This document shows positions 1 to 36,884 of a stretch of DNA of 36,884 bases, piece by piece. Positions within the stretch are counted from its first letter, which is position 1. Each line of letters begins with the position of its first letter. Where the stretch lies: the IMG/VR virus record IMGVR_UViG_3300034411_000408, positions 1-36,884 of that record. One strand, given 5' to 3'. This stretch comes from a virus. Lineage: Duplodnaviria; Caudoviricetes. The position numbers and the translations under genes were made by a program. The notes below the pieces were generated by a model. That model was not told where the DNA came from. It saw only the letters and a list, made by a program, of their open reading frames with translations, and made no database searches.

Positions 1-105
1 GAAAGTGCCCAGCGGCGCGAGGTTGTCATCACTGAAGACGAGCCGATTGTCTGGGGGCTGGACGTTAGCCGCTTTGGCTCCGACCGCAGCGCGTTGTGTA
101 AGCGC
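1..105. repeat. Terminal direct repeat (circular overlap) with 36780-36884, 98/105 identical
   Basis: Direct comparison of both window ends. Confidence 0.95.
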
Positions 106-633
106 CGAGGGCGCGAGCTCATGGGCATCCAGACCTGGCAGGGCTTGGATCTGATGCAGCTGTGCGGGGCGGTTGTTGCTGAGTATGAAAGCCAGCAGCC
201 GCGAACGCGGCCTGTGCAGATCAACGTGGACTCGATTGGCCTGGGCGGCGGTGTGTGCGACCGCCTGCGTGAGCTCGGCCTGCCGGCTGTTGGCATCAAC
301 ACCAGCGAGAGCCCGAGCAGCAAGGCGACTTACATCAACCTGCGCGCTGAGCTCTGGTTTAAGGTCAAAGCCTGGCTAGAGGCCCGCGACGTGTCGTTGC
401 CCCAGGACGACGACCTGCTCGCCGAGCTCGTCAGCGCCAAATACAAATTCACATCAAGCGGCAAGATGCAGCTGGAGAGCAAAGACCAAATGCGTAAGCG
501 CGGGCTGCGCTCGCCTGACCTGGCTGACTCGCTTTGCCTCACGTTCGCCAGCGACGCAATGACGCTGAGCGGCGCGATGAGCGCTGCCAGCAGCTGGCAG
601 AAACCGCTCAGGCGAGGGCTGTCAATTACCTAA
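1..633 (+). CDS. terL: Terminase large subunit, C-terminal nuclease part
   Basis: Open from base 1: IVWGLDVSRFGSDRSAL...VDSIGLGGGVCDRL...NLRAELW...ESKDQMRKRGLRSPDLADSL, typical TerL nuclease motifs. Confidence 0.95.
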   Translation, partial: ESAQRREVVITEDEPIVWGLDVSRFGSDRSALCKRRGRELMGIQTWQGLDLMQLCGAVVAEYESQQPRTRPVQINVDSIGLGGGVCDRLRELGLPAVGINTSESPSSKATYINLRAELWFKVKAWLEARDVSLPQDDDLLAELVSAKYKFTSSGKMQLESKDQMRKRGLRSPDLADSLCLTFASDAMTLSGAMSAASSWQKPLRRGLSIT

Positions 634-634
634 C

Positions 635-673
635 TGGTAAAATTAATCCCCATAAAATCACCATATATGGGGG
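635..673 (+). promoter_or_regulatory. Putative late promoter 1: extended -10 plus NrdR-box-like palindrome
   Basis: TGGTAAAAT (635-643), 17 bp, CCATATATGG (661-670). Confidence 0.7.
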
Positions 674-678
674 CTCGC

Positions 679-804
679 GTGGCGCATACAGACCAAAAGA
701 CCTATCGACGCGGCCCAGGCGGCGTGCAAGACGCTGCGAATGACATCGCCAAGATGCTCTACAAAAAAGCGCCTGCCAAGAAGCCAAGCAAGAAGGGTAA
801 GTAA
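679..804 (+). CDS. Small Lys-rich protein (41 aa; alternative ATG at 667)
   Basis: GTG start after GGGGG; reads (M)AHTDQKTYRRGPGGVQDAANDIAKMLYKKAPAKKPSKKGK*; fills the terL-805 gap; below the ORF-track cutoff. Confidence 0.65.
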   Translation: MAHTDQKTYRRGPGGVQDAANDIAKMLYKKAPAKKPSKKGK

Positions 805-3246
805 TTGCCGAGCGCTTCAAACCTTGCTGGAGGCCTCCTTGGCCTGGGCGACAAATCTGCTCGCCTAGCTAGAGCTCGCGAGCAAGGCTTTGACGTAGAC
901 AACGTCTACTATCACGGCACCGACGCGGACATCGAATCGTTTGAAGTTCCCGCTACGGGGCTTTTTGTGTCTGGTTCACCTGACGTCGCCTCTTCTTACG
1001 TTGGCAATATGCGTGAGTTTGGCAATCCGAGCGCTCCTGTCGTTTATCCCGTCTTCATCAAAAAAGAAGGCTTTGCGCGCGTTACCCCATCGACGCCAGG
1101 GCAATTGTATGGTGATTTGCAATTAGACGGGATGACTATCGATGGCCAGGACGCGCGCAGTTTTCTGCAGTTAGGTGCCGACCGAGACATTACGTCCACC
1201 GACGAACTTACGAGTCTTCTCTCCGAAGATTACCCAGGCGTTATCATAGAGGGCATTGTTGATGTCGGCCCGAATGTTAAGTCGGGCACGCTGAGAAACC
1301 GCATGGATTATCTGGCGGAACAGGGCTATCCAGCGAACCCTTGGTATGCACCAAAGATGACGCAGCGAGAAAGACTGCGGTCAATGCTAGATAAGTCGGT
1401 ATACGCAAACGTGCCCGACGACCTAAGAAAACAGTCCAGAGAGGCAGCTGCTGCCAAATTGTTCGCACCCACTGATGTCGTTGTGGCGTTTGATGACACC
1501 GCAATTCGCTCAATCAACGCTAAGTTTGATCCCAAGAAATCGATTTCAGAGGACATACTGGCAAGCGCTCCGCTTGCACTAGCAACTGCGATTGGTGCGG
1601 CGGCGGTAGCGTCGCCACAAGACGCTGAAGCGAACGTGCTCACCGCCAGCCTGTCGCCCGTTCTGCGTGCCTCGATGGACGCCATGTTGCGCGGCGAAGA
1701 TTTGCCAAAGCGCGACATGAACAGGGTGAACAAGTACCTGCAGCAGATAGCAGACGATCAGACGGCTTTTGGCCGACGAGAACGCATGCGAATGCAGCCT
1801 GGCGCGTCGCAAGATGTCGATGTCCTGCAGCGCGACATCATCCTGCCAGAAGACCTCCAAGGCAGCGCTATGGTGCCCATACAGGGCGATCCAAGCATCG
1901 CTGGCTCAAGTCTATTGGACGTCGAAGGCGTCCCGCTAAGTGCTCCTGTGACGCTGCAGGGCGGCCCTAACTACGGTTTGATGAATTCCGATCTGAATAG
2001 TTTGTTGGGCTGGGCGTCAAGCAAAGGCGCTGCGCAAAAACTACAGAATCAAATTAATCGTGCTGCTGGCCTGAGCGATGACGTGCGCGGTGTCTTTGCC
2101 CGCATGGGCGACGAGTCAATGAAGTTCAATACGATGCTAGTCGAAAGCATGGTGCGTCAGATACCGGCGCTCGGGATCGCGAAGAAAGAGATCAATCGCT
2201 TTAACGCTGACATCAGAAAAAGCGTGCCGGATTTCGCTGGCGTTGAGACTGAAGAAGGCCTGGCACAGATGAAAGGTCTGGCACCGGCAAGTAAAAAAGG
2301 CGGAAAACGTGTTGCGCCTTCTGACCTGCGAAAGTTGGTCGTAAACAAAATGGACATGAAAAACGACTACGGCAGGGTCGGTTTTCCAAGCTACGAAGAC
2401 ACACTGCGCGCGATCACTGAACCGGAGTTGCGTGGACTACCGCGTGGTGAGTCTGGGTTCAGCACCATAAAAGCCTTCCCAGGTGCTGCTCTGCTAGACG
2501 ACGCCATGCACGACACCTACTCGCATGGCGTGAAAGGCATCTACGCTGGTGGCCTGCAAGAAAGCATACCGTTGCAGGTGATGTTTCCAGACCTGTACAG
2601 GGCAACCGACGACCTGCGAGTGACGTCAAAAGGCAGCAAGCGTTTGGGTCAGCCGCTTAACGAAACAGAGCGCACAGGCGCTGTGCTCTTGGGCGGTGGT
2701 GCGCAGAAAGCCGATCAGCAGTGGCTTGACGGCGTCATGAAATATCTTGAAGACAAAAAGAAGATGGGCCGTGCTGCAGCAATCGCGGCCGCTTTGTCTT
2801 CTGGCAATGCGATGGCGATACCGCCCGAAGACATAGACATACAAAACGAGATCGATGCCCGCCGTGCCGGCGGCAGAAAGTATCGCCGCGACAACCCGCC
2901 AAGCGGACTGCTTGCGGCAGAAGCGCAAAGCCAAGCCTTACCGCGCGCTGCAGAAGCAGGCCAGGGCTTCGTATCTGGTTTGTTGAGCGGCATAGACACC
3001 TTTGTGCAAGGCATGGCCGCACCAGATCCACGCGCCGCGATCGCGTCTCCGCAAGGCTACGGCCAGCAAATGGATAGGTTTATCCAAAACCAACAATTAC
3101 CGCCGGCGCAGAACCCAAACTCCATGATGAGCACGCCTGCAATGCGCGGCCTGCTAGACCAGCAATACATGGAAGACCCAGCCGAGCGCGCTGCTTTTCG
3201 CGCGCCGTTTGAGGCATTTGGCGGCCTACTGGCACCAGGAATATAA
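805..3246 (+). CDS. Large multidomain (polyvalent-type) protein with N-terminal ADP-ribosyltransferase-like (ART-PolyVal-like) domain
   Basis: YYHGT...F...GLFVS..PDVASSY...VVYPVFI and VVAFDDTAIRSINAKFDP motifs; Ala-rich linkers separate a second unknown domain. Confidence 0.6.
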   Translation: MPSASNLAGGLLGLGDKSARLARAREQGFDVDNVYYHGTDADIESFEVPATGLFVSGSPDVASSYVGNMREFGNPSAPVVYPVFIKKEGFARVTPSTPGQLYGDLQLDGMTIDGQDARSFLQLGADRDITSTDELTSLLSEDYPGVIIEGIVDVGPNVKSGTLRNRMDYLAEQGYPANPWYAPKMTQRERLRSMLDKSVYANVPDDLRKQSREAAAAKLFAPTDVVVAFDDTAIRSINAKFDPKKSISEDILASAPLALATAIGAAAVASPQDAEANVLTASLSPVLRASMDAMLRGEDLPKRDMNRVNKYLQQIADDQTAFGRRERMRMQPGASQDVDVLQRDIILPEDLQGSAMVPIQGDPSIAGSSLLDVEGVPLSAPVTLQGGPNYGLMNSDLNSLLGWASSKGAAQKLQNQINRAAGLSDDVRGVFARMGDESMKFNTMLVESMVRQIPALGIAKKEINRFNADIRKSVPDFAGVETEEGLAQMKGLAPASKKGGKRVAPSDLRKLVVNKMDMKNDYGRVGFPSYEDTLRAITEPELRGLPRGESGFSTIKAFPGAALLDDAMHDTYSHGVKGIYAGGLQESIPLQVMFPDLYRATDDLRVTSKGSKRLGQPLNETERTGAVLLGGGAQKADQQWLDGVMKYLEDKKKMGRAAAIAAALSSGNAMAIPPEDIDIQNEIDARRAGGRKYRRDNPPSGLLAAEAQSQALPRAAEAGQGFVSGLLSGIDTFVQGMAAPDPRAAIASPQGYGQQMDRFIQNQQLPPAQNPNSMMSTPAMRGLLDQQYMEDPAERAAFRAPFEAFGGLLAPGI

Positions 3247-3248
3247 CG

Positions 3249-5333
3249 ATGGCTGAACTATACGACGACGAAGAATTCATCGAAGAAGACATGGGCATGG
3301 GCGACGAAGAGATCCAGGCCGCAATCACGCTCGCCATCGAAGATGCCGTGGACTTCATCGACAACACCATCTCGCCCCAGCGCGCTGAGGCAGCGGAATA
3401 CTACGCCGGCGAACCCTTGGGCAACGAAGAAGAGGGCCGCAGCACCGCTCAAACGATGGACGTGCGCGACACTGTGCAAGCGATGCTGCCGTCTCTTATG
3501 CGCATTTTTTGTGGCTCTGACCACGTTGTGGAATACGCACCGACCGGCCCTGAAGACGTGGAGATGGCCAAGCAGGCGACCGACTACGTCAATTACATAC
3601 TGAACCAGGATCAAGACCAGAGCTATATCGAGATCATCTACGCGACGATGAAAGACGCGCTGGTGAAGGGCTCTGGCTTCATCAAATACTGCTACGACGA
3701 GTCAGAGAAGACTCAGAGCTACGAGCTCGAGAACCTGGACGACCAGGCTTTGGCTGCGCTCAACAGCAACCCTGACGTCGAGATCGACATGCTGAAAAGC
3801 ATGACGTCGAGCGACAACCCCGAGGCGATGCACTCGGTTCGCGTCACGCACCGCAAGAAAGTTGGCAAAATCAAAGTCGAGTCGGTGCCCCCCGAAGAAA
3901 TCGTCATCAACCGCAATGCCCGCGGCCTGGAAGACGCTGACCTGGTCGCGCACCGCGCGTATTTGACCATCAGCGACATGGTCGAGCTCGGCTACGACGC
4001 TGACGAGATTGAACAATACGCTACCACCAGCGACACAGACTTTGAGCTCTTTAACGTCGAGGCACGCGAGCGCTACCAGCAGAGCTCGTTTGAAAACTCT
4101 GAAATGGTGCGCCGCGTTCTTTACGTCGAGGCATACGCCAATATCGACACAGACGGGGATGGAATTGCCGAATTGCGACGCATTTGCTGCGCTGGGCCCA
4201 ATTACGAAATCCTGCGCAACGAGCCGACCGACATGGTGCCGTTTGCGTTTTTCTGCCCAGACCCAGAGCCGCACGCCATGTTTGGCATGTCGATCGCTGA
4301 CCTGACGATGGATATACAGCGGATCAAAACTGCCGTGCTGCGAGCAAGCCTCGACAGCCTGGCGATGAGCACGCACCCGAGGGTGGGCATTGTCGAAGGC
4401 CAAGCGAGCCTCGAAGACGTGATGAACAACGAAGCCGGCGGCGTGATCCGAATGCGTCAGCCTGGCGCGGTTGTGCCGTTCAATTTGCCCTTCGTTGGCA
4501 AAGAAGCCTTCCCGATGCTCGACTACCTCGACCAGATGCGTGAGAACCGCACAGGCGTCTCTAAGGCGGCTGACGGGCTTGATCCAAGCGCTTTGCAAAG
4601 CAGCACGCTGATGGCCGTACAACAGACGATTGGCGCTGCTCAGCAACGCACCGAGATGATTGCCAGGCTGTTCGCCGATGGCGGCATGACGCGGCTCTAC
4701 AAGGGCTTGCTGCAGCTGATCATCAAGCACATGGACAAGCCGCGGATGATCAGGCTGCGCAACACGTTTGTGCCCATGAGCCCTGATCGCTGGAACGCCG
4801 ACATGGACGTTGTCAGCAACGTGGCGCTAGGTAAGGGCGGCGACGTAGAGCGCATGCAGATGCTGCAGCAGATCGCAGACAAGCAAGAGCAGTTATTGCA
4901 GCAGCTGGGCCCAGAGAACCCACTGGTTAGCGTCGAGAACTATTACCAGACCTTGGTGCAGATACTCGAAGTGGCTGGCTTCAAAGACCCGCAGCGCTTC
5001 TTCAAAGACCCAAGCCAGCAGCCGCCAACACCACCAGCGCCACAGGAGCCACCTATTGAGGCGCAGCTGATCCAAGTACAGATGGCCGAGATCAACGCAA
5101 ATATTGAAAAGAAAAAAGCAGAGTTAGAGCTCGAACGCGAAAAGATGATCCGAGAGGACGACCGCCGGCGCGACAAAGACGAGGCCGACATTGTGCTCAA
5201 AGCAGCGGAGATGAACGCCCGCTATGGCGCGCAGGTCGATGTGGCGTCAATACGCGCCAACTCAGATCGCGACCGCGAGCTCGTAAAACAGCTGGCCGCT
5301 CAACAGCAGGTGCCGAATGGCCCTATCGCCTAA
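3249..5333 (+). CDS. Portal protein (P22-like podovirus type)
   Basis: 694 aa near terL; YYAGEPLGNEEEGRS...DVRDTVQAMLPSLMRIF...KDALVKGSG; C-terminal coiled coil. Confidence 0.92.
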   Translation: MAELYDDEEFIEEDMGMGDEEIQAAITLAIEDAVDFIDNTISPQRAEAAEYYAGEPLGNEEEGRSTAQTMDVRDTVQAMLPSLMRIFCGSDHVVEYAPTGPEDVEMAKQATDYVNYILNQDQDQSYIEIIYATMKDALVKGSGFIKYCYDESEKTQSYELENLDDQALAALNSNPDVEIDMLKSMTSSDNPEAMHSVRVTHRKKVGKIKVESVPPEEIVINRNARGLEDADLVAHRAYLTISDMVELGYDADEIEQYATTSDTDFELFNVEARERYQQSSFENSEMVRRVLYVEAYANIDTDGDGIAELRRICCAGPNYEILRNEPTDMVPFAFFCPDPEPHAMFGMSIADLTMDIQRIKTAVLRASLDSLAMSTHPRVGIVEGQASLEDVMNNEAGGVIRMRQPGAVVPFNLPFVGKEAFPMLDYLDQMRENRTGVSKAADGLDPSALQSSTLMAVQQTIGAAQQRTEMIARLFADGGMTRLYKGLLQLIIKHMDKPRMIRLRNTFVPMSPDRWNADMDVVSNVALGKGGDVERMQMLQQIADKQEQLLQQLGPENPLVSVENYYQTLVQILEVAGFKDPQRFFKDPSQQPPTPPAPQEPPIEAQLIQVQMAEINANIEKKKAELELEREKMIREDDRRRDKDEADIVLKAAEMNARYGAQVDVASIRANSDRDRELVKQLAAQQQVPNGPIA

Positions 5334-5547
5334 TTCGCTTTTAAACATTCAACGCTTGGCGGACGACGAAGACTTCGCCGAGCTCATCAAGATGCTAAGG
5401 CTCGATTACTTCGAGTTGTGGTGCAAGGAACGTGACCCCGCGATGCGGGAGCGCTTACATCAAAAACAGGAAGCTCTCGACGATATTGTTGTGCGGATGC
5501 GCGCAGCAGCCGACGAGATTGCTTTCGCAAAACAGCGGAATAACTAA
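5317..5547 (+). CDS. Small hypothetical protein between portal and scaffold
   Basis: Overlaps portal stop; its stop overlaps the scaffold ATG. Confidence 0.75.
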   Translation: MALSPNSLLNIQRLADDEDFAELIKMLRLDYFELWCKERDPAMRERLHQKQEALDDIVVRMRAAADEIAFAKQRNN

Positions 5548-6569
5548 TGAGTGATAAAATAAGTAATGAACAAACCCCATATATGGGGGGCACCTTGGGC
5601 GACGCTCAGGCTGCCATCGCTAAATTGATGGAACCCGCAGCAGGGCAAGCCGAAGATTCAAGCGACGTTGACGAGTCCCTGGATGACGGGGGCGAGGCAT
5701 TAGAAGGCGCTGAGTTTGAAGAATCCGAAGAGGAATTCGACTCAGAAGACGACGATGCCGACGACTTGGATGACGACTACGACGAGGACGAGGGCGAACC
5801 AGAGCAAGCCGATACCTTCACTGTAAAAATAAACGGTGAAAACGTAGAGGTTAGTTTGGATGAGCTTCAGAACGGTTACTCGCGCCAAGCCGACTACACG
5901 AAGAAGAGCCAGACTTTGGCGGAAGAGCGTAAGGCTTTCCAACAAGACCGAGACGCGGTTCTTCTTGAGCGGACACAGTATTCCCAGCTATTGGGAGCTT
6001 TGCAGCAGCAGCTAACGGCTTTTGACGAGCCAGCCCCGGACTTCGATCGTATGTATGAGGAAGATCCGATTGAGGCAAGTCGCCTTGAGCGACAGTACCG
6101 ACAGCGGAGCGAGCAGCGAGCGCAAAAAATGCAAGCCATTGCTATCGAGCAGCAGCGTGTGAATGACGCCAACGCTCAAGAGCAAACGGAGCAAATGCGC
6201 GGGCTAATTACTCAGGAAGCAGCCCGACTGCCTGACGTCATTCCAGAATGGAAAGACGAGAAGGTAGCGAGCCGCGAACGCGAAGAGCTAAAGAGCTACT
6301 TGCTCGATAGCGGCGTTGCGGAAGAGGAGCTTGGCGCACTTGTGCGCGCTAGCCATATCGCAGTATTGCGAAAGGCGATGCTCTTCGACAAAGGCCAGAG
6401 CAGGGTGCGTAAAGCACGCAAGGCTGGCCAACAGGGCAAGACAGTCAGGTCAGGATCTCGTCAACAGCAGGTGAAGCCAAGCGCTCGCAAAACTAAAGCC
6501 GCGTATCAACGTCTCAAAGAGCGAGGCACTGCAGAAAATGCAGCCTCATTGATTGAATCTCTTTTATGA
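5547..6569 (+). CDS. Capsid scaffolding protein
   Basis: Acidic N-terminus, FTVKINGENVEVSLDELQNGYSRQADYTKKSQ motif, coiled coil, directly upstream of the capsid gene. Confidence 0.9.
   Translation: MSDKISNEQTPYMGGTLGDAQAAIAKLMEPAAGQAEDSSDVDESLDDGGEALEGAEFEESEEEFDSEDDDADDLDDDYDEDEGEPEQADTFTVKINGENVEVSLDELQNGYSRQADYTKKSQTLAEERKAFQQDRDAVLLERTQYSQLLGALQQQLTAFDEPAPDFDRMYEEDPIEASRLERQYRQRSEQRAQKMQAIAIEQQRVNDANAQEQTEQMRGLITQEAARLPDVIPEWKDEKVASREREELKSYLLDSGVAEEELGALVRASHIAVLRKAMLFDKGQSRVRKARKAGQQGKTVRSGSRQQQVKPSARKTKAAYQRLKERGTAENAASLIESLL
5552..5589 (+). promoter_or_regulatory. Putative late promoter 2 (inside scaffold 5' end): extended -10 plus palindrome
   Basis: TGATAAAAT (5552-5560), 16 bp, CCATATATGG (5577-5586). 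Confidence 0.65.
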
Positions 6570-6581
6570 AGGCTTTAACTA

Positions 6582-7550
6582 ATGACCATTATTGCTAACA
6601 CTTTTCTAAAGTACGACGCCAAAGGCGTGCGGGAAGACCTCTCTAACATTATCACTATGATCTCTCCTGAGACTCGGCCCTTTATGAGCAACATGACCAA
6701 GAGTCGCTCAGTCACAAACACATTCTTTGAATGGCAGACTGATGATCTTGGCGCAGCTGCAGCTAACCATCATTTGGAAGGCGACGATTTAGCCGCGTTC
6801 ACCGCAGTAACTCCAACAACTCGTTTGGGTAACTACACGCAGATCAGCCGCAAAGACTTCATCGTGTCCGACACAATGAGTGCGTTAGATTTGGCGGGCC
6901 GACGGGCAGAAGTTGCCTACCAGATCAGCTTAGCGGGCAAGCGTCTTGCTAACGATATGGAACATAACCTTTGTGGTTTGAACCATGCAGCTGTCGCTGG
7001 TAACAGCACGACCGCGCGTAAGACTGCGCCTTTGGCTGCATTCATCAAGACCAACACGTCTCGCGGCACAAACGGTGCAGATCCAACTGTATCTGGTGGT
7101 GTCGTAAATGCTGGGGCTACTGATGGCACTCAAAGAGCCATGACCGAGCCCATGCTAAAAACAGTCCTGCAAGGCATCTTCACCAACGGGGGCTCGCCTA
7201 AGTTTGTGATGGTTGGCCCTCACGTTAAGACAGTGATCTCTGGCTTTGCCGGCATTGCTGCTCAGCGCTACATGGCTCCAAGCGATGGGCCCAGTACTGT
7301 GGTTGCTGCGGCTGACGTGTATTTAAGCGATTTTGGTTCGGTTTCTATCGTTCCCTCTACCAAGAGCCGAGCTCGCGACGCTTACGTCATCGACCCAGAT
7401 ATGTGCGAAGTGGCAACGCTTCGCCCAATCCAAGCTGAAGAGTTAGCGAAGACGGGAGATGCTCAAAAATTCCTGACCTTGAGCGAGTACGGCTTGGTCG
7501 TCACTCAAGAGGCTGGTCTGGGCGTCGTGGCTGATCTATTAACTAGCTAG
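6582..7550 (+). CDS. Major capsid protein (DUF5309/SU10-like)
   Basis: GVREDLSNIITMISPETRPF...EWQTDDL...RLGNYTQISRK...LAKTGDAQKF. Confidence 0.92.
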   Translation: MTIIANTFLKYDAKGVREDLSNIITMISPETRPFMSNMTKSRSVTNTFFEWQTDDLGAAAANHHLEGDDLAAFTAVTPTTRLGNYTQISRKDFIVSDTMSALDLAGRRAEVAYQISLAGKRLANDMEHNLCGLNHAAVAGNSTTARKTAPLAAFIKTNTSRGTNGADPTVSGGVVNAGATDGTQRAMTEPMLKTVLQGIFTNGGSPKFVMVGPHVKTVISGFAGIAAQRYMAPSDGPSTVVAAADVYLSDFGSVSIVPSTKSRARDAYVIDPDMCEVATLRPIQAEELAKTGDAQKFLTLSEYGLVVTQEAGLGVVADLLTS

Positions 7551-7559
7551 GACTAATCA

Positions 7560-7886
7560 ATGGAAATAAAACGCAACCTGTCTAACGATGCCACAACCGG
7601 CATCAAGTCAGACTTCGTTTACGAAGCCGGCGAGACGCTGAAAGACGACAAAATCACTATTGCGACATCGCAAGACGTGACGGCAATCGTTGAGGCCAAC
7701 AAGCGAGCTCGTAACGAAATGGATCGACACCAAAAACATGGTGAGTGGTCGAAGGTTGCGTCCATTCCATTGAGTGTTCTGTACGACCTAAAAGCGAAAG
7801 GCATTGCCGACGATCCTAAAAAGATGAAGGCATGGCTCAACGACCCAGATAACCGCGCGTTCCGCACGCGAGACGCGCGAATCTGA
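7560..7886 (+). CDS. Hypothetical protein following the capsid gene
   Basis: SQDVTAIVEANK...VASIP...WLNDPDNRAFRT; AGGA RBS; operon-coupled. Confidence 0.8.
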   Translation: MEIKRNLSNDATTGIKSDFVYEAGETLKDDKITIATSQDVTAIVEANKRARNEMDRHQKHGEWSKVASIPLSVLYDLKAKGIADDPKKMKAWLNDPDNRAFRTRDARI

Positions 7887-8512
7887 TGGCGATCGCAACG
7901 TACTCACAGCTCCAAGCGAGCGTAGCCGATTGGCTAAACCGCACGGATTTGACGAGTGCTATAGGTGACTTTGTGGCTTTGGCGGAATCGCAGTTTAACC
8001 GCAGCATCCGCCATCGCTACATGATCACTCGGTCACAAGCGACAATTGACAGCGAATACAGCGCAACACCGGCAGATTGGATACAGACGGTCAGTCTGAT
8101 CTTAGAGACGAACCCTGTGACGCAGATGGAGTTTGTCACAAACGAGGCGCTTAACGCGCTGAAGGCGAGCAGTAGTGCAACGGGCACGCCATCGAGTTAC
8201 AGCCACGTTGGCACTGAGATCCAGGTCTATCCAGCGCCTGCAAACACGGCCTCTGGCTACCAGGCAGAGCTCGTTTACTACGCCAAGATTCCGGCGCTTT
8301 CTGACACGAACACATCAAACTGGCTGCTGACGCACAACCCAGACATCTACCTGTACGGCACGCTGTTACAAAGCGCACCGTATCTGCAGAACGACGAGCG
8401 CATCACGGTTTGGGCAAGCCTTTACCAGCGAGCAATCGATGACCTGGAAGTGAGCAACCAACGAACAGCTGGCCAGACCAGCGTCAAAATGAGGGCAGCA
8501 GCACTGCAATAA
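7886..8512 (+). CDS. Head-tail adaptor / tail tubular protein A-like
   Basis: YSQLQASVADWLNRTDL...FVALAE...SNWLLTHNPDIYLYGTL; synteny. Confidence 0.8.
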   Translation: MAIATYSQLQASVADWLNRTDLTSAIGDFVALAESQFNRSIRHRYMITRSQATIDSEYSATPADWIQTVSLILETNPVTQMEFVTNEALNALKASSSATGTPSSYSHVGTEIQVYPAPANTASGYQAELVYYAKIPALSDTNTSNWLLTHNPDIYLYGTLLQSAPYLQNDERITVWASLYQRAIDDLEVSNQRTAGQTSVKMRAAALQ

Positions 8513-8514
8513 AC

Positions 8515-8895
8515 ATGGCATTTACCAATTATCTCGAAAACAAAGTCTTAGATTATGTGTTCAGCGGCGGCAGTTTTAGCCAGCCTGGCACCAAGTACCT
8601 GGCGCTTTACACGGTTGCACCGACTGACAGTTCGGCTGGCACCGAGGTCACCGGCGGCGGGTACGTCCGGCAAACCGTGACTCTGACGACGAGCGGCAGT
8701 GACACAACGAACAGCGGCGCGGTGGAGTACGCAACAGCGACAGCTGGGTACGGAACGGTTGTCGCTGTAGCGGTCTTAGACGCGAGCTCTGGCGGGAACA
8801 TGCTCGCTTATGCCTCGCTTACAGCAAACAAAACGATCGGGGTCGGCGATGTTTTTCGCGTGCCGGCCGGCGACTTAGATATCTCCCTTAATTAA
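8515..8895 (+). CDS. Small virion structural protein (fibre-associated)
   Basis: MAFTNYLENKVLD...YLALYT..P.D...GTEVTGGGYVRQ...DASSGGNML. Confidence 0.75.
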   Translation: MAFTNYLENKVLDYVFSGGSFSQPGTKYLALYTVAPTDSSAGTEVTGGGYVRQTVTLTTSGSDTTNSGAVEYATATAGYGTVVAVAVLDASSGGNMLAYASLTANKTIGVGDVFRVPAGDLDISLN

Positions 8896-9452
8896 TGAGC
8901 CAGGGGTGGTCTAATGGCAGCTGGAACCAGGGCAAATATGGCGTTTGGTCGTATCAAGATTGCGCAGCTAGCGCGACTGCTACAAGCGGCGCGACAGCGT
9001 CTGCAGCAGTCGTCACAGATGCTCAAGTCGCTATCGGTGCTGTTTCTGTTTTTACCGCGAGCGGTGATCGCATCGAGCCAGGAACTGCGTCGGCGTCTGC
9101 AACGAGCAGTTTCACAGCTGAAGCTGTCGTTGTCTCAACTGGCCCCGCGTCTACTGCTGCTACGTCAACAGCTACGGCAATCGCTCAGCGAGTGTCTGAA
9201 AGCGCTGCTCACGTTTCTGCGGCGTCTACGGCAAGTGCTGCAGCTGTCATGGTCGCGAGCGCGTCAGCGAGTATTGCGGCTGCTTCATCAATCGAAATCA
9301 TTGGTGGAGTCGTTCATAGCGCGAGTGCGGCGACAATTGCAGTCTCTACGATCAGTGCTGTCGGCGAAATTAAGTGGCAAACGCAACCAAGCGCAAGCAC
9401 CAACTACACAAAACAATCCGCCGCCAGCACAACCTGGCAACGGGCAGCGTGA
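8895..9452 (+). CDS. Ala/Ser/Thr-rich virion structural protein
   Basis: Trp-rich N-terminus then periodic A/S/T repeats; coupled to neighbours. Confidence 0.7.
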   Translation: MSQGWSNGSWNQGKYGVWSYQDCAASATATSGATASAAVVTDAQVAIGAVSVFTASGDRIEPGTASASATSSFTAEAVVVSTGPASTAATSTATAIAQRVSESAAHVSAASTASAAAVMVASASASIAAASSIEIIGGVVHSASAATIAVSTISAVGEIKWQTQPSASTNYTKQSAASTTWQRAA

Positions 9453-9462
9453 GGAATAACTG

Positions 9463-10722
9463 ATGGCTGACACGTTCAACAATGATTTGCGCGTCCGCGA
9501 GCAAGAAGCTGGCTCCAACAGCGGAACCTGGGGAACGCTGCTAAACGCGACGATTAGTAACCTGGCGTCGGCGTTCGGCCAGGGTAGCGAAGCTATCCCG
9601 AACGCGACTACACACACTATCACGCTCGCTGACGGCGCTGCCGACGAAGCGCGCAGCATGTACCTAAAATGCACCGGCGGTGGTCAGGCATGCACGGTGA
9701 CGCTTGCTCCTAACACGATCAGCAAGGTTTGGATCATCAGCAACGAAACGTCGTACACACTGACGTTTACTCAAGGATCTGGCGCAAACGTGGCTGTTTC
9801 TGCCGGCGCTGTGAAGATGATCGCCACCGACGGCGCGGGCTCTGGTGCAGCGGTTACGGAGGTGCTCAGTGGGCTTAGTATATCTGGCGATCTGACTGCT
9901 TCAGGAAATGTAACAGCGGCAAACTTGAACGCAGATGCAACCGCAGCAAATTATGGCAGTTCTGCAAATCCTGTAATTTTCACAGTCACAGTGGGTTCAA
10001 AAACTGCAGCGCATGCCTATAACGGCGATGGCAGTAGTTCGGGTTACTTCCTGGACGGAATCGAGTCGCCTGCTCTCAGCTTACACGGCGCGGACAGCGT
10101 AACAGCTAACAGCGAATACGTTTATCGCTTCGACCAAGCAGACGGGACGAACAGTGGTCACCCCCTGTTGTTTTATATGGATGCTGCTAAAACGACAGCT
10201 TATACGACGGGTGTGACGACCAACGGAACCCCAGGTAGTGCAGGGGCATACACGCAAATAGCGGTCGATAAAGAAACGCCTAGCGTTCTTTATTACGAAT
10301 GCGGCAGCCACGCTTACATGGGCAATTACGCTTACAACGCAGCTTCGACCAATTTCAATGGCATCAAAATGCCAACGTCCGATGGAACAGCAGGCCAAGC
10401 CCTGGCGACAAATGGAAGTGGCACATTGTCGTTTGCAACGATTGGCGGCGCGTTCAACGACTTTGCCATCAAAACGGCTAATTACACCGCAGTCAGCAAA
10501 GACCAACTCATTGTCAACTCAAGCAGCGCCGTGACGATCACGCTGCCTGCAAGCCCAAGCGCAGGCGATGTGGTTTTTATTAAAAATGCGGGATCGGCAA
10601 CCGTGACCGTGGCTAGAAATGGCTCAAACATAAATTCAACGGCAGACGATGGAGAGCTTGCAGCAGATGCTGGAGCGTCTTTGGTTTACGTTGATGCAAC
10701 TATCGGATGGGAGGAGCTCTAG
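9463..10722 (+). CDS. Tail fibre protein
   Basis: GSNSGTWG N-terminus; YRFDQADGTNSGHPLLF...LYYECGSHAYMG domain; MPTSDGTAGQALATNGSGTLSF repeat; ITLPASPSAGD C-terminal module; GAGGA RBS. Confidence 0.8.
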   Translation: MADTFNNDLRVREQEAGSNSGTWGTLLNATISNLASAFGQGSEAIPNATTHTITLADGAADEARSMYLKCTGGGQACTVTLAPNTISKVWIISNETSYTLTFTQGSGANVAVSAGAVKMIATDGAGSGAAVTEVLSGLSISGDLTASGNVTAANLNADATAANYGSSANPVIFTVTVGSKTAAHAYNGDGSSSGYFLDGIESPALSLHGADSVTANSEYVYRFDQADGTNSGHPLLFYMDAAKTTAYTTGVTTNGTPGSAGAYTQIAVDKETPSVLYYECGSHAYMGNYAYNAASTNFNGIKMPTSDGTAGQALATNGSGTLSFATIGGAFNDFAIKTANYTAVSKDQLIVNSSSAVTITLPASPSAGDVVFIKNAGSATVTVARNGSNINSTADDGELAADAGASLVYVDATIGWEEL

Positions 10723-11943
10723 ATGGCGATTCAACTAGGTGGCGGCAGCGCTGGTGCTGAGATTAATGAGTACCGATTTTTTCCCGATAGAGGAAATCTG
10801 TGGACGGGCGACAACGGCTTTGTTTGGCTAAAAAAGGGCGCTCGAACCTTTGATACAACAACTTATCCAGATGCTTACGCCGCCGGCAATGCGGTCTGTA
10901 AAAGCACGGATTATCAAGCGGCGGCTTCGAGTGGCGGCTCAAGCCCCGGCGGTTTAGGCGTCAGTTCAGATGGGGCGTGGGCCCTTAACTTCCAGACGAG
11001 TTATAGCCCATTCTTTTATCAGACGAATATAGCAACAGATACCGTAAATGCTGGGAACACTTACTGGCCTGGAACTAACAGCGGTTATTATTACATTTGC
11101 GGGACAGGTTACATCAAGTGCAATGGTAGTAGTCCGCAATCCTCCATCGTAAACGCAAATGACTATTTTGCCGCTGCGCTAATCACCTACAACAACAGCG
11201 ATTTGAAAGTTTATTCGTCTTCTCTAGTCGGCGGCTCAGGCACAGACGCTGGGAAGCCTAATAGCAATCAAGGGAGTTGGTCGCCAAAGGATTCCAGCGG
11301 CACGCTTTTAAGTGCTTCGCCTTATTCTTATCACGACCCAAGTCAGCCTTCGTGCATGCACTGGGATGCTGTGAATCGACGCCTGTATTTGATGTTTGCT
11401 TACTCAAATGCCAAATGCCATCTGTTTGTGTATTACCTGAGCGGGTCAAACTGGGGCAACACTGCTTTTAACGTTTCAGGAAATGATGATCGCGCAAATG
11501 TAGTGATCGATTGGCAGTCACAGTCGAGCAGCGGGACAGACGCCGCTTATCAATTTGAGTCGATGTCTGGTGACTCGACGCATCTTTACGTTTCCTACTT
11601 TACCCTCGCAACCAATGCTGGCGGCGGCCGTGATGTTAAAATTCGCAAAATACCGCTTTCAGGAAATCTCAGTTGGGCTAGTGGAACTGATTTAACTGGT
11701 TTAGTGGCTGTGTCAGGTTCCTATGGTCAAAGTATTTTAGTCCAAAATTCTAACGGCACTTTCAGCGTGGAAACGTTGGAGGAAGGGGCACGCTATTACA
11801 GAACCGTCAACTCTGTCCCCAAGTTTTTAGGGCACGGCAACGGCACCAACGCTTTGCGTGAGTTTGCTATCAACGTTGCTACCATTGGTGAAGATACACC
11901 TGATTCCCGTGCCGCTCAAACGCAATACCAGAGGATAAAATGA
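10723..11943 (+). CDS. Putative receptor-binding / distal fibre protein
   Basis: Ser/Gly/Tyr/Asn-rich, beta-rich-looking, visibly more AT-rich; lies between fibre and chaperone. Confidence 0.65.
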   Translation: MAIQLGGGSAGAEINEYRFFPDRGNLWTGDNGFVWLKKGARTFDTTTYPDAYAAGNAVCKSTDYQAAASSGGSSPGGLGVSSDGAWALNFQTSYSPFFYQTNIATDTVNAGNTYWPGTNSGYYYICGTGYIKCNGSSPQSSIVNANDYFAAALITYNNSDLKVYSSSLVGGSGTDAGKPNSNQGSWSPKDSSGTLLSASPYSYHDPSQPSCMHWDAVNRRLYLMFAYSNAKCHLFVYYLSGSNWGNTAFNVSGNDDRANVVIDWQSQSSSGTDAAYQFESMSGDSTHLYVSYFTLATNAGGGRDVKIRKIPLSGNLSWASGTDLTGLVAVSGSYGQSILVQNSNGTFSVETLEEGARYYRTVNSVPKFLGHGNGTNALREFAINVATIGEDTPDSRAAQTQYQRIK

Positions 11944-12140
11944 TGGTTGGAATGACAGTTTTAAACCCTGAACAAGCGGCTCGAAAATGGCGCGATGAAG
12001 AACTATTGCGCACAGACGTTGCCGCGACTGTTTCTGATTTTCCGAACGCAGAGGCAGTGATCGCCTATAGGCAGCTGCTGAGAGATTGGCCTGCTTCTGA
12101 GCAGTGGCCCCACGAGCGACCGACGATGGTAACTGAATGA
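11940..12140 (+). CDS. Tail fibre assembly chaperone-like protein
   Basis: ARKWRDEELLRTD...YRQLLRDWP...WP..RP motif. Confidence 0.8.
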   Translation: MMVGMTVLNPEQAARKWRDEELLRTDVAATVSDFPNAEAVIAYRQLLRDWPASEQWPHERPTMVTE

Positions 12141-12358
12141 TGACGGACGAAATCATCACCATCGGGGAAACCGACTTTAACTTCTCTGACCTGCAGCCCG
12201 AGGCGCAAATTATCGTGCAGCGCGTCCGCATGCTGAGAGATCAGCAGCAACAGCTGCAGATTCAGCTGATCGAAAGCGAGCGCACCATCAACGCCTGGGC
12301 GGAAGATTTGCACGAGTTAGTGCATGCAGTGGAAGACGGCGAGGAAGATTCCGCCTGA
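12137..12358 (+). CDS. Small coiled-coil hypothetical protein
   Basis: ITIGETDFNFSDL start, Gln-rich coil; overlapping start/stop. Confidence 0.7.
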   Translation: MMTDEIITIGETDFNFSDLQPEAQIIVQRVRMLRDQQQQLQIQLIESERTINAWAEDLHELVHAVEDGEEDSA

Positions 12359-12564
12359 TGGCTGTCACGCAGAAAGAGCTTGCGCAAAAAGCGCTGGCTG
12401 AGATCGAGGCGCACGAACGCGAGTGCCTGGTTCGCTTTCAGAACATTGAGCGCCGGCTCGACAGTGGTGCAAAGAATTTTGAAAAACTTGAGCGACTGAT
12501 TTTTGGCTTGTACGCAATCGTTCTTGGTTCGGTGTTGTTGCCGATTTTATTAAAAATGGGGTAA
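12358..12564 (+). CDS. Small protein with C-terminal transmembrane helix
   Basis: HERECLVRFQNIERRL coil followed by a hydrophobic tail. Confidence 0.7.
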   Translation: MAVTQKELAQKALAEIEAHERECLVRFQNIERRLDSGAKNFEKLERLIFGLYAIVLGSVLLPILLKMG

Positions 12565-12600
12565 GCCGCCATCGTTATTGAATCTGTTGCAGCCGCTGGC

Positions 12601-13038
12601 ATGTTGCTCCAGCAGATTAATACGGTTATTCAAAACGTAAATGAGGGTAAGGCTAACGTCGATCAGGCTATGGCCTTGGTGTCCGACTTCGGCGAGGCGC
12701 TTAACGTCTTTGAGGTTGACCGCAAGTCTTCGACGTTCAGCCCTCTAAGTAAGAACGACATCTTGAAGCTGCAAATGCTTCGTAGGTCGCAGGAGCGTTA
12801 TCAAAAAGATTTGCGTGATCTCCTATTGGTGGCAGATCCAGCCCTTTTGAAAAATTATGACGAAGCGATTTTTCAACAAGAAAAAGACAGAAAGGCTCAC
12901 CAAGCTATGTTGAACAGAAAGCGTAAGCAGCGTGAACAATTGATAAACAGCATCCTTGTTGGTGGAGTTTCTTTAGTGATTGGTGGCGGCGTGTCCGTCG
13001 GTTTGCTGTATCTCGTCGTCAAAGCATTCGGGCCATAG
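12601..13038 (+). CDS. Membrane-anchored hypothetical protein (start possibly upstream at ATC 12571)
   Basis: Coiled coil plus C-terminal TM segment; frame open from 12565. Confidence 0.7.
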   Translation: MLLQQINTVIQNVNEGKANVDQAMALVSDFGEALNVFEVDRKSSTFSPLSKNDILKLQMLRRSQERYQKDLRDLLLVADPALLKNYDEAIFQQEKDRKAHQAMLNRKRKQREQLINSILVGGVSLVIGGGVSVGLLYLVVKAFGP

Positions 13039-13364
13039 TGATGAGCGAAAAAAGACTGCAAGAAAGCCAATACGACGCCGATGGCGATGGTGTCGTTGAT
13101 GACTCAGAACTGGCGCAAGCGAAGGACATGCAGATGCTGACCGTTACGCGCGAGAAAGCAGACGCACAGCGCGCAATGGCCTGGTTTGCCCTGTGGGGCA
13201 TGCTGCTCTATCCGACGCTGATCGTGGTCTGCAGCCTAGTCAAGTTGGACGCAGCGGCCCAGATTCTGAGCGAGATCGCATCAGTCTATTTTGTGGCAAT
13301 TGCTGGTTTGGTCGCCGCGTATTTTGGGGCGAGCGCCTGGGTAACTCGAGGTAACGGCAAGTGA
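13038..13364 (+). CDS. Holin-like 2-TM protein with EF-hand-like loop
   Basis: DADGDGVVDDSE loop, two hydrophobic segments, upstream of the endolysin. Confidence 0.55.
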   Translation: MMSEKRLQESQYDADGDGVVDDSELAQAKDMQMLTVTREKADAQRAMAWFALWGMLLYPTLIVVCSLVKLDAAAQILSEIASVYFVAIAGLVAAYFGASAWVTRGNGK

Positions 13365-13738
13365 GCTTGGTAGGGTCTTTGCTGGGTGGTGTGACGGAGA
13401 TCGCCGGCACTTGGATGAAGCAGCGCGGCGATGAAAAGCAGGCGAAGCATGAAGCCAAGATGCAGGTCATTCAAAACGGCGCTGAGTGGGAAGCCAAGAT
13501 GGCCGACGCAAGCGCATCGTCGTGGAAAGACGAATTCTGGACTCTAGTGTTAGCGATCCCAATTTTTATGATCGGCTACGCGATTGCGATGGACGACACC
13601 GCTGTTATTGATCGCGTAGCGCTGGGTTTTGAGGCGTTAAACGCCTTGCCCGAGTGGTATCAGTACCTGTTGTTCTTGGCAGTTAGCGCCAGTTTTGGCA
13701 TTCGCGGAGCAGACAAATTGATGAAGTTAAGAAAATGA
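13361..13738 (+). CDS. Holin-like membrane protein
   Basis: SSWKDEFWTLVLAIP...LPEWYQYLLFLAVSASFGIR; overlaps the endolysin start. Confidence 0.6.
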   Translation: MSLVGSLLGGVTEIAGTWMKQRGDEKQAKHEAKMQVIQNGAEWEAKMADASASSWKDEFWTLVLAIPIFMIGYAIAMDDTAVIDRVALGFEALNALPEWYQYLLFLAVSASFGIRGADKLMKLRK

Positions 13739-14169
13739 GCGAGCGACTGATCAAAATGTTGAAGCGGCACGAAGGCGTAAAGAGCCATGCGTACCGATGC
13801 AGTGCCGGCAAAGTCACTGTCGGTGTTGGTCGAAACATCGATGAGGATGGCGGTATTGGCTTGAGCGACTCTGAGATCGACATGCTGCTCACAAACGACA
13901 TCAAGCGCGTCGAGCAAGAGCTCACTGATCGATTTAGCTGGTACAGCCGTCTCGACAGCGTGCGGCGTGAAGCGTTAATCGACATCGCTTTCAATCTCGG
14001 CTTGACCAGACTGCTGACCTTCAAAAAAGCGCTGGCTGCGATGGAGTCGGGCGATTATTTCTGGGCGAGCACTGAATTCAACGCGAGCCGTTGGGCTGAG
14101 CAGGTTGGCTACCGAGCCGACGAGCTTTGCGACATGATCGAAACGGGAGAATATCGTGTCTTTGCTTAA
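13735..14169 (+). CDS. Endolysin, T4-lysozyme-like (GH24)
   Basis: LKRHEG...YRCSAGKVTVGVGRN...FNLG...F.K...SRWAEQVGYRA. Confidence 0.9.
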   Translation: MSERLIKMLKRHEGVKSHAYRCSAGKVTVGVGRNIDEDGGIGLSDSEIDMLLTNDIKRVEQELTDRFSWYSRLDSVRREALIDIAFNLGLTRLLTFKKALAAMESGDYFWASTEFNASRWAEQVGYRADELCDMIETGEYRVFA

Positions 14170-15634
14170 CATCGCACCGCCGCCAGGCGTAGTAAAAAAC
14201 GGCACAGATCTACAGCAGGCCAACACCTGGTCGGACGCTAACCTAGTGCGTTGGTACGAGGGTGCGCTGCAGCCCGTAGGCGGTTGGCGAGCTCGCACGA
14301 CGACGGCGATGACGGGTGTATGCCGCGCGTTGATCGCCTACCTCGACAACAGCCGCAATCGGCGCACGGTAGCGGGCACGCACACAAATTTATACTTCAT
14401 CGGCGAAGGCAACACCGTTGTGGACATCACGCCAGCTGGCTTCACGGCTGGTAGCGCAGACGCGACGCAAAACCTGGGGTATGGCGGCTTGAGTTGGGGC
14501 GCTTACACTTGGAACACGCCACGACCAGACACTGGCGCTTACACGCCAGCGACAACCTGGTCGCTCGACACGTTCGGCGAATACGTTATCGCGTCAGCGA
14601 CCAGCGACGGCAAAATCTATCAGTGGGCTAACAGCACCGCGTCGGCAGCGGCGCTGTTGAGCAACGCGCCGGTCGATAACAACGCCATTGTCGTTAGCCC
14701 AGAGCGGTTTGTGTTTGCGCTAGGCGCTGGCGGCGTAAGCAACAAAGTGGCTTTCTCTGATCAAGAGCAATCAAACGTGTGGGCTCCGGCTGCGACGAAC
14801 CAGGCAGGCAGTTTCACCCTAGCAACCGACGGCACGCTTTTGGCTGGCAAGCGGATGCGCGGCGAGACGCTTCTGCTGACAGACATCGACGCACACACCG
14901 CGCGCTATCAGGGCCCGCCTTTTGTTTACGGTTTTCAGCAAGTCGGCACCGCGTGCGGGGTCATCAGCGCAAACGCCTGCGCGACTGCTAACGGTGCGGC
15001 CTATTGGATGGGTAACAACGGATTCTTCGTCTACAACGGGTCGGTGCAAACCCTGCGCAGTAGCGTTGGCGATTTCATTTTTGAAAACCTCAACATGTCG
15101 CAGCGCTCCAAGGTTTTTGCAGTGCAAAACAGCAACTTCAGCGAAATCATTTGGTTCTACCCGAGCTCTGGGTCAACCGAAAACGACAGCTACGTTAGTT
15201 ACAACTACATGGAAAATCACTGGCAGATTGGCACCCTAGCGCGCACCGCTGGTGTCGATGTCGGTGCGTTTGTTTTCCCCAACTACGTCAGCCCAGACAG
15301 CTATATTTACGAGCACGAAGCCGGCTACACATACGATGTTGGCAGCGCTGTCTTCGCGCAAACAGGCCCGCTGCAGCTGGGCAACGGCGATCGCATGATG
15401 GTCGCGACGTCGTTAATACCTGACGAGAAAACGCAGGGCGACGTAACTGCAACATTCAAGACTAGGTTCTATCCCAACGCAGCTGAGAGCTCGTTTGGCC
15501 CGTTCGACATGGCTAACCCGACCAGCGTGAGGTTTCAGGGCCGACAGGTGCAGATGCGCGTGACGGGCAACACGTTCAGCAGCTGGCGAGTGGGCAACAT
15601 GCGCTTGGATGTGAAAGAGGGGAGCAGACGATGA
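14156..15634 (+). CDS. Tail nozzle / tubular protein B (P22 gp10-like DNA stabilisation protein)
   Basis: 492 aa beta-propeller-like; WSLDTFGE, FSDQE...W, EIIWFYPS...NDSYVSYNY; synteny. Confidence 0.75.
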   Translation: MSLLNIAPPPGVVKNGTDLQQANTWSDANLVRWYEGALQPVGGWRARTTTAMTGVCRALIAYLDNSRNRRTVAGTHTNLYFIGEGNTVVDITPAGFTAGSADATQNLGYGGLSWGAYTWNTPRPDTGAYTPATTWSLDTFGEYVIASATSDGKIYQWANSTASAAALLSNAPVDNNAIVVSPERFVFALGAGGVSNKVAFSDQEQSNVWAPAATNQAGSFTLATDGTLLAGKRMRGETLLLTDIDAHTARYQGPPFVYGFQQVGTACGVISANACATANGAAYWMGNNGFFVYNGSVQTLRSSVGDFIFENLNMSQRSKVFAVQNSNFSEIIWFYPSSGSTENDSYVSYNYMENHWQIGTLARTAGVDVGAFVFPNYVSPDSYIYEHEAGYTYDVGSAVFAQTGPLQLGNGDRMMVATSLIPDEKTQGDVTATFKTRFYPNAAESSFGPFDMANPTSVRFQGRQVQMRVTGNTFSSWRVGNMRLDVKEGSRR

Positions 15635-15837
15635 TTTTGCCGGAAGCACAGCGCAACTACGATTTCGTGCAGGAAAACCAGCGCAACAATTTGATTGAGC
15701 AGGCCGACAACCTGAACCGCAAAAAGAACCAGGACATTGAGCTTCGTGGCGAGCGGCTGATCTTGCAGAGCCCAAACGGCACCAGGTTCAGCATAACTGT
15801 TGCTGACAACGGCACTGTGTCGGCGGTGTCGCTATGA
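15631..15837 (+). CDS. Small virion protein
   Basis: LILQSPNGTRFSITVADNG motif; coupled. Confidence 0.7.
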   Translation: MILPEAQRNYDFVQENQRNNLIEQADNLNRKKNQDIELRGERLILQSPNGTRFSITVADNGTVSAVSL

Positions 15838-16217
15838 GCGAGGCGGTCGTGCATACAGCGGAAGACGTGGTCGGCCCATATCGCGAGCTCATTGAAATGG
15901 CGCTTGCTCGAGCCGGCGGGACGCACACATACGAGGACGTTCTGCAGTCGATCAGCGTCGGTGAGATGTTTTTTTGGCCTGCTAGCAAAAGCTGTTTGGT
16001 CACGGAAATCGTGCAATACCCGCGTTTGCGTGCTCTGCATGTTTTCCTAGCGGCGGGCGATCTCGATGAGATAAAAGGTATGGAAAGCAGCCTTATCGAC
16101 TTCGCGACAAGCCTCAAATGCTCAGCACTCAGCATGAGCGGGCGCAAGGGCTGGACGAGGGCGCTGAAGGAAATTGGTTGGGAAGAATCCCACGTAACAT
16201 TGGTGAAAAAATTATGA
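15834..16217 (+). CDS. GNAT-fold-like protein preceding the ejection genes
   Basis: VTEIVQYPR...LHVFLAAG...GRKGWTRAL; position equivalent to T7 gp13. Confidence 0.6.
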   Translation: MSEAVVHTAEDVVGPYRELIEMALARAGGTHTYEDVLQSISVGEMFFWPASKSCLVTEIVQYPRLRALHVFLAAGDLDEIKGMESSLIDFATSLKCSALSMSGRKGWTRALKEIGWEESHVTLVKKL

Positions 16218-17233
16218 GCAAAGACAGTCTCAACCAAGGCGGCAGACGTCTGACCCTAGAGGATTTGATGAGCATCAATCCTGACCTGGCCAACGTCGGC
16301 GCTGGAACTGCACCGCCGGCGGCGACTGAAGAGCCCGCGACGATCAGAACGACAACGCCGGAGGCCATCGAAAGTTTTTACGGTTCTGGCGACCGCATCG
16401 TGCAGCCCGATCAATCTTACTATCAGGATTTTGCGCTGCCTGGCGTGCAAATGGAGCGGCCAAACCCCGATGCGCCGGTGACGAGTGATCCTGTGGCCAC
16501 GCAGCCAGCAGACACATCGTCTCAAGACAGCGGCTTTGACGCTGGCATTGGCGGCGAAAGCGGCGCGTACATCCCAAGCAATGGGTACGTCCCTGATGGT
16601 TTGGCCGAGGCATATGAAATTGCCAACAGGCAGTCAGTGAGCCAGCGCAGGCGTAGTTCTGCGCAAGACATGATTGCCGCCTACCAAGCAAATCGCCGGT
16701 CAATGCCAATTGAAGGGGGAACTGGTAATCAGGCTTTTGGTGGTCTATTTAGCGGCGAGACAACTGGGAATGCTAATCAACGCACTCGCGATGAGATGCA
16801 AGCGGCGCAGGATGCTCGCGCAAACGGCCTACCTGCCGCGGTGTCTCGCGATGAGATGCAAGCTAGATACGAAGCCAATATGGCCAGGCGCGCGGCAATG
16901 GGCATCGATAATTCGCCTCGCAGTGGATTTTTTACCAGCGGCTTTATGCCGGGCGACCCTGGGTACGAGGAGGCGTTAGCAGCTGCTCCACCGGCTGCAG
17001 GCGGTCTGTTCAGTGGCAGAACGAATATGTCGCCAGAGCAAATTGCTCAATTAAAAGCGGCGCAGGCCGCGCGCAGAAACGGCGGCGGATCAGGAGGGTT
17101 GCTTGGTTTCGCCGGGCAGCCTAGCGAAGAGGATCTGCAGTTTTCAGCGTCAATGCCGATTCTCGACGCGGCTGACGGGCAATATCAGCCCGATATGCGC
17201 GCGTACATGAACTACTTAGGAGGCATGCGCTAA
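16214..17233 (+). CDS. Putative internal virion protein (low complexity)
   Basis: ATG at 16214 overlaps the upstream stop (preferred over 16118); Ala/Gly/Pro-rich; repeated RDEMQA and GGLFSG. Confidence 0.65.
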   Translation: MSKDSLNQGGRRLTLEDLMSINPDLANVGAGTAPPAATEEPATIRTTTPEAIESFYGSGDRIVQPDQSYYQDFALPGVQMERPNPDAPVTSDPVATQPADTSSQDSGFDAGIGGESGAYIPSNGYVPDGLAEAYEIANRQSVSQRRRSSAQDMIAAYQANRRSMPIEGGTGNQAFGGLFSGETTGNANQRTRDEMQAAQDARANGLPAAVSRDEMQARYEANMARRAAMGIDNSPRSGFFTSGFMPGDPGYEEALAAAPPAAGGLFSGRTNMSPEQIAQLKAAQAARRNGGGSGGLLGFAGQPSEEDLQFSASMPILDAADGQYQPDMRAYMNYLGGMR

Positions 17234-18774
17234 TGAGTTTTGGAAAAAGCAAACAGAGTTCATCTCAAACCTTCGATCCTGAGCTCAAAGGGCTTCTGGT
17301 TGATACGTTCCGCGAAGGCCAGCGTGTCAGCAGAACGCCTTACAGCCCTTATAATTTTGCGACGGTTGCACCGCTTTCGCCTGCGCAGCTGGAAGGCATG
17401 AACATGACCGCTGACACGGCTCGTGCCGGTGTAGGGCAACAGGAAATCAACGACGCCATCGCGACAACTCGCGCTGAGACGGGCTTTCAGGCACCCAGGG
17501 TGACTGCTGGTGCCGCCGTTGGCTCGACCAACGTCTCTGACAATTTTGGCTTCAACCCGATCACCAATCAGCAGGTTCAGGGTCAAGGCGTGACGGCTGA
17601 TCAAGTTGGCCAGACCGGCCCCGTCGGCGTCGGCAACATTGCGAGCCAAGGCGTGACGGCGCAGCAAATTGGTGCCTTGCAGGGTATCCAGCCGCAGTCG
17701 GTTACAGGCCAAACGGTCGGTGCGCAGAGCCTGGCGCAAACGGATCTGACGCCCTACCAAAATCAGTACACCACCGGCGTCGTTGACGCGGCGCTTGGAG
17801 ACTTAGACCGCGCTCGGCAGATGACGCAAAACCAAAATGCTGCCAGAGCAGTGTCCGCTGGTGCATTCGGTGGTGATCGCCAGGCGCTCGTTGAAGCGGA
17901 GACGAACAGAAACTTTGCAGAACAGGCGGCTCGCACGGCGACCAACCTGCGCGCTCAAGGATTCCAAAACGCTCAGCAGCAGGCTCAGGCCGACCTAAAT
18001 AGAGCTCAGCAAGCTGGCACGCAGACTGCGCAATTCGGCCAGCAGGCGTCGCTCGCCAATCAACAGGCTGGCTTAACGGCAGGCGGCCAAAACTTGCAAG
18101 CGGACTTAGCTCGCCAGCAGGCGAACCAAAGCGCAGCGCTTGCAGCCGACAGGGACACTGCGGGCAGAGCGCAGCAGGCGAGCCAGCAGATGGCGCAGAT
18201 GGGGCTTCAAAGCCGGCTCGCAGCCCAAGACGCAAACATGCGTGCGGCGCTTGCGAATCAGCAGGCGAACCTGGCAGCGGGCACCACAACAGCGGCTAAC
18301 ATGATGCGAGCCGACCAATTGAACGCGGCAAACAACCTGGCAGCGCAGCAGGCAACGCAACAAGGCTACATCCAAGCCGCTCAATTTGGTCAGCGCGGCG
18401 AGCTCGCAAATCAAGATGCGGCGATGCGCGCGGCGTTGGCGAATCAAAACGCGCGCATGCAGGCGCAGAGCTTGAATCAAACAGCTGGTTTGCAGGCTTC
18501 GGGTCTGCGCCAGGGCGCTGCCTCCCAGATGGCAAACCTTGGTGGTGACTTACGCGGCACGCAGTTCGCGGACGCGGCGGCGCTGCAAGGCGTTGGAGCT
18601 CAGCAGCAAGCGGTAGCGCAGCAGCTGCTCGATGATCGTTATCGCAGATTCGCAGAGCAGCGAGAGTACCCGTTCCGCATGTTTGACGTCCTCAGAAGTG
18701 GTGCTGGCTTGTTGCCTAACCCGCTGACGAGCTCGAGCTCAGGACGCAGCACAAACATAGGCTTACCAGGATAA
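17233..18774 (+). CDS. Putative DNA ejection/pilot protein with ANQ repeats
   Basis: PYQNQYTTGVVD, AGAFGGDR motifs; Gln/Ala-rich helices. Confidence 0.75.
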   Translation: MSFGKSKQSSSQTFDPELKGLLVDTFREGQRVSRTPYSPYNFATVAPLSPAQLEGMNMTADTARAGVGQQEINDAIATTRAETGFQAPRVTAGAAVGSTNVSDNFGFNPITNQQVQGQGVTADQVGQTGPVGVGNIASQGVTAQQIGALQGIQPQSVTGQTVGAQSLAQTDLTPYQNQYTTGVVDAALGDLDRARQMTQNQNAARAVSAGAFGGDRQALVEAETNRNFAEQAARTATNLRAQGFQNAQQQAQADLNRAQQAGTQTAQFGQQASLANQQAGLTAGGQNLQADLARQQANQSAALAADRDTAGRAQQASQQMAQMGLQSRLAAQDANMRAALANQQANLAAGTTTAANMMRADQLNAANNLAAQQATQQGYIQAAQFGQRGELANQDAAMRAALANQNARMQAQSLNQTAGLQASGLRQGAASQMANLGGDLRGTQFADAAALQGVGAQQQAVAQQLLDDRYRRFAEQREYPFRMFDVLRSGAGLLPNPLTSSSSGRSTNIGLPG

Positions 18775-18779
18775 CGGCA

Positions 18780-19223
18780 ATGTTTAGCAAAATGATGGCA
18801 ACGATGGCAGGAAAAGTAGGCGCGCCTATGGGGCTTCTTACTAACCAAGACGACATCGAAAAACTTCCAGCGCCAGATGACAAGACAATGCGCGAGTTGC
18901 TCGGCGACAGCTTCAATAGCACTCGCGAAGGCTTCGACAAGGTTGGCGAGGCGTTTAGCAATCCTGGCGCTTACGCGATGCAGACAGTGCAGCCAAGCAT
19001 CGATGCGGTTAGAGGGCTTGTTCAAGATCCAGCGAAATATGCAAGTGATCGGCTTGCGTCAGCGTTAGATGGCGAAACAGATGCCGACGAAAAGCGTTTC
19101 CAACAGCGCATGGCAAATATGCGTGCATTCCAAGCGGCTGGACAATCTGAATTTGATGCGATGAATCAGTCAGTGCAACTGCCTACGGGCTACTTTAACA
19201 GCGCACAACGAGGGCTAATCTAA
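18780..19223 (+). CDS. Putative internal virion protein
   Basis: Operon position; GLL/GLI motifs. Confidence 0.6.
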   Translation: MFSKMMATMAGKVGAPMGLLTNQDDIEKLPAPDDKTMRELLGDSFNSTREGFDKVGEAFSNPGAYAMQTVQPSIDAVRGLVQDPAKYASDRLASALDGETDADEKRFQQRMANMRAFQAAGQSEFDAMNQSVQLPTGYFNSAQRGLI

Positions 19224-20467
19224 TGGCGGAAGTTGATTATGAAGAAGAGCGCAGGCTAGCGGAAAGTTTGTTTCCTACCATGACGCCGGCGCAAAGACAG
19301 ATCGCCGGTGCAGGTGCTTTGCCTACGGTTGACCCTAATGACCGAAGAATGCGCCAAATGCAGATGCCGCAAATCGACACAGGTTTTGTGCCGCCAAGTA
19401 ATTTGCGAGAAGGCGTTACGAATTTTGTGCAGAACGCGATCGTGCAGCCTTTGAAATACGGCCTGTATTTAGATGAGAGCCCGCAGCGTAAAGGACAGCG
19501 GCTAAGCAACCAGTACAAAGGCTTGCAGATACAAGAATTTCAACAAGAGCTAAGCAGGCGTGAGCAACTCGTAGCCGCGTTATCGCCTTATTTTCCTGGT
19601 GAGCAACAACGAATTTTGGCTACTTTGCCGACTGAACAGTTGGCAGATTTAGCGACAGATAGGCGCGGTCAATTTGGTCAATTGAGCGGCGCGCCAAAAG
19701 GCACATTCGGCCAAACAAACGTTTTCACTGGCGAGGTGGATATAGCGATTGAGCCTACACCGCTGCAACAAGATATTGCAGCAGCGGGTGGTGCAGATCA
19801 ATTAGCGGCTCAAAAAGCAGCTGGTGTGACGGCTGAAGAAGAGGCGAAGGCTGATGTGGAAATCGCAAATATTCAGCCTCTAGCCTATCAGCAAAGGTTG
19901 GCCGGCCGATTTACAGCTCGGATGGATGCTGGTGACGTCGCGCGAACAAAATTGAAACCCCTTCGGTTGCTGAAGCAGCTACTGCGTGACGGGATATCCA
20001 CAGGGGCCGGCCAAGAGCAGTTGATGGGCATAAGAAATATTATGTCAACTCTTGGTTTTGATGTTCAGACAATAGGCGAGCAAGAAATATTTGGCGCATT
20101 GACCAAACGGTTAGCTTTGGCTGTTAGAAACCCTGCTGGCGGCGAAGGTATGCCAGGTTCCATGTCTAACAGCGACAGAGACTTCTTGGTCGCAACCGTA
20201 CCAGGTCTTGCATTGACCGAGCAAGGCAATGCTTATTTGCTGATCGTTATGGAGCGTCAACTACAGCGCGACATAGAGCTATCGAGACTGGCCGAGCAGC
20301 ATTTCCAAGAAAATAAAACGCACGAAGGCTTCCAACAAAAAGCATCCGACTACGCCGAAGCCAACCCAATGTTTGATGACATCAGAGCGGACGTCAAAGA
20401 AATTATTGCGGCGAACGAATCTGGAAAAGTACGGTTTACCGGCACTCCAAAAGAAGCAAGAGAATAG
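19223..20467 (+). CDS. Putative DNA ejection protein
   Basis: 414 aa helical; GSMSNSDRDFL...PGL...EQGN motif. Confidence 0.65.
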   Translation: MAEVDYEEERRLAESLFPTMTPAQRQIAGAGALPTVDPNDRRMRQMQMPQIDTGFVPPSNLREGVTNFVQNAIVQPLKYGLYLDESPQRKGQRLSNQYKGLQIQEFQQELSRREQLVAALSPYFPGEQQRILATLPTEQLADLATDRRGQFGQLSGAPKGTFGQTNVFTGEVDIAIEPTPLQQDIAAAGGADQLAAQKAAGVTAEEEAKADVEIANIQPLAYQQRLAGRFTARMDAGDVARTKLKPLRLLKQLLRDGISTGAGQEQLMGIRNIMSTLGFDVQTIGEQEIFGALTKRLALAVRNPAGGEGMPGSMSNSDRDFLVATVPGLALTEQGNAYLLIVMERQLQRDIELSRLAEQHFQENKTHEGFQQKASDYAEANPMFDDIRADVKEIIAANESGKVRFTGTPKEARE

Positions 20468-20469
20468 TT

Positions 20470-22731
20470 ATGGCGAGAAAAGAAGGTAAAATTTATCTGC
20501 ATCCTCTTCCAGAAGAGGGCAATGTGCCGCTGCTTTTTGAAGGCGGTGATTTCAAAGATCTCTCAAACTATCGCCGGCTTACGACAGCAGAGCGAGCATT
20601 CGAGGCTGCTAGTGGTAAGCGCTATAACTTAGAAGACTTGCCGTCGCTGCGCGATCTCATGGACTCGTCTCCAGAGCTAAGCTCGACGTCTAGCCTATGG
20701 CCTTCGATGATGATGGCCGGCGACGAAACAAAACTGCAAGGCGCTGTAGCGGGTCACATACCTAACGCGAAAATAACTAAAGACGAAAACGGCACCGATA
20801 TAGTCAGCTTTGAAGACTCAACTGGTGAAAGCCGACGCGCCTATATCAACCGTCCAGGCTTTAGCACGCAAGATGCGTCTCGCGTCATCGGCGAAGGCGC
20901 GGCATTATTTGGCGCATCAAAAGCGTTTGGCGTAGGTAAGCAAGGCATTGGCATGTTGAACAACGCAGCGCGGATGTTTGGCGCGGGCACCACGGCAAGT
21001 GCAGGTCAAGACGTTGCGTCTGGAATGCTTGCTAACGAGTCTGTCATCGACAGCGTGACCAATGTTGACGTGCCACGCGCTCTGACAGCGGGTGCGCTAG
21101 AAGCTGGAATTGGTACGACCCTAGACTTGGTTCTGTCTGTAGTGCCTGGGCTGCGTCAAAAAATGGCGCAAGGCCAGAAGATATTCGATAGCGAAGGCGG
21201 CATAACGCAATCAGGCAGAGACGCGCTCGAACAGGCCGGCATCGTTTGGGAACAAACAACGCAAGAATTTAAGGATGCCTTGCTGACACGAACCTTGGGT
21301 GGAGGCGAGATGACGCCTGCGCAGACGGCAATACTTGCGGACGCGGGATCACTGCCAACACCAGTGCCGATGACGCGAGGCCAAGTGACCGGCAGCCCGA
21401 GCGAGCAGCTGGTCGAAGACCAAATGCGCAAGGGCGTGTATGGCGAGCCGGTAGAGCGGCGCATGAATCAGTTTGTGACTGAGGAACAAACGCCTGCTTT
21501 AGAATCTAATTTAACCGCAATACAGCAGCAAATAGCGGGCGGCGCGCCTGTTATCGCTCGAGGGCAGGGGGCTGAAGCGGCTCAGCTGCAACTTGGGCAA
21601 CAGCGTCTGCAAGCCAATCAAGAAAAGAACGAGGCTTACTCGCAAGCGCGAAACCCAGCGCTGTTTGGCGGCACTTACTCTGGTGGAAGTCCTGCTGTTT
21701 ACAGTCAGCCTGCGATCACAACAATGGCAGACGGCATTGAGCGCACCATACGGACTAATTTTGCGCCAGACGTGTTGGAAGGCGCTCCAGGCGCATTGGT
21801 GAAACAGTTGCGGGGCTTCGCTAGCAGAGAAACGCCAGTGTCTGTGCGTGAGATGTTTGAATGGCGTGCGCGAGTTAATAACACGATCGAGCGAGGCACT
21901 CCCGAAGGGACTGCGCTGATGTCGGCAAAACGTACCTTTGACCAGCAGATGAACAGCGCGTTAGATCGCGCGTTAATTACTGGCGACGCTAACTCTGTCG
22001 GCGCATGGCGTGACGCAATAGCGCAAAACGCAGACTTCATGCGCACTTACAAAGACCGAGACACGGTTGATTTGTTGACGGCAACGAAAGAGGGCACGCC
22101 TGGCTCGCAGTTTGAGTTTAACGTTGCGCCGAACGATGCCGCTAATTTCATTTTCAACGCATCAAACACTGGGTTTATCACGAAGCGCAACTTGCAGCGA
22201 GACTTGCTGAAAATGAAAGAGCTACTGCCAGAAAACCAGTGGAACCAGTTGCGCCAAGAATTATTCCTACGCATCGCTTCTGGCGGGCGCACTCGCCAGG
22301 GGGACTTGAGCGGAGCCAAGCTAAAAGGCTCGGTCAACGATGCTTTAGAGAGAAGCTCGGCAGTGATGTCGGCTGCGTTTACCGCAGAAGAAAAAGCGTT
22401 ACTGCAGCAATTTGCACGAGTGGCTGACCGCGTGCAAAACACGACCAGAAACTACAGCAATACAGCTGCGGCAAACGCTCGCAACATGAAAGATTTGGCC
22501 ATGCAAGTTGCGACCGCATTCCAAATGCGCGGCCCAATGTTAGATAAGTTGCTGTTGTTAGTGCCACTAGGAATCGGCGAAGCTCGTCGCACTGGCGCAA
22601 GCATTGGACTGAACAACAGATTGGGATACGAAGGTGCCGCTCCAAGACCTGGCCCTGGATCAGTTGCGCTGCCAACAGCAATTGCAACAGAAGAGCAGGA
22701 ACCAATCGAAGATCGGATGCTTTCCAGGTAA
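20470..22731 (+). CDS. Putative large DNA ejection protein (P22 gp16-like position)
   Basis: 753 aa; YINRPGFSTQD, PMTRGQVTG; last large late gene. Confidence 0.65.
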   Translation: MARKEGKIYLHPLPEEGNVPLLFEGGDFKDLSNYRRLTTAERAFEAASGKRYNLEDLPSLRDLMDSSPELSSTSSLWPSMMMAGDETKLQGAVAGHIPNAKITKDENGTDIVSFEDSTGESRRAYINRPGFSTQDASRVIGEGAALFGASKAFGVGKQGIGMLNNAARMFGAGTTASAGQDVASGMLANESVIDSVTNVDVPRALTAGALEAGIGTTLDLVLSVVPGLRQKMAQGQKIFDSEGGITQSGRDALEQAGIVWEQTTQEFKDALLTRTLGGGEMTPAQTAILADAGSLPTPVPMTRGQVTGSPSEQLVEDQMRKGVYGEPVERRMNQFVTEEQTPALESNLTAIQQQIAGGAPVIARGQGAEAAQLQLGQQRLQANQEKNEAYSQARNPALFGGTYSGGSPAVYSQPAITTMADGIERTIRTNFAPDVLEGAPGALVKQLRGFASRETPVSVREMFEWRARVNNTIERGTPEGTALMSAKRTFDQQMNSALDRALITGDANSVGAWRDAIAQNADFMRTYKDRDTVDLLTATKEGTPGSQFEFNVAPNDAANFIFNASNTGFITKRNLQRDLLKMKELLPENQWNQLRQELFLRIASGGRTRQGDLSGAKLKGSVNDALERSSAVMSAAFTAEEKALLQQFARVADRVQNTTRNYSNTAAANARNMKDLAMQVATAFQMRGPMLDKLLLLVPLGIGEARRTGASIGLNNRLGYEGAAPRPGPGSVALPTAIATEEQEPIEDRMLSR

Positions 22732-22937
22732 TGGACGTCTCAATGACAAGCGCGCCCGCGCCAGTTACCTGGAAGTCGGTCGCTGTGCAGAAGCAAGAAA
22801 CACTTCGCACTGGCGGCGAGGGCGAGCTCGTGCGTGAGGCTAAAGAGGTAACCCAGCCAACGCTTTACACGGCCAAGGAAGGCCGCGTTGAAGTGCAGCA
22901 GCTGGCATCGTCTTCTACGCTGAATCTGTTGGTGTAG
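22731..22937 (+). CDS. Hypothetical protein
   Basis: Coupled to the upstream stop; ends at the attP arm sites. Confidence 0.6.
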   Translation: MDVSMTSAPAPVTWKSVAVQKQETLRTGGEGELVREAKEVTQPTLYTAKEGRVEVQQLASSSTLNLLV

Positions 22938-23160
22938 TGGCACCACTTTGGCACCACTTTTACGGTTAAATACAGCATTTCACAGTAAGCCACAGCAGGG
23001 CGCCTTTGTAAGTCATTGATTTTATTGGGTCTGCAGCAAGCTACAGCAGGCTGCAGCAGGCGACTATGGGTTCAAGCCCCATCGTCCACCCCATTCAACC
23101 TATTGATTTGATTGACTTTTTTGTTGTCAGATTAATGTTGGCACCAGTTTGGCACCACTA
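22938..23160. mobile_element. attP: tRNA-His 3'-end core with arm-type, IHF and Xis-like sites
   Basis: Core ATGGG-TTCAAGC-CCCAT-CGTCCAC-C-CCA (23066-23093); TGGCACCA(C/G)T(T/A) pairs at 22938/22949 and 23139/23150; WATCAANNNNTTR on - strand at 23009-23021 and 23096-23108. Confidence 0.9.
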
Positions 23161-23171
23161 GCGCGGCGATT

Positions 23172-24239
23172 TCATTCAATCGTCGCCCAAATTGCGGCCT
23201 GTTCCGCGTCTGCATCAGCGTCGATAAATCGCGCGTATGTGGTCAAAAAAGTCTGCACCGAGTGCCCTAAAATCTTGGCGCAGTAGGCTGGCTTCATGCC
23301 GGCTTCAAGCATCCTGCAGGCGCATGAGTGACGCACGTTGTAAGGATCGCGGTAGCGAATGCCTGTGCTCTCCATCGCGCGCACCAGAGCTCGGCCAGTG
23401 TTATTGCTGCTCGTGAATGGCTGGCCGTACTGATTGTTCACAATGTGATCGCTATGCAGCACTCTGGGTGCATCGAGCAGGGCTTTCTTCACGGCAGGGT
23501 GTACGGGCACCATGCGCTCGGTATCTGTCTTTGTTGTGCCTTCTGACCCGTAGACGCGGTTTCTGTGGACATGAAACACACCGTCTTTGTAATCAGACCA
23601 CCGGAGCGCGATCACCTCGCCAGGGCGCAAGCCGCAGTGGTAGCGGATCAGGTAGAAGATGCGCAGGTTCTCTGGCAGTGCTGCGAGCAGCTGTTTCATT
23701 TCGTCCGCAGTAAACGGATCAATCTCACGCTTTTCTTTTTTGATCTCTTTGCTGATCAGGCTGCACGGGTTTTCTGTGATCCAGCGACTTTTCATTGCGA
23801 GCTCAAAGACACTGCCGCCGTCGTTCAAAATTTCGCGCAGCGTTTTGGCTGACAGCTGCTTGCGGTAGATACCGCGCATCATTTCTTGCACGTCGCCGTA
23901 GCGGATCTGCGTGATTGGCCAATTGGCAAACTCAGGCATCCAATAATTGTTGAGTCGGCTTTTGACGCTGCGCCTAGCGCTTGGTTTACCGCGTTCGAGG
24001 ATGTCGAGTCGTGTTTGTGCGAGCTCGCCGAAGGTAGGGCTGCGACCTTCTGGCCTGCCGTCGTGCGGGTTTTCAATAAGGTCTTTGATTCGCCGCGCGC
24101 GGATCTGCGCGGCTTTAACTATGTTAGCTGGCGTATACGGGAGGGTGAGCGTCTCGTAGCATCGCTTCTTTCCTTCCCACCACCGGATCTGGCACTTGCC
24201 TCGTTTGTTGACGACGCCGGTCGTTTTTTGTTCTGCCAT
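23172..24239 (-). CDS. int: Tyrosine integrase
   Basis: GLRPGE, YNVRH, LGHS, TYARF catalytic motifs; N-terminal arm-binding domain; adjacent to attP. Confidence 0.95.
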   Translation of the reverse strand: MAEQKTTGVVNKRGKCQIRWWEGKKRCYETLTLPYTPANIVKAAQIRARRIKDLIENPHDGRPEGRSPTFGELAQTRLDILERGKPSARRSVKSRLNNYWMPEFANWPITQIRYGDVQEMMRGIYRKQLSAKTLREILNDGGSVFELAMKSRWITENPCSLISKEIKKEKREIDPFTADEMKQLLAALPENLRIFYLIRYHCGLRPGEVIALRWSDYKDGVFHVHRNRVYGSEGTTKTDTERMVPVHPAVKKALLDAPRVLHSDHIVNNQYGQPFTSSNNTGRALVRAMESTGIRYRDPYNVRHSCACRMLEAGMKPAYCAKILGHSVQTFLTTYARFIDADADAEQAAIWATIE

Positions 24240-24388
24240 GCCGTTATTGCCTCCAAGTCGTAGACCGTCGTGTTTGCAGGATCAGGCCAATAATGGACGC
24301 CTTTCTCCCAGGCTTGCAACCGGCGATGTCTAATCTGGCCATTCGTGTAGCCAGTGATCTCAGTCAACTTTGCTTCGGTAACGATCAC
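24119..24388 (-). CDS. xis: Excisionase-like protein
   Basis: TGYT..QIR...WEKGVHYW......VYDLEAITAW; overlaps the int 5' end. Confidence 0.75.
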   Translation of the reverse strand: MIVTEAKLTEITGYTNGQIRHRRLQAWEKGVHYWPDPANTTVYDLEAITAWQNKKRPASSTNEASARSGGGKERSDATRRSPSRIRQLT

Positions 24389-24639
24389 GACTGCGCCTCT
24401 TCATCGATCCACCAATTTAAGTAATCACGCGCTTTTCGCAGGTGCTCAACTGCTGGTTTCTGGTGGTGATTCGCCCGCATGACATATTTCAAAATGTTCC
24501 CTTGGCAGTACGCCTTGAACTGCTCGCTGTCGAGCGTGTCTCGTATCACTTCGATCACTTCGATGTTGCCCTGGGTGTAGTGGGCCGGCGGCTTGCGTAG
24601 GGCGTTCCATTCTGCTGGCGTCGCGTCGTCAATGCTCAT
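24385..24639 (-). CDS. DUF3310 (T7 gp1.7/SaV-like) protein
   Basis: PAHYTQGNIEVIEVI...YCQGNILKYVMR...LRKARDYL. Confidence 0.85.
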   Translation of the reverse strand: MSIDDATPAEWNALRKPPAHYTQGNIEVIEVIRDTLDSEQFKAYCQGNILKYVMRANHHQKPAVEHLRKARDYLNWWIDEEAQS

Positions 24640-24905
24640 TCGATGTCTCGCTTAATTTTTTTGACTTGGCCATCCGTGATTTCGTATCGATTGATGACGT
24701 TGTAAACGGTCGATTGGTTCAGCGCCGTGGCATCGGCGATCGCCACTTTGCGCATGCCGCCGTGCCAGAGCTTGAGCACGCTGCTGATCTGATCATCGGT
24801 CAGCGCTCTATGAAACTGACGATTGCCGGCGCGCTTGGTCTTCGGCGACATCAGGTGCCTAGCCTGTTTTTGTGCCCGAATCGCTCGGAAAAAAATGTCG
24901 GTCAT
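24636..24905 (-). CDS. Small helix-turn-helix protein
   Basis: LTDDQI..VLKL...KVAIADATALNQSTVYNVINR; GGAG RBS. Confidence 0.75.
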   Translation of the reverse strand: MTDIFFRAIRAQKQARHLMSPKTKRAGNRQFHRALTDDQISSVLKLWHGGMRKVAIADATALNQSTVYNVINRYEITDGQVKKIKRDIE

Positions 24906-24915
24906 TCAGTGCTCC

Positions 24916-25000
24916 AAAAAAGCCCGCCTTTGGCTGCGCGGACGGGAACGCGCCCAGGGGAAGCCAGCGCACTGAAGGAGAGGCTCATGCGCTGGAGCCG
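24916..25000 (-). ncRNA. Candidate structured cis-RNA (hairpin, H-type pseudoknot, U-tract)
   Basis: CCAGCGCA/UGCGCUGG stem; GCGCG/CGCGC stem whose loop CCCGUC can pair with downstream GGCGGG; then U6. Confidence 0.5.
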
Positions 25001-25002
25001 TG

Positions 25003-25215
25003 TCAAAATGGAATTTCTTCGATGAAATCGGGGCAAACGCCTTCGCGCGGCATGAAGTCAGCCGGCGGACGCGCCATATGCTTCTGGCAAAAGCCTGGCA
25101 AGCGATCCATGTGATCGCAGAAGAAACAGTTTTCTGGCTTCTTCTCGCGCTCACGCTGCGCAGCCTTGGCGGCCACTCGCATGTCGGTCAGCACTTGCAC
25201 CCATGTTTCGCTCAT
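25003..25215 (-). CDS. Small Cys-rich protein (70 aa)
   Basis: ATG at 25215 overlaps the upstream stop; CFFC...C..H...C, C-terminal EEIPF. Confidence 0.7.
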   Translation of the reverse strand: MSETWVQVLTDMRVAAKAAQREREKKPENCFFCDHMDRLPGFCQKHMARPPADFMPREGVCPDFIEEIPF

Positions 25216-25472
25216 TTGCGAGGCCAGCGAACGCGCCAGACGACGTATGTGCCGTCGCCAAGACCCAGGGTTTGGCAACCGATCTTGTGCTTGTAGAAGT
25301 ACGATTTCATCGCGTTTTTCTCTTTTGCGCTCGAAAGCCGCACGCAGTCGCCAACCTTCATGTCTTGCGCGAAACGCGCCCATTTGTTCGTAAACCGCGC
25401 TTTTTTCGTGTTCGGCGAGGGTCTTTCGATGCCGGCGACAACTTCGCCCAGGGGTATTTCTGTCAGATTCAT
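25212..25472 (-). CDS. Hypothetical small DNA-binding-like protein
   Basis: KW..F..DMKVGD...VWRV; coupled to both neighbours. Confidence 0.7.
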   Translation of the reverse strand: MNLTEIPLGEVVAGIERPSPNTKKARFTNKWARFAQDMKVGDCVRLSSAKEKNAMKSYFYKHKIGCQTLGLGDGTYVVWRVRWPRK

Positions 25473-26518
25473 TTCATGTCTCCCGCCAATCTCGCATCGA
25501 ACTCTTGTTTGAGGTCGTCAGTCGTGTCATCGCCAACGATTGATGGCGCGTCAACGGACGCAATCTCCGAGCTTCGATAAGCAGATTGGCTGTTGGTGAA
25601 TGTTTTTCCGTTCAGTTTGTTTTGGTAAGTCACGCCGTCGCCGTCCGCGTCAATGGGCTCAGCCCAATTCGCGAGCAGCGGCGGTATGAAATTGTGGTCG
25701 TCACAGCCGTTACGCTGGCTGGCTTTGTCGAGATGCCGGTCGTGTTTTTCGCAGTGCCAGCGCCCGTCGCCGTCCATCGTGGGCGTGGCGTGCGCGCAGG
25801 TTCTGCAGTTCATCGCCGGCGTAGCAGTGCCATGGCACAGCTCATAAAAATCGCACCATTTGCACCGGAACCAACTCGGGTCGTCGCTCATGCGCTCCAG
25901 CGGGCGGTCACTTGTGATGATGCGATGCGCGCGTTTGAGCATGCGCTCTGCGTGCGCCTGGTCGAGCGGCACGCGCTCGAGATACAGATCGTCGTCGTTT
26001 TTATTAACGGCCATGTATAGCGCCCACTGCACGTCCATTTTGTGCATATAGATCTGCATCTGCGTGAAGTGCATTGGCTTCGATTCGGCCACGCCGCGCT
26101 TTACCACGTCGGCAAAACTTTTGGCGTTGTGTGTCTTGAATTCGAGAACGTGCGGCTCGTCGGGGGCGTCAGGCAAGCCCTTGCCCATGCCGTCGAGCGA
26201 TCCGCCGAAATGGCCTGCGTGATCTTCGATGCGCCATTGCTGGTTCGTGTCTGGATCAACTTCCCAGACGGTAACGCCAGCGCGGCGCAGGTAATTCACG
26301 AAGCGCACTTCTTCCGTTTCGCCGCGGGCGAACAGGCGCAGCAGTCGCGCGCCATGCCGCTGGGCTTTGACCCAGTGGTGGCCGTACCACAACTTGCGAC
26401 TGCATTCCTCGCCAGCAATCGACGCGCCAAAGTGAAGCCGACCAGGCGCGTTGTCCTGGTCAGCCTCGATGCTCGTGTCGATCGCGGCGAGCGTTTGGCT
26501 GGCAGATATTACTTCCAA
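25469..26518 (-). CDS. PD-(D/E)XK Cas4-like exonuclease
   Basis: GAS.AGEECSRKLWY, GSLDG, VLEFKT, QMQIYM, CKWC.F...C; extra C-terminal Cys cluster. Confidence 0.88.
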   Translation of the reverse strand: MEVISASQTLAAIDTSIEADQDNAPGRLHFGASIAGEECSRKLWYGHHWVKAQRHGARLLRLFARGETEEVRFVNYLRRAGVTVWEVDPDTNQQWRIEDHAGHFGGSLDGMGKGLPDAPDEPHVLEFKTHNAKSFADVVKRGVAESKPMHFTQMQIYMHKMDVQWALYMAVNKNDDDLYLERVPLDQAHAERMLKRAHRIITSDRPLERMSDDPSWFRCKWCDFYELCHGTATPAMNCRTCAHATPTMDGDGRWHCEKHDRHLDKASQRNGCDDHNFIPPLLANWAEPIDADGDGVTYQNKLNGKTFTNSQSAYRSSEIASVDAPSIVGDDTTDDLKQEFDARLAGDMK

Positions 26519-27015
26519 GGCGGCGTCGTCTTCTCTGCAAGCGGAGCAGGCGCTGCTTCAGCAGCCGGTGCCGCAGGTGCAGCCGCAGCCGGTGCTGGCG
26601 CTGGTGCGGAGCCAGCTGGTGCCGAGTAGCCACGGATTTCGTTGCTGGCAGGGTAGCCGTTCGATGCTTCTCGCACTTTGACGAGCACTTCGATTTCGTG
26701 GAAGTGCAGATCCTGGCTGTCGGCAAAGCCATCCTTGCCCATCGCCGTGCAGACGCTTGCCAGGTCGCGCTTCGCGATCTCGACCGCCTTTTCGTTTGGG
26801 TTATCGACGTTGTAGTTAGCCCAAACCTTGCGGCCTTTATGCTCGCCTGACGTGATTTCCCAAGTGAAATTCAGGTAGTGCCCAGTGCCTGCGCGGGTCG
26901 CCCGCATTTCGCTGTCAGTGATTACTGCTTTATATGTGCCCTCGGGCAGCGGCTGGCGCTCTTGAGGCGCGGATGCCGGCTCGATACCGGCGGTGCTAAA
27001 TTGAAACTGTGCCAT
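26509..27015 (-). CDS. Single-stranded DNA-binding protein (DUF669-like)
   Basis: PLPEGTYKAVI...GEHKGRKVW...NEI, Ala/Pro linker, PPWK tail. Confidence 0.85.
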   Translation of the reverse strand: MAQFQFSTAGIEPASAPQERQPLPEGTYKAVITDSEMRATRAGTGHYLNFTWEITSGEHKGRKVWANYNVDNPNEKAVEIAKRDLASVCTAMGKDGFADSQDLHFHEIEVLVKVREASNGYPASNEIRGYSAPAGSAPAPAPAAAAPAAPAAEAAPAPLAEKTTPPWK

Positions 27016-27770
27016 CAGGCTGCTCCTTCAAGTTTTTGGTTCATTGCGGTGGTGAGGGCTTCCCAACTCAGATCGATCTCGTCGGGCAAGCCAAATCGGT
27101 TTTTGGCGACATACGCAGGCGTTTCGACAGTGCAGAGCACGCGCTTGCCGGTGCTAATGCCGCGGGCTCGCGTGTTGCCGAAGCCCGTGTCTTCTTTTTT
27201 GACCATGACTTTGTGCTTTGCGAACAGCACGAGGTCGCACGACTCTTGAACGAGCGCGCTGGCCTTTGCGTGCAACTTAATTTCGTACCGATCGATCTGC
27301 TCCATCTCAGGATCTGCGTGCTTGCGGATTTGGTGGTGCGCGATAAGCAGGACGTTCATGCCCTGGTTGTCGCGAACAAAGCGCAGGCCGGACAGCAGGT
27401 CGCGCCAGAGGTCTAGCGCCATCACGTAACCTTTGCCGTAAGTCAGCTGCTCGATGCTTTTGACGTTGTTGTCTTCACAGACCTTCTTCCAGATCAGTGG
27501 CTCCAGATGGTCGAGCGAGTCGATTACCACAGTCTTGTAGTCGTGCTTACCGCAGAGCGCCTCGATCGCAGACATGACGTCGTCGTATGACTTGGCGATC
27601 GGGAAAGCCTGCAGCGTGAGACTGCCGGCACCGTCTTCCGTTGGGATAAAAACGGCGTTTGGCGCGTCGGCTGCGAAGGTCGTCTTGCCAACACCGGAGG
27701 TGCCGAAGACGAGCCCGAAGAGCGCGCGCGCAGATTGTGTCGGTGATACCGACTTCAGATCAAAGGCCAT
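27015..27770 (-). CDS. Sak4-like (AAA_24) ATPase / recombinase
   Basis: GTSGVGKTT Walker A, VVIDSLD Walker B, AKNRFGLP. Confidence 0.9.
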   Translation of the reverse strand: MAFDLKSVSPTQSARALFGLVFGTSGVGKTTFAADAPNAVFIPTEDGAGSLTLQAFPIAKSYDDVMSAIEALCGKHDYKTVVIDSLDHLEPLIWKKVCEDNNVKSIEQLTYGKGYVMALDLWRDLLSGLRFVRDNQGMNVLLIAHHQIRKHADPEMEQIDRYEIKLHAKASALVQESCDLVLFAKHKVMVKKEDTGFGNTRARGISTGKRVLCTVETPAYVAKNRFGLPDEIDLSWEALTTAMNQKLEGAA

Positions 27771-27772
27771 GG

Positions 27773-28186
27773 TTACGCCTCCTTGATGGTGATGTAGGGT
27801 TTCGCAGGGGAGGTCGTCACGGCGGCAGACATTTCTTTATAAAAGTCTGGCTCGTTGTTCTGCAGGTAACGCATTTGCGTGTCGCTCAGCACTTCTTTCA
27901 GCTGTACGGGGTGCAGGTTCGTTGGGATCTTGTGCTTGATGCGCTTCCACCCCTCTTGATCCAGCCGGCGGTTGAAGCCATTTTTGACTGTGACTTTCGT
28001 GCCGTTGGCGAGGGTGGTGGTTTTGCTGCCTTCTTCGACTTGCTCCAAGAAGGGCAGGATCTCGGCTTCGTGCTTAACTCGTTCGAGCTTTGCGTCGTCT
28101 TCGATCTTTTTGAGCTCTGCCAGCCTGGTGACTAGCGATTCGATTGTTGGCTCGTTGTTTCCGTTTCGTGTCGTTTCGTCGGTCAT
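27773..28186 (-). CDS. Hypothetical protein, first gene of the recombination operon
   Basis: AAGGAG RBS; coiled-coil N-terminus; AVTTSPAKPYITIK end. Confidence 0.8.
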   Translation of the reverse strand: MTDETTRNGNNEPTIESLVTRLAELKKIEDDAKLERVKHEAEILPFLEQVEEGSKTTTLANGTKVTVKNGFNRRLDQEGWKRIKHKIPTNLHPVQLKEVLSDTQMRYLQNNEPDFYKEMSAAVTTSPAKPYITIKEA

Positions 28187-28190
28187 CGAT

Positions 28191-28258
28191 TGTCTCCTTA
28201 TTCGTTGACAAGGGGAACAATATAGATGACCTATATGGCTGTCAACAAAAAGGAGACA
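28191..28258 (-). promoter_or_regulatory. Early leftward sigma70 promoter with repressor-operator-like sites
   Basis: TTGACA (28245-28240), 17 bp, TATTGT (28222-28217); TGTCAACA-AAA-AGGAGACA at 28240-28258. Confidence 0.75.
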
Positions 28259-28273
28259 GATGGAACAGTTTAT

Positions 28274-28744
28274 TCAGAAAGACGCAACGACCACGTTTTT
28301 CATTGATGCGGCGTTTTTGCCCTTTAGGTAGAGCAGTTCGACGTTGCGCATGTCGTAGAACAGGTCGTTTGCTCGCGCGTAAGCCTTCACTGAAGGCAGA
28401 TCCCAAGGATGGACACTGACATACATCATCTCATTTTCGATGCGCACGCACACAAAAGCGCTGTCTTTGTACAGCACAAGCGTCTCTGCCGAGTAGCCTT
28501 CATAAAAATGCGCCATTTCTTTTGCAGCGGCGCGGAACGCTCGATGTGTGCTGCACCCGCCAAACTTACATGGGTGAATCATTTCCTGCAGCATTTGGAT
28601 TGGTTGCACAGACTGAGAATCGTCCGGCACCGAATAAAACTCAAGTCCGCTCCCGCAGCAAAACAGGTCGGTTGCTTCCGTCAGCGCTTTGTTCGCGTAA
28701 AGATCCCAGAGCCGTTGGCATTCTATTATCTTTGTTGTTTTCAT
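28274..28744 (-). CDS. Unknown 156-aa protein, paralogue B in the cI operon
   Basis: Colinear similarity to 28761-29231; GGAG RBS. Confidence 0.85.
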   Translation of the reverse strand: MKTTKIIECQRLWDLYANKALTEATDLFCCGSGLEFYSVPDDSQSVQPIQMLQEMIHPCKFGGCSTHRAFRAAAKEMAHFYEGYSAETLVLYKDSAFVCVRIENEMMYVSVHPWDLPSVKAYARANDLFYDMRNVELLYLKGKNAASMKNVVVASF

Positions 28745-28760
28745 CAGTGGGCTCCAGTTT

Positions 28761-29231
28761 TCAAAATGCCGCCACTAGGACGTTCGCGAGTCCGTGATCG
28801 TGCGAGCTCTTAATCAACGAGATTTCCGTCATGCGCAGGTCGTAGATTTTTTCACACGATCGCGCATGCGACTTCATCGCAGACCAGTGTTCAGGGCGGA
28901 CGCGAATGTAATGAAAATCCCTGTCTACGCGAACGCAAAGAAAATTGCCTGCGCGTGAAAGCACCAGTGTCTCTGCGCAGTAGCCTTCAAAAAAATACGC
29001 CATCGACTCGAAATGGGCTTTGTTCGCTTGTGCAGCAGGGCTTTCTGGTTGCGTTGCGTGCAGATCCAAGATCTCTTCGATCAATGCAACAAAGGGCCGC
29101 GCCTCTTTGTCGAAGCTGTTCGAGTAATACCGAGCACCTTCTGCCTGAGCAAAACACCAGTTCGCTTCGCCAAGCGCGCGGTTAATGTAGCCGTCCCAGA
29201 GGGTCTGGCGTTCGTTAGGAGTCTTTTCCAT
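28761..29231 (-). CDS. Unknown 156-aa protein, paralogue A in the cI operon
   Basis: Overlaps the cI 3' end; AAGGA RBS. Confidence 0.85.
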   Translation of the reverse strand: MEKTPNERQTLWDGYINRALGEANWCFAQAEGARYYSNSFDKEARPFVALIEEILDLHATQPESPAAQANKAHFESMAYFFEGYCAETLVLSRAGNFLCVRVDRDFHYIRVRPEHWSAMKSHARSCEKIYDLRMTEISLIKSSHDHGLANVLVAAF

Positions 29232-29553
29232 TTGCTGAATCCTTTGCGCTTTCTATGTCCAATAGATGATTTATCAGCGCGTCTACTTGTTGCTGAGATG
29301 GGATAGACAGTGCAGCAAAGGTGTCTTGCACGTTCAGTCCCGTTGCTGTGTCGTCACGCCCAAACAGCAACCAGGCAGGCTTCACGTTAAACAGATCGGC
29401 GAGCTTTACGACGTTCGATCGGTTTGGTGTTGCCTTTCTGGTTTCCCACTTGTGTATGACGTTGTGATTGATTCCGGACAATTCAGCCAATTGACGCAGG
29501 CTGAGTTCGCGTGCATTCCGGAGATCGCGTATGCGGTCGGCGATGTCCTTCAT
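29215..29553 (-). CDS. cI: CI-like XRE repressor without peptidase domain
   Basis: RIRDLRNARELSLRQLAELSG...IHKWE...P...LADLFNVKPAWLLFG; divergent from cro. Confidence 0.85.
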   Translation of the reverse strand: MKDIADRIRDLRNARELSLRQLAELSGINHNVIHKWETRKATPNRSNVVKLADLFNVKPAWLLFGRDDTATGLNVQDTFAALSIPSQQQVDALINHLLDIESAKDSANGKDS

Positions 29554-29558
29554 GGTTT

Positions 29559-29676
29559 TGTCTCCTAATTTATAATGTCACCCGAATGTATCGCAAAGGG
29601 TGACAATGAGCAACACTTTCGGTGACAAATTGATTGTGTGTTGTGACTGTCACCCAAAGGGTGTACATTCGCAGCG
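29559..29676. promoter_or_regulatory. cI/cro switch: operators TGTCACCC-N3-GGGTGACA and rightward promoter
   Basis: Sites at 29587-29605, 29609-29627, 29648-29666, half-site 29576-29583; TTGTGA (29641-46), 17 bp, TACATT (29664-69). Confidence 0.8.
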
Positions 29677-29874
29677 ATGAGCAATACAGACATCTGGCAC
29701 AAAATCAGAATCAGCGAACTTGCCACCCGCCTGAATATCTCCCGCGGCTCCGTCTACAAGTGGAAGTGGGCCGACAAAATTCCAGCCGAGCGGGTGGTGG
29801 CCGTCGAAGCCATTACCGGCATAAAACGCGAAGAGCTAAGGCCAGACCTTTTTGGCCATGCGGCGGATGGCTGA
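29677..29874 (+). CDS. cro: Cro-like (YdaS-type) regulator
   Basis: LATRLNISRGSVYKW...IPAERVVAVEAITGIKREELRPDLFG. Confidence 0.88.
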   Translation: MSNTDIWHKIRISELATRLNISRGSVYKWKWADKIPAERVVAVEAITGIKREELRPDLFGHAADG

Positions 29875-31837
29875 GCCGGTGTTTGCACGCGAAGGAGTGA
29901 GAGAGTCGGCGCGCGAGCTCGCGGAAGAGGGCTTTACTGTCGTGCCTGCGCACCCAGTAGAGAAGCGGCCAATCGTGAAGTGGCAAGTCTGGCAGACCGA
30001 AGAGCCGCCGGAAGGGCAGCAGGAATACTGGCTAAACAGCGCCAACTACCAAAACAACAACTACGCCATCATTACGGGCAAGCAGATCGTTGTGGTCGAT
30101 GCGGACAGCGATGACGCCGTCAAATTTGTGCGAGACAACCTGACTTACACGCCGAGGCGCGTGACGACTAGTAAAGGCAAGCACTTTTACTATCAGGTCG
30201 ATCCTAATTACCCAGTACGCAATGGCGTGAATCCAGACCTGCGCATTGACCTGCGAGGCCAAGGCGGCTGCGTGATAGCGCCAGGTAGCATCCACGAAAG
30301 CGGCCATGTATACGCACGCGACGACGATCCTGACGTGGACGTGTGGTGGGGCAGCCTGCCGAAGTTAAACGCCGCAGACCTTCGCAAGATTAAGTCGTTT
30401 AACGAGCCTGCGCCTGGGCCGGTCGATACGGGCCTATCTTTTAATGTAAAAGAGGCCGGCGTTTCTGAGGGCAACCGCAATCACGAAGCAGCTGCCGAGG
30501 CTGGCCGGCTGTTTCGCCAGGGGCTGAGCTTTGACGCTGTGCTTGAGCAGGTGCTGCAGTGGAATACCTACAACAGCCCGCCGCTCGGGCGAGACGAGGT
30601 AGAGCGCACCGTTGATAGCATCGCTCAAGCGCACGCCCGCAACAGCGCAGCTGAGCAGCGCGAAGCGCGCGAGGCGCAAGCCGAGGCCGCTGAAGCGCAG
30701 AAGGTGGCGCTCGAGCCAAAGCCCTTCGTGCTCGGCGACGCCAGCAAGATACCGCCGCGGGAGTGGGTGTACGGCCGGCACTTCATACGCAAGTTTCTAT
30801 CCGTCACCGTCGCGCCAGGCGGCACTGGCAAGACGGCGATCACGCTGGCCGAGGCCGTTGCGATGGCAACAGGCCGCTCGATCATGGGCATCGAGACGCC
30901 AAAGCGCCGAGTGTGGGTGTGGAACCTCGAAGACCCATTAGAAGAGCTCCAGCGCCGGATCGCCGGCATTGCTCAGCATCACAACATCACGCAAGACGAT
31001 CTGGGCGACAGACTGCTCGTCAACAGCGGGCGAGACGAGCCGCTGATCATTGCCGAGCAGGCCGGCGGGGCTAACGTGCTTACGCCAGCTGCCGATGCTC
31101 TGACTCACCATATTAAGGCCATGAACGTGGACGTCGTCATTGTTGACCCGTTCGTGAGCTCGCACCACCTCAGCGAAAACGATAACAAGGCCATCGATAT
31201 GGTCGTAAAGCGCTGGGCGCAGGTTGCCAACGACGCCAATTGCTCTATCGAGCTCGTGCATCACGTCAGAAAGGGCAACGGCATGCAGGAAGCGACAGTT
31301 TCCGACGCCAGGGGCGCAAGTGCCCTGGTAGACGCCGCCCGTCACGTTCGCCGGCTACAGCGTATGACCGCCGAAGAGGCGCGCAATGCGGGGATAGACG
31401 AAGACCAATTCTGGCGCTATAGCCGCGAAGGCGACAGCAAAGACAACCTCGCACCACCAACCGGCGACTCGACGTGGCGACAGATGGTCAGCGTTGAGCT
31501 CCCGAACGGCGACAGCGTCGGTGTGAGCGAGCCTTGGCAGTGGCCGGACGCATTCTCTGACGTGACACGAAACGACTTGGAGACGGTGCAGCGCGCCGTG
31601 GCTGCAGGCGAATACCGCGAGAGCCATCGGGCAAAGGATTGGGTGGGTAACGCCGTAGCGGACGTGCTGAATCTCGATATCAACGACAGCTATGTGCGTA
31701 CCAAGGTGCGCCACATGCTGAGCACTTGGATCGACAACAACGCTTTGCGAGTAGTCGAGCGGCCAGACAAGACGCGAATGATGCGCAAATTTGTGATCGT
31801 TGGGACGTGGGTGAGCGAGGGTGAGATCGATGAGTGA
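29867..31837 (+). CDS. Bifunctional primase-polymerase / PriCT / AAA_25 (RepA-type) helicase fusion
   Basis: VVVDAD, T.KGKHFYY, DLRGQGGCVIAPGSIH; EGNRN; APGGTGKT, VIVDP, LVHHVRK, RGASA. ATG 29867 overlaps the cro end (track start 29852). Confidence 0.92.
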   Translation: MAEPVFAREGVRESARELAEEGFTVVPAHPVEKRPIVKWQVWQTEEPPEGQQEYWLNSANYQNNNYAIITGKQIVVVDADSDDAVKFVRDNLTYTPRRVTTSKGKHFYYQVDPNYPVRNGVNPDLRIDLRGQGGCVIAPGSIHESGHVYARDDDPDVDVWWGSLPKLNAADLRKIKSFNEPAPGPVDTGLSFNVKEAGVSEGNRNHEAAAEAGRLFRQGLSFDAVLEQVLQWNTYNSPPLGRDEVERTVDSIAQAHARNSAAEQREAREAQAEAAEAQKVALEPKPFVLGDASKIPPREWVYGRHFIRKFLSVTVAPGGTGKTAITLAEAVAMATGRSIMGIETPKRRVWVWNLEDPLEELQRRIAGIAQHHNITQDDLGDRLLVNSGRDEPLIIAEQAGGANVLTPAADALTHHIKAMNVDVVIVDPFVSSHHLSENDNKAIDMVVKRWAQVANDANCSIELVHHVRKGNGMQEATVSDARGASALVDAARHVRRLQRMTAEEARNAGIDEDQFWRYSREGDSKDNLAPPTGDSTWRQMVSVELPNGDSVGVSEPWQWPDAFSDVTRNDLETVQRAVAAGEYRESHRAKDWVGNAVADVLNLDINDSYVRTKVRHMLSTWIDNNALRVVERPDKTRMMRKFVIVGTWVSEGEIDE

Positions 31838-31840
31838 CGG

Positions 31841-31990
31841 TGCATCAGTAGCGTGTTTTTTACTGATGCAGAGCGATGCAGCGGCGAGCATCAGAATGTA
31901 CCTGCATCGGTACAAAATTTACTTGTACCGGCAGAGTACTAGTGATGCAGGTTTTGGGTGCTGCAAAAGTAGTGATGCATGACTGATGCA
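31841..31990. repeat. Iteron-like TGATGCA repeat cluster, putative replication origin
   Basis: Perfect inverted repeat 31841-50/31861-70; further exact or degenerate copies near 31874, 31887, 31903, 31940, 31958, 31970, 31981. Confidence 0.65.
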
Positions 31991-32357
31991 AAAGGCTAAA
32001 AAACCAAAGGCCAAGAAGCAGTCGGCCGGCAGCAAGGGCGAGGAGGCGCTTGCAGCGCAGCTGCAGGCGGCGGGCGTGAGCTTTGAGCGGGAGCAGCTGC
32101 TGATCCCTGGCCGCAGGTTTCGGTTCGACTTCGTGATCACCGGCAGCGACCTGGTCATCGAGGTTGAGGGCGGAACGTGGAGTGGTGGCCGGCACACCAG
32201 CGGCGTTGGCTTTCGGTCGGACTGCTTTAAGTACAACAAGGCGCTCGAGCTTGGCTATCGGGTGCTGCGCTACACGACTGACATGGTTACCAAGGGCGAG
32301 GCGATAGCGCAAGTCATGGACATACTAGGCGCTGAGAGCGCCGTAGAGGGGCTGTGA
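31986..32357 (+). CDS. Vsr/DUF559-like PD-(D/E)XK endonuclease (possible resolvase)
   Basis: RRFRFDF...IEVEGGTWSGGRH...DCFKYNKA...GYRVLRYT. Confidence 0.85.
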   Translation: MQKAKKPKAKKQSAGSKGEEALAAQLQAAGVSFEREQLLIPGRRFRFDFVITGSDLVIEVEGGTWSGGRHTSGVGFRSDCFKYNKALELGYRVLRYTTDMVTKGEAIAQVMDILGAESAVEGL

Positions 32358-32363
32358 GGCGAT

Positions 32364-32633
32364 ATGAAGTGTAAGCAGTGCGGTAGTAGCGGTCATAGGG
32401 TAATCAGCTCTGACAAGCTGCGAGAGGGCGTTAGACGGCGTCGCGAGTGTTTGCGATGTGGAAACAGGTGGAACACAATTGAGACGGTGCTGGTCGAGCG
32501 ACCGGCAGAGCCGAAGGCGAAGCCGGAGCGCAAGCCTGTGGAGCCCGCGTATCGGCGTGAAGAGCTCGAAGACTTGGCCGATGGTTGGGACAGCGAGCTC
32601 GACGACATACTTAACGAATTAGGAGCGAACTAG
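32364..32633 (+). CDS. NrdR-type zinc-ribbon protein lacking the ATP-cone, with acidic tail
   Basis: MKCKQC...RVISS....GVRRRRECLRCGNRWNTIE matches the NrdR N-terminal CxxC...RRRRxCxxCxxRxxTxE pattern. Confidence 0.85.
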   Translation: MKCKQCGSSGHRVISSDKLREGVRRRRECLRCGNRWNTIETVLVERPAEPKAKPERKPVEPAYRREELEDLADGWDSELDDILNELGAN

Positions 32634-32634
32634 G

Positions 32635-33075
32635 ATGCCTGGCAGACCGATAATCAGAGCGCAGATCAAGAGCCTGGAAGAACGTGGCGAGGAAGCCGTG
32701 TTCAATATGATTGCCGGTGGCATGACTGTCGTGAACACGATGAAAGAATGCCAGGTTGGCCGGCGTGCGTTCTACCGATGGCTGGAAGAGGGCGAGGGTA
32801 GGCACGATCGCTACCTGCAAGCTCGGAGGTTGTGGGCTGACGCACTGGCTGAAGAGTGCCTAGAGATCGCCGATGGCACGATGGACGCGCACGACGCGAC
32901 CGTTCGTAAACTGCGCATCGATACGCGCAAGTGGTTGGCCGGTAACGTGAACCCAGATCAATGGCGTGAGAAGCGCGATCCGTTAGTGAACATCACGCTG
33001 GGTGATCAGCATTTGGCGGCGCTTCGTGAGCTTACAAACGACAGCGTAATCGAGCATGAGAGCGACGAAACCTAG
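32635..33075 (+). CDS. terS: Terminase small subunit (Sf6 gp1-like)
   Basis: HTH then YLQAR...ADALAEECLEIAD...KLRIDTRKWLA...P..W. Confidence 0.88.
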   Translation: MPGRPIIRAQIKSLEERGEEAVFNMIAGGMTVVNTMKECQVGRRAFYRWLEEGEGRHDRYLQARRLWADALAEECLEIADGTMDAHDATVRKLRIDTRKWLAGNVNPDQWREKRDPLVNITLGDQHLAALRELTNDSVIEHESDET

Positions 33076-33154
33076 CTCGCAGACACTGGCTCGCGCAGCC
33101 GGCTTTGCGCGCAGGAAATGGCCGTGCCGAGACAGCTGGGTTAAGGGGCGTTTT

Positions 33155-33335
33155 GCCGTGGAACACCGCAGATAATTACGCGAAAAACTGTTAGATCAAC
33201 GAAATCAATGACTTACGGCTGCGCGCAATTGCGCGTAATAATCATTATGTTAAATTGGGCCTCAAAAGGGCCGTGGAACACGCCGTGGAACAATGGCTGC
33301 CCCCCCCCTTGAACCAGCAGGGGGGGGGGGGGGGG
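33155..33335. other. Putative packaging (pac/cos-like) region
   Basis: GCCGTGGAACA x3 (33155, 33270, 33282), IHF consensus 33203-33215, palindrome 33222-33235, C9 and G16 tracts; directly after terS. Confidence 0.5.
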
Positions 33336-33546
33336 AGGGAGAGACTTCCGCGCACCGAAAAAAATTCTCTTTTCTTCGCGTGCCCTTCTTCGCAGTCTTT
33401 GCCGCAGCCCTAAAAGCCTTCTTTGTCGGCCTTCCTTTTTCATTGGCTTTTCGCATGCGTTCTGGCGTCTTACCAGCCGCTTTCTGCGCCTTGATCCGCC
33501 GCCGCTTGGCAGCGATATTGGCGTACAGCCCTCTTCGTGGCATCAC
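33262..33546 (-). CDS. Small highly basic protein
   Basis: MPRRGLYANIAAKRRRIK...RMRK...PTKKAFRAAAKTAKK; GGAGG RBS; true C-terminus uncertain because it crosses the homopolymers. Confidence 0.75.
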   Translation of the reverse strand: MMPRRGLYANIAAKRRRIKAQKAAGKTPERMRKANEKGRPTKKAFRAAAKTAKKGTRRKENFFRCAEVSPSPPPPPAGSRGGAAIVPRRVPRPF

Positions 33547-33797
33547 TTCCTCCTAGATTTCGTGCCCGCGCACTTCCAGCGCTTACGGCTGAGTCGGAGC
33601 GGGCTGTTTGGGTTCTTGGCGGCTTTCGGGTGCTTCTTCATCTGGCCGGCGCTCCGCGCGCAGTAGGCGTCGCCTTTCTTGCTCGCCGGCTGCACGCGCC
33701 GCGATCCATCTTTGGCCTTGCCCGCCTGGCCATACGAAATACGTTTGCCGCTGGCCGTCACTTTGACGCGGGCTTTGCCCTTGCGTGGCGTAGCCAC
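33543..33797 (-). CDS. Small basic protein (DUF6321-like)
   Basis: SYGQAG...YCARSAGQMKKHPKAAKNPNSPLRLSRKRWKC. Confidence 0.8.
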   Translation of the reverse strand: MATPRKGKARVKVTASGKRISYGQAGKAKDGSRRVQPASKKGDAYCARSAGQMKKHPKAAKNPNSPLRLSRKRWKCAGTKSRRK

Positions 33798-33799
33798 GG

Positions 33800-33931
33800 C
33801 TAGCGTGGTGGGTAGGCTGGCTTAACGACAGGTACGTTCGTGCCGGCAGCCATGCGGGCGTTGCGAGCTTGTTTGGTGGCCGTGCGCTTGCCTTTCATGG
33901 CTTTCATTGTTTTTGAGTGTGATCCGTACAT
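33800..33931 (-). CDS. Small basic peptide (43 aa)
   Basis: Not in the track; GGAG RBS then MYGSHSKTMKAMKGKRTATKQARNARMAAGTNVPVVKPAYPPR*; stops 2 bp before the next start. Confidence 0.7.
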   Translation of the reverse strand: MYGSHSKTMKAMKGKRTATKQARNARMAAGTNVPVVKPAYPPR

Positions 33932-33935
33932 AGGA

Positions 33936-33973
33936 GCTCCATATGTGGTGATTGATGAGCTCCAATTTTCTCA
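33936..33973 (-). promoter_or_regulatory. Putative late promoter 3 (leftward): extended -10-like plus palindrome
   Basis: - strand TGAGAAAAT (33973-33965), 16 bp, CCACATATGG (33948-33939); AATCACCAYATATGG shared 14/15 with 656-670. Confidence 0.65.
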
Positions 33974-33990
33974 TATTTATTTCTATTTAT

Positions 33991-34031
33991 TGTCTCCTAA
34001 AAGGTGACAAGTAGAACAATATCGGTATAAT
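33991..34031 (+). promoter_or_regulatory. Early sigma70 promoter overlapped by a CI-type operator
   Basis: TGTCTCCT-AAA-AGGTGACA (33991-34009); GTGACA, 16 bp, TATAAT (34026-34031); AT-rich upstream tract. Confidence 0.75.
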
Positions 34032-34057
34032 TAGGGCCATAACAACGAGGAACGGAT

Positions 34058-34741
34058 ATGGAACTAAAAGTATTAGTAGCATGTGAAACCAGCGGCACCG
34101 TCCGCGATGCGTTCTACTGGGCTGGCCACGACGCATGGTCGTGCGACATTCTGCCCGCCGACACCCCTACCAATCGCCACATCCAAGGTGACGTTCGCGA
34201 CGTTTTAAAAATGGACTCATGGGACATGCTGATCATTGCACACCCGCCATGCACCAGGCTTTGCAACAGCGGTGTGCGCTGGCTACACAAAGCACCTCCA
34301 GGGCGAACCTTAGAATCTATGTGGGCCGAGTTAGACGAAGGTGCCGCACTTTTCCGCGAATTGATGGACGCTGACGTGCCGTACATCGCTGTTGAAAACC
34401 CCGTCATGCACAAGTATGCGAAGCAGCGGATCTGGGGTGAAGGCTGGGAAAAGAAATCCAAAAACGACGGCGAGTTTGTTTTGACGTCCGTTCAGCCCTA
34501 CGAGTTTGCTGAGTCGGTCGATGCTGATGACAACGTGACAAAGCGCACTTGCTTGTGGCTCAAGGGTCTGCCGCCGCTGCAGAAGACGTCCAACCTGACT
34601 CGCGAAACAGCTAGGGACGACATTCACAAAGCGCCGCCATCGAAGGATCGCTGGAAATTGCGCAGCAAGTTTCACAAAGGTCTGGCCCAAGCTATGGCCG
34701 ATCAATGGGGCAGTTTGTTTGCTCAAATGGAGGCCGCGTAA
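34058..34741 (+). CDS. Short C5-cytosine DNA methyltransferase-like protein
   Basis: VLVACETSG, SCDI, GDV, AHPPC (motif IV), VENPV (motif VI), KRTCLW, GLAQAMADQW; GAGGA RBS. Confidence 0.8.
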   Translation: MELKVLVACETSGTVRDAFYWAGHDAWSCDILPADTPTNRHIQGDVRDVLKMDSWDMLIIAHPPCTRLCNSGVRWLHKAPPGRTLESMWAELDEGAALFRELMDADVPYIAVENPVMHKYAKQRIWGEGWEKKSKNDGEFVLTSVQPYEFAESVDADDNVTKRTCLWLKGLPPLQKTSNLTRETARDDIHKAPPSKDRWKLRSKFHKGLAQAMADQWGSLFAQMEAA

Positions 34742-34756
34742 GCGGGGGGGCGCAGT

Positions 34757-34945
34757 ATGACGACAACGCAATTACCAGCCCCCTGGCACGGCAAGCATCC
34801 GCTGGATCTCGACACATCTACGCTGGCGCTGCTTTTAGAGGCCATCGCCGCCGACGCAGAGCGCGCGCCAGACCGCACAATATCTTCTGTTGGCTTAGCC
34901 GATATATTGCTCGCCGCGTCGGATCGGCTGTTGGAGGCACCGTGA
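34757..34945 (+). CDS. Hypothetical protein
   Basis: G-rich RBS within a 27-bp repeat. Confidence 0.6.
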   Translation: MTTTQLPAPWHGKHPLDLDTSTLALLLEAIAADAERAPDRTISSVGLADILLAASDRLLEAP

Positions 34946-35193
34946 AAAAAACAAACTATTTTGCCGCCCTTGAGGCGCAAGTGCGCAGGCAGCTGAAAGA
35001 CAAAACTCTGCGCGACGAAGTGTTTGCGACTGCCGCGCTAAAGGTGCTGCAGTCTATGGTTGCGCACCGGCCTAGCCCGCAGCCGTGGAATACGCACCCA
35101 ACCCCTGTGAGATCTAGCGATTTTGTTTTTGACGATGCTTTAGTCGATGGCGTGGCGGGCGTGATCGAAGATGAATTAAGCGCAAATAACTAA
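34942..35193 (+). CDS. Hypothetical protein (GTG start)
   Basis: GGAGG RBS, GTGA overlap; C-terminal part of track ORF 34705-35193. Confidence 0.65.
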   Translation: MKKTNYFAALEAQVRRQLKDKTLRDEVFATAALKVLQSMVAHRPSPQPWNTHPTPVRSSDFVFDDALVDGVAGVIEDELSANN

Positions 35194-35224
35194 TCAAGGA
35201 ACCGCGTAAGCGGCGGGAGGCAGT

Positions 35225-35494
35225 ATGAACAAACCCCAATGGCAAAAGGCGCATCACCTGGCTCGGCTCGCAGCGTGCATCGACCCGAAGGCGAATGCCG
35301 ACGAGCCGGCTGAAGTGAAAGCCTACCGGCAGCTGCATGAGCTCATTCAGTCTGGCGAGATGGAGCGCGCTAGCTTTAGGGTTGCTACCAGGTGCGTCCA
35401 CGACCATCGGTACGCAATCGATAAACTAGACATGTTTCGCGAACGGTACAGGCGCGCTAGACAAGTAGCAGCTGCATACAAACCAGCCCGCTAA
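35225..35494 (+). CDS. Hypothetical protein
   Basis: GGAGG RBS within the second 27-bp repeat. Confidence 0.7.
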   Translation: MNKPQWQKAHHLARLAACIDPKANADEPAEVKAYRQLHELIQSGEMERASFRVATRCVHDHRYAIDKLDMFRERYRRARQVAAAYKPAR

Positions 35495-35522
35495 CGCGGG
35501 CGCATAGTGATAGGATGAAGGC

Positions 35523-35882
35523 ATGATTAGTAAAAAGTTTGGCGATTTATTGGTTGAAGTAGAGCTCGAAGACGGCGAGTTGTGGCGCAGGGGCACGATT
35601 AGCATTTACTTCGAGCTTGGCGCTGCATATGAGAGTTACCACGTCAGCCCGCCTGACATTAAGAAATTTCGGTATGACGATCCGTCGCCCAGGTTCATCG
35701 ACCTGGTGCGCGTCACTTCCTGGATCAGAGACTATGTAGATGGGAACCCAACCGACGAAATAGATCAAATGGTCAGGGATTTGATCGAACAAGAAATCAC
35801 CTTCAGCACTGACGGCCAAGTCATTGACGACCCGTTTCATAATCCAACTGACGAGCTCAACCCGCGCCACATATACGAATAG
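35523..35882 (+). CDS. Hypothetical acidic protein
   Basis: AGGA/GAAGG upstream; 119 aa. Confidence 0.7.
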   Translation: MISKKFGDLLVEVELEDGELWRRGTISIYFELGAAYESYHVSPPDIKKFRYDDPSPRFIDLVRVTSWIRDYVDGNPTDEIDQMVRDLIEQEITFSTDGQVIDDPFHNPTDELNPRHIYE

Positions 35883-35993
35883 CCTGTCCCTGACCTGTCC
35901 CTGATCAATCCCTGACCAATCCCTGACCTGCTCAGAGCGTCCCATTTCTGCTCGGAACGCTGCTCATTTCTGCTCAGACCATTGCTCAGACCA
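35883..35993. repeat. Degenerate ~11-bp tandem repeat array upstream of terL
   Basis: CCTGTCCCTGA x2, TCAATCCCTGA, CCAATCCCTGA, then TGCTC(A/G)-containing units. Confidence 0.8.
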
Positions 35994-35997
35994 TAAG

Positions 35998-36036
35998 CGG
36001 TAGAATATGGCATGCCTGAAAACCCATATGTGGCGT
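35998..36036 (+). promoter_or_regulatory. Putative late promoter 4 (terL): -10 plus palindrome
   Basis: CGGTAGAAT (35998-36006), 17 bp, CCATATGTGG (36024-36033). Confidence 0.65.
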
Positions 36037-36884
36037 TTGTTAAGCGCTTTCGCACCGATCCCGTCGCTTTTGTTGAGCAAGTGCTCAAACAAACGCCCGA
36101 CGCCTGGCAAGTTGAATTCTTGACCGCCATAGCCTCTGGCGAGCGGAAAATCAGCGTGCGCTCTGGCCACGGCACCGGCAAATCGACGGCGAGCTCGTGG
36201 GCGATGCTTTGGTATTTGCTGACGCGCTATCCGGTCAAAATCGTCGTGACAGCGCCGACTAGCGCGCAGCTGTTCGACGCGCTGTTTGCGGAGCTCAAGC
36301 GCTGGATCAACGAGTGCCCTGTGGCGATCAAAGAGCTTTTGGAAGTGAAGAGCGACCGCGTCAGCCTAAAGGCCGCGCCCAGCGAAGCGTTTATTTCATG
36401 CCGGACATCGAGAGCAGAAACGCCAGAAGCGCTGCAGGGCGTTCACTCCGACAACGTGATGTTGGTGTGCGACGAGGCGTCCGGTATCCCCGAGGCGGTA
36501 TTTGAGGCGGCAGCTGGCTCGATGTCTGGCGAGCACGCAACGACCATTTTGCTCGGCAACCCAACCAGGAGCTCTGGCTTCTTCTTCGACACCCACCACC
36601 GCATGGCGGGCGATTGGTGGACGCGCAAGGTCAGCTGCATCGACTCGCCCAGGGTGAGTGAAGATTATGTGAGCGAGATGGCTGCGCGTTTTGGCGAAGA
36701 GAGCAACGCCTTTCGCGTGCGAGTCCTAGGGGAATTTCCCCAACGCGATGATGATACGGCTATACCTCTCGAATTAGTGGAGAGTGCCCAGCGGCGCGAG
36801 GTTGTCATCACTGAAGACGAGCCGATCGTGTGGGGCTTGGACGTCAGCCGATTTGGCTCCGACCGCAGCGCGTTGTGTAAGCGC
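36012..36884 (+). CDS. terL: Terminase large subunit, N-terminal ATPase part (continues across the circular junction into 106-633; ~466 aa total)
   Basis: Not in the ORF track (no stop in window). ATG at 36012 reads MPENPYVAFVKRFRTDPVAFVEQVL...ISVRSGHGTGKST (Walker A)...VMLVCDEASG (Walker B)...LLGNPT; codon 36780 corresponds to codon 1 of the window. Confidence 0.95.
   Translation, partial: MPENPYVAFVKRFRTDPVAFVEQVLKQTPDAWQVEFLTAIASGERKISVRSGHGTGKSTASSWAMLWYLLTRYPVKIVVTAPTSAQLFDALFAELKRWINECPVAIKELLEVKSDRVSLKAAPSEAFISCRTSRAETPEALQGVHSDNVMLVCDEASGIPEAVFEAAAGSMSGEHATTILLGNPTRSSGFFFDTHHRMAGDWWTRKVSCIDSPRVSEDYVSEMAARFGEESNAFRVRVLGEFPQRDDDTAIPLELVESAQRREVVITEDEPIVWGLDVSRFGSDRSALCKR
36780..36884. 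repeat. Terminal direct repeat, second copy
   Basis: Matches 1-105 except for 7 synonymous substitutions. Confidence 0.95.

Follow-up and report, generated by a model that had tools for sequence, protein, structure and literature searches.

The window, i.e. the whole 36,884-nt stretch of DNA analysed, represents a complete temperate phage of marine origin (CheckV 100%). Profile searches identified an integrase, a cI/cro-like pair, a primase-helicase, the small and large terminase subunits (terS, terL), a SU10-type portal, a scaffold and a capsid gene. An earlier note on this DNA had stated that no ribonucleotide reductase (RNR) is encoded, and the RNR large chain (PF02867) indeed had no match in the complete genome. 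Two scans of window proteins (22 and 20 proteins) showed neither a sliding clamp nor a phage sigma factor. The ends of the window (1-105 and 36780-36884) overlap by ~105 nt with a few differences, as expected if the assembly is circularly permuted and cut within terL. Between terL and the portal lies an 813-aa gene (805-3246) with a weak ART-PolyVal match (E 0.006), and this slot varies among close relatives.

A segment beside the integrase (23067-23095) was identical (29/29 nt) to the tRNA-His found at a metagenomic integrase junction, L438, and is the probable attP core, matching the 3' part of a gammaproteobacterial tRNA-His. Integrase-tRNA junctions were also visible in both L437 and L438. 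In a sample of 401 genomes belonging to the order of G041, 26 nt of this segment occurred in 20, and one of these 20 (G142) carried the longer tRNA fragment of L438; the NrdR of G142 was 80% identical to an NrdR labelled OM182. The tRNA-His matches (L438, G142) and this OM182-like NrdR point to a marine gammaproteobacterium as the probable host, for which G142 serves only as a stand-in.

The gene under study (32364..32633, + strand) is the last before terS in a run comprising cro, primase and nuclease genes, and terS (32635..33075, +) follows directly. It encodes 89 aa, consisting of a zinc ribbon (residues 1-40), a Pro/Lys linker and an acidic C-terminal helix (65-85). The earlier note had read it as an NrdR-type ribbon whose ATP-cone is replaced by this linker and tail, and had proposed profile and structure comparisons with NrdR. 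The translation (CxxC..RRRRECxxC, Pro/Lys-rich linker, acidic tail) agrees with that reading. The protein scored 47.8 bits against PF22811, the NrdR-like N-terminal zinc ribbon (cut-off 27.2, residues 1-40), failed the NrdR equivalog model TIGR00244 (33.2 bits vs a cut-off of 124.65, residues 1-57 only), and the ATP-cone (PF03477) had no match anywhere in the phage genome. In its predicted fold (mean pLDDT 90, pTM 0.49) three strands were accompanied by a helix at 65-85. The best Foldseek matches were all NrdR (S. coelicolor 7P3F, E. coli 9FXK; E above 0.001), with an rmsd of 0.8-1.4 over 43-46 columns. By profile, sequence and predicted fold, the 89-aa protein is an NrdR zinc ribbon; with no ATP-cone, neither nucleotide sensing nor tetramer formation is expected of it. 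Ogr/Delta (PF04606) had no match in the protein at E up to 0.1, and the Atlas returned for that family just one low-ranked mixed cluster (0.86).

A tblastn search of annotated phages with the ribbon protein gave no match, and a word-index homologue search returned close relatives only. The ribbon profile matched 338 clusters (50% identity) at E up to 0.001, some full-length NrdR included, and the nearest Atlas cluster (789 members) was 98% viral.

In published work on NrdR, the ribbon dimer is built by residues R27, R29 and E42 (PMC12176259). Base reading and specificity depend on D15 and R17, and a single NrdR box is read by one ribbon pair, with NrdR kinking the DNA and repressing (PMC9110341). 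D15A binds more strongly and less selectively, and R17A does not bind (PMC9110341). The phage protein keeps the RRRR run, the R37-equivalent and the equivalents of the dimer-interface residues. Across all 16 proteins of clade A, to which the window belongs, the four cysteines, R25, R26, R27, R35, T38 and E40 were invariant, as were D76, I82, L86 and G87 in the tail. The base-reading residues are replaced in the window protein (S15, D17). R17 was found in 0/16 clade-A proteins, where position 17 is D/E/T/Q/K/A, and position 15 is D (11), S (4) or N (1) though the box does not vary. K/R18 is kept in 16/16 and may or may not substitute for the lost arginine. Loss of R17 is the main result against direct binding by the clade-A protein.

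The same note had reported the palindrome CCAYATRTGG at four positions. Scanning the whole window confirmed all four exact copies (661, 5577, 33939 and 36024) and found no further site at one mismatch; 100 shuffles gave a mean of 0.02 copies and none with four, for a pattern chosen after inspection of the data. Ahead of each box, at a distance of 16-17 nt, stands a -10-like hexamer that lacks a -35, so that the box would fall at about +10 to +20 of the predicted transcription starts. Just past the terL stop, TAAAAT preceded by TGG (638..643, +) is followed after 17 nt by the box at 661..670 (+), which overlaps the likely ribosome-binding site (RBS) of a 41-aa ORF (679-804) upstream of the portal region. 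The second hexamer, TAAAAT preceded by TGA (5555..5560, +), falls among the opening codons of the scaffold gene (5547-6569); 16 nt further on, its box (5577..5586, +) is likewise in scaffold coding sequence, with the major capsid gene downstream. On the - strand, GAAAAT preceded by TGA and without a -12 T (33965..33970) stands 16 nt before the box at 33939..33948 (-). This box overlaps the likely RBS of a 43-aa basic ORF (33800-33931), with further basic ORFs downstream (33543-33797 and 33262-33546). The fourth hexamer, TAGAAT (36001..36006, +), ends 5 nt before the terL ATG at 36012, and the box (36024..36033, +), 17 nt after it, falls in the terL codons N-P-Y-V-A. The description of the boxes as starting four morphogenesis units needs correction: 5577 and 36024 are inside scaffold and terL coding sequence, and 33939 precedes small basic ORFs of no assigned function rather than an evident morphogenesis unit.

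At 36001-36014, as at the scaffold starts of L585, L587 and L588, the ATG follows the -10 after 5-6 nt and a clear RBS is missing, suggesting that late mRNAs at these places may be leaderless. The scaffold promoter (5547-5590) lies within the scaffold's own first codons; a transcript would therefore begin past the ATG as annotated, and either a truncated scaffold protein or expression of the capsid gene may be its purpose. Short tandem repeats of the CCCTGA and TGCTCAGACC types occupy 35880-35990, just upstream of the terL promoter. Two more box-like 10-mers, 22 nt apart (34878-34887 and 34900-34909), lie in a 62-aa accessory ORF. The latter recurs in L003, L135 and L303; the 34878 site, third on the host-box matrix described below, has no -10 at the right distance and was set aside. 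TGTCACC/GGTGACA dyads occur in the cI-cro interval (29576-29654), in the left operon (28191-28258) and at 33991-34009, where a DNA methyltransferase gene is preceded by a near-consensus sigma70 promoter (34004-34031) whose -35 the dyad covers. These dyads are probably CI/Cro operators, and their different motif led us to reject the box as a CI operator.

The composite of hexamer and box was conserved throughout clade A. The spacer measured 16-17 nt in 52 of 63 distinct contexts and 14-17 nt in all 63, the core consensus was [CG][CAT]A[TCG]AT[AG]T[GAT]G, and the commonest flanks were AACC and GGTT. None of 55 contexts exceeded 3/6 matches to the -35 consensus TTGACA, and no conserved element between -35 and -10 was seen by eye. 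An extended TGn -10, which can function without an activator, was present in 41/55. The loose core pattern was found at all terL starts (39/39), terL ends (45/45) and scaffold starts (56/56), and in 30/31 basic-ORF regions, where the 1.2-kb windows include chance matches; these counts are of redundant loci, with reverse-oriented loci skipped and L224 absent from the list. The basic-region site of L304 lies ~24 nt from its hexamer. Terminator-like sites were at chance level in the regions scanned (7 vs 8.1 and 14 vs 10.7).

Codon usage at the box points to constraint acting on the DNA and not on the protein. The terL box codons AAC, CCA and TAT were invariant in 14/14 relatives, compared to 4/68 four-fold and 6/52 two-fold codons elsewhere, and in the scaffold the residue at the box varies (Y/H/D) with the box letters constant. 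A pure coding constraint was rejected, since synonymous codons are frozen and lineage D (see below) encodes the same N-P-Y with other codons. An RNA stem was disfavoured: the degenerate core positions were complementary at pairs 2/9 and 4/7 in 9/18 and 7/18 distinct cores, without co-variation. A scan of viral contigs with the composite pattern returned mostly chance matches (~10/119 loci matched this phage's genes), and the boxes did not emerge from a per-genome test for enriched gapped palindromes. Loci within each lineage are near-copies, and the comparison rests on about four independent lineages.

The boxes closely resemble the NrdR targets of the candidate hosts. NrdR was encoded in 20/20 candidate host genomes, with D15/R17 invariant in the 18 aligned; paired boxes upstream of nrdA were taken from eight candidate host genomes. 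A matrix built from 16 nrdA boxes of these eight genomes only, leaving out nine other pattern matches whose location before nrdA was not established, ranked the four phage sites 1, 2, 4 and 5 of ~36,900 windows (10.5-15.4 bits vs 8.8-24.3 for the training sites). The phage boxes fit the NrdR target core CnAnATnTnG. In G142 the downstream nrdA box, CCATATCTTG, has AACC/GGTT flanks and lies 22 nt after a predicted -10. The proposal that C/G at the two W positions of the NrdR box sets the phage core apart had to be dropped, because host nrdA boxes carry C/G there too. The phage boxes are single, with no partner box at three helical turns.

Comparison with related lineages bore on the earlier suggestion that the palindrome should occur only where the ribbon does. 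Lineage D (terL 79%, portal 70% identity) grouped with clade A, as sister or nested, with support of 100 in quick trees from which L525 was left out as too short. Both features were absent: the ribbon was found in 0/5 records (one complete) and the box at 0/4 equivalent promoters, the -10-like hexamers being kept. At 4/4 of these promoters a GCA[TC][CA]AA element lies 12 nt upstream of the -10 (genome G443, L506:7327, 8801 and 13609 on the + strand and L506:5745 on the -), and four of its six matches genome-wide are at these promoters. This is lineage D's own late-promoter element. The slot between nuclease and terS holds a 64-aa gene without a ribbon. With a 13-column matrix applied to 65,078 C-terminal windows, its tail came immediately after those of clade A, and an HMM of the acidic tail missed it (9 bits), so homology of the tail is supported by one of two tests. 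The N-terminal half of the protein does not resemble a folded DNA-binding domain. A parS-like palindrome lies inside this gene (L506:4266-4281) and may explain the conserved FHVE/FHME residues of its product.

Lineage E (GC 58-67%, terL 65-67% identity) encodes a ribbon with an acidic tail before terS, and here the hairpin reads K15/Y17/Q18. Its palindrome, GGCACGGGTGCC, is unlike the clade-A box and stands at similar spacing. The composite xAxAAT + 17-18 nt + GGCACGGGT occurred at the portal and scaffold starts of 4/4 genomes, twice per genome (0.00 expected), and was absent from 5/5 genomes of A, D and F. NrdR-type cores were not in excess in lineage E (0, 2, 2 and 4 vs 10, 3, 4 and 5 in reversed controls), and the palindrome scored -14 and -20 on the host-box matrix. 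A3 and T8 of the core are retained, but the outer pair read by NrdR D15/R17 is inverted, from which we infer that Lys favours G where Asp favours C. The dyad centre lies 1-3 bp farther out, the -10-like elements have no -12 T, and the scaffold copy overlaps Gly-Thr codons also present in ribbon-less relatives. A motif-first scan of viral contigs recovered 76 composite matches, 56 of them before the portal, and a K15 ribbon was present in 21/21 matches with at least 1.5 kb upstream of terL, all of one lineage. Loose E-type matches in L208, L444, L539 and L541 were set aside as GGCAC[AC]GGT variants away from portal and scaffold starts.

Lineage F (GC ~30%) has a ribbon that keeps E15-S-R17. In 3/3 genomes a -10, 14-16 nt and a one-mismatch box precede the portal operon, as the sole match in each half-genome scanned; the core lies 24-28 nt after the terL stop in 9/9 loci (by eye), and boxes showed no genome-wide excess. 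In this lineage terL is apart from terS and the portal. The terL stop is followed, in genome G451 (L576:15221-15330) and its lineage F relatives, by a box and then a long hairpin that face convergent genes; the hairpin is possibly a small RNA or a terminator. The tails of lineages E and F are acidic and were not among the A-tail matches (as judged by eye). An altered hairpin thus accompanies another palindrome in lineage E, and NrdR-like residues accompany NrdR-like boxes in lineage F. Ribbon type is linked to dyad type in three lineages with similar geometry, and a fourth is without both.

The ribbon was found in 0/16 near-complete records of more distant relatives, and 21 loci of distant ribbon-less relatives showed no clear box excess. 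The composite was absent at their terL, with 13 matches in 1.01 Mb; three of these came from AT-rich phages resembling lineage F, with an incomplete record and no ribbon match. A prophage search of species genomes by terL alignment yielded 56 loci (best 69% identity), none with the ribbon. Ribbon-less freshwater relatives have another cysteine-rich gene between primase and nuclease (L249:7210-7554, L271:3344-3829), a candidate regulator. Among 27 representative loci of unrelated cone-less ribbons, a terminase gene was among the tested neighbours in six and the ribbon stood just upstream of another annotated transcription regulator in four; at 33 such loci, box excess was slight at most. As unrelated cone-less ribbons lack the pattern, the claim is limited to this phage family.

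Since the palindrome changes or vanishes along with the DNA-reading part of the protein, the phage dimer itself probably binds the box. That this cone-less dimer also activates the late promoters from single boxes, by means of its acidic helix, we put at even chances. In the proposed mechanism, the ribbon protein would be expressed only after CI release, and would dimerise through the conserved third strand and R25/R27/E40 (NrdR R27/R29/E42). The dimer would bind the single palindrome 16-17 nt downstream of the -10 at the four late promoter-like sites, independently of dATP/ATP. The tethered residues 65-85 would then contact RNA polymerase and activate at recruitment, opening or escape, which is the least certain step. 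In favour of activation are the lack of a -35 and, at the basic-ORF site and in lineage E, of a -12 T, the fixed spacing, the location of the gene in a cro-initiated run and the acidic helix, which is conserved and held on a 20-residue tether; moreover, being downstream of cro, the gene would be off in the lysogen, when a repressor would be needed. Against it, the +10 to +20 site would lie in the open-complex footprint. The original reading of a nucleotide-independent late regulator acting on the boxes has therefore gained comparative support from lineages D, E and F, and what tells against it is the loss of R17 in clade A. More tentatively, and with the odds against it, the cone-less ribbon could also displace host NrdR at nrdA boxes, raising dNTP supply besides starting the virion genes. 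That fuller version, doubtful as a whole, describes a single-box activator at +10 to +20 in temperate aquatic phages with reprogrammed specificity: C..G dyads with D/E/S15 and G..C dyads with K15, host nrdA boxes still being recognised in the marine lineages.

All of the box and ribbon co-variation would apply equally if the dimer repressed extended -10 late promoters until replication multiplied the sites and diluted the protein, acting as a timer. The +10 to +20 interval is a classic operator position, NrdR is itself a repressor, and TGn occurs in 41 of the 55 contexts. We nevertheless regard repression as unlikely: another silencer would be needed for these promoters in the lysogen, repression would not require four sites, each embedded separately, to share a 14-17 nt spacer, and it would leave unexplained why the acidic helix is conserved, even in lineage D. 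The earlier note's alternative assigned silencing to host NrdR, which would hold the late genes off in the lysogen until the phage ribbon paired with host ribbons and freed both the late genes and RNR; in a variant, a mixed phage/host dimer would read the box. This accords with the match to host nrdA boxes, AACC..GGTT flanks included, with the NrdR (D15/R17 invariant) of the candidate hosts, and with a phage protein that has lost R17 but keeps its dimer-interface residues. The phage also has no RNR, and a pneumococcal phage is reported to upregulate the NrdR regulon during infection (PMC6755750). NrdR, however, needs two boxes for high affinity (PMC12051234), and a second box was found at 30-34 bp in 0/81 contexts and at 41-44 bp in 8/81. 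The lineage E palindrome is not an NrdR box, yet accompanies a ribbon in similar geometry, and the fixed -10 spacing and the tail go unexplained. The single boxes and the lineage E scores weaken this alternative, which now appears quite improbable.

A comparably low probability attaches to the composite being a genuine late-promoter element that is recognised by some other phage or host factor, or acts as RNA, with the ribbon gene an accessory linked by shared ancestry only. The independent lineages are few, many cone-less ribbons occur without boxes and some lie upstream of another regulator (4/27), and two boxes, which overlap ribosome-binding sites, can fold into short hairpins. Yet the sites match, on the host matrix, the known target of a domain that the phage encodes, the CI-type operators have a different motif, and the degenerate positions lack the co-variation expected of a stem.

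From sequence comparison, the late-promoter system is real and conserved, and apparently undescribed. The earlier note knew of no such phage circuit, and we likewise found no phage NrdR late circuit described in the literature searched (mainly open-access articles); in PMC8790148 and PMC5894146, NrdR is used as a gene label in phage annotation, and PMC4840434 lists a Cp-1 protein interacting with NrdR. One branch of the common cone-less NrdR ribbons hereby gains a concrete proposed role and target. A late promoter with a -10 only and a dyad at +10 to +20 is outside textbook phage late control, and a bacterial activator working inside the open-complex footprint would, if true, be mechanistically surprising. 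Lineages A and E form a natural specificity contrast for base recognition by an NrdR ribbon. Resemblance of the phage sites to host nrdA boxes raises the prospect of cross-talk with host nucleotide synthesis.

In comparison to NrdR, the phage protein shares the zinc-ribbon fold, the RRRR run, the R37- and E42-equivalents and a target dyad matching host nrdA boxes. Unlike NrdR, it has no ATP-cone, has lost R17 in clade A and has an added acidic helix, and its box is single, at late promoters and at a fixed distance after the -10. Activation from downstream DNA is known for DnaA at lambda pR, and T4 gp33/gp45 act at -10-only late promoters; these are precedents for downstream stimulation and for -10-only late promoters, involving different proteins. 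The DnaA precedent was not found in the available part of PMC3985674. Like P2 Ogr and P4 Delta, the ribbon protein is a small four-cysteine phage protein proposed to control separate late promoters via a dyad. Those zinc-finger late activators act from a dyad upstream of the -35, whereas the present protein has no PF04606 match and its dyad is downstream of the -10; the analogy with Ogr drawn previously thus fits in role and not in geometry, the box being at about +10 to +20. In the Q and AlpA antiterminators, the binding element lies between -35 and -10. The lineage D upstream element lies about where those of lambda Q, Pseudomonas AlpA and T4 MotA lie. Unlike in these systems, the element of our phage is downstream of the start, serves four promoters and not one, and comes with no excess of terminator-like sites. 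The ribbon gene, finally, shares its genomic position with lambda Q, both closing the early right operon.
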